Assembly: GCA_040285745.1 (NCBI GenBank)
Contig: JAUFOR010000002.1
Coordinates: forward strand, 1,054,001 to 1,118,000
Direction: 5' to 3'
DNA from: Barthelona sp. PCE
Lineage: Eukaryota
DNA: 64,000 nucleotides
In this document: positions 1 to 64,000 of the stretch, one piece after another
Layout of the letters: each line of letters opens with the position of its first letter
Numbering within the stretch: position 1 is the first letter of the stretch
Notes under the pieces: model-generated
Databases searched by the model: none
What the model was told of the DNA's origin: nothing
What the model saw: only the letters and a program-made list of their open reading frames with translations
Position numbers and translations under genes: made by a program

Positions 1-1
1 C

Positions 2-73
2 GATGTAGAACCATCTGTTAAAGGTCGCAAACGACGTGCACGTCAGCAAACCATATCTGATTTTTTTGGATAG
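2..73 (+). CDS. 3' end of a gene entering from the left, ending in a PCNA-interacting (PIP) box
   Basis: Frame 2 reads DVEPSVKGRKRRARQQTISDFFG then TAG (71-73). This is a basic patch followed by a C-terminal QxxIxxFF PIP box. Confidence 0.7.
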   Translation, partial: DVEPSVKGRKRRARQQTISDFFG

Positions 74-74
74 A

Positions 75-1640
75 TTAAACACTGAAACGAGTCACAATCT
101 CAACAATTGCGTTCGCAGGGAGCTTAGGTACTGGGATACACTTTATATATGATGCATCAACATTCTCCAACAAAACGTTTGGTTGATGACCGACATAAAA
201 GATTCGAACCTCGACGGCATCACTGAAGCACACCCCCATTGTGCGCATGATACTTTCTGTGTTTGTGAGCGACTGGGCATACTGGTTTTCCGGTTCAACG
301 AGCTTCATTGTTTCAGGACAGAGACCAATCTGTCCACTGATGTAAACATTGTTTTTGGTTTTCACAGCTTGTGCGTACGGCCCAATACACGCAGGGGCCC
401 ACGACGATACACTCTGTACATGTAGAGTGCTCTGTCTATAACCAAAGTGCAGCGTGATTTCGCCAACAGAAGATATACTTTGTTGAACACAAGAACGACA
501 CGGTGGAGGGATGCTAAAAACTGTGGAAAATGCACTATTTAGCACAGAAAAGTCAGATAAATCGCGCAATTCAACTTCAACATAAGCAATCAAATGTTGG
601 AATTGGTCGAAACATTGCAAGAAAGTTAAGGCGTCTGTTCCCACATCATGCAACGTGGCCGTTGTGCGGACTCCATCCAGCTCTCCATACTCATCGGGTA
701 CATCAAAACCTGCTTTTGGACGATCACGCAAGGTGTACAGTTTCTCGATGATTTCAGAATTTTCAATCAGTGTTTCTTCATGGAAAAACTGCATATCTGG
801 CCCAGGGATCCGTTCTGTATTTGTTCCAACACCAGAATACGCGAAATTGATTTTTATCTGTGTGGTATCTTCACCAGCACCGGAGTAAAAATCGTTGGGG
901 ATCAGATTAAACTCAGCTTTGTTCATCAGAAGGTGGGCGACCGGGGCCCATTCGTCGTCTGAAACAACGTCCACGCTACATTTTGTGATTTCAATCGACT
1001 TAGAAAACAAATTGCTGCTCACACATGTTGTTTCGTATTCTCCTCCTTCACCGCTTATGTGCATTCCACAGTCGCGAGACGCCTTTTGAAGGCGGGGGAA
1101 TAACTCTAGTAGGGATTTACCAAGCATATTGGGTGCCAACCCCCAGCTCGCAACTTTAACTAGTATTGATCTTTGGTGACACGCAAACATGTCCCTTAGC
1201 AGCTGCTCTTGATCATATTCCCACAAATAGGCGAGGGAAACGTACTGTAAACGGGAACACACGTTCTCAACACGAAGACGCTGATAATTACTTAGGACTG
1301 CTCCAGCTGCAACAGCATTCACAGAAGGATGCTGTTGTTTTACCTTTGCTAACAGGGCGTATAGCTCCTCCACCTCATCATCTGCGGTGGGTTGGTAGTA
1401 CTGTGTTGTGTTCTTGGTGATTGCATTGAATTTATGCTTGATTAACGGAATTTGCATTGATGCTGCAATGTATTCAACGTTTTTGGATGCCACGGTCTGG
1501 AAGCAGTGTGAATTAAGCTCCTCTTCTGTTGAGTCTGGTATGAGAGTAGCTAAAGCAACAATTTGATGCCCAAAATCCACACATTTTTGCAAACTGAATA
1601 TGGAGTCCTTGCCACCTGAAATCAGCCCAACAACTTTCAT
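75..1640 (-). CDS. DPH6: Diphthine--ammonia ligase with C-terminal RidA/YjgF-like domains
   Basis: Motifs MKVVGLISGGKDS, SNYQRLRVENVCSRL and GEGGEYET. The tail has LHVQSVSSWAPACIGPYAQA and ISGQIGL (YjgF-like), as in fungal and plant Dph6. Confidence 0.93.
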   Translation of the reverse strand: MKVVGLISGGKDSIFSLQKCVDFGHQIVALATLIPDSTEEELNSHCFQTVASKNVEYIAASMQIPLIKHKFNAITKNTTQYYQPTADDEVEELYALLAKVKQQHPSVNAVAAGAVLSNYQRLRVENVCSRLQYVSLAYLWEYDQEQLLRDMFACHQRSILVKVASWGLAPNMLGKSLLELFPRLQKASRDCGMHISGEGGEYETTCVSSNLFSKSIEITKCSVDVVSDDEWAPVAHLLMNKAEFNLIPNDFYSGAGEDTTQIKINFAYSGVGTNTERIPGPDMQFFHEETLIENSEIIEKLYTLRDRPKAGFDVPDEYGELDGVRTTATLHDVGTDALTFLQCFDQFQHLIAYVEVELRDLSDFSVLNSAFSTVFSIPPPCRSCVQQSISSVGEITLHFGYRQSTLHVQSVSSWAPACIGPYAQAVKTKNNVYISGQIGLCPETMKLVEPENQYAQSLTNTESIMRTMGVCFSDAVEVRIFYVGHQPNVLLENVDASYIKCIPVPKLPANAIVEIVTRFSV

Positions 1641-1713
1641 GTAAAAACGAAGATGTAAAAGGTAGTGTTGTGTAAAAGAAAAGAAATCTCTTTCCTGTCG
1701 TCATTCAATTACT

Positions 1714-2379
1714 ATGGGCATTTTTGGTAATATAAAGGGGGCCATTGCGAGTAACCTGAAGCATGCGCGAAACCAAGCGCTTAAATTAACAAATCAGTTA
1801 GAAGAAATTAAGGAAGCTTCCGAATTCGTTGCTCTTTTACATGAAGGAGACAAGCTAATCAATTTATCGGGTTCCATAGTCAAGACCATGATGAATATAT
1901 ATAATTTAAGAAGACAAGAGGCACAAGCGCTGAAGGAACTGTCTGAAATTTTCGGTAGTTCACGTTCTGATACTAATTCAGAGGCCATAAACCGCATTGA
2001 GTTCTTCAGTTTACAGGAGCATTCGACATACATGGTCTATTTGAATGAGAAACTAAATAGCGTATTCATGGATCTGGAAATTTTCGTTAAGAAAGATTCT
2101 GTCACTCATGCTACTTTGCAAAAGAACTATAGAACAGCCAAGCGCGACTACGAATTCGTCCTGGTTGATCAAAGAGATAATCCTGTGTTGTATACCGAAG
2201 AAAATTCAACAATACTAGGTGAGAAAGAGAACGATTATCTTCAACATGCTAGACTATATGGTGAGTTTATTGAGGAGTTTATTAACCAATTCAATGAAAC
2301 TTTCATTCCTCTTGTGGAAAAATTGTTTGCCATTGATAAAGAAATGTATTTTGACTTGCACCATACGCTTGCATCTTAA
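1714..2379 (+). CDS. Helical coiled-coil protein, possibly a BAR domain; the 3' end may be alternatively spliced (see findings)
   Basis: 221 aa, all-helical amphipathic pattern. YRTAKRDYE and FIPLVEKLF resemble BAR helices 2-3. Confidence 0.55.
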   Translation: MGIFGNIKGAIASNLKHARNQALKLTNQLEEIKEASEFVALLHEGDKLINLSGSIVKTMMNIYNLRRQEAQALKELSEIFGSSRSDTNSEAINRIEFFSLQEHSTYMVYLNEKLNSVFMDLEIFVKKDSVTHATLQKNYRTAKRDYEFVLVDQRDNPVLYTEENSTILGEKENDYLQHARLYGEFIEEFINQFNETFIPLVEKLFAIDKEMYFDLHHTLAS

Positions 2380-2690
2380 TCTGATCCAGAATTTACTAAC
2401 CATTAATCATCTTCGAGCCATGTCAGCTGTACAGTATTCCACAAAGGATTTTAATTGTACAGAAAAAGAACAGAAGCTGCACTTTTACCATAGTGAAGTT
2501 GTACATGTAAAATGATAATTAAATTGCCCTTCAACACAGCCCCAAGATATTTATACTACTTTTAACTTCAAAGATGAAATAAAAAAAATTGTTCTTGTTG
2601 CATTTCAGTTCTAATGGTTGAGTGTTGTTTGCTATATCATCTTGAGAGACATTCAAAGGAACGCCCATGTGAAAGAGATGTTTAAACCGA

Positions 2691-2703
2691 TTTCACCCTT
2701 TTC
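2691..2703 (+). promoter_or_regulatory. Core-promoter CCCTTTT motif (example upstream of CCDC40)
   Basis: TTTCACCCTTTTC lies 22 nt before ATG 2726. The identical 13-mer precedes WDR75 (minus strand, 34199-34211). Confidence 0.55.
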
Positions 2704-2725
2704 TTATCCATTGCAAGCTTGTACA

Positions 2726-5428
2726 ATGTCAGATATTGAGGGCACAGAATATAACGAAGTTGTAGAGACCGGAAACGCCGCGGAAGACATATTTGCAAGC
2801 ATAGATGATCTAAACATAAGCGAAGGTCACCCATTGATTCCCGTTTTGAATGCTGAGTACGAAAACCAGCTGAAGGAATTCATCAGACAACGTAAAGAGG
2901 AGCTTAAAGAGCGAAGAGACCAACTACGCACAATGGATGATGACTTGGAGAACCATGGTGTTTCTCTTTATACAGCCCAGCAAAACCTCGCCCGAGCACA
3001 GGTCAGTCTCGAGCAGGTGCACACAAACGTGCTCAAAGTAGGTGAAGAAGCAAACGCAATGGAAGACGTTGTGGAGAAGCTCGAAGAGAAGCTTGACAAC
3101 ATCCAAAAGGATTCCAAGTACGCGCACGAGAGCACAATTGACCAGCAAAGAGATCTCGACAGATTACAATTCACTGTTCAGCAAGTTGAGGAGTACAAAC
3201 AGGCTATTATCAATGAGATCAAGCTTACACAGCGTGCTGCAGACAAGACGGAGGAGGAGCTGCGCAACTACGAGGCCGAGAAACAAGAACAGGACTTCCG
3301 TATTGACGGGCTTGAATCTACGAAGAAGGATTATGAGAATATGCTTGCGTTGAAGCAGGCACAGTATGTAGCACAGCAGAAGGAGAGACTGGACTCGCAC
3401 GCAGTTATTGCAGAGGCACGTGGTCAGATCGAGGCAATGCAGGCTGAAAAGAGAGCATTGAACTCTCAGTGGCAGTCATCTCTCATTGGTTTGCAGAGGA
3501 GACATGAGGCCTTGTCCAGCATCAACGAAGCCATCGCCGAGCAGGTCGAGGAGATCCAAGCAGTTGATGCTGAGGCTGACGCCACACTTGAGAACATCCG
3601 CGAGGAGCAAGACAAGTACGCCGACGCAACTTCACGTCTTGATCGCCTCACGATGGAGCGCCAGTCGATCCTGAAGGAGTTCAAGAAGATCAGTGATCTC
3701 AAGGATAAGTGTCTTCTACGCCAGGAGGAGTTTACAAAGAGCATCAATGAGAAAGAGGAGGAGTATAAGGTTGTTGAGAAGCAAAAGAAGCAACTTCAGA
3801 CGGAGTACAACAAGGTTCAGGCCGAGTACGATAAGTTTGTTGTGCTGAACAAGCAGCTTGACCAGGATTACGATGTGTACATGAGCGATGCTGCGACGAT
3901 CAAGTCGGAGATCAGGAACGTTCTGGCTCTAATCCAAGGTATGCAGCAGCGAATATTCACCGAGGAGAGTCGTATCCTCACGGACGAGAACGAGGGTGTC
4001 CGTCTTGATATTGATATTTTCACGTTCAAGAAGGCGCTCGCTGAACTCGAGAAGCACCGTGATCTTAGCATTGCAGAGCTCAAGGAGAAGGAAGAGATTC
4101 TGTCCAAGTTGACCTCTCTTAATAGGTCGAAGGCTGATAACATTGCGAAAAAGCAGTCTCGCGTGCAGCTTCTTGATCGTAAACTCGAGGCTCTGACGAG
4201 CAACGTTGAGGAGGAGAATCTTGGTCCACTTGAAGCACAGATATTTAACTACAAGAAAGAAATTAATCAATTCCACACTGATAACTCAAGCGTCGAGAAG
4301 CAGTGGCTGCGATTCCAGACCGAGTTGGTTTCTATCGTTACCAAGATCGAGGCTGAGGAAGAGATAATTGGTGATGTAAGAAACTCAAACATTGTGTTGC
4401 TGGAGAAGCTCAAGCGTATGGAGGGAGATCACAAGAAGAGCACAGAGAACAGCGACAATATCCGTAAGACTATGAAGACACAGTACGGAACGATGGGTAA
4501 GCTTTCCTCGATCAAGAGCACGAACAATGATGAGATTACAAGTCTTGAGGATGGGTACTTTAACACAGAGAGTAACTGGACTCAAGAACTGAGCGATCTT
4601 ACTGACAGAGCTGAAACAAACACCGAACTTGTTAATTCACTTTCTTACACTGATGAAGATCTGAGTAAGGAGATCATTTCGCTCCAGCGTATTGTACAGT
4701 TCTGGGAGCGCAAACTTGAGATCCTGAAGGAGAAGAAGGAGATGATGGATCCGACAGATGGAGATGGAGAGATCAAGGTTATGCAGAGAGAGCTTCACCG
4801 TATGCGCGTTAAGGTTGCCGGTCTTGATAAGACACTTGCGCAGTTGCAAAAGCAGGCCGTGAGAGCAGTGCAGAAGAGAGCTAACATCCACACATCACAG
4901 ACAGCACGTCGTCTCAAGTCGCGTGCAGCAAGCCGAACAGTGAGTCGAACAAACACAAACAGTCATGTTGTGCCGAGCTTGCGCAACGAGTTGAAGCAGC
5001 TCACGCGTAGCACAACGCAGATACGTCACGAGATCAACCAGTTAACCGAAGAGCGTGAAATTGTCATGGGAAGCATCCAGGAGCTGAGCGAAGAGACTGA
5101 AGCACTCCGTGCTGCAATCAGAGAGCTTGAGGGAGAGATTCAAGATAGTCTCAGGCTCAAGCAGCGTAATTTCGATGTTATTAGTTGGACACAACGATTC
5201 ACCGAGAAGGTGCGCAAGCTTGTCGACGGTAAGCTGACAATTGCGGAGGAGAAGATCCACCAGGCATTCCACAACCTTGTCAACCAGGAGGCGCAGAAGG
5301 AGAAGCTTCTCACAGTAATTCAGCTTATGCTTGAACAGTACGAGCACCCGAGTGTTAAACTTGAACTCGAGGCCATGAAACAGCGTCTGCTTGTCCTGTC
5401 TGAACTGTCCGAGACGTTAAAGAACTAA
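2726..5428 (+). CDS. CCDC40: Axonemal ruler protein CCDC40/FAP172
   Basis: Long coiled coil with GVSLYTAQQNLARAQ, EKQEQDFRID, LGPLEAQI, QWLRFQTELV, FWERKLEILKE and EIKVMQRELHRMRV. The start is placed at ATG 2726, downstream of a CCCTTTT motif. Confidence 0.9.
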   Translation: MSDIEGTEYNEVVETGNAAEDIFASIDDLNISEGHPLIPVLNAEYENQLKEFIRQRKEELKERRDQLRTMDDDLENHGVSLYTAQQNLARAQVSLEQVHTNVLKVGEEANAMEDVVEKLEEKLDNIQKDSKYAHESTIDQQRDLDRLQFTVQQVEEYKQAIINEIKLTQRAADKTEEELRNYEAEKQEQDFRIDGLESTKKDYENMLALKQAQYVAQQKERLDSHAVIAEARGQIEAMQAEKRALNSQWQSSLIGLQRRHEALSSINEAIAEQVEEIQAVDAEADATLENIREEQDKYADATSRLDRLTMERQSILKEFKKISDLKDKCLLRQEEFTKSINEKEEEYKVVEKQKKQLQTEYNKVQAEYDKFVVLNKQLDQDYDVYMSDAATIKSEIRNVLALIQGMQQRIFTEESRILTDENEGVRLDIDIFTFKKALAELEKHRDLSIAELKEKEEILSKLTSLNRSKADNIAKKQSRVQLLDRKLEALTSNVEEENLGPLEAQIFNYKKEINQFHTDNSSVEKQWLRFQTELVSIVTKIEAEEEIIGDVRNSNIVLLEKLKRMEGDHKKSTENSDNIRKTMKTQYGTMGKLSSIKSTNNDEITSLEDGYFNTESNWTQELSDLTDRAETNTELVNSLSYTDEDLSKEIISLQRIVQFWERKLEILKEKKEMMDPTDGDGEIKVMQRELHRMRVKVAGLDKTLAQLQKQAVRAVQKRANIHTSQTARRLKSRAASRTVSRTNTNSHVVPSLRNELKQLTRSTTQIRHEINQLTEEREIVMGSIQELSEETEALRAAIRELEGEIQDSLRLKQRNFDVISWTQRFTEKVRKLVDGKLTIAEEKIHQAFHNLVNQEAQKEKLLTVIQLMLEQYEHPSVKLELEAMKQRLLVLSELSETLKN

Positions 5429-5466
5429 GTCAAACATATGTAAACTGTGGTTTTATTTTTGTTCGT

Positions 5467-6747
5467 TTAAAAATCAAAATCATCGAAGTTTTCTTCTTCT
5501 TCGTCATCATGCACTTTCTCTTCCTCAACCGATGGCTCAACGGCTGGTTCTGGCTCATCTTCATCCAGTATTAGAGGAATTGACAGAGTGACTGTTGCTT
5601 GAACTTTCTTGGGAATTTCGGCAACGGGAGCTTCTTCCTTTATATCTACTTCAATTTCAGTCTTTTGTTCCTTTTGGATGCTCATTTCTGAGTATCTGCG
5701 GCGCATTGCAGCGCTCTCTACATTATCTTCTTCTTCTTTGTTTAAGCTAATATCCAATTTGGTTCCTTCTTCTGTTTTCAATGTCATAAATTCATCCGTT
5801 GATTCCTCTGTCGCGTTAAACACCTTCAGATCCATGTCTTGCTTGACAAATTCACCAAACTTTTTTGTTTTAAATATATACTTTCGTGGAGGGTCCAGAC
5901 AAGGACCATATTTTGGTATCTGAGTAATTGAGTTGATTGGTGGCATACCCCACGGGCTCTTATGCGAGAATCGTGCTGTTTTATCACCCAGTATTGGTAG
6001 TGGAGCATTAATACCTGGTATACAGAGTTTTTTGTAAGCTGGTGGAGGTCCAAACTCCTTCATCTTCTCCAGCCACGGAACAGGGTCCGACTCGGAAACA
6101 CCCAGTGCCTGCTGTAGTGCCTGGGACATATTACCCACTATAAAATCGCCAGTCTTGATTTGACCATGCAACTTTCCAAAAACGTTGAATTTTCCGAATT
6201 TTTGTTTCTGTAAAGTATCCTGAAGTACCTTTGTTGGCGGGGCAGATGCAGCTGTATCCAGATCAATACCTATGTTGGTGATTATTTTTGGAACTGAAAA
6301 AGGCCTCTTGATAAAACGCTTCTTTGATTGCAAGTACGCTCGTTTTGATTTCCAGTGCTGTGGAAGAGGAAAATATCGCCTATGCGCCTTGAGAGCAGCA
6401 TGACCAATGGGTTCATCGCTTGCACAATCAATGTTGTCAAATAGATGTGGTTTTGAAGTCAGTAACTTCATTTCTAGCAGTGTCAGGCGCCTCAGTTTCT
6501 TCTTTTCGTTGGAAGAAAACTCTCTATGTGCTGTTGAATCTTCAACTTCCATCATGTTTTCATCAGTCTTATCCTGATGAACGCCAAATCGTGACGTGAC
6601 CCTCTCCATGGCCGTACTATCATATTCTGGACTGCCTGCCGTGTCTATCACCGGATCCATTGACACGGTATCAATATTCTGCTGAATAATCATGATTGGT
6701 TTCTTAACCTTGATTTTGCTTCCTTTTTTCCGCCTCCTGCTTCCCAT
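5467..6747 (-). CDS. SF3B2: U2 snRNP SF3b subunit 2 (SAP145/Cus1), compact form
   Basis: DUF382-like PLPQHWKSKRAYLQSKK and PSP domain ALQQALGV..PVPWLEKMKEFGPPPAYKKLCIPGINAPLP. Confidence 0.9.
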   Translation of the reverse strand: MGSRRRKKGSKIKVKKPIMIIQQNIDTVSMDPVIDTAGSPEYDSTAMERVTSRFGVHQDKTDENMMEVEDSTAHREFSSNEKKKLRRLTLLEMKLLTSKPHLFDNIDCASDEPIGHAALKAHRRYFPLPQHWKSKRAYLQSKKRFIKRPFSVPKIITNIGIDLDTAASAPPTKVLQDTLQKQKFGKFNVFGKLHGQIKTGDFIVGNMSQALQQALGVSESDPVPWLEKMKEFGPPPAYKKLCIPGINAPLPILGDKTARFSHKSPWGMPPINSITQIPKYGPCLDPPRKYIFKTKKFGEFVKQDMDLKVFNATEESTDEFMTLKTEEGTKLDISLNKEEEDNVESAAMRRRYSEMSIQKEQKTEIEVDIKEEAPVAEIPKKVQATVTLSIPLILDEDEPEPAVEPSVEEEKVHDDEEEENFDDFDF

Positions 6748-6831
6748 TCTGCCTGATTGCGCTAAAAAAAACGCGATAAGAGAAAGAAAATGGTTAACAG
6801 TTCCTTCACTGCCTTATTCAATATAACTTTA

Positions 6832-7914
6832 CTATTGCTTCACACATTCCTGTTCGAAGATATATTCCACTGCTGCGTACAGATCGTCCACAATAATGGT
6901 TGGTGTGCTTCCTTCATCCAACTCCATATCTTCAGTGTAACATCCTGTTCTAACCAGGATTGTGTTCATCCCAGCTGCGTTTCCCCCTCTGATATCACTC
7001 TCTGGGTTGTCGCCAACCATATATAGTCTTTTAGGATCAATATTTCCAATGGCACTTGAGCAGTTCTCATATGCCAACGAACACGGTTTACCCAAACCCT
7101 CCCATTCGAGCGGCTTGTCAGTGTACTGGTTCCATATAGCCTCCACACAACGCATGAAGCTCCCGACCGTCATCCTGTTTTCGCTGTGTGTTCCCTTATA
7201 GTGCAGATCTGGGTTTGCAACGTATAGCTTTACCTTTTGGGGTCCAGAATAGCCATGTTTGTGGACACGGGCGCCGTATACGTCTCCGTCAGTGAGTAAA
7301 ATGTCTACTATGATCTGAATATCAAAAAATTTGGATGTGTCATTAACCATGAAAACTGCTTCAATCTTTTCGCCTGTCTCTTTGATGTTGTAAGGGATAT
7401 CATCAACTGTTCTATCGACTACAGGGTCCAGAGGACATAGATCTGGGTATAAAAGCTTGATATCCTCAGTTGAAATAGCCCTCAGACCATGGTGCTCCGC
7501 TATCTCATAAGGACAACACTCCCCAGTAATGCACGCTACACCATTGAATCCTTGCTCTATTAATAAACGAATGGGAGAGTGACACAAGAAAAGACGTTCT
7601 GGTGCGATTGTATTAAGCCCAGTGATTCTTTTGATCGTGTTGGCCTTATATTCAGGCACACCACGCCCGCTGTTGGTCATCATTATGAGGTTGTTACCCA
7701 ATACAGAATGCAGAAGACTATATGCCTCGTTTGAACGTGCTATTCTCTCATTTCCCTTAACCAAAACACCGTCAAGGTCGAGAATAACGCCGAAATCAGT
7801 GCGATTTATGATGGTAATATCCTGCTGTAGTAAGGAATCAATTTCTTCCTCTTGTTGCTCAAATGTTTTAGCAATTTTGTCAGCTGGTCTCCTTTGCAGT
7901 TTTAAGGAAACCAT
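6832..7914 (-). CDS. HAD-superfamily class IIA hydrolase (HDHD5/CECR5-like)
   Basis: Motifs DLDGVLVKG, MTNSG, ANPDL, GKP and YMVGDNPESDIRGGN. Confidence 0.88.
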   Translation of the reverse strand: MVSLKLQRRPADKIAKTFEQQEEEIDSLLQQDITIINRTDFGVILDLDGVLVKGNERIARSNEAYSLLHSVLGNNLIMMTNSGRGVPEYKANTIKRITGLNTIAPERLFLCHSPIRLLIEQGFNGVACITGECCPYEIAEHHGLRAISTEDIKLLYPDLCPLDPVVDRTVDDIPYNIKETGEKIEAVFMVNDTSKFFDIQIIVDILLTDGDVYGARVHKHGYSGPQKVKLYVANPDLHYKGTHSENRMTVGSFMRCVEAIWNQYTDKPLEWEGLGKPCSLAYENCSSAIGNIDPKRLYMVGDNPESDIRGGNAAGMNTILVRTGCYTEDMELDEGSTPTIIVDDLYAAVEYIFEQECVKQ

Positions 7915-8194
7915 GATGTGTGCTTATAAAAAACCAATGGAAGGAATGAAAATGGAAAGCAGGGAAATTTCGTATTCTTACAGAATATTTTAAGTATAAA
8001 GGCGAATAATGAGGGGATTTTAACATATATAAGCCTAACTGTTACGCAGGGTAAACTAAATGGGATTTTTAAACCTTAATCCAAAGCATATGATTCCAAA
8101 AGCAATAAAAATGAGCTAAACAAACCGTAAAAACCGTAAAAATTCAAAAAAGCTGTTAAAAAATTTTTTATTCCTTTCACAACTGTAATAGTAC

Positions 8195-8650
8195 ATGCCA
8201 GCTTCAGGGGGAGGATTTAGAGGGTCTACTTCAGGAGGTTTTTCGTCCAGTGGAGGATCTAGCGATGTTGCAGGAGCACTTTGTGAATTGTGTTGCGCAA
8301 TTGGTTGCCATGTTTGTATAGATGAGTGTGCAAGAGGAAACTGCGAATGCGACAATTGTGATTGTGATGCATCTAATTTGGGAAATGGACATATGCTAAT
8401 TATTTTCTTGATATTCTTTTTTTTATTGATTCCTGTTGTTATTATTCTTGTAATTAATGTAGAAACCGGGCTGTGGGTCCTATGTGCTTGGCTTGGCTTC
8501 TTAGTCGGATCTATTGTCCTTGTATGTATGAATAACCGTGATTATGATGATACTGAAATTTATGATGTAGGCTACGGAAGCATACCTGATCCCTCACTTC
8601 TCTCTACATCACATCACGGTGGTACCTCTGTTACTGTAACAATTGGTTAA
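8195..8650 (+). CDS. Small membrane protein with a Gly/Ser-rich start, a Cys-rich segment and two TM helices
   Basis: 151 aa ATG-started ORF with CELCCAIGCHVCIDECARGNCECDNCDC followed by two hydrophobic stretches. Confidence 0.7.
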   Translation: MPASGGGFRGSTSGGFSSSGGSSDVAGALCELCCAIGCHVCIDECARGNCECDNCDCDASNLGNGHMLIIFLIFFFLLIPVVIILVINVETGLWVLCAWLGFLVGSIVLVCMNNRDYDDTEIYDVGYGSIPDPSLLSTSHHGGTSVTVTIG

Positions 8651-8754
8651 TATTTAAAATGAAAAGGTGTAAATAGAAGTATAGAAATTTTTTTTGTGCT
8701 TTCAATTTTATTCTCTTTTCATTTTTGATCTTTATAAAACACCATATTCAGAGC

Positions 8755-9174
8755 ATGAAGGGACTTATCTTTACATTATTATGCATCTTTACACTTTCAT
8801 CCTGTCGTACAGATATTAGTGGTACAGGTTGCCAAGTAGGGAAGTACAAACGTACATTTTATTGTTGGACTGAACAGGACACACACATTGGTAATGTTAT
8901 TATAACTTTCAGCGTTGTTCTTTCTTCAGAGATTGATAATGCAGCTGTTTTTGCTTTAGTTAACGGGACTAGCAGTCATGAGGATTATGGGAGTGCGTCT
9001 TCATCGTTCAGCCACGGACAGAACATTGACCGCTTGCGTCTTCAAATGCGCACCCCACATTTGACGGCTACAGTTGGCATAAAGGACGGTAAGTGGAGTG
9101 GAAACCATTTCTCTGGATCTCCTTGGTTTGTTCTGAACGGTGACAGCCACTATTTTGGTAACGTTGACTTTTAA
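8755..9174 (+). CDS. Small secreted protein of unknown function
   Basis: The first ATG gives the signal peptide MKGLIFTLLCIFTLSS, followed by a beta-rich 120 aa body. Confidence 0.7.
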   Translation: MKGLIFTLLCIFTLSSCRTDISGTGCQVGKYKRTFYCWTEQDTHIGNVIITFSVVLSSEIDNAAVFALVNGTSSHEDYGSASSSFSHGQNIDRLRLQMRTPHLTATVGIKDGKWSGNHFSGSPWFVLNGDSHYFGNVDF

Positions 9175-9311
9175 TAATGGAAACATAAGTGATGGTTATC
9201 ATGTGTGTGTTTTTTTATTACGTCTCTCATCAGCATTTATGTGGGTGGAAAGCTGTTTGGGATAATTTATTTTCAGTAATAAAACGTTTTTGTTTATCTA
9301 ACTTTTTTACA

Positions 9312-9542
9312 ATGTCAAGGATAAGTTTAAAGCCAATTGTGGAGTATATGCACTCGCAGGTCGAGGTGGAGTTGACCAACGGGCAACGGATTTCTGGAAT
9401 TTTGAAGGGGTACGATGATTTCACAAATTTAACCCTTTTCCATGCACATGAGATATTAACACAACAAGAAGGAGGTGTGATCCCGCTGGGTAACATGCTT
9501 CTCAGGGGTAATCAGATTGTATGGATCGAACGACAAACATAG
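9312..9542 (+). CDS. Sm/LSm family protein (SmG- or LSm8-like)
   Basis: Sm1 motif VEVELTNGQRISGILKGYDDFTNLTL and Sm2 motif LGNMLLRGNQIVWI. 76 aa from ATG 9312. Confidence 0.9.
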   Translation: MSRISLKPIVEYMHSQVEVELTNGQRISGILKGYDDFTNLTLFHAHEILTQQEGGVIPLGNMLLRGNQIVWIERQT

Positions 9543-9574
9543 CTGTTTTATTTGTATATATTAACAATAAATAT

Positions 9575-10636
9575 CTAGTGATATTCATAGCGAACGTTCT
9601 CCTGTACCGAATGAGAAGCTCCACCAGTATGGTAATAGGTCCCTTGTGCATGAACTGGATGTTGTTGAGTCTGATAGTATTGTGGTGCAAGATTAGGCTG
9701 TACCGGGGCATATCCCTGTGCAGCATGGTGCGCATGGGCGCTGTGGTGCACTATAGGGGGGTAGTAAAGCTGTTGCTGTTGTTGTGGCATTGAATAATAC
9801 TGTTTGGCATGGGGATGTATGTGTTGAGGCTGTTGGGGAGCGTAATAGTTCTGCTGTGGATAGTAGTGTTGTTGTTGCATTGGTTGCTGCATTGGATAAT
9901 GTTGCTGACGTCTGTAATAGTGATTATTGTGATTATTGTGTCTCCTTTTGTTTCTTCCTCGCCTTAGACTATCCCTAATGCCCTGGGGGAGCAAAACCCG
10001 TGCTTTCCTGACATCCACACGTGTTTTTTGATCAAGGAAATCAATAGTTTCAGTGTTTTTAAAAGCTTCAAGGCATCTATCTGCACCTCGTTGATCAAAA
10101 AACTCTACGTATGCTTGTGAACCTCTGCCTCCACGTATCTCTTTGATTTCTCCATAAGTTTCCACCAGCTTGAGTAGGGCATTCTGGCTTTCAAAGCTGT
10201 GAAAATTGTGATTTGAATCAGTCATAAATAACGTTATTGTGCCTGGATCCTCGGCCTGCGTCGTCCGCGGGATGTTGTACGTTACCTGAATGGGTATTTC
10301 ATTGAATTTCGTGCTTTGTGATTCGGTGTATGCTTTGATAGCATCCCTGATGTCGAAGAATGTTATAAAAAACATACCCTTATCAGGTATCATGCTCTTT
10401 GGATCCTTAAACGTACCAAACTGACGAAAATGTTCAATAACTTCTTCTGGATCCACGTCATTGTCAATTCCCCGAACCATAAGATTTCGGCATTTAAAAT
10501 CGAAGTCGCGTCGGTCATTCTGGGTTTTGTTAAATGTTAACACAGAGGATACGTATGTTGTGTCATTTTCAGTTTCCTCTTGTGATTGTTGTGTTTGATC
10601 AGTCACAATCGGTTGTTCGCCGTCAAATGTGCTCAT
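9575..10636 (-). CDS. Two-RRM RNA-binding protein (Mei2-like RRM1/RRM2) with a Q/Y/H/P-rich tail
   Basis: Motifs RNLMVRGID, KGMFFITFFDIRDAIKA and YGEIKEIR..AYVEFFDQRGA, then a low-complexity C-terminus. Confidence 0.8.
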   Translation of the reverse strand: MSTFDGEQPIVTDQTQQSQEETENDTTYVSSVLTFNKTQNDRRDFDFKCRNLMVRGIDNDVDPEEVIEHFRQFGTFKDPKSMIPDKGMFFITFFDIRDAIKAYTESQSTKFNEIPIQVTYNIPRTTQAEDPGTITLFMTDSNHNFHSFESQNALLKLVETYGEIKEIRGGRGSQAYVEFFDQRGADRCLEAFKNTETIDFLDQKTRVDVRKARVLLPQGIRDSLRRGRNKRRHNNHNNHYYRRQQHYPMQQPMQQQHYYPQQNYYAPQQPQHIHPHAKQYYSMPQQQQQLYYPPIVHHSAHAHHAAQGYAPVQPNLAPQYYQTQQHPVHAQGTYYHTGGASHSVQENVRYEYH

Positions 10637-10831
10637 GTGATTCCCTAAAATACCGTTTTTCCCGTTGTAAGACTCAATTTAATAAAAAACAGGATAACTT
10701 TTTTGATTCCACTTACTAACAACGTTCAGGAAACGAATTCTTTGGGACAAGGCGTGTTACGTTGTTTTTCATAGTTAAATACCACACTTGCATTAAATTG
10801 AACAAATAAAGCACCATTGTTCTTTACTTTA

Positions 10832-12934
10832 CTATGATGGGAGATAGAATGTGCAGTTGCAATGAGTGCCTCGATATCTTGCAATCCTTAATGCACCAGA
10901 ACTAACCATTTCAACAAACTGAGCACTCTGTTGATGTTCAGGACATACATATGTTTTCGATGATGATGTTGAGTTGTACGTAGGTGCACCAAAACTGCTC
11001 ACAGTCTTCTGCTTAGGTTTAAATATTGAAACCGATTCAGTAACAGTTTGCTTAAACTTCCTCTTGTGCTTTCCCGTCGATGACGAAGCAGCAGCAAAAG
11101 GACTATACTTTTTTGGCTCAGATGGTTGGTCCAGAGCAGCAAACGGGTTCTGTGATGGTGGAGACGAAGTTTTCTTGATAATAATTGGGAATTCATCATC
11201 GTCGTCATCGGAAAAAATCACTGATGCCCTTGGTTTCTCAGTCCTTTTCGGCTGCACAACACGGGAAGATACCGCTCTGGGCATCATAGGCATCATAGGA
11301 GCCATTGCTTTGAATGCTCCAAGTTTCTTTTTTGGTTCACTTTTATCCTGCATCTCTCTTTGAGGTGCAGAAGCTTTGCTTAACGACTCCATGACATCAA
11401 ATAGATCATCCGTGTTTCCTTCTTCCTCTTTAGCAGAACCTGATAAAAAATCTCGAAGAGCATCATCATTTTCTTTTAAAGTCTTTGCATCGTGCATAAA
11501 GGACGTTATTTTATGCTGTTTGTTGCCCAGCTGCTTGATAGGCGTATCTATCGTGCTCAACTGTCCTAAACGCTCATCCAAATCGCGATAAAATGACTTA
11601 ACTCTTTCATCTGCTTTGATACGTCTAGGATTCCAGTTGACAACCTGTAAATTGTTAAGGTCACGACACCTAGAAAGCGCAACATACGCCTGTCCTGTCG
11701 CAAACGCTCTTCCAATATCCAGTTTGACTTTATCTATCGTTAAACCTTGACACTTGTGTACAGTGATGGCCCACGCCAAACGCAGCGGTATTTGCTCTCG
11801 CTCCGCTACGATGTTTTGGCCCTGCATGATAGTAAACTCAGTCGGTTGCACAGTATGCTCAACTCCATTGAAGCTTACAACGGGGACGGGTTTTCCTCTC
11901 TTTGTTTCGATGCGAGTTACTGTTCCTGTCGACCCATTAACCAGGTTTGCGTCAAAATCAATATTCTTCAGAAGCATTACTTTGGCACCAACTTTCAAAC
12001 GTAATATTTCTGGGACTATTAAATGGTTTAGCATACTCTTATTCCCTTTATCCTTTGCTTTAAAGTCAACGCACTCGTCTCCGAGCCCTGCTAATTCTTG
12101 TTGGTTTATCCTGTCTACGTCAGCATTGTGTGTGTAAAGAATGGTGGGATCATGAACGTGTTGAGTTCGTAGTCTATTCATAGTATCGTTAACCAGCTCA
12201 TCTATCTTAGCAACGCGTACCTTGTTCAGAAGAGACGTGAATGCTTTGTTCTTCTGTCGAATGATTTCGTTTAGGTTCATGTCCATAAAGTTTGCTTCTT
12301 CCCAATCGTAAGATTCAAAAACAAAAAATGGTTGGCTACCTTTTGGTACCTCATGGTTCTTGTATACTGGTGGTAACTGAAAGAAATCACCACATACAAC
12401 TAAATTAATTCCTCCAAAGAACTTATTGGGATTTCCTCGAATGTTTTTTGCTACAATATTTAATAAATGAAACAGTTTTGGTGAAACCATTGATATCTCA
12501 TCAATAATGAGGTACCTGCAGTTGAGCCAGCGTTCTTTCGTCTTTCTATTGGAACTCTTTCGCAATTTTCCCATCATATCAGAGGCATCATAACTGCCTG
12601 GTCTTAACCCTCCAAATGAATGCAAAGTAGTACCTCCTATGTTACAGGCAGCTACACCAGTTGGAGCAGTAACATAAATCTCTCGTTCATTATAGCGCTG
12701 CCTTAAAGCTTTAATAATAAGCTTAAGTAAGAAAGATTTGCCCGTCCCAGCTGCTCCAGTGAAGAAGACGTTGCTATCTCCATCCATGACTGCATCAAAC
12801 ACCTTTTTTTGCCCTGAAGTAAGCTGTTCATACTGTTCGAGTATTTCTTTCGACAATTCCTTTCCATGGAACGTATCTGTAATTCTACCTTGCCTTGAAA
12901 TCGTGGTTCTTGCCTTTTTTGGCACTCTACTCAT
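10832..12934 (-). CDS. PIF1: PIF1-family 5'-3' DNA helicase
   Basis: Motifs FFTGAAGTGKS, IIDEISM, GDFFQLPPV, KVGAKVMLLKN, QIPLRLAWAITVHKCQGLT and GQAYVALSR. Confidence 0.95.
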   Translation of the reverse strand: MSRVPKKARTTISRQGRITDTFHGKELSKEILEQYEQLTSGQKKVFDAVMDGDSNVFFTGAAGTGKSFLLKLIIKALRQRYNEREIYVTAPTGVAACNIGGTTLHSFGGLRPGSYDASDMMGKLRKSSNRKTKERWLNCRYLIIDEISMVSPKLFHLLNIVAKNIRGNPNKFFGGINLVVCGDFFQLPPVYKNHEVPKGSQPFFVFESYDWEEANFMDMNLNEIIRQKNKAFTSLLNKVRVAKIDELVNDTMNRLRTQHVHDPTILYTHNADVDRINQQELAGLGDECVDFKAKDKGNKSMLNHLIVPEILRLKVGAKVMLLKNIDFDANLVNGSTGTVTRIETKRGKPVPVVSFNGVEHTVQPTEFTIMQGQNIVAEREQIPLRLAWAITVHKCQGLTIDKVKLDIGRAFATGQAYVALSRCRDLNNLQVVNWNPRRIKADERVKSFYRDLDERLGQLSTIDTPIKQLGNKQHKITSFMHDAKTLKENDDALRDFLSGSAKEEEGNTDDLFDVMESLSKASAPQREMQDKSEPKKKLGAFKAMAPMMPMMPRAVSSRVVQPKRTEKPRASVIFSDDDDDEFPIIIKKTSSPPSQNPFAALDQPSEPKKYSPFAAASSSTGKHKRKFKQTVTESVSIFKPKQKTVSSFGAPTYNSTSSSKTYVCPEHQQSAQFVEMVSSGALRIARYRGTHCNCTFYLPS

Positions 12935-13231
12935 TAAATCATGTGTTGGTTAAAATGAAATGCGTGAAAAAATGAATAACAACTTGATTCTTTCTTTATG
13001 AGCTTCCAAATGGCACTGAGCTCATGGGGTAGACACGTGCAAGCAAAAAACAATAGGTTTCGGTTTTTTTAGAAAAGTAAAAAATCTTTCCACATTTGTT
13101 TTCTTGCGAATTCAACATTGTGAACCCAGTTTAAATCCACTGAACTCATCAAAAACGTGAGAATATGACATGCATATGAGAAGTGGGTGTTTTTCCAAAT
13201 ATCTATTTTATTCGAGGTTTTTTTGAACTTC

Positions 13232-14758
13232 ATGGAGAAGCAGTTTTTTCACATTATTCCCGGGAAGCCGGAAGTTCCAGATAACGGGCTAAATATTCAA
13301 GAAGAGGTGGAGTATCGTAGCGTTTCGGAGTTTTACTTGAATTGTTTACGTGAATCATTCAGGGAAACATACATTCCAATCATAAAGACAGTGTTGGGAG
13401 GTCTGGATTGCGCACAGTTGGTTCCAGGAGTATCAACCATTTTTTTACAAACTGGAGCACTGGGCAAGGATCACGAGCTCATCTCAGACGCCTTACTGCA
13501 CAACCTTCCGGATGACGAGGTTACATCATTGAAGATCACCGTTTCTGACGTTAAATCAAGTAATGTCATTCCATCTTTCTTGGAATTTATGAATGAAATC
13601 GATCACGACGGGAGTATTGTTTATATTAACGTGAACTACAACTTCAACGTGGCATTAGAGATTGTTTCGTATATTGCCAAATACGCTAATTCAAACTTAA
13701 CAGTATTACTAGTCTGCACAAATTATTACGGTTTCCTTTCGCCAAAGGAAGCATTGATGCTTAACCCACTGTGGCTCACAGTTCCGCCAGTCTGGGTCGA
13801 AAACGGTTGGGGAAAGAGATTCCTGAGCCTGGTTTCTTTCCCAGGGACATCAATATTATCACCATATTTTGGATCTCTCGATAGGGTACCCAATTCGGTG
13901 TTTCCCATGTTCCCAGAGTCATTCACCGTTCATATGGCGAAAGATAACCTCTTGTTATGTGTACACAGGCAGATGCTAAAAGGGAACAGGATGCATCACG
14001 TTGGTAATAGTATTCATGCTCATGAATTTCACAGCAGGATGATAGAGCCGCTACAGCGCGACCTTCTGATACTGGCTGGTGTAGCAAGAAACGGGTTTGA
14101 TGCGCGAATTATTCTTGATAATGTCGCACACATGGTGTATGCATTAAAAACGTATGCCAATACCCCAAGGACGCTGATTCATTTCAGGCACTTACCTAAG
14201 AAGCATAAGCAGGACATTGAAGATCGGTTCACATACATAATTGCATGGTTATATCACCAGAGGGTTTTGTCAGAGAAGGTGCGTCAGCGCTTTGTTGTTG
14301 AGCTTATCAATTGCAAGGTGTTGATGGACCACGTGTCACTATTATTAATTTCTTTATTTCTTTGTAATATTGTACGACCATCCCCAAAGAATTCAAAGTA
14401 TAATGTTGATCCAGGCCTGTTTTTTGGTGCTTCCATACCCTCAAGAATTCCGACAGCGATGATGATGCTGAAATATCCGCAAAGATTTTTTCAGTACGCT
14501 CCTTCGTTTTGTATCATCATTGTATGTTTGAAGAAAACCAAAGATGGGATTATTGAGCCACTCCCAAAGCATTTCACTTTTTCAAAATTGAAGCAAAGAT
14601 ATGTTAAATTTCGCAATGTTGTACTACCAAAGGTTGATGAAGAAACTCTTGCAGATGAATTTACACAGGGCTTGGGGCATCTGATGAGCATGGGTCTCAT
14701 TGAACAAGGTACTAGAGGTTTCTACAGAACCGATATATTCAAAGCGCTATCAAAGTAG
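13232..14758 (+). CDS. Probable highly divergent origin recognition complex subunit 3
   Basis: Colinear weak matches to ORC3 blocks: VSTIFLQTGALGKDHELISDALL, SRIPTAMMMLKYPQRFF, APSFCI, and a winged-helix end DEFTQGLGHLMSMGLIEQ. Start at the first ATG. Aligned by eye only. Confidence 0.6.
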   Translation: MEKQFFHIIPGKPEVPDNGLNIQEEVEYRSVSEFYLNCLRESFRETYIPIIKTVLGGLDCAQLVPGVSTIFLQTGALGKDHELISDALLHNLPDDEVTSLKITVSDVKSSNVIPSFLEFMNEIDHDGSIVYINVNYNFNVALEIVSYIAKYANSNLTVLLVCTNYYGFLSPKEALMLNPLWLTVPPVWVENGWGKRFLSLVSFPGTSILSPYFGSLDRVPNSVFPMFPESFTVHMAKDNLLLCVHRQMLKGNRMHHVGNSIHAHEFHSRMIEPLQRDLLILAGVARNGFDARIILDNVAHMVYALKTYANTPRTLIHFRHLPKKHKQDIEDRFTYIIAWLYHQRVLSEKVRQRFVVELINCKVLMDHVSLLLISLFLCNIVRPSPKNSKYNVDPGLFFGASIPSRIPTAMMMLKYPQRFFQYAPSFCIIIVCLKKTKDGIIEPLPKHFTFSKLKQRYVKFRNVVLPKVDEETLADEFTQGLGHLMSMGLIEQGTRGFYRTDIFKALSK

Positions 14759-14785
14759 TTGAATAAATGTGTGTTTTTACTATTG

Positions 14786-15571
14786 TTAAAATACCATATC
14801 ATTCGGTTCAGCCATCTCAGCCAACTGGTCGTAGCCTGTCATTAAATCAATACGCGTCAGTAGATGCATCATCATATTTTCATCCGTGAGGCTCAATGGC
14901 AGGAAGTCAACACCTCCAAATTCTTCTAATAGGTCAATCATCGCTACATTAAACTCTTTGTGTTGTGGTGCTTCTTTGTCGAGCTCATCCTGGAGATGAC
15001 CGGGTATGACCTCCAGGTATTCCTCATAATCATCATTAAGATCGCACTTACTGAGGATTGCGAGATGCGGAAGTTCAACCTGAATCATGGTACTGAGACA
15101 GGCAAGCATACCGGCAACCAGTTTCTTCCTGGAATCGACAAAATGAATGTCCATCAGATAGATGCTAACCATATTATACCCTGCACGCTGCAGGTGCTCT
15201 ACGATCTTTCTCATGAATGGAAGATGTGTAAAAACCTCAATCTGACCAGGACAATCGATTAACAAGTAATCTTCTGGATAGTCCCCCAATAGATCATCTA
15301 GAAGAGTGAGGTTGTTGTGTAGGTACTCTAGACAAAAGACTAGACCACCGTTAGGACCAAAATCAACGTCATCTGCTTCAATAACATCATTGATATCAAT
15401 CATATTCCTGATATCCACAGATGGTTCATATGGTAGGTATTCAGCCGCAGGATCCATGTTGAAAACATGACAGTTTCTCTTCATAGTCCTTAAATGGTTC
15501 TGCATAATTTGACAATAGGTTGATTTCCCCGAGCCCGCTGGACCAAGTACGATTTGAGCAAACTTGGACAT
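14786..15571 (-). CDS. GPN3: GPN-loop GTPase 3
   Basis: Motifs FAQIVLGPAGSGKSTYC, NMDPAAE, FGPNGGLVFCLEY, DCPGQIEVFTH and LSKCDL. Confidence 0.92.
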   Translation of the reverse strand: MSKFAQIVLGPAGSGKSTYCQIMQNHLRTMKRNCHVFNMDPAAEYLPYEPSVDIRNMIDINDVIEADDVDFGPNGGLVFCLEYLHNNLTLLDDLLGDYPEDYLLIDCPGQIEVFTHLPFMRKIVEHLQRAGYNMVSIYLMDIHFVDSRKKLVAGMLACLSTMIQVELPHLAILSKCDLNDDYEEYLEVIPGHLQDELDKEAPQHKEFNVAMIDLLEEFGGVDFLPLSLTDENMMMHLLTRIDLMTGYDQLAEMAEPNDMVF

Positions 15572-15695
15572 AAAGGGTGTGTGTAATTAATATGAAAAGG
15601 TGCGAAAAGTGAATACAAGGAAATTATTGAGAGTTTTTGGGATATTCATTTGTTATCGCATTTAAACATTTTTACATTTGTAAGAAAGGGGTTTC

Positions 15696-16592
15696 ATGAG
15701 TGCGTCAGACCACGAACAAGAGTCGCAAAGTCCATCCATGGTGGATACTATTGTTGTGAAAGAACCACAGGAGTTAAAACCTTCTTCCACGCTTGAAATT
15801 GTCGATCCAGAGCCGTTTGGGGAAGAGGATGTTACAGACGAACCGTTAACGCTGGAAGATCTGTGCAACACTCAGACCGAAATTCAAAGTGAGATTGATG
15901 GTGGATATCCAAGCAATTCTTTCATAAAGAAAGAGTTGGCGCCCAACACACACAGAGAATTGAAACATGATTTAGAGGTACAACTGGCAAATTTCGCACT
16001 GACTGAGACGGAGATTCGGTCAAAGAATCAACCTAATATGTTTACTAGTATGGAGGTAAGCAGCATGTATGTTGAAAAGAAGAAGGAGATATCTTTTGTT
16101 GAGAAATGCAATATTTTGATGGAAAAATCTAGAATGAATGTTTTAGACTCATTAGCAATTCCCAAAGACAGATTGAAGCCTTCTGAGGAGCTCAAAGATC
16201 GTATCAGCGAGGAGAAAAAAACACTGGAATCAAAGATTAAGGATTTAGTAGCTTTGCAAAATGCAATTGATACTAATCAAAAGAGTGATGAAATCGAACG
16301 ACGAAGAAGACAGATATACCTCGACATGGACTTTGATGCAAACCCATTATCCTTAGATGATGACAGAAATGTGTGTGGTGATTCAGTTTTGGGAATAGAC
16401 TGGATTTTGGAATTTGAACAATTATCTATATATCAAAAATCATTAATGGATGATAAAGTTATTAAGAGCAGACGTATCAAACCAAAAAAAGCAACTATTG
16501 ATAGGAAATATGATTTAAAACGTTCTACAAAAGATATTTCGTTTGGTGTAGATCGTGTTCAGCAGTTAAGAGAACTCATTGCTCAAAAATGA
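15696..16592 (+). CDS. Hypothetical protein with an acidic N-terminus and a coiled coil
   Basis: 298 aa ATG-started ORF filling the space between its neighbours; no family recognised. Confidence 0.7.
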   Translation: MSASDHEQESQSPSMVDTIVVKEPQELKPSSTLEIVDPEPFGEEDVTDEPLTLEDLCNTQTEIQSEIDGGYPSNSFIKKELAPNTHRELKHDLEVQLANFALTETEIRSKNQPNMFTSMEVSSMYVEKKKEISFVEKCNILMEKSRMNVLDSLAIPKDRLKPSEELKDRISEEKKTLESKIKDLVALQNAIDTNQKSDEIERRRRQIYLDMDFDANPLSLDDDRNVCGDSVLGIDWILEFEQLSIYQKSLMDDKVIKSRRIKPKKATIDRKYDLKRSTKDISFGVDRVQQLRELIAQK

Positions 16593-16689
16593 TAATGTAA
16601 AATAGCAGTTTATTGGAGAAGTAGGTTGTTTCCAAGTATACTTTCACCTGTTTTAAAGTAACATTCCTTCACATCTATAAAAAAATTCA

Positions 16690-19332
16690 TTAACGGTTCA
16701 GATTAAGGGCACCTAACAAACGTTGGTACATACGGCTAGTGTTTCTTCCAACAGTTCTTACATGATCGTTATTAGAGAATCTGATAATATTTTTGATCCA
16801 TGGTGAAATATAGTCGTTTTCACTAAACTCTTCTGGTTTTTCTGTTCCACAAGTTGCAATAACATCTTGCAACGAATAGAAAGCACTTTCTAAGACATTA
16901 ACAGATGTGTTAACCACAATGTTGCTGACAGTCTCATAATTATCATCGGGAACAATAATATCTTCATCGAAATAATCACGAATTGGTACACTATTAAAGA
17001 TGATATCCATATAAAACTCTAGTTCATCAAGGATAACTTCAGGGCATTCTCGAAGAGCCTGCATGAAACTTGAAGCAATCTCTAACAAAGCAACCTTGAG
17101 CTCATAGACTTCATCATCATCATCAATCTCCAGTTCCATAACGCCTTGAATCTCCTTCAAGGAAGGAGCGTAATATTCTGCAAAGTCTTCTTGCATCGCA
17201 ACAGCAACGTCGCCAAAGATCGACATGAGCTTGATCTTCACCATATTACCTGCTTGTTCACTATCCATACTTTCGACTATTGTTGTGAGTATTTCTTCGA
17301 CATAGGGAACAATATTTGGACCTACAGCATCAATGATGTCCGAAAGAGAATCAGTGGTGTGATCGATGATATCGTATGAGTCAACCATACGCAAACCGCT
17401 CAAGATATAATCTTTAACAGTATCCAGATGCTCGACAAAGTCTTCCTCCAAAGCGGTTGCCAGAGGGCCCAAAACTGCAACTACTTCATCTGTGACTTCC
17501 AAAGCAGTGTCTTCGTTGTTCAGCATTTCCAGCATTAACTCCAGAATGGCGTTTGCACTGTCCAACTCCAAAACGTCCGACAACACATAGACTGTAGCCT
17601 TAATGAGGACACACATATGTGCTTGTATGTCGATATCGTCCTGCTCTGTTGCACCCATCAGATTCTTGAGTGTGTCATAGATTTTCTCCAGTACATCTTC
17701 TGCAAGATACGCCCTTCTATCAATGGCGGAAGCCTTGATCAAGTTCTCAATGGCCATAAAACATGTACCGCGGACATCAACGTTTTTAGCATCTTCAGCG
17801 GATGCGCGTTCCATAAGTGTCTCGATCAAGTCGGGAAGATAAGGCGAAAGCGCATTAGTCTCCTCGTTAGCAAAAGGAATAAATGAGTCACCAAGAGCAT
17901 AGATGACATATCCAATGTTGCACGCAATATTGTGAGGCATCTGAATAGCCTTGAGTAAAATGTTAACGATTGAAGGCAAGAACTTACCACGAACCAACTC
18001 CGGGATATGCTCTGTGATGCGACCAATGCACCAAGCAGCGGTACCCTGGAGCAAAACGAGTTCGTTGCTAACATCATCATCGATATCAGTGAAAAAAGTT
18101 AAAACGTGATCAAGGAATTGTGAAGCAAATGTTTGGGCATCTGACTCATCGATTGCAGCAATAATTGAACCGAAAATCATGATGGTAGCATACTGCTTCT
18201 CCCACTCATCTTCCTCCATGTATGCGTCAATGTACTGAAGTGCGATATCGCTTACCCCTGTCGAATAGTAGTTACTGAGCTGGATCAAACAGTTGCTGGA
18301 CGAGGCCGTGAGATTCCAAGTGTCAATGTCAACAGTGTGATCTGGCTGGGTTAGGAACTCACACAGGGTTCTTGTCAGTTGCTCAACAGAGTTAGCCAGG
18401 ATTGACAGTTTGGGATCAATGCGGTGGATGTCACTCGCCTTTGCGATGATTGTAAAGAAATCAAGGCATTGAATGATGATATCCTCAATTTCACAAGTCA
18501 AAATTTCCATGATATTTTCAACAACTGGTTGAATAAGGTCTAGAATCTCCAGATAGTAATGAGTGGTGATTTGGTTCATACACCGAATTGAAATAATGGC
18601 AGATTTTTCAGATTCTTGGAACATTTGCATCACCGATTGAACCAGTATTTCTGCTTTTTCTTTATCACCAAAGATTTCAGCAAGGAACTTAACTGAGTTC
18701 TCCAAGGCCTTTACGGCACGTTCACGGATCTTCATATCATAATCCTCACCCATACATTCAGCAAGAACCTTTGCGATATCAAAGTCAAAGTTAATGAGTG
18801 CTTGTAAAGGTGTATCCTTACAGAGATAGCCCAGTGTGTCCAGAGCGGTGCACTTATAAACATCATCATAATCACTGTTTAAGACTGATACGATGTCAGG
18901 GATGAGTGAATCCCATTTCTCATAAGGAAGCTCCATTGACCCAATTTTAGCGACCAAAACGGCGGTCATGTTACGGATATCCTTATCATCATCACCCAAA
19001 GTCATAAACAGATTTTCTTTGAATGTTGTGCGTTGCTCTTCATCTAAACTACCCCAATTGACAATTACTGTCTGGTCTTCAGGATACGCATTGAAGAACA
19101 GTGCAATTGCGGAACCAACTTCCAAACGATGATCGGCATCCAGTTCAACATCGCAGTATAGTTCACCTAGTGACTCAAAAAATTCGTCAGTCTCATCTTT
19201 TGACCATTCTACCAACTGCTCTCTGAAGGTATCATCTAAAAATTAGTTGAAAAGTACAACTATGCAAAAAAAAAATAACATACCACCTCGAATTGCTTTA
19301 CGAATGGAAGACAACAGTTCATCTCTATCCAT
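16690..19332 (-). CDS. KPNB1: Importin beta-1-like karyopherin, 2 exons (19332-19284, 19235-16690)
   Basis: HEAT repeats with AKIGSMELPYEKWDSLIP, ALDTLGYLC, TAAWCIGRI and IFGDVAVA. Spliced exon 1 supplies the ATG (MDRDELLSSIRKAIRG-DDTFREQLVEW). Confidence 0.88.
19236..19283 (-). other. 48 nt spliceosomal intron
   Basis: GTATGT...ACTAATTTTTAG on the minus strand. Removal joins ATG 19332 in frame with the importin ORF. Confidence 0.92.
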
Positions 19333-19441
19333 TTGCGATTGTACAAAGGAAAAACCCAACTGTGAAAAAGGATTGAATGTGTATTACACGTTTTGCGGTG
19401 TTTAACCTTCTTCTCTCCAATTTATAATTATCTTTAAGGAA

Positions 19442-21190
19442 ATGTCATACGAAGAGCACAATTCCAAGTTCGATCAGGATCATGCAGCGGTCCATGATGA
19501 GATAGAGGATATTTTAACGGGCTCCAGCTTTTCTTTTGGTAGTGCACCTGTAGAAATGAAGCCGGCGGTACCAAAGGAAATCACGGACGATGTGAACACA
19601 ACACGTATGTCATAATATTGCTTAATTTCGAAGATCTAATTTTTAGAAATGAATACCCCGATAAGAACAGATACATATGAGTCTGTGGAAAGAGCACCAG
19701 AGGTAGACACCAGTAATCATCAAACTATTCTTGAAACGCCTCCCAGAGATGGGCAAGCAGAAGAATTTGCAAATCATTCAAACACGCATTTATCACCTCA
19801 TCAGAGGACCAATGAGCTCGCAGAAGCAAGGCTAACAGATTTTCTTGACCATGATGCCACAGATCTTCTTGTTGAAATTGATAATATGCATGATACCTTC
19901 ATCGAGACTGAATCACCCAAAAGAAAGCGTCCAGGTGAGCACGTGGCCGACGAGTACGTGTCCACCCCGCGGGGATTACCTGTTGAGGAGGAAGTCGATG
20001 AAGAGTTAGCCGACGCAGTAGATCAGTTGCTTGAGGAGATCAATGAACTATCGATTCGCTGTCTTTTAACTGAGGAGGAGATGATCATGCGTATGCAGAA
20101 GACAGGGTACTCCAACGATATCAGTGAAGAGAACATTGAACGTTTACTTTTGGAAAGAGAGTATCTGCGATATCGCAACAGACTGGTCAAGGGTGTCACT
20201 CAACGTGAGCATATGATGAAGGTATGGGAGAGCGCACACGGGGACATGCCATTCTCATCTGCGTCGCACAAGGCGTTTGATAAGATTAAAAAGCATTCTT
20301 TAGCATTGTTTGCAGCTATAACAAATTTTGAGAAGTCAAACACTGAGATCTTTACTGTACAAGGTATGCGTGTGTTACCTTTACTCGCAGAGTGTCTGGA
20401 AGAGGAACTTCCTACAATGTCAAGAGAGGAAAGACCATCGAAGCCGGAGTGGAGGGATACAAGTGTGATTCGAGTCGATCCAACCAAGGACTACTCTAAG
20501 TTGCGTTATTACGACAAGTATCAAGATCCCGTCCGCTGGGAGAAAACGTTGCGTAATAAGAGGTCGATGGATGATTTTAATGAGGACGAAGAAGAGGAAT
20601 CTCTTCCCATCATTACCCCTCTCAAGATCTTGTTGAAGAAACACAGGTTTATTTCATCACCCACGCGTAAGGCCCGTCACCCGAAGAAGCCGTTGGTTTT
20701 GAAGGAGCCAAAGTATAACGTCTACAACCCCTATGAGAAGGATGATACGATTATCCGGGATCGACCACTCGAGTTTGCATGGAGTGAAACGCTTCGTAGT
20801 AACCGCGCAAGATCTGTACCAAAGAAGAAGAAGAAGAAACGTGCTGCTAAGAAGATATTTGATGCTGGTTATGGATCCAAGGATTCCCCACGTAATTTGA
20901 GTGAAGCCACACAGTCAATATCACCTAGACCATTTGAAAGATCTATCCAGCGTATGAAATCAAAGTTCAGTCCCAACAAATCTCCTTCACTAACAGAATT
21001 GAAGGGTTCAATTCCAGAATCGCTTGAAAAAGCACCCACAGAATCGGATATTGCGTTAATTCGTGCTGCAGTCCATGCAGGTGACGAGATTGATGTTGAA
21101 TCAAGGGACGATGTTACTAATGCAACTATTTACAGGATTCAAATGCTGAGAAAATTGATGGAACAGGAGAATATTGAAGTAAAAGTGTAA
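19442..21190 (+). CDS. Hypothetical protein, 2 exons (19442-19604, 19647-21190), acidic then basic and disordered
   Basis: Exon 1 is open from ATG 19442 (MSYEEHNSKF...) and splices in frame to the 19649 ORF. Contains a KKKKKKR NLS-like patch. Confidence 0.8.
19605..19646 (+). other. 42 nt spliceosomal intron
   Basis: GTATGT...TCTAATTTTTAG, phase 1. Removal gives a continuous ORF. Confidence 0.9.
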
Positions 21191-21196
21191 AAAATA

Positions 21197-22453
21197 TCAT
21201 ATTGATACCAAGAATGATTCTATCTTTGATGCTGATGTTCGAACATGATATACACGATTATCAGTGAATTTTTCTATTAATGATAGTAATATGCCAAACT
21301 CTTCAGAGTACTGCGATTTGTGTAAGTTCTTAAAAGAGGTAACTTTAATGATTTCAAAGAACAGTAAAGTTGATTTGGCATCAGCACTGTTGGTTATTAC
21401 AGAAAAAATATGTGACTCATATATTGAGAAAAAAGTACTCATCAAAAACTTAGCTCCAAGTATAATAGATCGACATAGGAAACCCACTGCAATTGTTGCA
21501 AACCATTCCGGATAAGACAACACGTTATTCAAAATAAAACATTTTAAAATTTGTAATTTCCGCTCTTTTCCAACTAATTTAATGAATCCTTCAATTAAAA
21601 AACAACTGTGCGCAAGTGAAACTCTGTCTCCAGTGTCTACGGCCTCAAACAAACCATTGATAACAGTATTGGTCATTTCGTCGATTGTTTCACGTACTAC
21701 AAAACCTTTTTTAGGGTACTTAAACACAGATCTCAAAGAATTTCGAAGACGAGCAACCATTACACCAACACTGCGCAAACCTATGCTCTTTCTTCGTGGA
21801 CATATTAAATCAGAACCAACCGCACTCACAATATCATTGCAAAGTCTTGATAGCAACAATAGAGCATGATCACTATCATCACATTCTAAAATTAGCCTTT
21901 CTAAAACAGCAGCCATCTTCACTACAATTGCGTCATGTCTATTTGTTAATGTTAAATATGTTAGTTTAGAAAACGTATCAACATCAATACAATGAATTCG
22001 ATTAGGTATTGAATCAAAAATATCTCTTGCAACATAAAAAAGGTTCTCTGGGCTGTGAAGACGGTTTAACAAAACAAGATCATCCTCGGAAACGGTAAGA
22101 TCGGAGTAAAAATATCGGTTATCACCCAAACACGCATACTTAAAAACTTTTTGAAATAGTTCAATACAATCTGTGTCCGTATCGGGGATTAGTTTCCAGT
22201 ATACAAGACTGTCCAGTGTTTGTACTGGATGAATAAACAAAGAAAGAACATCTTGTTCCTTTTTGCTTCGTCTGATAAGTTCTACAACAGACTGTGCAAT
22301 GAAATCCTTTCTCTCAGGAATGGACATTGCTATCTGAAACAAATCACCAGCACTTATAGATTCTGCATCGACGTTTTGCAAAACATGACGTCTAATTTCA
22401 TCATCATCCTTTAAAATATCTGAAATAATGCCGTTAAAACCCGATTCTGCCAT
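21197..22453 (-). CDS. Hypothetical alpha-solenoid (HEAT/ARM-like) protein
   Basis: About 418 aa, Leu/Ile-rich and helical, ending in a HEAT-like FTDNRVYHVRTSA. Confidence 0.65.
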   Translation of the reverse strand: MAESGFNGIISDILKDDDEIRRHVLQNVDAESISAGDLFQIAMSIPERKDFIAQSVVELIRRSKKEQDVLSLFIHPVQTLDSLVYWKLIPDTDTDCIELFQKVFKYACLGDNRYFYSDLTVSEDDLVLLNRLHSPENLFYVARDIFDSIPNRIHCIDVDTFSKLTYLTLTNRHDAIVVKMAAVLERLILECDDSDHALLLLSRLCNDIVSAVGSDLICPRRKSIGLRSVGVMVARLRNSLRSVFKYPKKGFVVRETIDEMTNTVINGLFEAVDTGDRVSLAHSCFLIEGFIKLVGKERKLQILKCFILNNVLSYPEWFATIAVGFLCRSIILGAKFLMSTFFSIYESHIFSVITNSADAKSTLLFFEIIKVTSFKNLHKSQYSEEFGILLSLIEKFTDNRVYHVRTSASKIESFLVSI

Positions 22454-22522
22454 TAACAAAAGAATGCAGCCCGTGGTATGGAAAAGAAATGCAACACTGA
22501 TTTTTACTATAAATTGAATTGA

Positions 22523-23803
22523 CTACTGGATTGAAATCGATTCAAGGGCCATCTCGTTGACATTGGAGATGTTCAAATGTCTGAGCATATCACGCAAGAA
22601 GTTCTTATCACTCACAATACTATTGTGATCAGTAACATAGCTCTTCATAACGCAAGATGTATCTCCTATGCACCACTTATCGTAAAAGTACTTGATTGAC
22701 TCGAAGGGAACCTGTCCATCGCCAGATTCAAAAAGAGAAGATGTGACGAATTTGGAAGCAGGCTTAGGGGCGTTATCCTTGTTGATCGTCCAAGTTTTAA
22801 CAGTGGTGAGCTTGTCGTGACCGTGGGCAAAGAACAAGTTCTTGACTGGCATATCATAGCTGGATAAATGATGTTTACGAATACTGGCAACCTGTTTAGC
22901 AAGATAATCGCGACCCTTCTTTTTCAAGACAGTCTCAGCGTTTCCGGGGGTCATCACCGTACCGTCAGTCCACTTCACAATGGGGATGTCACCGAAAACA
23001 GCTGGATCAGGCCAGATTGCAGTGAGTCCGAGCAAACCTTTGGACAATTCATAAATAGATTTTCCAGGTAACGAGACATGAGCCCACGGGATTGTACTGG
23101 CAAGGAGGTTACCTGTGAGGAACGCGCCTGGTATGATGGGGGCACCACCAATAGGTGTTGCAATGAGCATAGCACTGTTGATTGTTTCATCAATGAGCCT
23201 TTGACCATGGTTGTTTTTCATCCAAGTAAAGAATTTTGTGACAACAGCACCACCGTTGCTGTGTGCCAAGACGTGAACCTTTCGGTTTCCTTTGCTTAAA
23301 CGCCTAATCTTTGCGAGCATAACAGGGAAAAATTTCTCCCATTCGTCTGGGCTCTTACGGAAATCATAAGGAATGGCATCAACATCTGTCATACGCTTGT
23401 ACCCGTGTTCAACGAGTAAATCGATTATTGTGCCAAAATATTTCGTTAATGCTATGTTACGACAAGCAAAGTTATCTCCACACAGATTGGAGACTGCTGA
23501 GAGACTGTTGGGGTGAATACGGGTTTCGAAGCACTTTTTGGGATGGCAAGTCTTATATCTGCTATCACAATGAAGTGAAAAAGCCTCAGAAAAACAACCT
23601 AAAATAAGTTCTTTTGATACAAGACCAATATTTGCGTACAAGGAATCCCACTTTTTGGAGTATCCACAGAGTGTGGGGTGCGAAACGTCTGAACAAGTGA
23701 GTCTATAATCTAAACGTGTACCAAAAATTCCTGGAACCAACAATACTGGTTCAACAGCTAATCCCAAAGTAATGAAGAACAATAGAAGTACAGCAAAACG
23801 CAT
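22523..23803 (-). CDS. LCAT / lysosomal phospholipase A2-family acyltransferase with a signal peptide
   Basis: Signal MRFAVLLLFFITLGLA, then PVLLVPGIFGTRL, PYDFRKSP, AHSNGG nucleophile elbow, GDGQVP and a late His (DH). Confidence 0.9.
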   Translation of the reverse strand: MRFAVLLLFFITLGLAVEPVLLVPGIFGTRLDYRLTCSDVSHPTLCGYSKKWDSLYANIGLVSKELILGCFSEAFSLHCDSRYKTCHPKKCFETRIHPNSLSAVSNLCGDNFACRNIALTKYFGTIIDLLVEHGYKRMTDVDAIPYDFRKSPDEWEKFFPVMLAKIRRLSKGNRKVHVLAHSNGGAVVTKFFTWMKNNHGQRLIDETINSAMLIATPIGGAPIIPGAFLTGNLLASTIPWAHVSLPGKSIYELSKGLLGLTAIWPDPAVFGDIPIVKWTDGTVMTPGNAETVLKKKGRDYLAKQVASIRKHHLSSYDMPVKNLFFAHGHDKLTTVKTWTINKDNAPKPASKFVTSSLFESGDGQVPFESIKYFYDKWCIGDTSCVMKSYVTDHNSIVSDKNFLRDMLRHLNISNVNEMALESISIQ

Positions 23804-24246
23804 AATAGTCAACAAATGACTGCTAAAATGCAAACAAAAAGGAAGAAAATGAGAATTCGAAATTCTGTCTAAATTTTGGTTGTTGGCGTGCATCATGTAG
23901 TTTGGTCTTCCTTGCCATTATCTCGTGACCTCTCAATTGGTAGATATGCAATTTACTTGATCCTTCTTTCTAACTGACTATTTTCAAGCGCATGCAACAT
24001 TTAGTTACTGAATCTGATATCGCATCTACTTGTATAAGATAGTTTAGGTGTTTTGGGTCGAGTAAGTACAACAACCAACAATTCGAAAGTTTTCTGGATG
24101 TATAGAAATGAGTGTTTTGAGGGCGGATAGTACATATAAATTGCCAAATTGCTACAGTGGACACGTTAAATATCTTTTAAAACATGTTTTCTCAAATATT
24201 ATCCTTTCATACATTCATACTTTGATTTAAGGTATTTTGGGCAAAG

Positions 24247-25317
24247 ATGTCACTCTCATTGGATTCGGTAGACTCTTTCATGGCAGATTTAGCAATGTCA
24301 TTTATTGCTGAGAATAAGAACAAAAATTTAATGGATGATGGAGGTTCAGATGACGAAGACCTTCCTTGCATGCCATCAGAACTGAGGAATACAGAATCCA
24401 AACCAGTAGAGATTGTTCCACAACAAGAAGAGGTTGTTGAAGAGGAAGAAGAGGAAGAGATTAATTATCAAGGAGAATTCGAAACTCTCTCTCGGGATGA
24501 GCTTAAGGCACAGGCGATGGAATTCTTTCAAAAAGAAGAGAAAAAAGCAAATCATGATATAGTAGATAACGAAGCTGAGATTTCTGATGATGAAAAAGAG
24601 GAAGATGAGAAGGCAGAGGGATTAACACGCGAGGATATTGCGTTTGTTGATTTCAGACAACACATTACAGATAGAGCTGTGGACCTGCGTATTGAAGCAG
24701 AACTGAAAGAAAAGGAGAAAGCAAAGAGAAGAGAGAAGTTAAGGGAACAGTTTGAGTTATCGGAGCAAAGGCGGCAAAGACAAGAAGAAAGTTTAGCATA
24801 TGTACGTTATGAGAATGAACAGTTGGAAAAGTTGAACAAGAATCGAAATAATTTGAATCCAATTCTTTCAAAAGTATTAGACAAGGAAACCAAACGAATT
24901 CATAAATCACAAAAAATTGAAGAAAAGAATTCAAAAACTAGAGATGTATTTTTAAAGCATAGTCGGCCAGCTTTTATGAATAGTAATTCTCCATCGCCAT
25001 CTATTCTCGACTCTGGAACTCCAAGTCAACTTATGGATCTTGTGGGAGAATCAAGTTCGTCATTCTTCAGTCCCTTAAAAGAAAAAACAATGGTTTCAAG
25101 TAGAAGGAAGAGAAGAAAGAATTCTACAAATTCATTAATGACAAACTCAGGATTTGGATCAAGATCAAGAAAAAAGCAAACTACAACAGCTTTTGAAGAA
25201 GATGACGGTAGAAATTTAGATTTTTCAGCATTTTCTTTTTCAGCATCTTCACCAAAGTCCCCCACATCCCCTGTGTCCAAGAATAAGAGCTCTACAGTTT
25301 TTGATACTATCATCTAA
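24247..25317 (+). CDS. Acidic, disordered coiled-coil protein, weakly Claspin/Mrc1-like
   Basis: 356 aa. DIVDNEAEISDDE resembles the Mrc1/Claspin EAE-x-S-D motif, and there is a RRKRRK NLS. The family call is weak. Confidence 0.55.
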   Translation: MSLSLDSVDSFMADLAMSFIAENKNKNLMDDGGSDDEDLPCMPSELRNTESKPVEIVPQQEEVVEEEEEEEINYQGEFETLSRDELKAQAMEFFQKEEKKANHDIVDNEAEISDDEKEEDEKAEGLTREDIAFVDFRQHITDRAVDLRIEAELKEKEKAKRREKLREQFELSEQRRQRQEESLAYVRYENEQLEKLNKNRNNLNPILSKVLDKETKRIHKSQKIEEKNSKTRDVFLKHSRPAFMNSNSPSPSILDSGTPSQLMDLVGESSSSFFSPLKEKTMVSSRRKRRKNSTNSLMTNSGFGSRSRKKQTTTAFEEDDGRNLDFSAFSFSASSPKSPTSPVSKNKSSTVFDTII

Positions 25318-25630
25318 AAGATTTTGAGTCACTGTATCTTTTGAAGATGTTCTACTTTTTTGAATCTCTTCCTTTGCATATCTATGTTGAAGATTTTTAT
25401 AATAAATACGGTATACTCAACAATAGTACTTCTAGTCTGTTTAAGAAAATATTTTTAACCATTGTAAAAGTGAAAATTGTGTAAATCATATATATTTCCT
25501 GTTTATGGAAAGATTAACAGCAACCTCGATGCCATTCTATTTGAAAAGCATGTTTGTGATATATGAAAGTCAAAGTCAGTGAAAAAGTTGACATGCAGGG
25601 ATCATTTTCTTTATTTCATCCATTTCGTGC

Positions 25631-28600
25631 ATGTCTTATGATATAGCGAGGGTCTTTGACGACCGAAAGTACGTCATAGACACACTTGGGGTTTTTTGCG
25701 TTGCCCTACTGCATGAAGGGAAATTGCACCGGATTAACGACATATTCTCGCATGTTTCTCCAACAGATATGACGGAATTCTTTGAGTATTTCTCGGCTCT
25801 TCTTGTGAATAGGGCAAATGAGCCATTGTTCACAAAGTTAATTAACGATGATATTTTACGTTGCATGGATGCAGATTTAATGCAATTTACCACGGCAGCC
25901 AATGCTAAATTTGGGAATATATGTGTACCAATGTCTATGTTCTATCGTGAACAGCTCACAGATTCAGAATTACATGAATTTATTGAAAGCACAAATAAGC
26001 AATGGTATCTTGAGATAAATGACGTATCTCACCCTTTAATCCAGTCCATATTGTTGGCTTTGGGTTATAGTTTATCTTTTGAAGATGCACAGTCTTGTAT
26101 TAATTTGAAAAGTTATTTTGAAGATGTTTTCTATGAAGATATTATGGTAACTGGTGATTTTAGTATCGAAACAGCTTTTAAGTTTGGTGTTTTGAATAAT
26201 ATTCTTGATAGGAGTGCTTTTCTAGAGAAGCTTAAAGCAGTTAGCGCTCTCAATCCTTCTTTCTTGTTCATTATGGTGGTTTTATTCTTGATTGACGAGG
26301 ATATTACTGTAGAATACTTTACTAGAGATGTTTTACCTCTGCAATCAATTATTATTAGTCCAGATCCTTTTTCACGTTTCCTCGATGTTTTTTTCGAGCA
26401 AAATACTGTTCAAGACTGCCCACCCTGGATGATAGATTGTATAGACTGTGTGACAATCGGTTTGGCAATGGCTTATTGGGAAGGACAGCATTTTGATGAT
26501 TTAATCAAACTTATTAACGTACCAATACTTGAAAAAATGCCACATTTAACTTTTTTGTTCGAAGAACTCATGTTTATTGTTGAATATGAACTTTGTTATC
26601 AAGCCCCTATATTTTTTTCTCAAGATTTCAAGTTTGGAATTCAGGAGTCTTTAATATATGCATTAACTCAGCTTGAGAAGCCAGTGTATCTGTACGAGCT
26701 GCCTTCGTTCTTCGATGGTTTGGAACATACTGCTTTGCTTTTATTACAGCCAAATTCAAAAACGTTTTTACAATTTTTAGATCATTTTGATGGTTTGGAA
26801 AGTGGTACAGTTCACTGGAATTTCAGTGCTTTTGTTATTCTCACATTTTTCTTCTCCATTGTTTCATTGATACAAGGTAAGCCAGAAGTAATCACTCCTT
26901 TCTTCATGTTTCATCCTGGATCCGTCAGATGCATGGTCCCTGAGCTCGCCACTGAGGCCATTGACATCCTGTACAGGATGCTGAATACATGTAGTAATAT
27001 AGTTCGATCAGAAATGTATAGGGTCACTGAGCACTATGACATAGATATTAAAGAGGTAGAGAAGATGATTTCACTTCTTTTAAGCCGATATCAGACACTC
27101 AATGGTTCAATAACACTGTTTTTAAACGGATTCAGTCTCGCTACGGTCTTCTTTGGTGAGAAGCAATTTGGTGAGTCCGTTTATAAAATGCTTAGCGGGT
27201 CGGTGATGCAGACTGCCATCAGCGAGGGTTCTTTAACTTTAGACCCACAATGCATCATTGAGACTGACAGTTTTCGCGAGAACAGCACAGCACTGGCTCC
27301 ATTATTGGGAATATGCATCGTTTTTTCCTCAGATAATACAGCATCCCTCAAGGATTTGAAGCACTTCCTCTCGTCACAGGACCTTTCCGACATCGAACAC
27401 CTGAAGAATATTGTACAAGTACCTGGATCACCACAGAGTGTGCTAGAAAGTGCTCATTCAATAGGTATCAGCAGCGATTGTATCGATATTCTAATGCAAC
27501 TGAACAAGAAAGCACCATCTATCTCTCTTTTAAGGTGGCTTGTTGAGCCACTACGAATTTTCTCTGAGCTTTTAATGGAACGTGAGTATGTCTTATTTAA
27601 AGAGCTAAGTGAGGTTATTGAGGCCGATTGTATGGTTATTGCATCAAATGCTGTTGAAAAGCACTATATTGTCAAGGAAGATATCGATTCCCTTTTTTTC
27701 ATCAAATTTTGGTCTGTTAACCCATTTGTAGCTGTCTCACTGATGTTCACTGACGATTTATCCAATTTGAAGTTTGGTAATTTGTTTGAAAATATCACAC
27801 TGTTGGAGAAACACCGTGCTTATTTGAATCATGCGGAGGTGAAATTCTTCTTCAGTCATGTGTCGAGAGAAAATCCAATTCTTAGAAGGCTTTTTATCCA
27901 GACGGGACTCGTTAAGCGGTTTGGAGATGTAATATCCGCTGATCATTCGGAGCTACATTTAATTGAATCAAGGGATGACCTTATTTCAGAGTTTCGTTCT
28001 TCCATTGATGACGTGGAGATCGATGTTTGGTCAGACTCCGATTCAGACATTGACGACAGTAGTCAGGATGTATCCGCGTTACTGAGTCCAATCTCAAGTA
28101 TCAAACGTGAGCGTGTTCTAAAGACAAAACCGACTGGTATGACTAGGCGTTCACTTTCCTTTGAGGGAAATCCACCAACATTTGAGGATTCTTTTAGGAT
28201 GTTTGAGAGAAATCCAGTTTCTTATGTACTTAATGATGAAAAAAGTTTTTCTCAGAAATTAAAGTATGCAGAGAAATTCTTGCATTATCAATACGAAGAG
28301 CAGTACCTTAAACTGCGTGAAACGAGTACAGCTGATGATTTTGCACATGTGTTAGAGATATACACGGACATCTTTAGCATAGACATAGTGCTATTGTTAG
28401 GTCTTATTAAACTGGCAATTGACATGACAAGTGAGGAGCAGCGTTTTCAGACCTTGTATCACATTGTCCCTTTGATTGAGTATGAACATTACGTTTTTGT
28501 GTTAGAAAACATTCAGTGTTTTATGCCACTTTATTATGTATTAAAACTTTGGAAAGATTTCAGTCAAATATGTCAAAACACCCAGTTGTTCAATGTTTAT

Positions 28601-31600
28601 CTCGAAAAGAGTGAAATTGCTGTTAAATCTTTGAGGGTTTATTACCAAATTTTCCTTGGTACTGTATTAAATACTGAATTTATCGATGGAGAACCAGATT
28701 TATGCTTTGAGTACTTGACAGGACTAAGGCGTTCAAATATTCGTGATAAATACAGTGATGCACACTTGTGTCACTGTCTTTATTCAATGGATTGGGTTAA
28801 ACTATTGGAGGTTGATGTTTTATCTCTCAGTAACCATTTGTTCAACATTGATCTTGGTGATCTTGGTCTGGAGTTACTCTTGTGTCGTAAGGATTTGTTT
28901 CATCATTTCTCTGTTTTAAAGGCTGAAAGTCTCACTAAATCCTTAGTGTATACACGGAGCATTGACCTCTCTGTCGATGAATTTATGGCAGATAACCACA
29001 CAGTTATGTTTGAACTGATGATAAGTTTAAAGTTACCTAATCTTTTACATGGTGTATTTCTTAAACGCTTCCTCAGTCGATTAACCAACCCAAAGGCCGT
29101 CCTGGCAGTGGGTAGGTGGGTAATTGATGTGTACGAGGACTATGGGTTTCTGGAAGGCGAATCTTTCAACTATGAGACATGTCCTAATTCGTGTACACCA
29201 TTACTCATAAAGAAGCTCAGAGATACGCTTACAGGAGCCCTTATTGTTGCTAATCTAGGTCCAGAGGAGGTTATGTTGTACAAGGAGTCGCTCAGTCGTC
29301 CAACAAACATCATTGAGCATCTTTTGATGTGTAACAATGTGGCTTTAGCACTGCGTCTGATCAACATGTGTCGCAAAGCGCCCCGTAAGTACATTTCAGA
29401 CTCATTTGTCGAGTCATTTGTGGTACGCTTGGTTTTGGAATATGCAATGAAGGCGCTTTACATCCACGGAAAGAACACCGATGATATCGAGCTCGAAATC
29501 CCTATTCGAGCTGTTAAAAACGCAACTACAGTAACACCAAAGACATCCAAAAATAACGATGTGTTTGTAACACTCCCAGTTCATCAACTCTCAGATGATG
29601 AGACGGATGCTGTCACTGCAAACACAATCACAACAATATGGAGCGCACAGACAGGAAGTCCCAACGAACTTGTTGTTAACGAAAGCGCGTTCACACCGTT
29701 TTATACAGACGTTGTTCGTGTAGATCTTGATGATACCCTCAGCGAGATACATGAAAGCGGTAACGTTTCCTCTTTAGCGTTTTCTATTCTTCAAAAGTCA
29801 AACAGTCTTCAAACACAGCAGATGGGATTTTCTCCTCTACTCACGGGTAATAAGGATCTAGACACGCAGATCCGTCAGAACTTTGCATACCCATATCCTC
29901 CCCGTGTTGGACACGTCTTTGCTTTGGTTTCTCTTGTTACTGACGAGCTTGAACTTGTACTTGTACTGAAAGTTTTAGTCGTCGGTATGCTCTCATTCTC
30001 GTTCAAGGTTCCAGCGTTCGACGGTGCACTTCATCTTGATAGGCTCAATGTAATATCGAAACTTTTCTTTGATAAATTTCAGAAATTGACAGAGGAACAA
30101 CAGGAACTCGTAGAAAACACTGAAATGTTTAAAGACTACCCGTGCAAATTGCTAACAAAATGTGATAACACTGTTCCATTCGTGCACCATCTCTGCAAAT
30201 TACATAATTTCAACCTTAAGAACAATGTGCTCCCTATGGCTAACCCAGACCACCTAGAGCGTTTAGTATACGACTTGCTTGAGGCTGATCTGCTGAGCCA
30301 GGTATTGTTGTATTCTCAGATTCTACCGCCCAAGCTGCAACTCAAGGTGCTGACTAAGGCAACACAACGTATATCAACGTACATGGGTTCTCTGTCAGAC
30401 ATTCTTCACTGGATTGATCAGCTGGGTAAGTTAAAGGATTTTGGATTAGCGCAGAATATAGACAGTATATTACTTCCTCTCATGCGTCTTCCGGCCAGCA
30501 GTATTTCATTTATCACGTTACCTACTATCTCAGCTACGTTAAACTGTTTCTACAAAGCAGGGTTCAACCAAGATGATAAGCAAAGCCTTGCTCCATTCAA
30601 GAATTTGGATAATCTTGCTATTCCTGTATTTTTACTCAATGGATTACACGCAAACGCATTGAATTTCGGTCACAAGCTGCAATTCCTCAACGTAGATGAA
30701 AAGAATACTATCACAATAGATGCTCTGCTTGAATTTGAAAAGGAGCTGGAGAAAAGGGAACGAAATATTATGGCAAAGACTTTATTGCTTTCGGCACCTG
30801 TGACGTGGAGCAACGTCAAGTATTACGTCACAACTGGCGACATAGACCACGCTATCATGAACTGTCTCAGCAACCCGCAGCTATTCTTGAGAGATCGTAC
30901 TGATGAAGCTGTGGACAAGGGCACCGCCCCATCGTATGTGACAAACGCATCTCACATCACAGGAAACGTGGAGTTCTCCTTGATCACCGAACGTATCTCT
31001 GTATTCATGGCCAATGGAGGTTTGTATTTAATGCCAGATGTATGTCAGCATCTTCTGAGTGGACTCATTTTCCCAGTCATTGGACAGGGGTCGGGCGCAC
31101 TCGACACGTTCTTCTCAGAACTTAAAAGATTGAATAAGAACTTGCTTGATGTCTCCGAGGATATTCAGAAGATTCAGACAACGATGTTGAACGTACTAGC
31201 GTTCCTCGGGTGTTTCCACTACCTCTACCACTACTATGCACTGGAAGGGAACCATTACTATGCGTCACAGTGCTGTATGGCACACATTATGGTGCTGTAT
31301 GAAAAGAAGCGTCCGGTTCCTACGTCTCTTATTGACCGTCTGAATTGGCATATAGTACACGGTGCCCAGCGTGCGGAATCGTCGTATGCGTCAGGGGCAA
31401 AGCTCGATAGATGGAATATGGATGATGACGGAACGTTTGAAGAACATCAACAACTCGTCCAAATACAACTGTCGATTTTTGACTTTTTCAACCGCTATTC
31501 CACTCCTAAGGCTTATCGTCTTTCAAAGAAACCTGCATTCGTGTTTGTATCGAGACGAATGATCGGTGATAAGGACCTGTGCGTGGAAGAAATCGAATCC

Positions 31601-32053
31601 TGGTCAGCGATGTGGCACATCAGCTTGGAACATGACGATGATCTGATAACAATATTATTGGCCATGCAGTGTGTTTCTGCGATAGTATTTGACTACATCT
31701 CTATTGGATTCAAATTATTATTAGAACGTATGATGGATTGTAATCATTTCAAGGGGATTTCTGAAATTTTTGAGAAAGTCAACAGACCGTTGTCAACACC
31801 TTTCTTCCTTGATCTGGTTGTATTTGCTTTACAAAATAGTGTCACGGTGACCAAGAATATCGTCTCCTATCGATTAGAGTGGCTCGAATACATGCCATTG
31901 CAGGATGCACTGGATATGTGCCATGAACTTTCCTTGCTCGAAGAAGGACATCGCTTAGCAACGAACCACGACCGAGTATTCGAGCAAAGTCAATTCAGAA
32001 ACTTACTTAATTCAATGATATCCAATAAGAGGAAGAAAGGAGGTATCAACTAA
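25631..32053 (+). CDS. Spastizin/SPG15 (ZFYVE26)-like large solenoid protein with no recognisable FYVE finger
   Basis: 2140 aa. LSRPTNIIEHLLMCNNVALA, LEYAMKAL and LTGNKDLDTQIRQNFAYPYPP match conserved spastizin blocks in order. Confidence 0.7.
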   Translation: MSYDIARVFDDRKYVIDTLGVFCVALLHEGKLHRINDIFSHVSPTDMTEFFEYFSALLVNRANEPLFTKLINDDILRCMDADLMQFTTAANAKFGNICVPMSMFYREQLTDSELHEFIESTNKQWYLEINDVSHPLIQSILLALGYSLSFEDAQSCINLKSYFEDVFYEDIMVTGDFSIETAFKFGVLNNILDRSAFLEKLKAVSALNPSFLFIMVVLFLIDEDITVEYFTRDVLPLQSIIISPDPFSRFLDVFFEQNTVQDCPPWMIDCIDCVTIGLAMAYWEGQHFDDLIKLINVPILEKMPHLTFLFEELMFIVEYELCYQAPIFFSQDFKFGIQESLIYALTQLEKPVYLYELPSFFDGLEHTALLLLQPNSKTFLQFLDHFDGLESGTVHWNFSAFVILTFFFSIVSLIQGKPEVITPFFMFHPGSVRCMVPELATEAIDILYRMLNTCSNIVRSEMYRVTEHYDIDIKEVEKMISLLLSRYQTLNGSITLFLNGFSLATVFFGEKQFGESVYKMLSGSVMQTAISEGSLTLDPQCIIETDSFRENSTALAPLLGICIVFSSDNTASLKDLKHFLSSQDLSDIEHLKNIVQVPGSPQSVLESAHSIGISSDCIDILMQLNKKAPSISLLRWLVEPLRIFSELLMEREYVLFKELSEVIEADCMVIASNAVEKHYIVKEDIDSLFFIKFWSVNPFVAVSLMFTDDLSNLKFGNLFENITLLEKHRAYLNHAEVKFFFSHVSRENPILRRLFIQTGLVKRFGDVISADHSELHLIESRDDLISEFRSSIDDVEIDVWSDSDSDIDDSSQDVSALLSPISSIKRERVLKTKPTGMTRRSLSFEGNPPTFEDSFRMFERNPVSYVLNDEKSFSQKLKYAEKFLHYQYEEQYLKLRETSTADDFAHVLEIYTDIFSIDIVLLLGLIKLAIDMTSEEQRFQTLYHIVPLIEYEHYVFVLENIQCFMPLYYVLKLWKDFSQICQNTQLFNVYLEKSEIAVKSLRVYYQIFLGTVLNTEFIDGEPDLCFEYLTGLRRSNIRDKYSDAHLCHCLYSMDWVKLLEVDVLSLSNHLFNIDLGDLGLELLLCRKDLFHHFSVLKAESLTKSLVYTRSIDLSVDEFMADNHTVMFELMISLKLPNLLHGVFLKRFLSRLTNPKAVLAVGRWVIDVYEDYGFLEGESFNYETCPNSCTPLLIKKLRDTLTGALIVANLGPEEVMLYKESLSRPTNIIEHLLMCNNVALALRLINMCRKAPRKYISDSFVESFVVRLVLEYAMKALYIHGKNTDDIELEIPIRAVKNATTVTPKTSKNNDVFVTLPVHQLSDDETDAVTANTITTIWSAQTGSPNELVVNESAFTPFYTDVVRVDLDDTLSEIHESGNVSSLAFSILQKSNSLQTQQMGFSPLLTGNKDLDTQIRQNFAYPYPPRVGHVFALVSLVTDELELVLVLKVLVVGMLSFSFKVPAFDGALHLDRLNVISKLFFDKFQKLTEEQQELVENTEMFKDYPCKLLTKCDNTVPFVHHLCKLHNFNLKNNVLPMANPDHLERLVYDLLEADLLSQVLLYSQILPPKLQLKVLTKATQRISTYMGSLSDILHWIDQLGKLKDFGLAQNIDSILLPLMRLPASSISFITLPTISATLNCFYKAGFNQDDKQSLAPFKNLDNLAIPVFLLNGLHANALNFGHKLQFLNVDEKNTITIDALLEFEKELEKRERNIMAKTLLLSAPVTWSNVKYYVTTGDIDHAIMNCLSNPQLFLRDRTDEAVDKGTAPSYVTNASHITGNVEFSLITERISVFMANGGLYLMPDVCQHLLSGLIFPVIGQGSGALDTFFSELKRLNKNLLDVSEDIQKIQTTMLNVLAFLGCFHYLYHYYALEGNHYYASQCCMAHIMVLYEKKRPVPTSLIDRLNWHIVHGAQRAESSYASGAKLDRWNMDDDGTFEEHQQLVQIQLSIFDFFNRYSTPKAYRLSKKPAFVFVSRRMIGDKDLCVEEIESWSAMWHISLEHDDDLITILLAMQCVSAIVFDYISIGFKLLLERMMDCNHFKGISEIFEKVNRPLSTPFFLDLVVFALQNSVTVTKNIVSYRLEWLEYMPLQDALDMCHELSLLEEGHRLATNHDRVFEQSQFRNLLNSMISNKRKKGGIN

Positions 32054-32057
32054 TGTT

Positions 32058-34193
32058 TTACTCTGTTTGTTTCATACGTACTTCCTGAAGGATGGAAAGC
32101 AGCTGTAAATCAGTATCTGTGATGGCATTAAGAGCCTTGGCATTCTTGCCTTTCATACTATTCACTTGCTTTGAAACTTGCTCTTGAACTTCCTCCATTT
32201 CAACTTCATGATCTTCCATGACCGTTGTTCTGAAGTTGGTTAAGAATGAGTTCATAAGCAGTTTGGCATTGGGTAATAGGTACGCAGGAGTTGCAATGAT
32301 ATCATCCACATCTGCTTTGCGTTTGTATGTCTCCTCAATTTTAGGAGCCCTCTTCTCGAAAGTAATCGATAACATCTTCTTTTTATCGCTCTTTTCCATC
32401 ACTTCTTCGCTTACTTCATTGTGAACAATATAATGTATGCTTCTATCAATACAAACTCCAAAAAGAGTTGATTCAAAAGCAATTAGCGTCTCAATTACTG
32501 GAAAATCCGAAATTAAGCTCGTTTTTCCATCACATAAGTTCAATTTTTTGATATCTGTCGTTTCATTATCAGTGTAATAAAATGAATCGCGCATAAATGC
32601 ACCCGAAACCAAGAAATCATCAATGGCATATACAACCTTGAGTGATACCAAATCAAAAACAATTGTTGATGTTTCCGTAGTAACTGCACAGTGTGTAGAA
32701 CAGAAAATAGATCTAATGACACCTGTAATACTTGAAGAGCAAAGCAGAACGCTCTCGATCTGTTGTAGGCCATGAGTCATTATATAAAGTGAGTTTTTAC
32801 CAAACAAATAGATTCGATCATTAGTCACAAATAGATCAACAGCACAAAACGACAATGGTCGATCATGTCTTTCAGATCCACAAAGCGAAAATATGCTGCT
32901 TGCGTTGTTTTCTCCAGCAAGAATACCAAATATGTTACCTTGAGGAGAAAATCCCACGCACAGAACTTCGCTCTTCATATCAATGTGAGACACGTCTTCC
33001 AGGTTCTCGTTTAAAACAAGCACACGGTTAAATGGAGCAGTGAAAACACTATTGCTTGGTTTACGGTGCATTACAACAAGAACTGTACCTGTTTTTGGGT
33101 CATGTGCTACCCTATTAACTACAACAGGGTTTGTTTTTTCGAAACCAGCACCTTTAGAACGAACAACCATCTTTCTTGATGCCAAAATTGTCTTTCTGAC
33201 CATGTCAACCTTGTGAACAATGTCTCCATCCGTTGTGATTGTCACTGGGAGAACTGTGTTGGACACAGTGCAATGGTGAACTGAAGGAAGCACACTTGAG
33301 AGAGTTTTGCTAACTTGCATTGTGCCAGCATCAATGAAATGAATCTCATTCTTTGCCGTTGTTGCACAATACACGGCACCATCATGTGATGCACACACGC
33401 TCAATATCTTTGAAAGACGAGGTGTGAAGGAAGGACGGTGAGTCGAGAGAGACCATGCAACCAAAACGCCTTCAATACCACCAGTCAACAGTGTTCCTGT
33501 ATTGAACCCGCCTGCTTTCATGTCGTTAACACAGTGATGATGCCAATGGAGCTTTGTTGTCTGCCAATCACCTGGGTTACCTGAAAGAACTGAGATACAT
33601 CCATTTTCTTCACAAAGTGCCAATGAATTATTATTGATCTTGATGAGCGTGCTCAGGTGACTGTTGAAATATATTGTTTCAATGTCTCTGCGGTCAGAAT
33701 CAATGAGACATAATTTTGTTCCGTCTAAAAAGAAAATAACGTCATTTAACAATAGTAAATCAACTGAAAAATGCCTGCTCTTGCTGATTCGGGTAGTTTC
33801 TTGGTTGATAAAAGAATATCTGTAGATGCATACAGTTTTATAAACTTTATCATTAGATTTTGATTTTGAAGGCTTTCTAATGATATAATAGACATCTTCA
33901 TCATTGGAAGACACGACGAAGTTGTAAACCTGATATCCTATGTTGAGATCCCATTCTGTTTGTGTTGGGAAATCATAACTCCAACAACAAATGTTCCCCT
34001 CTGAACCGGAAGTATAAAACTTGTTATTTGCCTGGTGCATTTGTGTGATTTTCAAGTGAGGAGTGGTAACAGTATGTGCAATCATGTAAGTTTCGCAAGA
34101 AATCCATCGAATTTCATTCCCCGTTGAAATAATCAAGTAGTAGTCATCTGGGGTGAATATGGGCGAGATATGTGAGGCAATAATCCCGTCCAT
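32058..34193 (-). CDS. WDR75: SSU processome t-UTP subunit WDR75/Utp17
   Basis: TKLHWHHHCV..LLTGGIEGVLVAW..FTPRL signature, WD40 repeats and a C-terminal PAYLLP. Confidence 0.85.
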   Translation of the reverse strand: MDGIIASHISPIFTPDDYYLIISTGNEIRWISCETYMIAHTVTTPHLKITQMHQANNKFYTSGSEGNICCWSYDFPTQTEWDLNIGYQVYNFVVSSNDEDVYYIIRKPSKSKSNDKVYKTVCIYRYSFINQETTRISKSRHFSVDLLLLNDVIFFLDGTKLCLIDSDRRDIETIYFNSHLSTLIKINNNSLALCEENGCISVLSGNPGDWQTTKLHWHHHCVNDMKAGGFNTGTLLTGGIEGVLVAWSLSTHRPSFTPRLSKILSVCASHDGAVYCATTAKNEIHFIDAGTMQVSKTLSSVLPSVHHCTVSNTVLPVTITTDGDIVHKVDMVRKTILASRKMVVRSKGAGFEKTNPVVVNRVAHDPKTGTVLVVMHRKPSNSVFTAPFNRVLVLNENLEDVSHIDMKSEVLCVGFSPQGNIFGILAGENNASSIFSLCGSERHDRPLSFCAVDLFVTNDRIYLFGKNSLYIMTHGLQQIESVLLCSSSITGVIRSIFCSTHCAVTTETSTIVFDLVSLKVVYAIDDFLVSGAFMRDSFYYTDNETTDIKKLNLCDGKTSLISDFPVIETLIAFESTLFGVCIDRSIHYIVHNEVSEEVMEKSDKKKMLSITFEKRAPKIEETYKRKADVDDIIATPAYLLPNAKLLMNSFLTNFRTTVMEDHEVEMEEVQEQVSKQVNSMKGKNAKALNAITDTDLQLLSILQEVRMKQTE

Positions 34194-34198
34194 TTTGT

Positions 34199-34211
34199 GA
34201 AAAGGGTGAAA
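34199..34211 (-). promoter_or_regulatory. Core-promoter CCCTTTT motif (example upstream of WDR75)
   Basis: The minus strand reads TTTCACCCTTTTCacaaaATG. Confidence 0.55.
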
Positions 34212-34274
34212 TAAGTTGCTCTAACAATGAAAAAACCTGTTGTCATTTTTTCCCAACTTTTCACTTACTTGACT

Positions 34275-34439
34275 ATGAACAAATGTGTTATTTGCCTTCA
34301 AGAACACATTCAAAAAACTCCAACACAACAATGTCATTTGTGTTCTAGCAATTTTTGTACTGTTTGTCTTCGACGTTATAACAGACAAAGTGGAAACAGG
34401 GAATCTGTCTGTCCCGTGTGTTTTGTATATCTAAAATAA
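34275..34439 (+). CDS. 54 aa stand-alone RING-like zinc finger
   Basis: CVIC-x12-CHLC-x4-CTVC-x14-CPVC: eight Cys in RING spacing. Confidence 0.65.
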   Translation: MNKCVICLQEHIQKTPTQQCHLCSSNFCTVCLRRYNRQSGNRESVCPVCFVYLK

Positions 34440-34603
34440 TGTTGAACAGTATAGCCATCAATTTTCTTTAATAATCATCTTTTGTGGATTTATTGCTTTT
34501 TTTTCTTCTCTACATTGGGGAATTGTAGCCCATAAAGATACCTAGGAAAAATAAATATTTGTGTTATAATGGTTCTGCATTTTTATCCCCTATCATTGTG
34601 TAA

Positions 34604-35155
34604 ATGCAAGATTCGAACGTTAAACAATCGCATAAGGCGTACATAGGGAATTTACCACAAGAATTCAACACTGAAGAGATCCTACGAGTATGGAGTGAAA
34701 GAGCGGGTAAAGTTGGTGATATTACAACCGGGTCAGGTCATTTTGCTTTCATAGAGTTTGAAGATTCTCAGTCTCTTGAGCGTTTTTGCAACATGTATGA
34801 CAAACATTATGTTGCTAATAATCAATTGAGTGTTCAAGTAGCCAGACGTAAGACTAAGCGTTCAAACAATCAGAGGCAGCACTCGCAGCACCCACACAAC
34901 AGACCTAATCATGGTTATATGCCTGTTCGACCATTCCAGCAACCACAGTATTTCCAACAGTATCCATATGGAAGTGCTGCTCCTCCGCAGTATCATCAGC
35001 CGTACTACGCCCAACCACCGCAGTACTATAGCGCCCCACACATGCCGAACTATGCTCCTCAACAGCATCACCATCAACATCCACAACCTCAAAGGGCACC
35101 ATCTAAAGGATCAGAACCTACTGATAGATGGAGCCAGAGTCCTCCCCCTCAGTAA
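34604..35155 (+). CDS. Single-RRM protein with a Q/P/Y-rich prion-like tail
   Basis: RNP2 AYIGNL and RNP1 HFAFIEF, ending LSVQVAR. Confidence 0.85.
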   Translation: MQDSNVKQSHKAYIGNLPQEFNTEEILRVWSERAGKVGDITTGSGHFAFIEFEDSQSLERFCNMYDKHYVANNQLSVQVARRKTKRSNNQRQHSQHPHNRPNHGYMPVRPFQQPQYFQQYPYGSAAPPQYHQPYYAQPPQYYSAPHMPNYAPQQHHHQHPQPQRAPSKGSEPTDRWSQSPPPQ

Positions 35156-35429
35156 TAAAAGGAAATAGTGTTTCTTTTTTCTGATCAAACAACATTTCCC
35201 AACTATTTTTGTCCAAAAACAACATTTAAAAGATTGTGGCACCATTAGCATTATCTAAAATTACAAATGTCTAAACAAACTCTCTCTCGGGTAGGATTGG
35301 AAAATAGAATCCTTTCGCTGTAGCACTCGTTTTTTTAACTTCAAAATGGCTCTAAAGTGCTTTGACCGGTGAATTATTCATCCATTTGCTTTATTTGATC
35401 GTAAATGTAGTTTTTACTTTTTTCTTCAG

Positions 35430-38105
35430 ATGTCAGTCATTTGGAGAAGTGACCAATCAAGCGTGGTCAGTGCAAGCTTTCTCAAGCAATATATAGTCAT
35501 TGGATTTGAGAAATGCATCAGGGTATATGAAAATATACATTTTCTCCAGATTGGGCAGGATATTGAATTTTTAGATGATGTAGTTGCCGTTTTCACAGCA
35601 TTGCAATCCATCATCGTGGTTTTAAATCATTCAGTTCAAGTCATAAGAAAGGTTCAAGGAAAAGACTTGTTTTCAATAACAGGTTCACATAAACTCCGTT
35701 CTAAAGTTGCATTTACTGCATGCGACACCATCACGGGTAGAGTTTTACTTGAATTGGAAGATAATTCTTTGCAGGTACAAATTTTAACCCTAAGAAGTAA
35801 TCATCGTAGTTTTGAAACATATGTACAACCGTTGTTCCTCACTGAACCTATGCTAAACTGCTTCTTTTCACATTCAAAGGTTTTAATCACAATGAACTCT
35901 GGAATTTTTTTGTGTGATCTACAGCATGATTCTCTATTGCATACTGTAATAGATTTCACTGATGAAGAGTCACCGCTGTCAAGGGGCCAGATCCGTAAGA
36001 CATGCATGGTCTTTGACGATGATGGATACTTGGTGTACTTGAATTTACTGAATCGAGAGAATGAGTTTTTCAGAGTTTCTATTAATAGGTTAACCCATCG
36101 TCCAGATTTCTCTTCTTTGATACAGATTGATACAGATTATAAAATTCGGTGTACGTCACCAACATCATATAATGCCATTTTGTTATTATGTGAGAATCCT
36201 CAAACAAACGAGCAAAATCTCTCAATTTTCCGACCAACTTATGATCTTATCACATTTAAACAGAAAATCAACATGCAGCAATCGAAGTTGAGTTCATTAT
36301 GTTTCTTTAATAACAATTTCTGTGGCGCCATTAGCAGTACCGGATATTTTGTTTTGATAAGAATCAATGAGGACTCCTTAGGAACTCATTCAATTATTGA
36401 TGAAGACGTTGATGAAGATCTTGATATCGAAATGGAATCTTTCTTACGAGACGTAAAAGGAAAATCCAAAACTTTCTTATTGAAATTACTTGAACAACCT
36501 TCTATTTCCCATATTAGTGCGAAACTGAGTGTCATGTCCCGGTTGGACTTTGATTTCAGTGTTTATGACGAAAATAATGAGAATGCCCTCTTCTACTTTA
36601 TTCGCTTTCAACCATTAACTGCTTCCTTCGTTGACATTTTAAGACAGTTATATTGGTTAGATTGCCCCATGAGAAGGAATCGTATTGGAGAGTCTCTTTT
36701 AACAGTGTTTTTGGAAAAAGATCTTACTACGGCTGATTGTGAAGTAATTTGTGAAGTACTGAAATTTCTATTACGAAATGAATGTCCGTTGGGTGTTTCC
36801 CGCAGCGGATCAACTCCTCTTCATTTATTATTTCAGTTACCAAGTGTTTTGGAAGATATACGTTTCAAAATGGTTAACCTTTTTTTGGATTATTTTTCAA
36901 CCCATTATAATTCTTTGGATGACGAGCCTTATTCGGATTTATTCGGGCACACCAATGAAGATGGTCGTACTGCTTACCACTATTTATGTCACTATCAATT
37001 AAAGAATCCAGATATGTTAAGGATGTTACAGCTATGTGTAGAAAAAGATTTTCATGCTGATAAACACATTTCTATTGCTGATAGATTCGGTGATACCATA
37101 GAAATTCTCATTAATCGTTTGGTTGTCAAGGAAAAAGAGCGTAATGCAATATTTAGTGTATTTACCTTACAAGATCTCGAGCTTGATAATCATGTAATTA
37201 GTTCACAGAAAAGCTTTGGCCTGCTGGAGAAAACAAACACGTTACAGAAGCAATCATCAACATTTTTTCATCCTCTGGAGAATTTTTCTGAAGAACACTT
37301 TGTTATTACTGCGTTCGGTAATGAATTTGAAGATATTGCAGAAGCATCGGTCAAAGTATTTAGTATATTCCCAACACTGAATTGCTACAGATTGTCTCTA
37401 ACCAACCTTACCATATTTGCAATTGAACTAACGCGTGCTATGCATTCAGCTTTTACAACCGACTTTACAATTGTAAGTAAGAGATTCTTCCGCATAGGGT
37501 TACAGAAGTTGTTGAATGTCTTTAAAGGTATTGAGATTTTGATTCAGAGTAATTTTTTGATGGATATTGATCAGATCAAGAACTTGTTTCAGATACTGTT
37601 TGAGTTACACACTAACTTAATACAAAATATGAACGTGCATGAAATGAATAGCATCATCATACCAGATATGAAGAAGACATTAACAATTGACTATGACTTG
37701 AATCCTGGTAACTCAAAATCCAACTTGCAAGAACCCCTTTCGTCTGTATCTACCGATGTTGAGGAGGTTGTTTTGGAGGAAGACCAGGCGCATACCTCTG
37801 TATCAAACCCGCTCACTCTCATTAATGTTGATACAGAGATGGTTCAAAGTGTTGAATTTGTGACAAATTCTGAATTAACTCATTCTGGTGTTTTATTTTC
37901 ACCAAAAACAACTGGAAGCTCTATTGTGCTTAATATTGAAAATGTAACACAATCAAGTTCCGCAGAAGTCATTAAAATTTCAGAAACAAAATCTGTTTTA
38001 CATAACTTGTCTTCAGAGAACGATATCGGGAAAAAAGAAAGTTTTGAAACCAAGAGCGACATCGAAGATGATGTTGATAACAGTGGATGTTGCAATCTCC
38101 TATAA
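35430..38105 (+). CDS. Beta-propeller-like plus ankyrin-repeat protein with a C-terminal CaaX
   Basis: Beta-rich N-terminal ~310 aa, ankyrin-like GESLL, GSTPLHLL and DGRTAYHYL, ending SGCCNLL*. Confidence 0.7.
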   Translation: MSVIWRSDQSSVVSASFLKQYIVIGFEKCIRVYENIHFLQIGQDIEFLDDVVAVFTALQSIIVVLNHSVQVIRKVQGKDLFSITGSHKLRSKVAFTACDTITGRVLLELEDNSLQVQILTLRSNHRSFETYVQPLFLTEPMLNCFFSHSKVLITMNSGIFLCDLQHDSLLHTVIDFTDEESPLSRGQIRKTCMVFDDDGYLVYLNLLNRENEFFRVSINRLTHRPDFSSLIQIDTDYKIRCTSPTSYNAILLLCENPQTNEQNLSIFRPTYDLITFKQKINMQQSKLSSLCFFNNNFCGAISSTGYFVLIRINEDSLGTHSIIDEDVDEDLDIEMESFLRDVKGKSKTFLLKLLEQPSISHISAKLSVMSRLDFDFSVYDENNENALFYFIRFQPLTASFVDILRQLYWLDCPMRRNRIGESLLTVFLEKDLTTADCEVICEVLKFLLRNECPLGVSRSGSTPLHLLFQLPSVLEDIRFKMVNLFLDYFSTHYNSLDDEPYSDLFGHTNEDGRTAYHYLCHYQLKNPDMLRMLQLCVEKDFHADKHISIADRFGDTIEILINRLVVKEKERNAIFSVFTLQDLELDNHVISSQKSFGLLEKTNTLQKQSSTFFHPLENFSEEHFVITAFGNEFEDIAEASVKVFSIFPTLNCYRLSLTNLTIFAIELTRAMHSAFTTDFTIVSKRFFRIGLQKLLNVFKGIEILIQSNFLMDIDQIKNLFQILFELHTNLIQNMNVHEMNSIIIPDMKKTLTIDYDLNPGNSKSNLQEPLSSVSTDVEEVVLEEDQAHTSVSNPLTLINVDTEMVQSVEFVTNSELTHSGVLFSPKTTGSSIVLNIENVTQSSSAEVIKISETKSVLHNLSSENDIGKKESFETKSDIEDDVDNSGCCNLL

Positions 38106-38131
38106 TTATAAGTAAACAATTTTTTCACCCA

Positions 38132-39055
38132 ATGCATTCAGATTATCTGAAAGGCCTGTTTTTTCTACTTATAGTTGTTGTACTATGGGTAGGGAGTGGT
38201 TTTGTACTACAAGATGTTATGTCCGATAATTTTCCGTTTCCCTTTTTTGTAACTTGGGTCTGTGCATCATATTTTGCAGTTTTATTGCTGGATTTCAGAA
38301 AGAACAAAACATATACGAGCTCCCCAAAGAAGCAAATTAAGAGAAATGCACTGAAGTTCTGCTTTCTATGGAATGCTGCAAACTTTTTTTATAACCTGGG
38401 TTTACAAAAGACTTCTCTGTCATCCACAACACTCATGTCAACATTTTCTTCATTTTTCACTCTCATATTTGCAAGCATTATTGATAAAAAAAGACCTAAG
38501 AGTAATGTAATTGCTTTAACTACTCTTTCGGTGGTTGGAGCTGCTGCAATCGCATGGGATGACTCCAGTGGAACAGGAAAGGCGTCTCTTGTTGGAGATC
38601 TTTTCGCTCTTCTTAGCGCTTGCTTTTATGGTATGTATACGGTTTCTATCCCTAAACTATCAAATCCCCGCGACCTACACACGTTCCTTGGGTACGTAGG
38701 TGTGTATACATTTGTAATAGGAGGTCCGTTCATTCTTCTACTAGAATTTGATGCCTTAAGGCAAATAACATTGAGCATATTCATTCGTATAACACTTAAT
38801 GCACTACTTTGCACTGTGCTTTCAGATTACATCTGGGCTAAGGCAGTGCATTATACTTCAGAATTGGTGGCAACACTTGCAATTTCAGCAACGATTCCAT
38901 TGAGTTTGATTGTTGATTATTTTACCAGTCATATAGGAATAGATTTTGTTGAAATAGTAGGAGTAGTTTGCTTTTTATTAGGTTTCTTTTTTGTGAGTGT
39001 TCAAAACTACAAGGATAAAGAAAATACAGACAGTTTACTTGAAATTAATACTTAA
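38132..39055 (+). CDS. DMT/EamA transporter, SLC35F5/Thi74-like
   Basis: GLFFLLIVVVLWVGS, FCFLWNAANFFYN, GDLFALLSACFYGMYT and SDYIWAKAV..TSELVAT, about 10 TM helices. Confidence 0.88.
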   Translation: MHSDYLKGLFFLLIVVVLWVGSGFVLQDVMSDNFPFPFFVTWVCASYFAVLLLDFRKNKTYTSSPKKQIKRNALKFCFLWNAANFFYNLGLQKTSLSSTTLMSTFSSFFTLIFASIIDKKRPKSNVIALTTLSVVGAAAIAWDDSSGTGKASLVGDLFALLSACFYGMYTVSIPKLSNPRDLHTFLGYVGVYTFVIGGPFILLLEFDALRQITLSIFIRITLNALLCTVLSDYIWAKAVHYTSELVATLAISATIPLSLIVDYFTSHIGIDFVEIVGVVCFLLGFFFVSVQNYKDKENTDSLLEINT

Positions 39056-39066
39056 TCAACTTTAAT

Positions 39067-40015
39067 CTAATCAAAAGCACTTTGCAGTGAACTTTGAACA
39101 CCTTCACATGTTTGTTCTAACAAGTCTAACAGATGACGTTCATTAGTTTCACGTTCAAGTCGTTCTTTGTTGAGCTCTTGTGAAAGATTTTCTGCGAGTT
39201 CCTTGATGGAATCAGTAAGCTTTCTATTACTGTCAATTCTTTGTTCACGTTCAACTTCTAAAGCACTGGCAAGTTTACCAGTTTCTTCATCTAATTTCGC
39301 CAAAATTTGCTTGTGTGAATCCTGACGTGAAGCTTCTTCGTGTTGCAAAGACGTACGGAGTTCCTTAAACTCCATAGAAAGTGTCTCAGTTAATCCCTTA
39401 ATAGCATTTTCACGCTCACTCTTTTCAGTAGTTAACTGATGTTGGATACCTCTAGCTTGGTCCTCAACAGCCTTTGTAAAGCTATCCTTAGATGTAGAAC
39501 GTCTGTTTGCTTCTGCTTCGCGATCAGTCTCAAAAGTATGTTGCAACAATTGCAACTCACGCTCAAGACGTTCCTGAAGGATTTCTCTGCTAAGACGCTC
39601 GTCTGACAGACTCTGTTGAAGCTGGTTGACACCTTCAATTAAAAGCTTGAACTTTTGATCATCCAAAACGCTGTTCTTTGTGAACTTCTCTTGTACATCT
39701 CTAATTTTGTTCTCTAACGTTGTTTTGCGACTCTAAATGTTAGGTTATCGGGTATATAACGCATAAAATGTGTATTACAAATGCAAAAACACGTAATAAA
39801 CACGAGGAAAATCCAAAGTGTTTCAAAATCCAAAACGCAACAAAAATAATTGTTCGTTTGGCATACACAATTGCTCGTAGAGTGAGTGCGGCACTCTGAA
39901 TTACCATTAATATGCGCTATTTTTGAAATACAATGTTTTCTCTTTCGAGACCCGCTTGAAGGCGTGAAAGCTTGCTGGAGAGCTGCTGGATACGTGAGTT
40001 ACCTTCTTCTGTCAT
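39067..40015 (-). CDS. SF-assemblin/beta-giardin family protein, 2 exons (40015-39932, 39732-39067)
   Basis: Spliced N-terminus MTEEGNSRIQQLSSKLSRLQAGLERENI-SRKTTLE. Segmented coiled coil with recurrent E-x-x-x-R (ERLSRE, EKSERE, EEASRQ, EREQR, ERLERE). Confidence 0.8.
39733..39931 (-). other. 199 nt structured spliceosomal intron
   Basis: GTATTT...CCTAACATTTAG, phase 0. An 84 nt exon 1 and a 666 nt exon 2 join in frame. Confidence 0.88.
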
Positions 40016-40354
40016 TTTATAATTGATGAAAAGGGAGATAAAATACTACAAATGTTTAGAAAACGCGCATCAGTTTTACTACATCTACATGTGACTTTTA
40101 AACGGTAATTTTCACATAGATCATATCAACAACCACTAAAAAAAAACTTTAAGTCTTGCTACTCGATTTTCTAACTCCACTGAATCTGTGCTGAGCACAA
40201 TTCGTAAATTGATTCCGTTTCTTCACGTTTTTCCAGCGGTTCAAATAGATTTTCTAACCTAAAACACAAAATAAATTCCTTTATCTATACAGGTTCCATT
40301 TTTATGCTTCAATTACCATTAAACATAAATAACCCAACCAAAAATCAAAAAATA

Positions 40355-40885
40355 TTATCTGTAAGTTGCGGATTTTTGAGTAAAGTTTGGAGTAGCATCG
40401 CTAAAAAAGCCTTCATAATCTCTACTTAATGTAGCAATCGTCATAACAGAGTTCTTAGAGCTTAGTCTCACGGGAGCGTTGGGTTGTACATGTTTCCACT
40501 GATTATGTTGTGCATCTGCTTCTTCCATCACTGTTTTGCTGATGTGACTAGATGTGTATTGTTTCCTTAAATCCATTGATTTGGCAGTGACAGTGGGCTG
40601 TCTGTCTATCTTATGTGCTTGAACTTGGATGTTTGTTATGGAAAAGAAGTTTATGACGGGATTACGTGCAAAGTAATTTAAACACGATTCTAATGCCATT
40701 TGATTCAAAAATACAACAGTAATGCGGTTATGTGCAGATGAGTGAGATCGTATTTGCCCAAACTGATCAAAACAAAACCTTAAAAACACATTTTCATCCC
40801 GCTTCACATTGTATGGTGAATTTCTGTTAAAAAAAAATATATTCAACGCCATTTCGTTGGGCGTATAGCCATCTACAGGAATCAT
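40355..40885 (-). CDS. Hypothetical protein with a degenerate RRM-like segment
   Basis: 176 aa. FLRFCFDQFGQIRS...ITVVF...ALESCL follows an RRM pattern. Confidence 0.55.
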   Translation of the reverse strand: MIPVDGYTPNEMALNIFFFNRNSPYNVKRDENVFLRFCFDQFGQIRSHSSAHNRITVVFLNQMALESCLNYFARNPVINFFSITNIQVQAHKIDRQPTVTAKSMDLRKQYTSSHISKTVMEEADAQHNQWKHVQPNAPVRLSSKNSVMTIATLSRDYEGFFSDATPNFTQKSATYR

Positions 40886-41174
40886 ATTCCAGAAAGCAAG
40901 TTATAATTACGATAACGTAGTCTTTTAAAGCAGAGTCTTTTCAAGGTATTCGCCGTAGGTAAAAAGCCCAATCACCAAATTAAGTTGTAGCTAAAGAGAA
41001 GGTAGTGGTAATTGCAAATCATTTCGCATTGTTGGAATACAATTGTGGAATTTCCTTCAACCTAACGACAATTAAATCATATTGAAGACCTTAGAAAAGC
41101 AAATAAAATCAAATACTGCTTACTGTCCTGATCCACATTTTTTACCTCATTCAAACGGACTCACCACACACACA

Positions 41175-42134
41175 ATGTATTCAAGTGACTTTGATCAGGG
41201 GATTAACCAATTTTCTCGACACGGCCGAATCTATCAGCTTGAATTTGCTGTGAAATCAAGCAATGTATGATGATTGTAGAAGGGAACCCTTTTTTTCCAT
41301 GCACAACGTTATTTAAAGAAGCGATGTGCAGCTTTAAATGAATAGTGATGCTATATTATGACACAATGTCGAATAAGCACAACTTGGGCTAACACCTTTA
41401 TTTTTTATTTTGAAACTAATATTTAGCATGGAGCGACTTCAATTGGTATCCAAACTGCACAAGGTGTAGTTCTTGCAGCAGAAAAGAAAGTTGCAAGCAA
41501 ACTTATGATTGTTAAGAGGTCAGACAAGGTATCACAAATTGATGAACATTTAGGCGCCACGTTTTCTGGCCTCATGGCGGATGCCAAAACTATCATTGAG
41601 AAGCTTAGAGATGATGCATTGGAGCATAAATTCGAATTTAATGAACCATTAACAGTTCGTGCAGCAACAAAAAGTATCGTTGATGTAGCGTTGAGTTTTG
41701 GTAAGCACAAGGACTCAGACGAGGAGAGTGAGGAAGAAGACGAATATGCCATGTCAAGACCTATTGGTGTTGCAGTATTGCTGGGTGGCTGGGATAAGAA
41801 CGGTGCTTCATTGTACTGTGTTGATCCTGCAGGCATCACGACTAAGTACGATGCGAAAGTTATAGGTTCAGCTCATGAATCAGGCCAAGCTATCTTGGAA
41901 GCTGATTATTATTCATCGATTTCTCTTGAAGACGGTATCAAATTGGCATTAACAATTCTCAGAAGAGAAATGGAGCAGAGGGCCAGTGGTAATAACATTG
42001 AACTGGCTATGATCACTGAAGAAGGTTTTATCAGAATGAGTAGTGAGGAAATTGATAATATCATTAAAGAATTGGAAGATGAAGATGTTTCTGAAGAAGC
42101 AGAGCTGAGGAGAAGACTCCAAGAACAAAAATAA
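41175..42134 (+). CDS. PSMA5: 20S proteasome subunit alpha-5, 2 exons (41175-41264, 41427-42134)
   Basis: Exon 1 MYSSDFDQGINQFSRHGRIYQLEFA. Exon 2 HGATSIGI..GVVLAAEKK, SGLMADA, ALSFG and MSRPIGVAVL. Confidence 0.93.
41265..41426 (+). other. 162 nt structured spliceosomal intron
   Basis: GTATGA...ACTAATATTTAG, phase 0. Removal restores the proteasome alpha N-terminal signature. Confidence 0.93.
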
Positions 42135-42222
42135 AACATTGTTAAACTTTGTTTTGATATGTTCGATTCTATTTCTTGTGTTTCGATTTATGCACTTTTT
42201 CATTATTTAGGGTCACGTATAG

Positions 42223-43593
42223 ATGGTTAGAATCAACAATACACCGTCGAACACCAAACGTAATGGTCGTAAACCATACAAACCTGAAAAAAAAAACAAA
42301 AAAAGCAAAGGATCTACTCCTACAAGTAATTCCAGGCTTAACTTGGATACCCCACGTGTTTCTCTTCACATGGGAGGGAAGAATTATATATTAACACCTG
42401 TTACAGAGGATTTTCCTGTAACTAGTGGGGCTAGTGAGTTACAACCACTTAAATTATCACTTCCAGAGCCCGAAGAAACGAATATATCGTGCTTTTTTAT
42501 CGATATTTCATTATTCTATAAGATCGATGCTGTCCAGGTTGTTTTGTGCAAAAATAAGACATTAGAGGAAGCTAAGAATGACATCATCAGGCAGATAACG
42601 AAGATGGGATTCACAATCCCATACATAGTATACTTTTCGCAAAACAAACGACCTCTTAGTTATGAATTGCCGTTACACATGCTAGATAATGATGTTCCTC
42701 TCACACTGGAGCCATCAATCCATGCGAAACGGACGCACTCATCAACACAGATAGTATCAAGCGAGCCACCTAGGAAGTTACAAGCCTCAAGTCAAGTCTC
42801 ATTGGAAGAGCCAAGAAATCATACTGAGAGTCAGTTCGACATCCCAACGGAGTGCTCTGAGCCCGATGTGCCAGATAACAAAGATGTGGTTGTGCCAGAG
42901 ATCGAAATAACTCGAACATCCCCAACACCTATTCCAACGCTGAACAGTGCTGCTGGTATGCCAACCCCGCCGAGGGAGATGACACAGGATGAGGGTATGG
43001 TTCCTGTCCCTGAAACAGTTGCTAAGATGCCTGCAGTCATCAACGAGAGTTCAGCTTATGATGTTTATTATGAATATGAGTATGATGAGGAGGAAGAAGA
43101 GAATGTGACAGAGGCTACACCCACAGAAGAAAATGTCCTTAAAGACATTGCTCTTAAACCTGTTGAAGAGCCAACTGTGTTAAAAGACGTGGATACTAGC
43201 ATTCCTATTGAGACTGTTACTGCAGAGACAGAAGAATACGATGAGTATGACAAGGGCACAGATTCAAGTGACAGCGAGGAATCAGACATTGAAATGGAAG
43301 TATCAAAAACACCGACTTCAAGAACATTCATTGCTGAGAAGAGTACTCCAGAACCCAAAACTGCTGCTATGATCCCACCAAGGATGCCGTCGAGTGAGCT
43401 CATCCCCACACAGGTGGTTCCAAAGCAATCAATGGATATATCCGGCTTTGCTAATCTTTTTGATGCATCCCCTGCACCGCGTCGTGTTCCAACCCCAAAA
43501 GCTCCTCTGGGTGTCATTGAGCCTGTACCCAGTCCGGCTATTGTGGCTGCACAGCACAAAAAGAAACGTAGGGTTAGACGAATGACAAAATAA
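42223..43593 (+). CDS. Hypothetical protein with basic termini, a possible ubiquitin-like domain and a long acidic/Pro-rich region
   Basis: 456 aa ORF. The compact segment VQVVLCKNKTLEEAKNDI..LTLEP is ubiquitin-fold-like (weak). Confidence 0.7.
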   Translation: MVRINNTPSNTKRNGRKPYKPEKKNKKSKGSTPTSNSRLNLDTPRVSLHMGGKNYILTPVTEDFPVTSGASELQPLKLSLPEPEETNISCFFIDISLFYKIDAVQVVLCKNKTLEEAKNDIIRQITKMGFTIPYIVYFSQNKRPLSYELPLHMLDNDVPLTLEPSIHAKRTHSSTQIVSSEPPRKLQASSQVSLEEPRNHTESQFDIPTECSEPDVPDNKDVVVPEIEITRTSPTPIPTLNSAAGMPTPPREMTQDEGMVPVPETVAKMPAVINESSAYDVYYEYEYDEEEEENVTEATPTEENVLKDIALKPVEEPTVLKDVDTSIPIETVTAETEEYDEYDKGTDSSDSEESDIEMEVSKTPTSRTFIAEKSTPEPKTAAMIPPRMPSSELIPTQVVPKQSMDISGFANLFDASPAPRRVPTPKAPLGVIEPVPSPAIVAAQHKKKRRVRRMTK

Positions 43594-43654
43594 AACTGCA
43601 TTCAATTTTTTTTCTCTATTCCTTTCTGTTTTCAATTTTTATCAAACTGTATTG

Positions 43655-44902
43655 ATGTTATTCAAGGAGAAAACCTTGCTTTTAGTGTTTTCTTTAGGGT
43701 TCTTTATGTTTTTTGCGGTTCGTTTTGATAATGCAGTCCCTATTGACTTTTTTGAAGTTTTTGACAGCCAACATAATGATAATTCACAGGATTTTGAGCT
43801 TAAAATGGATTTGAATCTAACAAACAACACTCTACATACTTTTTTTGAGTCGGATTTATCATCGTTTGCAAAACATAGTAACTTCACGATTAATCAAGGT
43901 AAGTTTGAACATATAGAAAGATATTTCAGTGATAGAACCTTAATTGTGGAGGAAATTTCTGGAACTAATTATCTTGTAATTCCAAAAAATTTACAAAAGC
44001 CTTACCACGTTATCGTGGTTCAAATGGGGGACATAATAAGCGAGTGTGAATGGAGATCCGCTTTATTTGCACTAAATTTACTAACTGTTCACAAAACAAA
44101 ATTGGATATTCAAAACGTTGTTGTAGCATTCATTGACGGTGATATTGGAGCATATGAGTTCGAACGGCAGTTGAAATCCGCAGACACCTTGATCCCTGCC
44201 TTGATCGATGACTTCATCAACATCACAAATTTTTTTTGCTTAGATAAACCTCAAGTAACAATGACTAACAATGACGTCCATTTACTAAGGTCATTCAGCA
44301 AGTACTTTTCAGTGAGTAGAAATCACTCAAGATCCCTGTTTCGGCATATACCATGCGTAGCGTATTTTCAAGGTGATGGACATGCATCAGATCCTGATCC
44401 AGCTCTGCTAATGGCAACGATTGTGAAGGTTACGCAAACAAAGCATGCATTTTCTTGGTTAAACGTGTACCATAATAGATTATCAACGGAATTTCAAAAA
44501 AATAGCTTCATTTTATCTTTTTCACGAATGTCGATCATTATATCTCCTTTTTCGGTTATATTCCTTTCGATATACCTAGTTTTTCTTAGTTTCAAAGCTC
44601 TCAGAGGTACTTTAAAACCAATGAAACAAATTTACCACGTAATTGGAATAATTCAAATATGCTATCTTGGGTACAGTGCTATTTACATTCCTCTACGAAC
44701 GTGTGTTGTTCTTTTGATGACGCTACCGATGTTTAAAACTCGAGTGCATCGGAAATTCCGCTCATTCATCTTCTTCACAGAGCTTATTATCGTTTTTAAA
44801 CTCTTTTCTACATCTTTTAAAAGCCTTTTTGTATGCGAATATCTTCTATTTCTTACAATTATATGTTGGGCAAGACCCAGAAAATTTATCAATAGAAGCT
44901 AA
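43655..44902 (+). CDS. Membrane protein (N-terminal TM, luminal domain, 3-4 C-terminal TMs), possibly Gaa1/M28-like
   Basis: Topology from hydrophobicity. NVVVAFIDGDIGAYEF resembles an M28-fold strand-helix; the family call is weak. Confidence 0.55.
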   Translation: MLFKEKTLLLVFSLGFFMFFAVRFDNAVPIDFFEVFDSQHNDNSQDFELKMDLNLTNNTLHTFFESDLSSFAKHSNFTINQGKFEHIERYFSDRTLIVEEISGTNYLVIPKNLQKPYHVIVVQMGDIISECEWRSALFALNLLTVHKTKLDIQNVVVAFIDGDIGAYEFERQLKSADTLIPALIDDFINITNFFCLDKPQVTMTNNDVHLLRSFSKYFSVSRNHSRSLFRHIPCVAYFQGDGHASDPDPALLMATIVKVTQTKHAFSWLNVYHNRLSTEFQKNSFILSFSRMSIIISPFSVIFLSIYLVFLSFKALRGTLKPMKQIYHVIGIIQICYLGYSAIYIPLRTCVVLLMTLPMFKTRVHRKFRSFIFFTELIIVFKLFSTSFKSLFVCEYLLFLTIICWARPRKFINRS

Positions 44903-46249
44903 CTAATGTTCACTGATATAACTGAATGGGATAGTCGATGTCATCTTATCGACAGGTATTGAACGATATTCTTCACTATGTCCATCGTCTGCGATGATAT
45001 ATACACTTGGTAAAAAATATTGGACTTCTTCATACTGAAGATTAGTGTGCCTGACATCAATGCATTCTAAGGCTTTTAGTTGAACTAGAAATTCCTTGAG
45101 AATCCTTGGATTTATATTCATATGATGAAGTGTTAAGTGTTTGAGGTTCGGGCATTGTCTAACTATCAACGATACTATAGTAGCATCATGTGTAAATGTA
45201 CAAGAGTCAATCTCAAAGTATTCAAGCGTACTGGGTATATCTGCAATCATGGAATTATCAAGTTGTAGATGGGATAACAACAAACTTACTAGAGGGATGT
45301 GGAATAGGCTTACCAGAAGCACATCCTTAAGATTGACAAGAGAGAGATGACGGAGCTTCTTCATATGTACTAACTGATCGATATCATCTTCGGTCACCGA
45401 CAACTGACTCAAACCAAGCTTTTCGATGTTTGGGCTCAGTGAAATAACCTTCAACGACTTTGTTTTCAAGCGAGGGCAGTTGTCCAGGCCAATATACTTG
45501 AGACCTTGATTACTCAACAAAATGTGTGCGATAGCTTTGTGAGTAATGATACAGTTATTTAAAAAGAGTCCCTTCAATACTGTGGTGCTGGCGAGTAAAC
45601 TCAACAAAACATCGTCGCTAACTGATGCGCCTGCACATATTAAAACATCTTGTAAGCTTGTTAAGTGTGAGCCTGCGAATATTAAGCTCTCTCTGCTGAT
45701 TGCTGATATGTTGCGGAGATCGAGCGTGTGCACTTGGCTGAGGCGGTTGATAATATCCAATACATCATCTGCTGAAGCGTTCTCCGTTAATAATTGTAAA
45801 TCTGGTAATAAATGAGCTGCTTTCTTTTCACTCTGGTAACTGTCTGCGAAGAAGTTGATAAGAAGGGAGCGTGAGTAATCGCTGACAGCAAATTTATCAA
45901 GTATACCATTTGCAATACCTAAAAATCGCTTTGAAACTAATCTAAGCTTCGGTATCGTCTCAGGGCCCGCCTGCACTATGAGTTCGCGAATAACTGAATC
46001 CGGAAGATCGTTAATACTGGATATACGATTCAAACCTACTAATTTCACATCATTGAGTAGTTTTTCTCCAGATACACTGAAAGACTCGCACGCGCGCGCG
46101 ACTAGGTTGCCCATTGTTGCAAGAAAAGCATGATAGTGCTCATCTTCTGAATGAATATGACTACCAGAATGTAAATTACGTTTTGCGTTTCTTTGAGCAT
46201 TGGATATTCTCGAAAATGGTGAGAGCTCTTCTCTCTCCCGTTTTGACAT
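44903..46249 (-). CDS. F-box/LRR protein (FBXL-like)
   Basis: F-box SINDLPDSVIRELI..LRLVSKRF followed by cysteine-containing LRRs. Confidence 0.85.
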   Translation of the reverse strand: MSKREREELSPFSRISNAQRNAKRNLHSGSHIHSEDEHYHAFLATMGNLVARACESFSVSGEKLLNDVKLVGLNRISSINDLPDSVIRELIVQAGPETIPKLRLVSKRFLGIANGILDKFAVSDYSRSLLINFFADSYQSEKKAAHLLPDLQLLTENASADDVLDIINRLSQVHTLDLRNISAISRESLIFAGSHLTSLQDVLICAGASVSDDVLLSLLASTTVLKGLFLNNCIITHKAIAHILLSNQGLKYIGLDNCPRLKTKSLKVISLSPNIEKLGLSQLSVTEDDIDQLVHMKKLRHLSLVNLKDVLLVSLFHIPLVSLLLSHLQLDNSMIADIPSTLEYFEIDSCTFTHDATIVSLIVRQCPNLKHLTLHHMNINPRILKEFLVQLKALECIDVRHTNLQYEEVQYFLPSVYIIADDGHSEEYRSIPVDKMTSTIPFSYISEH

Positions 46250-46640
46250 TAAAAAATTTAGATTTAGATAAGATGGATGTTAAATCACAAAACAAAATAA
46301 TTACAAAGAGCTATATCACTTCATGCGTTAAATGTATATAAATAAGTCCTATGGCCGGATATAATATCCTTAACTCAAACACATACCCCAAAAAATCTGC
46401 AGGTTAAATCCCAGACTCTAAACGTCCTATTAAATAGCTTTTACATTTGTAAGTCTGAGATACATGCTCACACAATAGCACACCAGCCAGAAACATCATT
46501 GCAAAGTAGTGATAGTGATTTATTAGTACTCTGAGCTGTTGAACAAACTTGAAACGCAGCATCTACTCATCTTCATTCGGCCTGACATCATTTAAAAAGT
46601 GAAAAATCGTTACTTTGCGATATTCAACCCTATTCATTTG

Positions 46641-47807
46641 ATGTTCAACATTCTTAAGTCCTTCGGGCAACCAGCAGAGGAAACAAAGCCTGCGGAGCAG
46701 TTCGCAATGGGAGAAATCAGTCATCAAGGGCTGGTCGATTTTGTTAATGGTTTTAAGGATTCTAAAGTGCCTGTTTCAGAAGAATTAATCACTAGCCTTG
46801 GTCTTTTCCGCGATGAGATGATGAAGCTTCCCAACGTTGTACGTTTTGAGATTAAAGAAGCAGATCAGAAAGCAGTACTTGTTGGTGATCTGCATGGTCG
46901 TTATTTTGACCTTGTTCAGATTTTAGAGTACTACAACATACTTGAGGAGCCTGAGAAGATGCCTTACATTGTATTCAATGGTGATTTTGTTGATAGAGGA
47001 TACTATTCACTTGCTACTGTTGCTACTCTTGTGTATCTCAGGCATTTGTATCCTGGCAAGGTGTTTTTGAACAGAGGAAACCACGAAAGTGCTTATGCCA
47101 CTGTTTTATACGGTTTCAAATCACAGTTGATGCGTGATTACTCTGAAGAAGAAGGAAACGATATTTATAACGAGTTTCTGACTGTTTTCTACGCCCTCCC
47201 TTTGATCACCGTTGTACACGATTCCATTGCTGTTATTCACGGTGGTCTGAGCGTAAAAGCTGCTAATTTACCTGATGACTCTCCAAGAATTCAGGAAGGT
47301 AACGTCTCTTACCTAGACATTTGTCACACTTTGGGTGAAATTAACGCAATTAACAGATTCGGAGAGCCTGATTCCTGCCTCATTGTTGACAATTTGCTTT
47401 GGAGCGATCCTTCAGATTTGAATGAAGGAGCTCTCCAGCCCAGTTCTCGTGGTATGTCTTATCTCTTCCCTGGTAACTACACACGTCAGTTCCTGGACGC
47501 TAACAACCTAAAGATGCTTGTGCGTTCTCATGAATTGGTCAAAGAGCCTCGTAAGCAACATGAAGGCGTTTGTGTCACTGTTTTTAGTGCCGCTACCTAT
47601 GCAATGGAAGACAATGAAGGTTTTGTTTTAGAATTTACACAATCCTCTATTGATAACTATGAATTACCTCAGTTTGAATCTATTTATTTCCCTAGAGCAG
47701 ATGAACCAGGAGGAATTCATCCAGACCATAATCCTTTTATGACAATGCCTCCTTTGATTCAATTATTGTTAGCTCAACAGATGCAACCAATGCAGGGATC
47801 AGAATGA
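46641..47807 (+). CDS. PPP-family Ser/Thr phosphatase (PP5/PPEF-type catalytic domain, no TPR or EF-hand)
   Basis: Motifs GDLHG, FNGDFVDRG, NRGNHE, HGG, LLWSDP, RSHE and TVFSA. Confidence 0.92.
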   Translation: MFNILKSFGQPAEETKPAEQFAMGEISHQGLVDFVNGFKDSKVPVSEELITSLGLFRDEMMKLPNVVRFEIKEADQKAVLVGDLHGRYFDLVQILEYYNILEEPEKMPYIVFNGDFVDRGYYSLATVATLVYLRHLYPGKVFLNRGNHESAYATVLYGFKSQLMRDYSEEEGNDIYNEFLTVFYALPLITVVHDSIAVIHGGLSVKAANLPDDSPRIQEGNVSYLDICHTLGEINAINRFGEPDSCLIVDNLLWSDPSDLNEGALQPSSRGMSYLFPGNYTRQFLDANNLKMLVRSHELVKEPRKQHEGVCVTVFSAATYAMEDNEGFVLEFTQSSIDNYELPQFESIYFPRADEPGGIHPDHNPFMTMPPLIQLLLAQQMQPMQGSE

Positions 47808-47974
47808 TTAGAAAGAAAAAATTATAGCAAAATAAAAAAAAATAAAAAAAAATGAATTTAGTTTTATTTATTTTCAGTTTTGAATCCAATTCAATAACTT
47901 GAAAGTTTTGGGGGGTTTTGGGGTGGATTAATATGGTTGAAAAGCATTAAATTACATAATGTAAAGAAAAAATT

Positions 47975-48845
47975 CTACTCTTCAAATAACAGTGTGCAAC
48001 ATGGACTGTTGCAGTTGGATCTACGTCGATAATTATCAACTTGATCGATATCTTGATCAATTCCTTGAAATAAAGGTGTTGAAATAGAACGATCACGAAT
48101 ACGATATGATAAAAAGGGGGAAAACTCTCCCTCACTTGATCCAGTACTTGCTTCAAAACACGGTGACATGTTATCTTCAGACTCAGTCTCTGCTTCAGTG
48201 CACTCAAAATTAAAAGCTAAAGGATGAGTTTCAGTAAGTGAACGTAAACGGCGAGGATGCATGGGGGAATCAATACCATTGGAAAAAGAATTGGAACGTA
48301 ATATGCGATAGCTGCTGTGGTGCTCGCGGTCACAACAGTGAGCAATTTGCTCAAATTCACCATCATCCTGAGTAATATAGCCACCATTGCAATGCTCAGG
48401 GTATAACTCATAGAAACGTCTATATCCTCCCTCAAGAATGCCACAGTGCTCAAATTTTTGGAGACCAAACTCAGAGAATTCTGTACAAGTTCTTCTATCA
48501 AGATCAATAAATGTCTTCAATGTTTTAGGCCCTCTCTTTTGAGAATATTCACAATGAAAGACGAGTAACCACTCACTGTCAATTTCTCCGTTCTCAAAAA
48601 AGTCATGCAGTTCATCTTTCTTCCAGATGTGATGAGCTCCAGCAATATGCCCACCTTCAAACTCGTATGGGTAACGACAGTCAATAATCGCCGTCTTATG
48701 CATGCAGAAGACTTCATGTTCACCATTAAGTACCAAAGCAAGCTAAATGTAAGGAAATTATATTTCAAAAAAATCATACGTCTTCGGGAGAGATTACTCT
48801 GCTTGATTCTGTCAGTGAGCATGAGCTATATGTAATGGGTTCCAT
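47975..48845 (-). CDS. CDC25: Cdc25-type dual-specificity phosphatase, 2 exons (48845-48780, 48742-47975)
   Basis: IIDCRYPYEFEGGHIAGA, active site FHCEYSQKRGP and ILEGGY. Splicing restores RVISPED-LALVLNG. Confidence 0.93.
48743..48779 (-). other. 37 nt spliceosomal intron
   Basis: GTATGA...CCTTACATTTAG, phase 0, joining ATG 48845 in frame. Confidence 0.9.
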
Positions 48846-49185
48846 ATTTTTGAAAGAAACCCACTAAGAAATGTATAAAAGCCAATACACTTTCAACTAT
48901 GTATGCTCAATATTGCGCATGTTGATTCTGCGTTCTACCATCATAAATGAGCGAATCTCCAGCATCCAAATACGTGTAAATTTTACAAGACAGAAGCTTC
49001 ATCAGATTGAATTTTTGCCAAACCAATGGGCTCTAAACGCTTCAGTCATGCCAAAAATGGATAATTGTTCAATTTTGTTGTTATCAGATAAAAACAGTTA
49101 AAACTACACTACAGCACAATAAAATAGATGCCTCGGAATAAACAATGCTATCTCTGCAGTACAAATACGAAAAAAAGTACAGATC

Positions 49186-49362
49186 TTGTAAGAATATTTA
49201 ATAATTCGATTCTGAATATTCTACAATAATATAATCCATTGATATGTCGGTTTAGTTCAATTGTACCCGAGTGCATTGTACTAAACAGTGTATAAAATAA
49301 GCAAACGTGTAGAATTTCTTTTGCATAAGGATAACCCGGTTTATGTGGTTTAGTACATTGCA
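49186..49362. ncRNA. Candidate structured non-coding element (tandem hairpins)
   Basis: Inverted repeats at 49186-49226 and 49250-49286, plus a third arm copy at 49348-49362, in the largest ORF-free gap. Confidence 0.3.
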
Positions 49363-49571
49363 TATAGATTCTTTAACGGTTATTTTTTGAAAAAAAACAG
49401 AGCACTCATGGAGTATATGTTTTCAACCTTCTTTTCAATAAATGCGCAAAAAAGAAATACAATCGATCTTTCAAAAGGATCATTAGTCACTACGCACAAA
49501 TATTGAGCCAGAAATACTGCCAGAAAAAAATGTTTGATTTACTAGTTATCCTATTCGTTTTTCGGCACAGA

Positions 49572-50182
49572 TTACTGCCACATGATGTCTCTGTTACTTT
49601 CAGATACACGCTCATCCATGAACTCCCAATCATATCTTGCATACTGACCAGTAGGAACATTAGTACCTTCTTCAATAGCCTTACGTACCTGAGCACGTGA
49701 CTCTTCATACATCTGCTTTGAAGGACCAATGGGAAGCTCAAACTCTATATCACAATGAGGACAAAAAGCATCTGCTTCTTCATCAAAATCCAAAACATCA
49801 ACTCTGAATGTTTTCTTACAATCTCTGCACACGAGAGCGACCTCGTTGTGAATGTTCATTGAGTGATCTTCTGCACTATCATGACTAAATGTGAATAAAA
49901 AAATTTTTTAAAGTTTGTGAATAAAAAAAAGTATAACACACATGAAGCGCACTACAATATCGTGTACCAAACGCACTAATGATCTGGTTGATAACTGATT
50001 CAACATCATTAATCAAGAGATGAAAAAATGAATGTTCTTCAATGCAGCACCTTAAATTCTTCAATGAATGGACATTGGTCATCACAACTTTATGTATAAA
50101 CATGCCAAAAAATACATGGATACCATTTCTTGCAGCATGGTGTTCTGAGATTAACCTTATTATCTGGGAAGTGATCGCACAT
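49572..50182 (-). CDS. Small CHY zinc-finger protein, 2 exons (50182-50106, 49884-49572)
   Basis: Spliced product MCDHFPDNKVNLRTPCCKKWYPCIFCHDSAEDH...CRDCKKTF...FCPHCD is a complete CHY pattern. Confidence 0.88.
49885..50105 (-). other. 221 nt structured GC-AG spliceosomal intron
   Basis: GCATGT...ATTCACATTTAG, phase 2. Only this donor restores the frame and the CxxCH motif. Confidence 0.82.
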
Positions 50183-50413
50183 TGTGTATTTCAATAAATA
50201 AAATGCAAAAAAGTAATGAAAGGGTTATAAAGGGGATAACAATGTTTAGATGCATAGATGTACAGTTTTGACCCCTGAAGTGGCTTAAACTTCTATTTAC
50301 TTGCCATTTACCTCGGAAAAATATGGAATAGACCATAATTCACACTTGCGCATTTTTGTTTCAACAAATATTTCCCTTTTCATCGTTTTTTAACATCGTG
50401 GCATCATCCAAAC

Positions 50414-52426
50414 ATGGCTCTATCCCAAGAGGCGATTGAAAGCCTTTTCACAGATGACGAGCAATCATCAGACGAATTTCATATTCCTTCTTTTGGCTCT
50501 CAAAGGAAGAAAAACGTAACCAACGATTTATTAGCAGCCATAGACCAGGACTTGGACTTCTTAAGTCCTGATACTGATGAAGAAACAAGTTCTCCCATAG
50601 TGTCTTCGCGGCAAACAACCTCTAAAAAACAATTGGGCAAATCTTTTTCGGAACAATTCGACATAAACAAGATCCCCATAGCCACAGTATCCCCTAAAAA
50701 GCAACAAAGACAACCACAAGTATCACCATCCCTCATTGATACAGAAACATCCCCTGATATTGTAACGCATTTAAGCTCAGCATCTGAAGTTCAGTTTGTG
50801 TCAAACTTCCCTCAGAACGACGTGACGTATGCGCTTAGTGATGAAGAAGATAGTGGATTGTACAAGCATCTTGATGCTATTGAAGAGAGTAACTTACAGA
50901 GTAATATCTTTGACGAATTTGAGAGCACCAAAAGGCAACAAGAGGAGAGTAAGAAGATCACCACGACTCCATTACAGTCAGCTGTGATAATTGAGCCAAA
51001 AACTGTTGAAATATCAGCAGCTCAACATCATCACAGCGTTGCAACAACAGGATTTTTGGATTCACAACGTTTGATTGAGGAGATAGAGCAGCGTTCACAG
51101 AAGCACATTGCTGTGTACAAAGATATAATTGTTGAGAAGGACCGAGAGCAGACCAAGATAAGAGAGATGTACAAGATAGAATTGGAACGTCAAAACAGGC
51201 TTCATCAGGATTATTTAAAACAGGTGGAACAGCTAAAACGCGAGGAGGTGGATATTCTTAAGAATCAGAAGAGAGTTGAGATTGAACATCTTAAGCAGCA
51301 CTATGAGACATTACTCAACCAGAAAGAGGTGTTTTTTAACAACCAAATGAATAATCTGAAGGATCAAATAGATACAAAGAAGATTCTGAACGGATTAAAA
51401 TTTGATCTTCAGAGTAATTTCAGTAATTTGAATAATATGTTAATTGAGAATCAAAGCATGCAAGGTATGCAAACCAATAGTTTGGAAATCATGGGAATCG
51501 AGAAGTTAGAAAAGATATTATCGAAAATGATATTTGAGAAGAATCAGATCAAGGAAGAAGAGAAGGATTTCTTCAGAGAAAAAGAAGCAAAGTTTGATGA
51601 AATGCAAGATTTATTTAGATCTATGACTGTTGAGCTCAAGACTGTTAAAGAACAGCAGAGTAAGTTGAATATAAATCAACACAATTTTAATAACTTTGTT
51701 AATACAACTACCAAGAAGTTACAAGGCAAGGAAGCTGAATTAGATCATCGGGAAATGAGTATTGTTATTCAGGAGAACAGGTTAAAGGAGTTGCAAGAGA
51801 AGCTTGAGAGCGAACAGATGCAGTTAAACAAGGATCGTGGTCTGTTTGACATTGAGACAAAGAAACTAATTCAAACAACATCACAAGTACATGAAAAGTC
51901 TCAAAATCTAGTTAAAATGAAGAATGAAATTGAGCATGAGAGGAAACAGCTGCTTGATCTTAAAAACAACCAAGATAATATGCAAACTGCCCTTATTCTT
52001 AAAGAAAAGCAAATTAAAGCTCAAGAAGAAAGAATGATTGACAATCTTCAGTACTTTTCTTCGCATTTATCCCCAAAATTCCCTTCATCATCACTAAACC
52101 AAACGTTGCGGACCACTGAACTTAATGATGTGTTATCAATGCAACGTCAAATCGATACCAACATTAACAAGTCAGAAATGAATGCTGTATCACCTGTAAG
52201 CACAGGATCCTTCAATTTTGAAGAGATAGAGAGCTTAATGAATAAGGCAGATTCTTTGGTTAATGCTTCAAAAAGGTTAAGAAAAAAGTCAACCGACGCT
52301 CATATTAAGCACGAACAGGCACCTAGAAATCTTCTTGAAAACAATGAAACAGCGTTTTCACCACAATTCATTCATGACTCAGAACTTACACCAATGCGTG
52401 ATATTAGCTCAAGTATTTCTCGCTAA
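50414..52426 (+). CDS. Coiled-coil protein with a disordered N-terminus (centriole/FBF1-like architecture, unconfirmed)
   Basis: 670 aa with long E/Q/K-rich heptads. Confidence 0.7.
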   Translation: MALSQEAIESLFTDDEQSSDEFHIPSFGSQRKKNVTNDLLAAIDQDLDFLSPDTDEETSSPIVSSRQTTSKKQLGKSFSEQFDINKIPIATVSPKKQQRQPQVSPSLIDTETSPDIVTHLSSASEVQFVSNFPQNDVTYALSDEEDSGLYKHLDAIEESNLQSNIFDEFESTKRQQEESKKITTTPLQSAVIIEPKTVEISAAQHHHSVATTGFLDSQRLIEEIEQRSQKHIAVYKDIIVEKDREQTKIREMYKIELERQNRLHQDYLKQVEQLKREEVDILKNQKRVEIEHLKQHYETLLNQKEVFFNNQMNNLKDQIDTKKILNGLKFDLQSNFSNLNNMLIENQSMQGMQTNSLEIMGIEKLEKILSKMIFEKNQIKEEEKDFFREKEAKFDEMQDLFRSMTVELKTVKEQQSKLNINQHNFNNFVNTTTKKLQGKEAELDHREMSIVIQENRLKELQEKLESEQMQLNKDRGLFDIETKKLIQTTSQVHEKSQNLVKMKNEIEHERKQLLDLKNNQDNMQTALILKEKQIKAQEERMIDNLQYFSSHLSPKFPSSSLNQTLRTTELNDVLSMQRQIDTNINKSEMNAVSPVSTGSFNFEEIESLMNKADSLVNASKRLRKKSTDAHIKHEQAPRNLLENNETAFSPQFIHDSELTPMRDISSSISR

Positions 52427-52437
52427 ATTTATTGTTT

Positions 52438-52863
52438 TCAGTCACTATAATTGAGTAAATCATCGCTATTTTCTGTTGAGCTGCTTGATAATTCAAGAAG
52501 GCACATGTCTGAAAGAGTCCAGATCATATTCTCAGTCGATTCCTTTAATACTTCCGTTATCGGTGAGATAGGCTCCTCATTATCAAGCAGAAACTCAAAA
52601 GGAATGTCTTTCGATATGGGAATGGATATCACATCGGAGGATCCTTCGAAAATTCGTACTGTGCTTTCAAAAGCAGGTTTAGTTGATTTGTTACTTTCAA
52701 TATTTTGACCCGTGATTTTCGATTTCTTTGGACGCTTTGTGCGTATGCGGCGCTTTTTTGGCGGATAATCGTTAGCATTGATCCTAAAAATTTTGGAAAA
52801 GTCCATATTCTTAACTTTAACGTTTTTGGATATTGGAGACAGTGTATTAATCTGTTTTAACAT
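52438..52863 (-). CDS. Hypothetical 141 aa protein with an NLS-like patch
   Basis: ATG-started ORF filling the gap, with PPKKRRIRTKRPKK and an acidic C-terminus. Confidence 0.55.
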   Translation of the reverse strand: MLKQINTLSPISKNVKVKNMDFSKIFRINANDYPPKKRRIRTKRPKKSKITGQNIESNKSTKPAFESTVRIFEGSSDVISIPISKDIPFEFLLDNEEPISPITEVLKESTENMIWTLSDMCLLELSSSSTENSDDLLNYSD

Positions 52864-53065
52864 CGCTGTGAAAAATTAAATGTTGAAAAACTTGAAGTTG
52901 AGGAGAAAATCTGAAAACAGGTCTTTTTGTTGATCATGATTCCTTCTCATTGTAAGACCCTTGACAACTGCCTTCACAATTCTAAGACTATACTAAAACT
53001 AAGAAGCGTAGTTCATTTACAAAAAGCACATAAACATAATTTTTTACCTTATCACACATCTTACA

Positions 53066-53614
53066 ATGGATAACACATGCTTACTGATCTGTGACATCCA
53101 AACTGCCTTCAAAGGTAAGGGCCGTAATTACGATGCCGTTGTTGAATCAACTATTCGTCTTGTTAAACTTGCTAAATTGCTTGAATTTTCTGTTCATATC
53201 ACTGAACAGGTTCCCGACAAGCTGGGCCGAACAGACGAGGACATCCTTGCCGCACTTGAAGCTGAAGAAGTTGAGTTCACTGTTGACGCTAAGAAACAGT
53301 TTGCCATGACTTATCCTGACACATATGACAACTACATCATCGTTGGTCTGGAGACACATGTCTGTGTTTTGCAAACCATTGATCTGATAGTTGCTGAAAA
53401 CAAGCAGGTTTTTTGTATCTTTGAAGGTATCTCTTCTATTACAAAGGTTGACCGTGATGTTGCTTTCAACTACTTTGCTAGATATCCTGCTAACGTACGC
53501 GTAATGTCACTCCAAAGTTTTGCCTTTTACTCAATTAAAACAGCCGAACATCCTCATTTCAGAGCTGTCTCAAAGATGTTTAGACATCCTGTCACCACAG
53601 AGACGGAATGGTAA
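53066..53614 (+). CDS. Isochorismatase-family hydrolase (ISOC1/2-like)
   Basis: Motifs LLICDIQTAF, TEQVPDKLGRT, KKQFAM, GLETHVCVLQT and AEHPHFRAVSK. Confidence 0.92.
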   Translation: MDNTCLLICDIQTAFKGKGRNYDAVVESTIRLVKLAKLLEFSVHITEQVPDKLGRTDEDILAALEAEEVEFTVDAKKQFAMTYPDTYDNYIIVGLETHVCVLQTIDLIVAENKQVFCIFEGISSITKVDRDVAFNYFARYPANVRVMSLQSFAFYSIKTAEHPHFRAVSKMFRHPVTTETEW

Positions 53615-53638
53615 TAAAAAAAGTGTTTTTCTTTACAT

Positions 53639-56005
53639 TCAGCGTTTAACTTTAAACCTTCCAATTTTTGCTCTCATTGGCTTTCTATATGCTTCAATCT
53701 CATCGATATCCTCCTCTTCATCGTCTTCTTCAAACACAAAATCAACATCAAGAATCTCCTCCTCTTTCTCCTTCATTGAATAAAAACTGCTAAAGTGTAC
53801 TGAACCAATTAACCCCTCGTACTCAATAATGACGTCATATGCCTCATCAACTGCCTTTTCGGGAAGCAGCAATTGTTCTGACAATTTTGTTTTAATCATA
53901 CTAAGCTCCTTCTTGAATAACCTCGTTTTTCCATCATCTTCCTCGCTGGGTGTGACTAGATATTCGATGTACTTGTCATCAAACGCCTTGAAGTTGTCAC
54001 AAAAGTTACCACAGAGCAACAAAAACTTGTTGGATAATTTCACCAGTCCATTCAATCGTTGGTGGAATTGATCATTGGCATCCTTATCATCATCTTCATC
54101 ATCAATATTGAGGTGGAAAGCCGATTTCAAATTAAGCACAAATTCATGATGTTTACCGATCAACTCACTCAAAGTCAGATAGTTTCCTTCTCTGAGCAAA
54201 TTAGTAAACTGACTGTATTCGTTGTATATTGTTAATGATATCCACTTCTTAATATTAAGAAAGAAAGAATGTAAGAACCACAACTTCATATTGAATTCAC
54301 GATATTTCAGAAACGCTCCATCTGTGAGTTTAAGCATACGTAAACTGGGATATTTGGAGATATCCCTAACCTTAAGATACTTTTCTGCCAGCTTACGTTC
54401 GATATCGTACATCGAATAGATAAACATGCTGAGTTTCTTATACACAGCAACGCTATCATTGGTGAAGAACGGATCGAGCATAGGTAGGTTCTTGTATTGA
54501 TAAGTGAGGATGAAATTCTCCTTGTTTGTGAGCTTATCCATTGTTATCTCAATATCAAGATGATCCAAACTTTCATCATCAGTGTTTTGGAATGGTAAAT
54601 CAATAAAAGAAGTTGGGAAATAATTGTTGCTCTTCAAAATATCATAAAAATCAATAAAAAAATGACCATTTTGATACAAGCAGTAATTAAGGATATTATC
54701 TAAGTGATTCTTTAACTTAAAATTAACCAAGATCTTTTCTTTAACCATTGCACTTAAATCCTTTAAGATATCCTTTAACCTTGCTGATAACAACAGTTCG
54801 TCTTCATAGAGAAAAGAATGAAAATCTTCCTTAAGATCATGTTTCAAATGAAAGCTGGGTGAATCACATGCTAAACGCAAAAAATTCACGTATAGACCAA
54901 TCTGGAACAAACTGCGGTATATATCTTCGCTAATGAAGTTATAACACCTTTCTTCAGTAAAATAGAACATACTCAGTACATTATTAGTTGTTTTTTTTTG
55001 TTTTTTCACAAAAAAGTCCTGATATACGTCAATAAGCTCACCTTTGTTCACAAATCCATCGATAAATTGATAGTATACATCAAATGCTTTGCAAAACAGA
55101 ATTTTTGAAAAAGACTCAATTTCACTATTTCCAGAAAAACTGAGTTTAAAAAGCTCTTCCATAACTATTTTCGTTGAACTATCTTTCACTAGTCTGTTGA
55201 CAATAACATAAAACTGCTGGAATTTTGTATTCCACTCTGTGAATAAAGAATTCAAGTGAAGAAAACTAAGATAAGTATATATTTGCACTTTTGAATTAAT
55301 AACAACCAAAAATTCACCGTACTCGCGGAACATCTGGTTAATTTCATTGTAAATCTGTTGCTGGATCAAGCTATTCGTTAGTAATTTTCGTTCAATAATC
55401 TTCTTCAACTCCTTATAATAGAATCCAGTCTTTAAGGTTTTTGATATCAATTTTAGAATACCTGGTGGGAGATCAACAGTGGGGTCAACTACCAATGTCC
55501 CGTGTTCATCAAAAGAAAAGTACGTACCACTGTATCCTTGAACAACATACAAGAAATCATTCACAAAACGCTGTTCGAGCTCGTAGACGCGGCTGTTGGG
55601 TTGGAAATAGCTTACTGCCGGCGTTTCTGCTTCATGGAGTGTGGGAATAGGAAGTGGAACAGCCTTCTTCTCTGGTTTGTCCACCATGAGCAAATCAAAC
55701 ATACGTAAATGCTCAGATGTGGTGGAAAAACTGAGCTTTGAAAGAATGTGCAAGATACGTACTGCTTTTTCAGGTGTATTGCGATACTTCCTAAATAAAA
55801 GGTCTGAAAGATGTAAAAGCCGGTTGCGCAACGCCGCATCCTCGGTCTGTGCACACATTAGAGCTGTGACCACTTCTTTATCCCTTGCATACGTGAATGG
55901 ACCCACAAGCAAACTTGCAATGTGAATTGGATCTTCATCTGCCCCAAAATAATCAATGAGCCACCTTGTTAGGTCGGCAAAGCGAGAGACATCATTCTTT
56001 GACAT
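53639..56005 (-). CDS. Gamma-tubulin complex component (Spc97/Spc98 family, GCP3-like)
   Basis: DFLYVVQGYSGTY, GELIDVYQDFFV, IGLYVNFLRLAC, LKNHLDNILNYCLYQNGHF and ELIGKHHEFV. Confidence 0.85.
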   Translation of the reverse strand: MSKNDVSRFADLTRWLIDYFGADEDPIHIASLLVGPFTYARDKEVVTALMCAQTEDAALRNRLLHLSDLLFRKYRNTPEKAVRILHILSKLSFSTTSEHLRMFDLLMVDKPEKKAVPLPIPTLHEAETPAVSYFQPNSRVYELEQRFVNDFLYVVQGYSGTYFSFDEHGTLVVDPTVDLPPGILKLISKTLKTGFYYKELKKIIERKLLTNSLIQQQIYNEINQMFREYGEFLVVINSKVQIYTYLSFLHLNSLFTEWNTKFQQFYVIVNRLVKDSSTKIVMEELFKLSFSGNSEIESFSKILFCKAFDVYYQFIDGFVNKGELIDVYQDFFVKKQKKTTNNVLSMFYFTEERCYNFISEDIYRSLFQIGLYVNFLRLACDSPSFHLKHDLKEDFHSFLYEDELLLSARLKDILKDLSAMVKEKILVNFKLKNHLDNILNYCLYQNGHFFIDFYDILKSNNYFPTSFIDLPFQNTDDESLDHLDIEITMDKLTNKENFILTYQYKNLPMLDPFFTNDSVAVYKKLSMFIYSMYDIERKLAEKYLKVRDISKYPSLRMLKLTDGAFLKYREFNMKLWFLHSFFLNIKKWISLTIYNEYSQFTNLLREGNYLTLSELIGKHHEFVLNLKSAFHLNIDDEDDDKDANDQFHQRLNGLVKLSNKFLLLCGNFCDNFKAFDDKYIEYLVTPSEEDDGKTRLFKKELSMIKTKLSEQLLLPEKAVDEAYDVIIEYEGLIGSVHFSSFYSMKEKEEEILDVDFVFEEDDEEEDIDEIEAYRKPMRAKIGRFKVKR

Positions 56006-56078
56006 GATGTAAACGCACAAAAAGGGTTGTTTTCTTTTTTACACTTCTATCAAACTTTTTTTTTGAAAAACATATAAC

Positions 56079-56345
56079 ATGGAGTTAGTAGGGTACATAA
56101 TGCTGAGCTTTATTAGCGTGTGGGGTGTCGTAATGCTTTCTGCGATGGGTTACTCAGCCAAACAGGGTTGGGAACTTCGAGCTGGATTAGACACAACCAA
56201 AGGTGCTGAAACGATGAAAAATTGTCTTATAGCAGCTATTCTGTGCGTTCTAATGTTCTTGTATGCAACATATTCATACAAAAAGACTCAGAAGAAGAAG
56301 AAAAATGAACAATACAACGTTGAGGCAAGCGCATCATTGATGTAG
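56079..56345 (+). CDS. RNase kappa / V-ATPase V0 subunit f-like two-TM protein
   Basis: ISVWGVVMLSAMG and KNCLIAAIL match RNASEK-family motifs; 88 aa. Confidence 0.75.
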   Translation: MELVGYIMLSFISVWGVVMLSAMGYSAKQGWELRAGLDTTKGAETMKNCLIAAILCVLMFLYATYSYKKTQKKKKNEQYNVEASASLM

Positions 56346-56555
56346 ATGAAATTTAGCGAAAGTTCACCCATGTTTTTTTCATTCAATGCAAACAATTTTT
56401 TGTACTTCTTTGATTTTACCAGATTATCTATTTTATGTGACAGGGGGCCGCTAAGTGCACATTGACGCTGTACTCCCATGTAAACATTAGTTTCTAAAGT
56501 TGTTATTTTTTTTTCTCTCCCTTTATCTTCTAGGGTTTTGTTTAATAGTTTTTAA

Positions 56556-58382
56556 ATGAGCAACTGGAGCGAAGAGCACAAGATTGCCGCTTCTTACCAT
56601 AGTATACTTGGTCTTCTATATAAATACGAACAATTAGGTGAAGAAGCGTTGAAGAATGAGAAATCAACTCCTTCAAGCCCAAAAAGCGAGGAAGGGGCTC
56701 CAATCATGGCTATACAGCAGCTTCTTATTCGCGGGAAACCGGATGATAAAGCAATTCCACACCATCAGAATGAGGATGTTTCTCAGATCGAGAACGCCAT
56801 GCATGGGCTTCGAGAGGCTTTAGACTCTGCATCAAGTCAATTTAAGATGCTTATTCCCAAGTTTAAGAAGAAAAAGGGTAAAGGTAAAGTTTTAATTACT
56901 CAAGACAATATCTCAAGTATGATGGAGTTCATTTATTACGTTCTTTGGGACAACTACGACCAGCTATGTGCACATTTGGGTGTCCAACTGTCCAAACTCA
57001 ATCGCACTTACAGTTATGCTGACCAGGTCAAGCTTTTGAAGCGTAGTATTGTAGGAAAGGACCGCATCATCCAGAACCTGTACCTGAAGAACACAGAGCT
57101 GTCAACCGAGGTCACCAACTTGAAAAATGCAAACAGTACCATATCATTCGATAACGACGTGATGTCACAGCAGCTGAAGGATCTGAGAGGCCAACAGCAC
57201 CTAATCACGCTGCAATTCACGGATTGGATGAACTACTTCCATGAGCTCAAGAAGAGGAAGGAGGAAAATCCGGAAGTCTTTATTTATTTCGACAAAGAAA
57301 CTGGATTACCTGTGATTGAGACCAAAACGGACGCCAGGATGCGGGAAGCAAAGCAGGCTGCACTGGAGAACGTTGATGAACTGGATATTGATATGATGGT
57401 GAGAGAAGAGCTGATATCTTTGCAAAATGATAATAGCAAGCTTGTTTCCCGTATCAAGGAGCTCGAGGGGGAGGTTCAGCAGATGAAATCTCAAGATTTC
57501 TTGCACAAACACAAACTCGCTTGTTTCCAGTCGCAAATGGAGATTATTAGCAACAAAATGGATCAGTCTGATGTTCTCAGGTTGGAGCAGAAGAAGGACA
57601 TCATCATCACTGAGCGATTCGTTGCGAAAATGAAGTGTGACCCTATCACTATCTTTGTTTCCCCTTCTTTCTTTGTTTTTGAAACTGAAGAGGATGTTGG
57701 AAAGATCGAAAAGGCATCATTGGCAATCGAAGTATCGGAGGACAAGTTGGCCCTCTCATCAACCGTTGCTGAGGCTTTTAATGTTGAGCTCCCATACAAC
57801 AGAGAAGTTCATGATTTTGTGCAGACGCATCTGGATTCCTTTAAGAAACAGTGTGATCTTGACTCTTACGTGTCATCAAATTCGCTGTGCATTCCCAGTT
57901 TCTTCAGGATCAATGTCAAGGGTGATATCACAAAAATGGTTGAATTTTACTCCAGCATTTTTGATCTTGAGGTTTGTAAGGATGACACGCGTGAAACAGA
58001 GCATGTTGTCAATCTGAAACCTGGATTTCATCAATCAATGCAAAACACCCACACTTCTTTGTTAAGCAGTGGTTTACATCTGGTAAGGAGGTATTGTGGT
58101 CGTGGTGGTCAAGACGATAGCTGTGGCCATGGTGAGTCTTGTTGTGCAGAACCCAGTGCGGAGGAAGAGTCTTGCGTTTGCGCTCCAGAATTCTTGCACC
58201 ATAACCTCTCAACACCAGCGTTGCAGTTCTCTGTTGGTGATCTAACGCTGTTCCGCTTAAAGTTTGTCGGAGAGATGGAGTCATTCCTTGTAAGAGATAT
58301 TCAATACAGTTCTGAACTTCGTACTCTGAACATGTTTGTTAAGGACCCTGAAGATAACGTCATCGGAGTCGTACAGATGTAA
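56556..58382 (+). CDS. Coiled-coil protein fused to a C-terminal glyoxalase/VOC-fold domain
   Basis: Heptads in the N-terminal half, then INVKGDITKMVEFYSSIFDL, LQFSVGDL and MFVKDPEDNVIGVVQ. Confidence 0.75.
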   Translation: MSNWSEEHKIAASYHSILGLLYKYEQLGEEALKNEKSTPSSPKSEEGAPIMAIQQLLIRGKPDDKAIPHHQNEDVSQIENAMHGLREALDSASSQFKMLIPKFKKKKGKGKVLITQDNISSMMEFIYYVLWDNYDQLCAHLGVQLSKLNRTYSYADQVKLLKRSIVGKDRIIQNLYLKNTELSTEVTNLKNANSTISFDNDVMSQQLKDLRGQQHLITLQFTDWMNYFHELKKRKEENPEVFIYFDKETGLPVIETKTDARMREAKQAALENVDELDIDMMVREELISLQNDNSKLVSRIKELEGEVQQMKSQDFLHKHKLACFQSQMEIISNKMDQSDVLRLEQKKDIIITERFVAKMKCDPITIFVSPSFFVFETEEDVGKIEKASLAIEVSEDKLALSSTVAEAFNVELPYNREVHDFVQTHLDSFKKQCDLDSYVSSNSLCIPSFFRINVKGDITKMVEFYSSIFDLEVCKDDTRETEHVVNLKPGFHQSMQNTHTSLLSSGLHLVRRYCGRGGQDDSCGHGESCCAEPSAEEESCVCAPEFLHHNLSTPALQFSVGDLTLFRLKFVGEMESFLVRDIQYSSELRTLNMFVKDPEDNVIGVVQM

Positions 58383-58397
58383 ATACACACATTTTTT

Positions 58398-59447
58398 TTA
58401 TTTTGGCGGAAATAACTGTAACTTCTGCATCTGCTCTGACCAGTAAAAAACATACGGCTCATCGTTATACTTAAACGCCTCCCATCCCTCTGGTAGCCGC
58501 ATAACCTTGCCTTGCTCCTGTTTAGTTGGTGATGTAGGTGGACTGCGCATTGATTTAGACTGATTGGGAACTATCCCAACCTCGATCAAAATCTGATTCG
58601 CAATCTTTCGTTTGTTCCTGCTATTAGGCACCTTCCCGTGTAGGTCAATGTACGAATCATAATAGCCTTTGAACACACGTACTGCTTTGCGTACAAACTG
58701 TTCTGAAACCCCAATCAAATTATTCCGATCAAAACCCATTGTGCTGAGATAATCTACCGTCTCCTTAACACTCTTAAAGTAAGGGAAAACAAGATATTTG
58801 GGCTTAACCTTTTCTTTTGGTTCTTGCTCAATTTCAACTTTAGCATGAGGATTAAAAAAGGCATCAAGCGTTAATTTCTTACCACCAGACTGTTTGGGTT
58901 TGGTACGCTTCCTCTCCTGTTTGGTTATGCACTTGTTAACATGAACACTAATGATAGATTTGTCAAACAGTTCGCCACAAATTGGACAATCAATAAACTC
59001 ATTCTTTCTCTGGATAACAACCTCGTCTTCCTCATCCTCTTCCTTGGCTGGGGGCGGTGGGGGAGATTGCAATGCAACAAGTTGATCTGATGTGTCATCT
59101 TGTCGTGTTGTATCCTTATCAACATCAATCTTTAGTAACTCGGATTTTATACCATTATATGCCCCCACGATGATATCAACCAGAGGTACATCAATGAGTT
59201 CTTCTGTGAATGCCTTCTCTCGACACACAGCACAACAATCATTGTCAACAAGCCAACGTCTAATACAATTGGAGCAAAAAACGTGCTTACATCGTCGCAA
59301 CATGAATGCTCTCTGAATAATACCATGACAAATGGGACATTCCAAGGTTGAGCGAAAAAACGAAACATTTGTGTTCGACCCCGATGTTTGTTGCGATGCA
59401 GGCAAAGGGAATGCAGCAAGTGCCTGTTCAATCTCACTTGCATTCAT
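58398..59447 (-). CDS. RAD18: RAD18-like E3 ligase (RING + UBZ4) with a C-terminal WW-like domain
   Basis: LECPIC..CKHVFCSNCIRRWL..CAVCR, UBZ CPICG..ISVHVNKC, and tail LPEGWEAF..VFYW...FPP. Confidence 0.78.
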   Translation of the reverse strand: MNASEIEQALAAFPLPASQQTSGSNTNVSFFRSTLECPICHGIIQRAFMLRRCKHVFCSNCIRRWLVDNDCCAVCREKAFTEELIDVPLVDIIVGAYNGIKSELLKIDVDKDTTRQDDTSDQLVALQSPPPPPAKEEDEEDEVVIQRKNEFIDCPICGELFDKSIISVHVNKCITKQERKRTKPKQSGGKKLTLDAFFNPHAKVEIEQEPKEKVKPKYLVFPYFKSVKETVDYLSTMGFDRNNLIGVSEQFVRKAVRVFKGYYDSYIDLHGKVPNSRNKRKIANQILIEVGIVPNQSKSMRSPPTSPTKQEQGKVMRLPEGWEAFKYNDEPYVFYWSEQMQKLQLFPPK

Positions 59448-59603
59448 TTACGCGATAAAGAACGAAATTTTCCCTGTAAAAGAAATGATACAAAGAAAAA
59501 CACCTCTTCCGCAACTTTTTTTCACAATTGGGTATTTTTTTGCGCTTCCAAACACTTTTAATCACACAAAGCAAAGAATAACTATCGAAAAAATACATAA
59601 ACA

Positions 59604-60674
59604 ATGACAGCAACAATATATCAACGTATCTCACCGATGTTTATATTTCTTGTGTGTCTATTGGGAATGTACCTCAGTTTGAGCTTCAAAAAGCACCTTT
59701 TACATTGTACAGATGAACCAATGACATTTTATCCAAATTCTACACTTGATTCTCGCATACGGTGCTCACACTACAAATCCAGCGAGGTAGGGAGCCCCTT
59801 CGTCGACTTTTTGTACAACGCCACCAATACAATTCCTAAAGATGGAGGATCATACGTTACCAATCACAAATGCGCTTATGCTATGATGATTGATACGCCT
59901 GCTTTCATTTTACCAGCACGTGTGTGGGCATACAGCCTACAGAGAGTGAATACCCAGGCAGACATTGTCGCACTTGTTGTGGAGAATACACTAACAGTCG
60001 ATGAGGTAGGGAAGCTAGTTGATGCTGGAATTAAAATTAAATATGAAAAGGTAATTGAGTCTGTCCCTGGGTTCATGGCAAGTAATAGATTTGATACGGT
60101 GGACACAAAGTTTCGAATTTTTAACTGGACCGAATATGATAAAATTGCGATTGTTGATGCAGACACGGTAGCAACCCAAAACCCCGACTGGGTGTTTGAC
60201 CTTGATGGGTTCTGGACACAGCAGGATGATAAAGATGATTATGACAGCGTCATTGCAAGTTTCTGGTTAGTTCAGCCTGACACACAGATATTTAACCAGC
60301 TTTTATCACTTCTTTCAGGGCTGAAGGAACACTATAGTGTCATGTGGAAGGAGCAAGCATTCATTAAATTCGTAACTACATTCTCTCGTAACAGTCTGAG
60401 TTATCACTTCTGTATTAGTCAGTTTGACTTAACCTCTGTAGAGACCATTCCCAGCGTGAAGCCTGAGCACGTCTTCTTCGTGCACTACCTGTCAGGAATT
60501 GTAGAGCATGATAAACCATGGAAATTAGTACCCAAAACAAATAATTTAGCTACTTTAAGTCAATTTTTTAATGATATTCGATTAAATTCTGGTACACAAC
60601 CCATTGCGAATCTCTGGCTGAAGGTTGCTGCCGAATATTTCTTATTGCACCCAGACTATTTTGTTTCTGAGTAA
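59604..60674 (+). CDS. Glycosyltransferase family 8 (glycogenin-like), type II membrane protein
   Basis: N-terminal TM, TKFRIFNWTEYDKIAIVDAD (DxD), VQPD, EQ and VHYL..KPW. Confidence 0.88.
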   Translation: MTATIYQRISPMFIFLVCLLGMYLSLSFKKHLLHCTDEPMTFYPNSTLDSRIRCSHYKSSEVGSPFVDFLYNATNTIPKDGGSYVTNHKCAYAMMIDTPAFILPARVWAYSLQRVNTQADIVALVVENTLTVDEVGKLVDAGIKIKYEKVIESVPGFMASNRFDTVDTKFRIFNWTEYDKIAIVDADTVATQNPDWVFDLDGFWTQQDDKDDYDSVIASFWLVQPDTQIFNQLLSLLSGLKEHYSVMWKEQAFIKFVTTFSRNSLSYHFCISQFDLTSVETIPSVKPEHVFFVHYLSGIVEHDKPWKLVPKTNNLATLSQFFNDIRLNSGTQPIANLWLKVAAEYFLLHPDYFVSE

Positions 60675-60685
60675 AATATTTGTTT

Positions 60686-63600
60686 TTATTGGATTGTGCA
60701 TTTCTTCTTTTCTTCATCCACAGTTTCCATTTTTGACTGTACATCAGCAATCATTGCTTCGATTTCCTCCTTCTTACCCATCAAATAAGCCATTTGCTGT
60801 TCTAAAGCAATGGAAGGATCCATGTTCATCTCTACAACATGGGGACGCAGGAAATCATCTATTTGCTGCTGTGTAGCAACACTTGGTGTCTGTGGGCTCA
60901 AAACAACACTTGTTCCTGGGTTCATCTCAACGTTAATACTGGGGAGGTTCTGCATCTGCTTATCAAGATCTCTGCTCTTGTTCTCCTTCTCAAAGAAATG
61001 GCTGTACTGCTCTCGATGACCGAAAACAGTAAAGCGTAGGTTGCTTTCGTTACACCAAGAAAGGAAATCGTCAGTTACGAGGATAGAATACATGCAGTGA
61101 TGATTATAATCGGGAGTAACGTCCTCAACTGGTTGATCAGGGATATGTGTGCTGTTAGCAAACTCATATGCACCGATCTCAACGTATGAAGAAATTGCAA
61201 GATCCTTGGGAAGACCAACTGCTTGCTCAATGTGCACATCAAAATATGCTCTGTTACCGACTTCAAGATAATCGTCATCAGGGATGTCCATATCGAAAGA
61301 CTCGGTTTCGCTCTTCATTGGGGTGATCTTGATCTTCAGTGCTCCTACATCATCGCCACGAGCATTAAAAATCGCAGTCGTCAGCTGGAAAGGCATACCC
61401 ATCATAAGAACTTCACCTGCAAGCAACGACGATCCGATCTCTACGGAAGCGAGTGGGTCGAACAACGTCATGAATGGGTTATCTTCAGGATCCATTATGT
61501 TAACAGTACCGTACTCATCCATTTCATTCCACAGTGATGTGACACCGCTGTAGCGCTCCTGGAACACGTCTGATGTCAATTCTCCTTCTGTACCATCGTT
61601 ATCAACCGCAATGACAACCTTTGACACATGCATCTGCACGTTAGGATCATACGATGCCTTGATTGTAGGGCGGAAAATAGGGTGTGTTTCTGACAAGTCA
61701 GGGATCTGAGAGAGTAGCTGGGCAACCATACCATTCATCTGGTTGATCTTGGGAATTAAATCTGACAGAGAGAGCTCGATCTCGCGGCGTTCCTGCTCAC
61801 GACGTAACATGCGTGCCTTGTTCAAGCGCTCCTGGATGGATCTCTCCTCGTCATGCTTCTTATCGTTGTCCTCCAACTGTTTCTCCAGCTCTTGTACTTC
61901 GTCCTCACGTCCTTCTCGACGTGCTAGTTCCACCTTGGCCTCCAGCTCCTGTTGGCTCTTCTCGTGGTTCTGGTTCGCAGTTGTCTGCATCTTCTTCAGC
62001 TTCTCTTCATAAGCGAGGCGCTCCTTCTCGAAGTCAGCGCGCATGGCAGCAAGGCGGTCAGCCTGCAATTCGTCGAGCGCATCCTGGAAGTCAGTATCAC
62101 CAATGAAATCTGTGACCGGCTTTCCCTCTTTACCAGCACCAATAAAGCGGAAGATAAACCTCTGTCCAAACACTACTGAGTCTCCATGAACGAGAATGGC
62201 TTCTGTGACGGCCTCGCCGTTGATGTGCAACTCACCCTTGGCGTTAACAATAACGTTTTCTCCGTTATTAGTAAAGAGTGCGTGCTCTTCCTCAATGCCA
62301 ATACCACTTAGTGCAATACGTTGGTTCTTTCCTGCGATTAATTCCTCATTCGGCACGAACTCATAGCGCTGGTGCCCTGACCACATGCTATCGCTGTTAA
62401 TATTAAGCAACCATGGCATGTTACTAGCAAGCGGACCGCGTGCAACAGTAGTTTCCTTAGCAGCAGCTGCAAAGTATTCAGAGGCTTCGCTTTGCTTACC
62501 ACCTGTGGATTCCACAGTATCCTGGTCAGAACGCACCTGTTGGAGACGCTGTTGGGCGAGTTCAAGCTGCTCCTGGAGCTCCTGGACCATATCTGGATCT
62601 GCTGCAAGTTTCAGCTGCTCGATCAACTTCTGCTGCTCTTCGACCTGCTTCGTCAGCTCTTCAACCTTTGCCTGGAGAGGTGAAACGTTTTTCTTGACAA
62701 CGTTAGTGATCTTTGCAGCAACCTGTGCATATCTCAAAGTTGAGAGGGTTTGGTCGAAATCGACAGCAGACGGGGAGAGGGCGGCAATCATGACTGTAAA
62801 ACAGTTACCACCCAACGCATTCGAAAGCATCTGCGTCAGCTTGGAAGCACGCATGGAAGGACGCGCTAACTTCTTTTTTTCTTTGGGGGTAGCTGCGAGC
62901 CAGCGAATAACTGAACCAAGGTGGGATAGTGAACGGTTAATATTGGAACCCTCACGGAGACCGGCACCTGAGGCACCTGTATCGTTGGCACGCTCTGAAC
63001 CGGCAAGATCGACAAGGTTCATATCTGCTTCGATAACGTTCTTGACCTCCTTGCGCTTACCGTCCTGTTCGACGACCTCTGTAACGAACTGCTTGATTGT
63101 GACAGTGAAAATAGAGTGTGAACGGGAGGATTCAGCATTCATCTTTGTGGCACGCTTGAAACGCAGACCATCACCAATGTTAATTAGTCGGTTAATATCC
63201 TCGAAAGACTGGACGAGCACACGTGTTGCACCCATGACTTCGGGGATACCGTTGAGAGTGACAACCTTAAGATCGTCAGGATTAACTGATGAGTTGTCGT
63301 TCAGTTTGTTGTAAACCTGTCTCTTACGCTTGAGCTGATCAGAGTCACCCTTGAGCTGTTGTCTGTTAAGCTCATCACGCTGGTTCTTGAGGTTCGAGAC
63401 GAAATCAGAAGCGCCCTTATCGTGAATGACCGCCATGACCTGATCCATGTTGAACTTTTGTTCCTTGTACACTGAAAGGTCACGGTCTAAACAAAGAAGG
63501 TCACGGATGGCTTCATTGTAGATTTCAATGTACCTACATTCGACCAAAATATTGATCTGCTTGCCCTCGCTTTCAAACTTAGCCTTGAGCTCGGGGATCT

Positions 63601-64000
63601 TCACAAAAAGTTCAGAACAAGCACGGGGAATAATTCCCCACTGGTCGTGGTCGTCAAGAACACCCATCATGGAGTACGATTTTCCCGAACCAGTCTGGCC
63701 ATATGCAAAGACTGTAGCATTGTATCCTTCCAGCGACTTTTTGAGCATGGGAATTCCAATCGCTTGGTAAACGTCCACTTGGGAGGCGAAATTCTCTGCT
63801 TTTCCCTTGGGGATTTCGTTGAAATCTGCAATTTCCTGGCTGAAACATATGAATGAGTTGAATGCATGGGTGAAATTGAAACTCTTAACATGTTTGTCAG
63901 CCATGTGCTTTTCTAGCTCTCCATTTTCAATTTTTGTACGCAGGGCTTTGTCAGTAAAGTACTCGTCAGATCGAATTTTAAGGTAACCAGGGGTATCTGG
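60686..64000 (-). CDS. Kinesin-3 (KIF13/KIF28-like: motor, FHA, coiled coil, C2-like), 5' end outside the window, C-terminal CaaX
   Basis: FAYGQTGSGKSYSM, MNAESSRSH, LVDLAGSER, FHA IALSGIGIEEEHA..LVHGDSVVFG. The frame stays open from 63904 to 64000. Ends KKKCTIQ*. Confidence 0.92.
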   Translation of the reverse strand, partial: PDTPGYLKIRSDEYFTDKALRTKIENGELEKHMADKHVKSFNFTHAFNSFICFSQEIADFNEIPKGKAENFASQVDVYQAIGIPMLKKSLEGYNATVFAYGQTGSGKSYSMMGVLDDHDQWGIIPRACSELFVKIPELKAKFESEGKQINILVECRYIEIYNEAIRDLLCLDRDLSVYKEQKFNMDQVMAVIHDKGASDFVSNLKNQRDELNRQQLKGDSDQLKRKRQVYNKLNDNSSVNPDDLKVVTLNGIPEVMGATRVLVQSFEDINRLINIGDGLRFKRATKMNAESSRSHSIFTVTIKQFVTEVVEQDGKRKEVKNVIEADMNLVDLAGSERANDTGASGAGLREGSNINRSLSHLGSVIRWLAATPKEKKKLARPSMRASKLTQMLSNALGGNCFTVMIAALSPSAVDFDQTLSTLRYAQVAAKITNVVKKNVSPLQAKVEELTKQVEEQQKLIEQLKLAADPDMVQELQEQLELAQQRLQQVRSDQDTVESTGGKQSEASEYFAAAAKETTVARGPLASNMPWLLNINSDSMWSGHQRYEFVPNEELIAGKNQRIALSGIGIEEEHALFTNNGENVIVNAKGELHINGEAVTEAILVHGDSVVFGQRFIFRFIGAGKEGKPVTDFIGDTDFQDALDELQADRLAAMRADFEKERLAYEEKLKKMQTTANQNHEKSQQELEAKVELARREGREDEVQELEKQLEDNDKKHDEERSIQERLNKARMLRREQERREIELSLSDLIPKINQMNGMVAQLLSQIPDLSETHPIFRPTIKASYDPNVQMHVSKVVIAVDNDGTEGELTSDVFQERYSGVTSLWNEMDEYGTVNIMDPEDNPFMTLFDPLASVEIGSSLLAGEVLMMGMPFQLTTAIFNARGDDVGALKIKITPMKSETESFDMDIPDDDYLEVGNRAYFDVHIEQAVGLPKDLAISSYVEIGAYEFANSTHIPDQPVEDVTPDYNHHCMYSILVTDDFLSWCNESNLRFTVFGHREQYSHFFEKENKSRDLDKQMQNLPSINVEMNPGTSVVLSPQTPSVATQQQIDDFLRPHVVEMNMDPSIALEQQMAYLMGKKEEIEAMIADVQSKMETVDEEKKKCTIQ

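Follow-up and report, generated by a model that had tools for sequence, protein, structure and literature searches.

Do the long introns of Barthelona sp. PCE fold back so that their splice sites come to lie as close together as those of its short introns? The question is raised by a 64-kb stretch of the genome (the window), in which a first-pass annotation had recognized introns of 37, 42, 48, 162, 199 and 221 nt and had proposed that base pairing shortens the long ones to the length of the others. Barthelona sp. PCE is a free-living metamonad of the BaSk clade, the sister group of Fornicata. Its published genome comprises 10.2 Mb with 40.3% GC (PMC11316075), values with which the GC content and gene compactness of the window agree, and the lineage has the smallest genome so far reported among free-living eukaryotes (PMC11316075). 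The stop codons used in the window are standard. On our reading, the window contains six introns of the reduced-metamonad type, and a closing helix in the 199-nt intron, and probably also in the 221-nt intron, sets the splice sites at short-intron spacing; we put the probability of this at about one half.

All six introns were found at the claimed lengths and pass a reading-frame check, and homology backs the junctions of the 162-, 199- and 221-nt introns. They compare with 39 listed open reading frames of at least 150 aa in the window. Every one lies near the 5' end of its gene, with a first exon of 49-163 nt. The 5' splice site reads GUAUG[AU] in four cases, GUAUUU in one and GCAUGU in one, while the 3' ends all conform to YUNAY-WUUUAG, with the branch-point adenosine 7 nt from the end. 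A strict form of the 3' motif, [ACT]TNA[CT][AT]T[TC]TAG, has only seven matches in the 64 kb, and six of these are the intron ends, immediately upstream of a long open frame.

The short class (n=3 introns, from one window) is predicted to be unstructured throughout. The 37-nt intron (48743-48779, minus strand, phase 0; GUAUGA...CUUACAUUUAG; MFE 0.0 kcal/mol) is supported by the reading frame and interrupts a Cdc25-like rhodanese gene, identified by its rhodanese domain match. The 42-nt intron (19605-19646, plus strand, phase 1; GUAUGU...CUAAUUUUUAG; MFE 0.0 kcal/mol) is supported by frame, motif and an in-frame join, and lies in a gene without assigned function. The 48-nt intron (19236-19283, minus strand, phase 1; GUAUGU...CUAAUUUUUAG; MFE -1.4 kcal/mol) is again supported by the reading frame, and its host is an importin-beta-like gene with TPR_IMB1 in exon 2.

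The clearest of the long introns is that of 199 nt (39733-39931, minus strand, phase 0; GUAUUU...CCUAACAUUUAG), which is delimited by reading frame and homology. It separates exon 1 (39932-40015) from exon 2 (39067-39732) of an SF-assemblin-like gene on the minus strand, for which the Pfam SF-assemblin match reaches 30.4 bits, slightly below the cutoff of 30.6. Homologue alignments of the protein spliced in silico start at residue 5-8 and span the junction at residues 28/29, and removal of the intron raises the homologue bit scores (e.g. from 68.5 to 92.3 for P0124). The closing stem pairs intron nucleotides 12-21 (39911-39920) with nucleotides 167-176 (39756-39765). Its coordinates match those first proposed; it has 10 base pairs, one of them G-U, and leaves 11+23 = 34 nt free. 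The MFE and centroid structures both contain the stem, and its mean pair probability is 0.98 (free fold, 37 C).

Controls consisted of 200 shuffles for the free MFE, 2000 for duplex energy and 150 for ensemble closure, together with random window segments (2000 for duplex energy, 200 for ensemble closure). Ensemble closure was defined as the probability, with the splice sites held open, that a single exterior helix forms and leaves 30-50 nt free. The free MFE of the 199-nt intron has a z-score of -2.28 and is equalled by 4 of 200 shuffles. The energy of the closing duplex gives p 0.008 against 2000 shuffles; among as many random window segments, 3% reach the same value. For ensemble closure the probability is 0.98, a level attained by none of 150 shuffles and by two of 200 window segments. 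The looped-out interior is also more stable by itself than most shuffles (z -2.02; 4/200 as stable), an excess due mostly to an 11-bp inner helix (39902-39892 with 39820-39810, spanning 39810-39902, minus strand) that prolongs the closing rod and encloses further hairpins. Accessibility of the splice sites shows no clear gain over shuffles except at the 3' end of this intron, where 10 of 300 shuffles do as well. On every measure of folding the 199-nt intron beats the controls, and its closing stem is robust.

The 221-nt intron (49885-50105, minus strand, phase 2; GCAUGU...UUCACAUUUAG) requires a GC-AG boundary and is supported by reading frame and domain homology. Exon 1 (50106-50182) and exon 2 (49572-49884) belong to a small CHY-zinc-finger-like gene on the minus strand. 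Here too the proposed pairing was recovered at its coordinates, between 50082-50092 (intron nucleotides 14-24) and 49909-49920, as 7+4 base pairs with one bulged A that leave 13+24 = 37 nt free. A 14-nt direct repeat duplicates the branch-point region, and the 3' arm overlaps its first copy. The stem occurs in the centroid but is absent from the free MFE structure, and its mean pair probability is 0.70 in the free fold (37 C) and 0.86 with the splice sites held open. The free MFE is no better than that of shuffles (z +0.26; 117/200 equal it), the interior has a z-score of +0.39, and the duplex has an unremarkable energy, matched by 27% of 2000 shuffles (p 0.27). The ensemble probability of a single closure is nevertheless 0.82, which is reached by one of 150 shuffles and eight of 200 window segments; at 20 C the closure is equalled by 8 of 150 shuffles. 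Support for this closing stem is moderate.

The boundaries of the 221-nt intron conflict with the public gene model PCE1_000900, with which our exon-2 protein is 100% identical. That model places a 57-nt GT-AG intron at 49885-49941 and its start ATG within the 221-nt stretch, so that its protein, P0121 (126 aa), starts there and is joined at the same 3' site. Were the 57-nt intron the true one, the leader or upstream DNA would contain the 5' stem arm, and fold-back would have no bearing on the CHY-like gene. The pipeline behind the public model used RNA-seq mapping (PMC11316075), and its GUGUGU site opens with a canonical GU, whereas the longer intron requires GC. However, GCAUGU and GUGUGU are each one position off the consensus GUAUGU, and the GUGUGU site is buried within a 10-bp hairpin when the 221-nt intron folds. 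The peptide encoded by exon 1 (25 codons) fits positions 1-22 of the 68 of zf-CHY (E 5.3e-6), and joining across the junction restores the C-x2-C-H-D motif; P0121 has no zf-CHY match, and no family is matched in its first 26 residues. Domain homology thus favours the 221-nt reading, and a mis-delimited intron seems unlikely, if still a credible account of the locus.

In the third long intron the proposed folding fails. The 162-nt intron (41265-41426, plus strand, phase 0; GUAUGA...ACUAAUAUUUAG) is itself well placed by frame and homology: it follows exon 1 (41175-41264, plus strand) of a proteasome alpha-subunit gene, in which the exon-1 peptide matches Proteasome_A_N (E 3.8e-6) and exon 2 matches Proteasome from profile position 3. 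A weaker closure (AAGG/CCTT and CCC/GGG, leaving about 43 nt free) had been suggested for it, but that stem has a pair probability of 0.06 (free fold, 37 C) and is unsupported. A related pairing, GAAGG/CCUUU, leaves 41 nt free and appears in the constrained MFE structure only. The free MFE has a z-score of -1.44, with 14 of 200 shuffles equal to it. By duplex energy (p 0.40, 2000 shuffles) and by ensemble closure (probability 0.14, reached by 49 of 150 shuffles and 52 of 200 window segments) the intron is indistinguishable from shuffles and random window segments. As this case makes plain, not every long intron has a strong single closure.

The free nucleotides left by the helices had been offered as evidence in their own right, on the grounds that effective lengths cluster near 35-45 nt. 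Taken alone they are uninformative: shuffling the interiors of the three long introns still leaves 34.1, 34.3 and 32.0 nt unpaired (sd 8-9), with 54-60% of the shuffles in the range of 30-50 nt. The ends of RNA molecules are generally close together (Yoffe et al., PMC3017586), which accounts for the 32-34 nt of the shuffles. It is therefore quite possible, although short of probable, that the helices are incidental, i.e. that any RNA of 160-220 nt and like composition brings its ends to ~30-40 unpaired nt and that long introns are simply tolerated. Consistent with this, two of the three long introns are no more stable than shuffles (the expectation that long introns fold better held for the 199-nt intron only), the 221-nt stem has an unexceptional duplex energy, and the intron that lacks a closure resides in a conserved proteasome gene. 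The terms shuffl-, randomi-, 'by chance', covariation and compensatory are all absent from the main text of the published precedent, Hudson 2019 (PMC6679479), which is therefore without a shuffle or covariation control.

Against an incidental origin stands the 199-nt intron, which exceeds the controls on every measure. General closeness of RNA ends explains the free nucleotides of shuffles but fails to predict a dominant, position-specific 10-bp helix with a probability of 0.98. A single dominant closure is also scarce in the controls, where its mean ensemble probability is 0.12-0.14, compared with 0.98 and 0.82 in the 199- and 221-nt introns. The combined Fisher p is 0.002 for shuffles and 0.008 for genomic controls, for a statistic that was picked after the data had been seen and for three long introns. 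Of the original proposal of fold-back in all long introns, what remains is a strong case at 199 nt and a moderate one at 221 nt. Shuffles also satisfy the commonly quoted 'single-stranded distance'; claims of this kind, published ones included, require ensemble and covariation tests.

The looped-out sequence could itself be the reason for the stems. The first-pass annotation counted 2-4 further hairpins in each looped-out part, where the constrained MFE structures have 2, 3 and 5, and regarded these parts as tolerated cargo such as non-coding RNAs, regulatory domains or precursors of trans-splicing. If the long introns hosted a functional RNA (snoRNA-like or regulatory), the closing stem would be its terminal or processing stem. 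The excess structure of the 199-nt interior could be read in this way, as could a UGAUGA-like string toward the 5' side of the 162- and 221-nt introns. The 221-nt interior is not more structured than shuffles, and no CUGA box was seen adjoining the 3' arms. An Rfam search of the window gave no match at gathering score (matches in the introns have E 0.78-9, far under the gathering scores), no similar copy of any intron was found elsewhere in the 64 kb, and the introns resemble one another in nothing but their splice motifs. A cargo of non-coding RNA is thus without support in the window, and a hosted RNA appears improbable.

Still less can be said for a small mobile element, inserted into a once-short intron, whose terminal inverted repeats would now form the stem as a relic of that origin. 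Two introns do have inverted repeats of 10-11 bp around ~150-170 nt of unrelated sequence, and the free remainder has the length of a short intron. However, the arms are not flanked by a direct duplication, the interiors are mutually dissimilar and neither has a second copy in the window, and only 4.46% of the published genome consists of repeats (PMC11316075). We consider such an insertion highly improbable.

The preferred reading, in which the helix brings the splice sites together, can be put in mechanistic terms. A long-range helix would begin 11-13 nt past the 5' splice site and stop 23-24 nt short of the 3' end, looping out ~150-170 nt and leaving 34 nt (199-nt intron) or 37 nt (221-nt intron) free. 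This would space the fused branch/3' site from the 5' site roughly as in a short intron, a distance at which a pared-down spliceosome might then be able to pair them. The analysis shows the introns, their signals and the thermodynamic dominance of the two helices, from which we infer that the helices are under selection and required for splicing. Their role is most likely that suggested for Giardia, Spironucleus and Trichomonas, in which base pairing within long introns brings the splice sites to 35-45 nt of one another (PMC6679479). The phenomenon would thus be a known one (Hudson 2019) in a new lineage, with modest statistical support. The likening to diplomonads made at first holds as a near relationship but not as an identity, since Barthelona belongs to the sister group of Fornicata and is no diplomonad.

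Giardia resembles Barthelona in its rare introns with a strict 5' site and a short and a long class, and in the fusion of branch point and 3' site, the adenosine lying 7 nt from the end (CTRACACRCAG, compared with CUAAYWUUUAG in Barthelona; PMC6679479). Pairing in its long introns is said to bring the sites to 35-45 nt (PMC6679479), as would apply to the 199-nt and probably the 221-nt intron. The tail of the motif differs, being ACRCAG in Giardia and an AU-rich WUUUAG in Barthelona, and pairing is extensive in Giardia whereas the stems reported here are short, at 10-11 bp (PMC6679479). In addition, Barthelona represents another lineage with a free-living host, no trans-spliced intron was seen in its window, and one of its three long introns is without a supported closure. 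Spironucleus vortens and S. salmonicida share the fused branch/3' motif, introns that lie early in their genes and a short class of ~40-43 nt, and in their longer introns short stem-loops give ~41 nt (PMC6679479). However, their introns range from 40 to 67 nt, while the long class in Barthelona is 162-221 nt, and their consensus is GTAAGTY...RCTAACAARHTAG, with one extra base past the branch point (PMC6679479). These two species also read TAA and TAG as glutamine, unlike the window with its standard stops. Trichomonas vaginalis too has two kinds of intron, one uniformly short and one of more than 50 nt with extended stem-loops; after folding, lengths run from 25 to 44 nt (median 37 nt), but the short class is ~25 nt as opposed to 37-48 nt in Barthelona (PMC6679479). 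Trichomonas is a parabasalid and more distant from Barthelona.

Pairing between the 5' splice site and the branch-point region likewise cuts the effective distance in long introns of yeast. The likeness extends to intramolecular helices, an intron-poor genome and strict signals, although yeast has a branch point separate from the 3' site and a less reduced spliceosome, and its lineage is unrelated.

If the effect in Barthelona is real, structure-assisted splicing and the fused branch/3' signal are not confined to parasites (diplomonads and trichomonads) but extend to a lineage that lives freely, and would reflect an old shared constraint of reduced spliceosomes rather than a by-product of parasitism. 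A stronger version, which we regard as doubtful, is that the distance from the 5' site to the branch/3' site has a hard ceiling of ~30-40 nt and that long introns persist only by means of a closing helix or an equivalent fold. Since barthelonids are sister to Fornicata, such a ruler and the fused-signal type of intron would then be ancestral to Fornicata and the BaSk clade, perhaps also to parabasalids, and no parasite-specific oddity. The 221-nt fold, by hiding the cryptic GUGUGU site and a duplicated decoy branch region, would in that case select the splice sites as well as space them. The public model of the CHY-like gene is also probably in error, a missed GC-AG intron having cost it half of a zinc-finger domain.

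The long introns, of 162, 199 and 221 nt, and the short ones, of 37, 42 and 48 nt, are all delimited by reading frame. The short introns lie at 48743-48779 (-; 37 nt), 19605-19646 (+; 42 nt) and 19236-19283 (-; 48 nt), and the long ones at 41265-41426 (+; 162 nt), 39733-39931 (-; 199 nt) and 49885-50105 (-; 221 nt). All six lengths agree exactly with those in the first-pass annotation. Each first exon is short (49-163 nt) and initiated by ATG, splicing joins it to a long open frame without a frame shift, and reading through the unspliced intron leads to a stop within a few codons in every case (6/6). The 5' ends read GUAUG[AU] in four of the six, GUAUUU in one and GCAUGU in one. At the 3' end YUNAY-WUUUAG is present in all six and places the presumed branch adenosine 7 nt before the intron end. 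The strict form of this motif occurs seven times in the 64 kb, and six of these occurrences are the known intron ends. The three short introns are essentially unstructured in predicted folds.

Homology of the predicted proteins supports three of the junctions. In the proteasome alpha-subunit gene, which carries the 162-nt intron, Proteasome_A_N falls in the 30-codon exon 1 and exon 2 matches Proteasome from profile position 3. The 25-codon exon 1 of the CHY-zinc-finger-like gene (221-nt intron) matches positions 1-22 of the 68 in zf-CHY. For the SF-assemblin-like gene (199-nt intron), alignments of the protein spliced in silico with distant SF-assemblin-like homologues begin at residue 5-8 and run colinearly across the junction (residues 28/29). 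The protein's score against one homologue, P0124, rises from 68.5 bits with exon 2 alone to 92.3 bits when spliced, and several homologues match Pfam SF-assemblin. A word-index protein search with this protein returned nothing at E <= 0.001, and none of the 219 pattern matches from a metagenome scan is a relative. Unlike the other window proteins searched, it had no 100% match in two protein searches, and the gene (39067-40015, -) may be absent from public annotation.

Relaxed scans of the window for further introns, combining motif and frame, returned mostly matches within continuous ORFs. Four ORFs that lack an early ATG (2618, 13187, 21197 and 53639) each have a nearby ATG with a normal start context. 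A 48-nt candidate, GUAAGU...UUCAUUGUUAG, lies upstream of a 711-aa ORF at 34221-34268 (-). It is probably not an intron, because the WUUUAG tail is absent and a normal-looking start context follows.

The long introns had been proposed to fold back to the length of the short ones. For two of them, the helices in the constrained MFE structures match those of the first-pass annotation exactly. The 199-nt intron pairs 39920-39911 with 39765-39756 (-) over 10 bp including one G-U, which leaves 11+23 = 34 free nt, and this stem is prolonged inward by an 11-bp helix. In the 221-nt intron, 50092-50082 pairs with 49920-49909 (-) as 7+4 bp around one bulged A, with 13+24 = 37 free nt. The AAGG/CCUU-type closure of the 162-nt intron is seen only in the MFE with the splice sites held open, and leaves 41 free nt. 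In the free ensemble at 37 C the pair probability of the claimed stem is 0.98 for the 199-nt intron, 0.70 for the 221-nt intron and 0.06 for the 162-nt intron; at this last value the 162-nt closure is unsupported.

Better folding than in shuffled sequence is found for the 199-nt intron (free MFE z -2.28, 4 of 200 shuffles as good), and not for the 221-nt (z +0.26, 117/200) or the 162-nt intron (z -1.44, 14/200). The best duplex of the 5'- and 3'-proximal segments gives, for the 199-, 221- and 162-nt introns respectively, p values of 0.008, 0.27 and 0.40 against 2000 shuffles, and of 0.03, 0.42 and 0.56 against 2000 random window segments. Of the splice sites, only the 3' one of the 199-nt intron (10/300) is clearly more accessible than in shuffles.

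Effective length, the number of unpaired nucleotides outside the closing stem, was the central figure in the proposal that the introns fold back. In its control, 7 nt at the start of the intron and 12 nt at its end were forced unpaired, as in the methods of Hudson 2019 (PMC6679479), and only the interior was shuffled. Shuffled interiors leave on average 34.3, 32.0 and 34.1 unpaired exterior nt (sd 8-9) for the 199-, 221- and 162-nt introns, and 54% to 60% of them land in 30-50 free nt. The measure is thus non-discriminating, and shuffles give such values because the closeness of RNA ends is a generic property, as described in PMC3017586. Shuffling, randomisation and chance go unmentioned in the main text of Hudson 2019, as do covariation and compensatory change. 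The behaviour of the shuffles favours the possibility that the helices are simply chance structure, as do the ordinary duplex of the 221-nt intron and the low pair probability in the 162-nt intron. This explanation is a tentative one and is opposed by the closures of the 199- and 221-nt introns under a sharper statistic, and by the 199-nt intron on the other measures as well.

That statistic is the ensemble probability of exactly one exterior-loop helix with 30-50 free nt; it was picked after the structures were seen, and n=3 long introns. It reaches 0.98 in the 199-nt intron, 0.82 in the 221-nt intron and 0.14 in the 162-nt intron. The observed values are attained by 0, 1 and 49 of 150 shuffles, and by 2, 8 and 52 of 200 genomic-interior controls, respectively, which sets the 199- and 221-nt introns apart from the controls. 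At 20 C the value of the 221-nt intron is equalled by 8/150 shuffles. Combined by Fisher's method, the three long introns differ from shuffles at p = 0.002 and from genomic controls at p = 0.008. In these modelled ensembles the 199-nt stem is clearly beyond chance, the 221-nt stem is marginal and the 162-nt stem is unsupported. Taken over the long introns, we place the probability of functional fold-back at about 0.5.

Fold-back restates a model already published for Giardia, Spironucleus and Trichomonas, with spatial distances given as 35-45 nt, about 41 nt and 25-44 nt, respectively (PMC6679479). Barthelona resembles these genera in its fused branch/3' signal, with the same spacing, and in its split into a short and a long class of intron. 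The new element is the lineage, a free-living sister of Fornicata with an extremely small genome. NCBI taxonomy treats Barthelona as a metamonad genus of uncertain placement; the sister position is that of Barthelona plus skoliomonads in PMC11316075, which gives the PCE genome as 10.2 Mb in 8 contigs, with 40.3% GC and 4.46% repeats. According to that paper, poly-A RNA-seq of PCE is public, as are sequences of Barthelona sp. PAP020 and of three Skoliomonas genomes. The main text of that paper mentions introns only under gene-prediction methods, and literature searches on Barthelona introns and the barthelonid spliceosome found no paper on barthelonid intron structure.

The looped-out regions had also been suggested to hold intronic ncRNAs. 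Structure in the 199-nt interior exceeds that of its shuffles (z -2.02), owing mostly to the 11-bp extension of the rod. This excess would favour such cargo; the 221-nt interior shows none (z +0.39). Rfam gave nothing at gathering score over the window, and only weak matches (E 0.78-9) in or near introns. We therefore consider ncRNA cargo improbable. UGAUGA-containing, box C-like strings occur near the 5' side of the 162-nt intron (41267-41273, +) and of the 221-nt intron (50081-50087, -); no box D partner was seen for either, and no Rfam snoRNA match. An origin of the inverted repeats from mobile elements is the most remote of the explanations. No target-site duplication is seen around them, and the long-intron interiors have no second copy within the window and no mutual similarity beyond the splice motifs.

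Whether the 221-nt intron is correctly delimited is a separate question, not an alternative to the fold-back, chance, ncRNA or mobile-element readings. The exon-2 protein has 100% identity with hypothetical protein PCE1_000900, whose public model (P0121, 126 aa) starts at an ATG inside the 221-nt stretch and excises only 57 nt (49885-49941, GUGUGU...AG), with a 3' site common to both introns. For the reading frame and the CHY finger's C-x2-C-H-D motif to hold, the intron must begin with GC at 50105; zf-CHY has no match in P0121. Starting the intron instead at GUAUUU (50115) or GUUUAU (50101) would break the frame into exon 2. On this domain evidence the GC-AG reading is probably the correct one, and a wrongly delimited 221-nt intron is unlikely. 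Against solved structures, exon 1 had no matches and exon 2 only chance-level ones (best E 0.032, an unrelated collagenase). At this locus (49572-50182, -) the public model PCE1_000900 is therefore short of the N-terminal half of the zinc finger, which looks like a mis-annotation caused by a GC-AG intron.

Several further features of the 221-nt intron may be noted. Its predicted fold hides the public model's GUGUGU site inside a 10-bp hairpin (49956-49947 paired to 49941-49932, -), which could, speculatively, suppress this cryptic site. A 14-nt sequence, seven T followed by ATTCACA, is directly repeated (-): the copy at 49903-49890 is the real branch/3' region, and the decoy-like copy at 49929-49916 overlaps the closing stem at its 3' arm. 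A 72-codon ATG-to-stop ORF, in a different frame from exon 1, spans nearly the whole intron (49885-50103, -), probably by chance.

Under the standard code, the 39 ORFs listed at 150 aa or more almost tile the window, whose GC content is 35-48%. Treating TAA and TAG as Gln codons raises the listed ORFs to 94 and fuses neighbouring genes across their boundaries, so the standard code was adopted. Gene packing is extreme at 44902/44903, 32053/32058, 21190/21197 and 1640/1714, where convergent stop codons are 0-6 nt apart and divergent start codons only 73 nt. The gene at 46599-47807 (+) encodes a PP5-like phosphatase catalytic domain without the TPR region present in most of the hits listed, and its 48%-identical paralogue PCE1_000899 likewise has no TPR.

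Follow-up and report, generated by a model that had tools for sequence, protein, structure and literature searches.

The CHY zinc-finger gene of the anaerobic protist Barthelona sp. PCE, which lies on the (-) strand of the 64,000-nt stretch of DNA analysed here (the window), raises the question of how an intron beginning with GC is recognised when GT sites lie close to it. A previous reading of the letters without database searches (the sequence-only reading) had proposed that RNA structure guides the choice of donor, or that the gene is subject to regulated unproductive splicing. The three elements involved, GC-AG introns, decoy donors and end pairing in metamonad introns, have been described before. 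U2-type GC-AG introns are described as representing ~1% of human introns, as being enriched in alternative splicing and as selectable beside an intact GT (PMC3167603), and the long introns of Giardia, Spironucleus and Trichomonas are described as having stems between their ends that leave spans of ~35-45 nt (PMC6679479). A rarely spliced GC-AG candidate is also listed in Giardia (PMC10711314). A literature search combining GC-AG, metamonad and intron found no paper, and a search for work on Barthelona introns, or on GC-AG introns in Giardia or Trichomonas, found no such analysis.

The junction that restores the zinc finger

All features of the gene are given in window coordinates on the (-) strand. 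Exon 1 (50106..50182) starts with the ATG at 50182 and comprises 77 coding bases, namely 25 codons and the TG of a Cys codon, its end being spelled TGT ATT TTT TG; it matches positions 1-22 of the Pfam zf-CHY model with an E value of 5e-6. Exon 2 (49572..49884) completes the Cys codon with its T and continues with HD...CxxC...CPxC up to the stop. The two exons are separated by a phase-2 GC-AG intron of 221 nt (49885..50105). As the sequence-only reading had stated, joining TG|GCATGT at 50105 to ATTCACATTTAG|T at 49885 restores WYPCIFCHD in a product of 129 aa, and when all GT and GC donors were combined with all nearby AG acceptors no other junction gave the CHY motif. Unspliced RNA read from the ATG at 50182 reaches a stop after 30 aa. 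Against Pfam zf-CHY (PF05495) the 129-aa product scores 46.6 bits for a cut-off of 31.3, and it is the only product above this cut-off, a 126-aa public isoform being without a match. Of 89 homologues, 15 are complete in the N-terminal half; with a profile HMM built from these, the scores were 93 bits for the GC junction, 72 for a GT at 50123, 59 for the 126-aa isoform and 23 for the GT at 50115.

The product displays the CxH..CC..W..CxxCH..H..CxxC..CPxC layout of the small CHY proteins of eukaryotes (PF05495; Giardia, Yarrowia, Gloeochaete, Syncephalis), and over ~50 exon-2 residues its best homologues share 40-50% identity with it. In word searches, both exon 2 and the full 129 aa matched the organism's own record alone. 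A metagenome scan for relatives gave two loci among 151 candidates, at 45% over 29 residues, which we read as unrelated zinc ribbons. In nine of the 50 homologues carrying the motif (P0019, P0031, P0036, P0037, P0044, P0049, P0069, P0070 and P0084), Q replaces W-x-D directly before CxxCH. This variant resembles the read-through of a CAG acceptor, and it is possible that it marks an intron located 11 nt upstream of the present position in other eukaryotes.

In the NCBI records, a protein assigned to Barthelona sp. PCE is identical to exon 2, and the protein cluster has two members from a single locus, KAL0237504.1 (129 aa) and KAL0237503.1 (126 aa). The former (P0109) equals the GC-spliced product in every letter, the only alternative junction yielding the same 129 aa being GG..TA; the GC-AG intron is therefore already implicit in the public annotation. 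The latter corresponds to an ATG at 50009 and to an alternative GT-AG intron of 57 nt (49885..49941) whose donor, at 49941, reads GTGTGT; the initial 23 residues of this protein are encoded by intron sequence of the 221-nt model. This isoform is devoid of half of the zinc finger and is unsuitable as the protein. The gene models of Barthelona sp. PCE are described as derived from RNA-seq hints, GeneMark-ET, AUGUSTUS and PASA (PMC11316075), RNA-seq hints, AUGUSTUS and PASA being mentioned in PMC8516963 as well, and PASA is presented as deriving isoforms from transcript assemblies (PMC2395244). We infer that RNA support stands behind the 129-aa public model.

A GC donor among the predicted introns of the genome

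Unlike the human setting of GC-AG introns, the genome of Barthelona sp. PCE is intron-poor, with 93 matches to the acceptor motif CTHACATTTAG against 26 for the reversed control. The input of a census was formed by these loci and by a number of variant acceptors, drawn from the 100 matches at the top of a list of 300. Including the window, 114 acceptor matches were considered, 93 of which were kept with a clear donor and frame, while 21 were dropped (donor or frame unclear, probable untranslated-region introns and one duplicate). The boundaries are predictions from motif and frame, two of them checked against public proteins, and the donors were seeded on GTAT[GT], which biases the set towards the consensus. 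The 93 donors comprised GTATGT (38), GTATGA (23), GTATTT (8), GTATGC (6), GTATAT (4), GTTTGT (4), GTATTC (3), GTATGG (2), GCATGT (2) and three single others. Predicted lengths range from 36 to 265 nt, 37 of the 47 introns below 60 nt spanning 36-46 nt, and in the census introns branch site and acceptor are fused, with a constant spacing between them. One of them, a 37-nt intron of the window (GTATGA..CTTACATTTAG, 48743-48779, (-)), interrupts a rhodanese-domain gene that we take to be Cdc25-like. At loci L012, L043 and L076 the acceptor motif and a long downstream frame were present and a frame-compatible donor was absent; the introns at L043 and L076 seem to lie in 5' untranslated regions, and L012 has no clear donor. 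Duplicated segments that are almost identical and separated by a few kb were also observed, inverted at L089 and direct at L148/L149.

The productive donor GCATGTTTA (50097..50105) agrees with the genome consensus GTATGT everywhere except at +2 and follows the consensus from +3 to +8. With a matrix derived from the 92 other introns of the census it scores 6.3 bits, and 9.9 bits when +2 is ignored, a value that 20 of the 93 donors (itself counted) equal or exceed. The locus presents the features of U2-type GC-AG introns: GC at +1/+2, an AG end and a conserved reading frame that is regained on removal. U12-type introns carry an RTATCCTT donor and a TCCTTAAC-type branch site; here the donor is GCATGTTT and the branch TATTCAC, and no U6atac scored over the cut-off. 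The strength of the donor outside +2 is in line with the description of GC donors as offsetting the C at +2 by a strong match elsewhere (PMC3167603). Two other interpretations of the intron were rejected. As an intron-encoded C/D snoRNA it has GTGATGA but no CTGA, the best Rfam hit being caiA (E 2.1), and it is present in a single genome copy; as two nested introns it lacks an internal acceptor resembling those of the genome.

A second GCATGT-AG intron, of 49 nt, was found on another contig in a YIPF6-like (Yip1-family) gene (locus L099, G000:C1:1237217-1237265, (-), G000 being the genome). Its spliced product is exactly KAL0239207.1, in which LDEP is spaced as in Yip1-family homologues, its branch site makes 8/8 pairs with U2, and the gene has one public isoform. 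A genome pattern for short GCATG introns gave three matches against two for the control, the Yip1-family intron being the only one of the three with support. The presence of an identical donor on another contig argues against an assembly error, or an allele, hiding a real GT at 50105, to which we attach hardly any probability. The site does adjoin six consecutive T and GG, and the protein match is blind to GC versus GT since the mRNA would be identical; however, the C sits outside the homopolymer, and the assemblies of the group concerned are described as Illumina-polished (PMC11316075). The GC-AG call for 50105-49885 is well supported, and the intron is probably an ordinary member of the U2-type GC-AG class. 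As a separate observation, CATG follows the junction on both sides, TG|GCATG at 50105 and AG|TCATG at 49884 (-). This duplication resembles a trace of intron gain and could be due to chance.

Acceptor and spliceosomal RNAs

The branch site of the intron is fused to the acceptor in TTATTCACATTTAG (49885..49898), where we place the branch A at 49892. The sequence-only reading had considered it the most degenerate branch site, a view that is contradicted by its pairing: in the U2-branch register that we adopted by inference, TTCAC makes 7/8 pairs with the genome's own U2 against a median of 6. It is a rarer spelling and not a weaker site, and occurs in 3 of the 93 introns, most of which had been collected through a CTHAC match. 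Across the 93, five pairs are made by 14 introns, six by 46, seven by 31 and eight by 2, the other two introns of the window making six each. Two introns in genes that we presume to be alpha-tubulin-like, from their N-terminal residues, share their final 14 bases with the CHY intron.

The U2 snRNA lies at L001:1500-1673 (G000:C1:606049-606221) and, with 51.7 bits, is over the Rfam cut-off. Its branch-binding part is AUGUAGUA, which fits the ACAT of the acceptors, and in model organisms this part is GUGUAGUA; it is possible that U2 and the acceptors have co-varied here. No U1 was found by Rfam among the 41 of 153 candidates that were scored, nor by pattern among the 20 inspected of 22 matches, all but one of which overlap frames of at least 200 codons. 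For U6, the best Rfam hit had an E value of 0.25, and two patterns gave 2 and 18 matches, none convincing. A U6 look-alike at L118 (~1445-1575, (-)), which combines GAATTAGC with a short hairpin and a run of T and shows on-paper complementarity to the U2 5' end, was rejected: it is without Rfam support and sits at the end of an open frame.

Competing donors

Three GT sites could be proposed in place of the GC donor. The most conspicuous is the out-of-frame decoy GTATTTTTT (50107..50115), which lies within the Cys-Ile-Phe codons. The sequence-only reading was accurate on its letters: GTATTT begins at 50115, 10 nt upstream of the GC donor, its junction with 49885 gives F-M-I-V-Q-K-I-T-Q followed by TGA (31 aa in total), and the same hexamer is the donor of a predicted 199-nt intron in an SF-assemblin-like gene (Pfam PF06705, 30.4 bits, slightly below the cut-off of 30.6). 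The decoy scores 8.2 bits against 6.3 for the GC donor, assigned donors ranging from 4.7 to 13.2 with a median of 9.9, and the matrix by itself is thus insufficient for the choice of donor. None of the other 92 introns has, within 30 nt, a GT that scores higher than its assigned donor. This higher score results from the penalty on GC together with the codon content. Judged by the codon frequencies of eight long frames in the window, Cys-Ile-Phe would be spelled with GTATTT with a probability of ~0.33, and the site at 50115 looks like a by-product of these codons. Among 770 exon segments of 30 nt, 36 contain a GT scoring above 6.3 bits, and GTAT[GT] sites occur within 30 nt upstream of 6/93 donors and downstream of 6/93. 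The G at +5, a base that in model organisms is paired to U1 and U6, is found in 74 of the 93 donors, including the GC donor, and is missing from the decoy.

It was on this site that the sequence-only reading had built its model of a regulated competition between GT 50115 and GC 50105, the frameshifted product being decayed. In favour of such a competition are the higher matrix score of the decoy, the use of its hexamer as an assigned donor in 8/93 introns, the early stop and the existence of Upf1 in the genome (domain E 1e-57, in a 988-aa frame), which makes the decay of early-stop products possible. The codons nevertheless account for the site, the G at +5 is missing, similar sites flank a few other donors, and the two-member protein cluster contains no isoform fitting 50115, bearing in mind that a 31-aa product might escape annotation. 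No positive evidence for regulated unproductive splicing at 50115 was obtained, and we regard the model as very improbable. Any link to metal stress would have the zinc-finger nature of the protein as its sole ground.

The two remaining sites are weaker. An in-frame GT, GTATCC (50118..50123), has 0.3 bits and would remove WYPCIF, leaving a product of 123 aa. The GTGTGT donor at 49941 of the public 126-aa isoform has 4.0 bits, below the minimum of 4.7 for the 93 assigned donors, a set that leans to GTAT; with the ATG at 50182, its use would end the reading frame after 30 aa. It is 49941, and not 50115, that the public record indicates for any unproductive isoform that may exist.

Folding of the intron

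When the splice sites are held open, the dominant predicted element of the intron is an end-to-end closing stem, formed by a 5' arm TAAAGTTGTGA (50082..50092) and a 3' arm TCACAAACTTTA (49909..49920) with pair probabilities of 0.66-1.0, which leaves 13 + 24 unpaired bases outside (36.7 +/- 2.5). The 3' arm overlaps the first copy of TTTTTTTATTCACA, a direct repeat at 49929-49916 and 49903-49890 (-) whose first copy is branch-like, has no AG and precedes the real one by 26 nt. The stem is not significant alone, 6 of 62 mismatched pairs being equally strong and the shuffle fraction being 0.15, and once exon 2 is included in the folded pre-mRNA, it becomes the predicted partner of the 5' arm (p 0.89). 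It is at the level of the genome that end pairing emerges: in 32 introns of at least 90 nt (the predicted introns in L003-L087 and that at 39733-39931 of the window), pairing between an intron's own ends reaches -12.5 kcal/mol against -7.3 for mismatched ends, with 0 of 20000 permutations as low, and the shuffle fraction is at most 0.05 in 12 of the 32. The SF-assemblin-like intron is among the most strongly end-paired (-16.6 kcal/mol, 0/62).

The proposal of a structure-guided choice of donor receives weak support. An end-to-end stem is predicted, albeit not one of the hairpins that had been named, and it would bring the GC donor to an effective ~39 nt from the acceptor and the decoy to 42-44 nt, against 37-38 +/- 5 for long introns; the difference is small, and the 39 nt is a weak feature alone, shuffled introns being similarly short and effective length being no discriminator. 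Local folding opposes the proposal. The GC donor is predicted to be unpaired with a probability of 0.13 against 0.40 for the decoy, being covered by an exon-1 hairpin between CATGCTG and TGGCATG (50101..50139, p 0.84). Only 1 of 400 synonymous recodings buries it as deeply, the figure by energy being 11% of 1000. Burial in a hairpin that some factor might open would suit a regulated competition with 50115, but 11 of the 93 donors are predicted to be more paired than this one. A hairpin ATGTAT/ATACAT masking the decoy was rejected, its probability in the pre-mRNA context being 0.

The intron had also been described as the longest structured insert. It is indeed the longest of the three introns of the window (37, 199 and 221 nt), but it ranks fourth of the 93 after introns of 265, 248 and 233 nt, and it is not structured beyond shuffles: the whole-intron fold gives z = +0.26, with 117 of 200 shuffles folding as well, z = -0.69 when the splice sites are kept open, and its best 45-nt window is equalled by 34% of 300 shuffles. 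Both of the hairpins named can be drawn from the letters. TAATGAT-GTTGA (49977..50011) has a probability of ~0.65, not above shuffles, whereas AGTGCG..TGCGCT has 0.0 for its outer and 0.02-0.08 for its inner pairs.

The closing stem could be given a further role if two donors shared the acceptor at 49885, a distal GC (221 nt, productive) and a proximal GT at 49941 (57 nt, decayed), with the stem as a gate: once formed, it would loop out 49941 and bring the GC into range, and when it is not formed the short intron would win and the mRNA would be decayed. We consider this arrangement unlikely. The locus has two public isoforms against one for the other gene with a GC intron, the gene models are described as RNA-seq-based (PMC11316075) and PASA as adding transcript isoforms (PMC2395244), a length of 57 nt comes near to that of the short introns, the stem would loop out the stretch containing 49941, and Upf1 is present. 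The 126-aa record, with no CHY match and 23 intron-derived residues, may however be a leftover ab initio model, and its GTGTGT donor falls below all 93 donors of a GTAT-leaning set; protein records constitute the support, and use of the junction would not prove regulation.

Discussion

We propose, as the explanation that is probably correct, that the CHY intron is a U2-type GC intron in which positions +3 to +8 compensate for the C at +2, that the stem shortens it, that the decoy is a codon by-product and that the use of 50115 or 49941 is mis-splicing. It resembles U2-type GC-AG introns in its C at +2, its otherwise strong consensus and its AG end. The spliceosome would tolerate the C because +3 to +8 are optimal, G at +5 foremost, the G at -1 helping further. 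The end-to-end stem would fold the 221 nt to the span of 36-46 nt of short introns and loop out the internal GT at 49941. Any use of 50115 or 49941 would then most likely be mis-splicing at a weak donor, giving products with a stop at codon 31-32 that Upf1 could clear. Yeast RPL30 is a case of autoregulatory splicing with decay, and RPS9 reportedly is another; a donor-covering hairpin and early-stop products similar to theirs can be drawn here on paper. A structure-gated switch, in which the end-to-end stem would decide between the weak distal GC donor and either GT 49941 or the decoy at 50115, appears quite improbable to us; if true, it would represent a metamonad 'intron ruler' serving gene regulation.

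At the level of the lineage, the introns of Barthelona sp. PCE are similar to those described for Giardia, Spironucleus and Trichomonas in their fused branch site and acceptor, in their short introns of 36-46 nt and in the end pairing of the long ones, and the donor consensus resembles the VTATGTT of Giardia (PMC6679479). They differ in the acceptor, CTHACATTTAG here with a matching AUGUAGUA in U2 against CTRACACRCAG there, in number, ~100 or more being predicted here against a handful in those organisms, and in the non-standard donor, which is GC here and CT in Giardia, as far as these are described in PMC6679479. The results suggest a lineage that has the intron design of Giardia and Trichomonas at ~100 introns, with a matching U2 and at least two GC donors. 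The CHY gene, with three candidate donors on one acceptor, would make it possible to examine at little cost how a donor is chosen by a reduced spliceosome.
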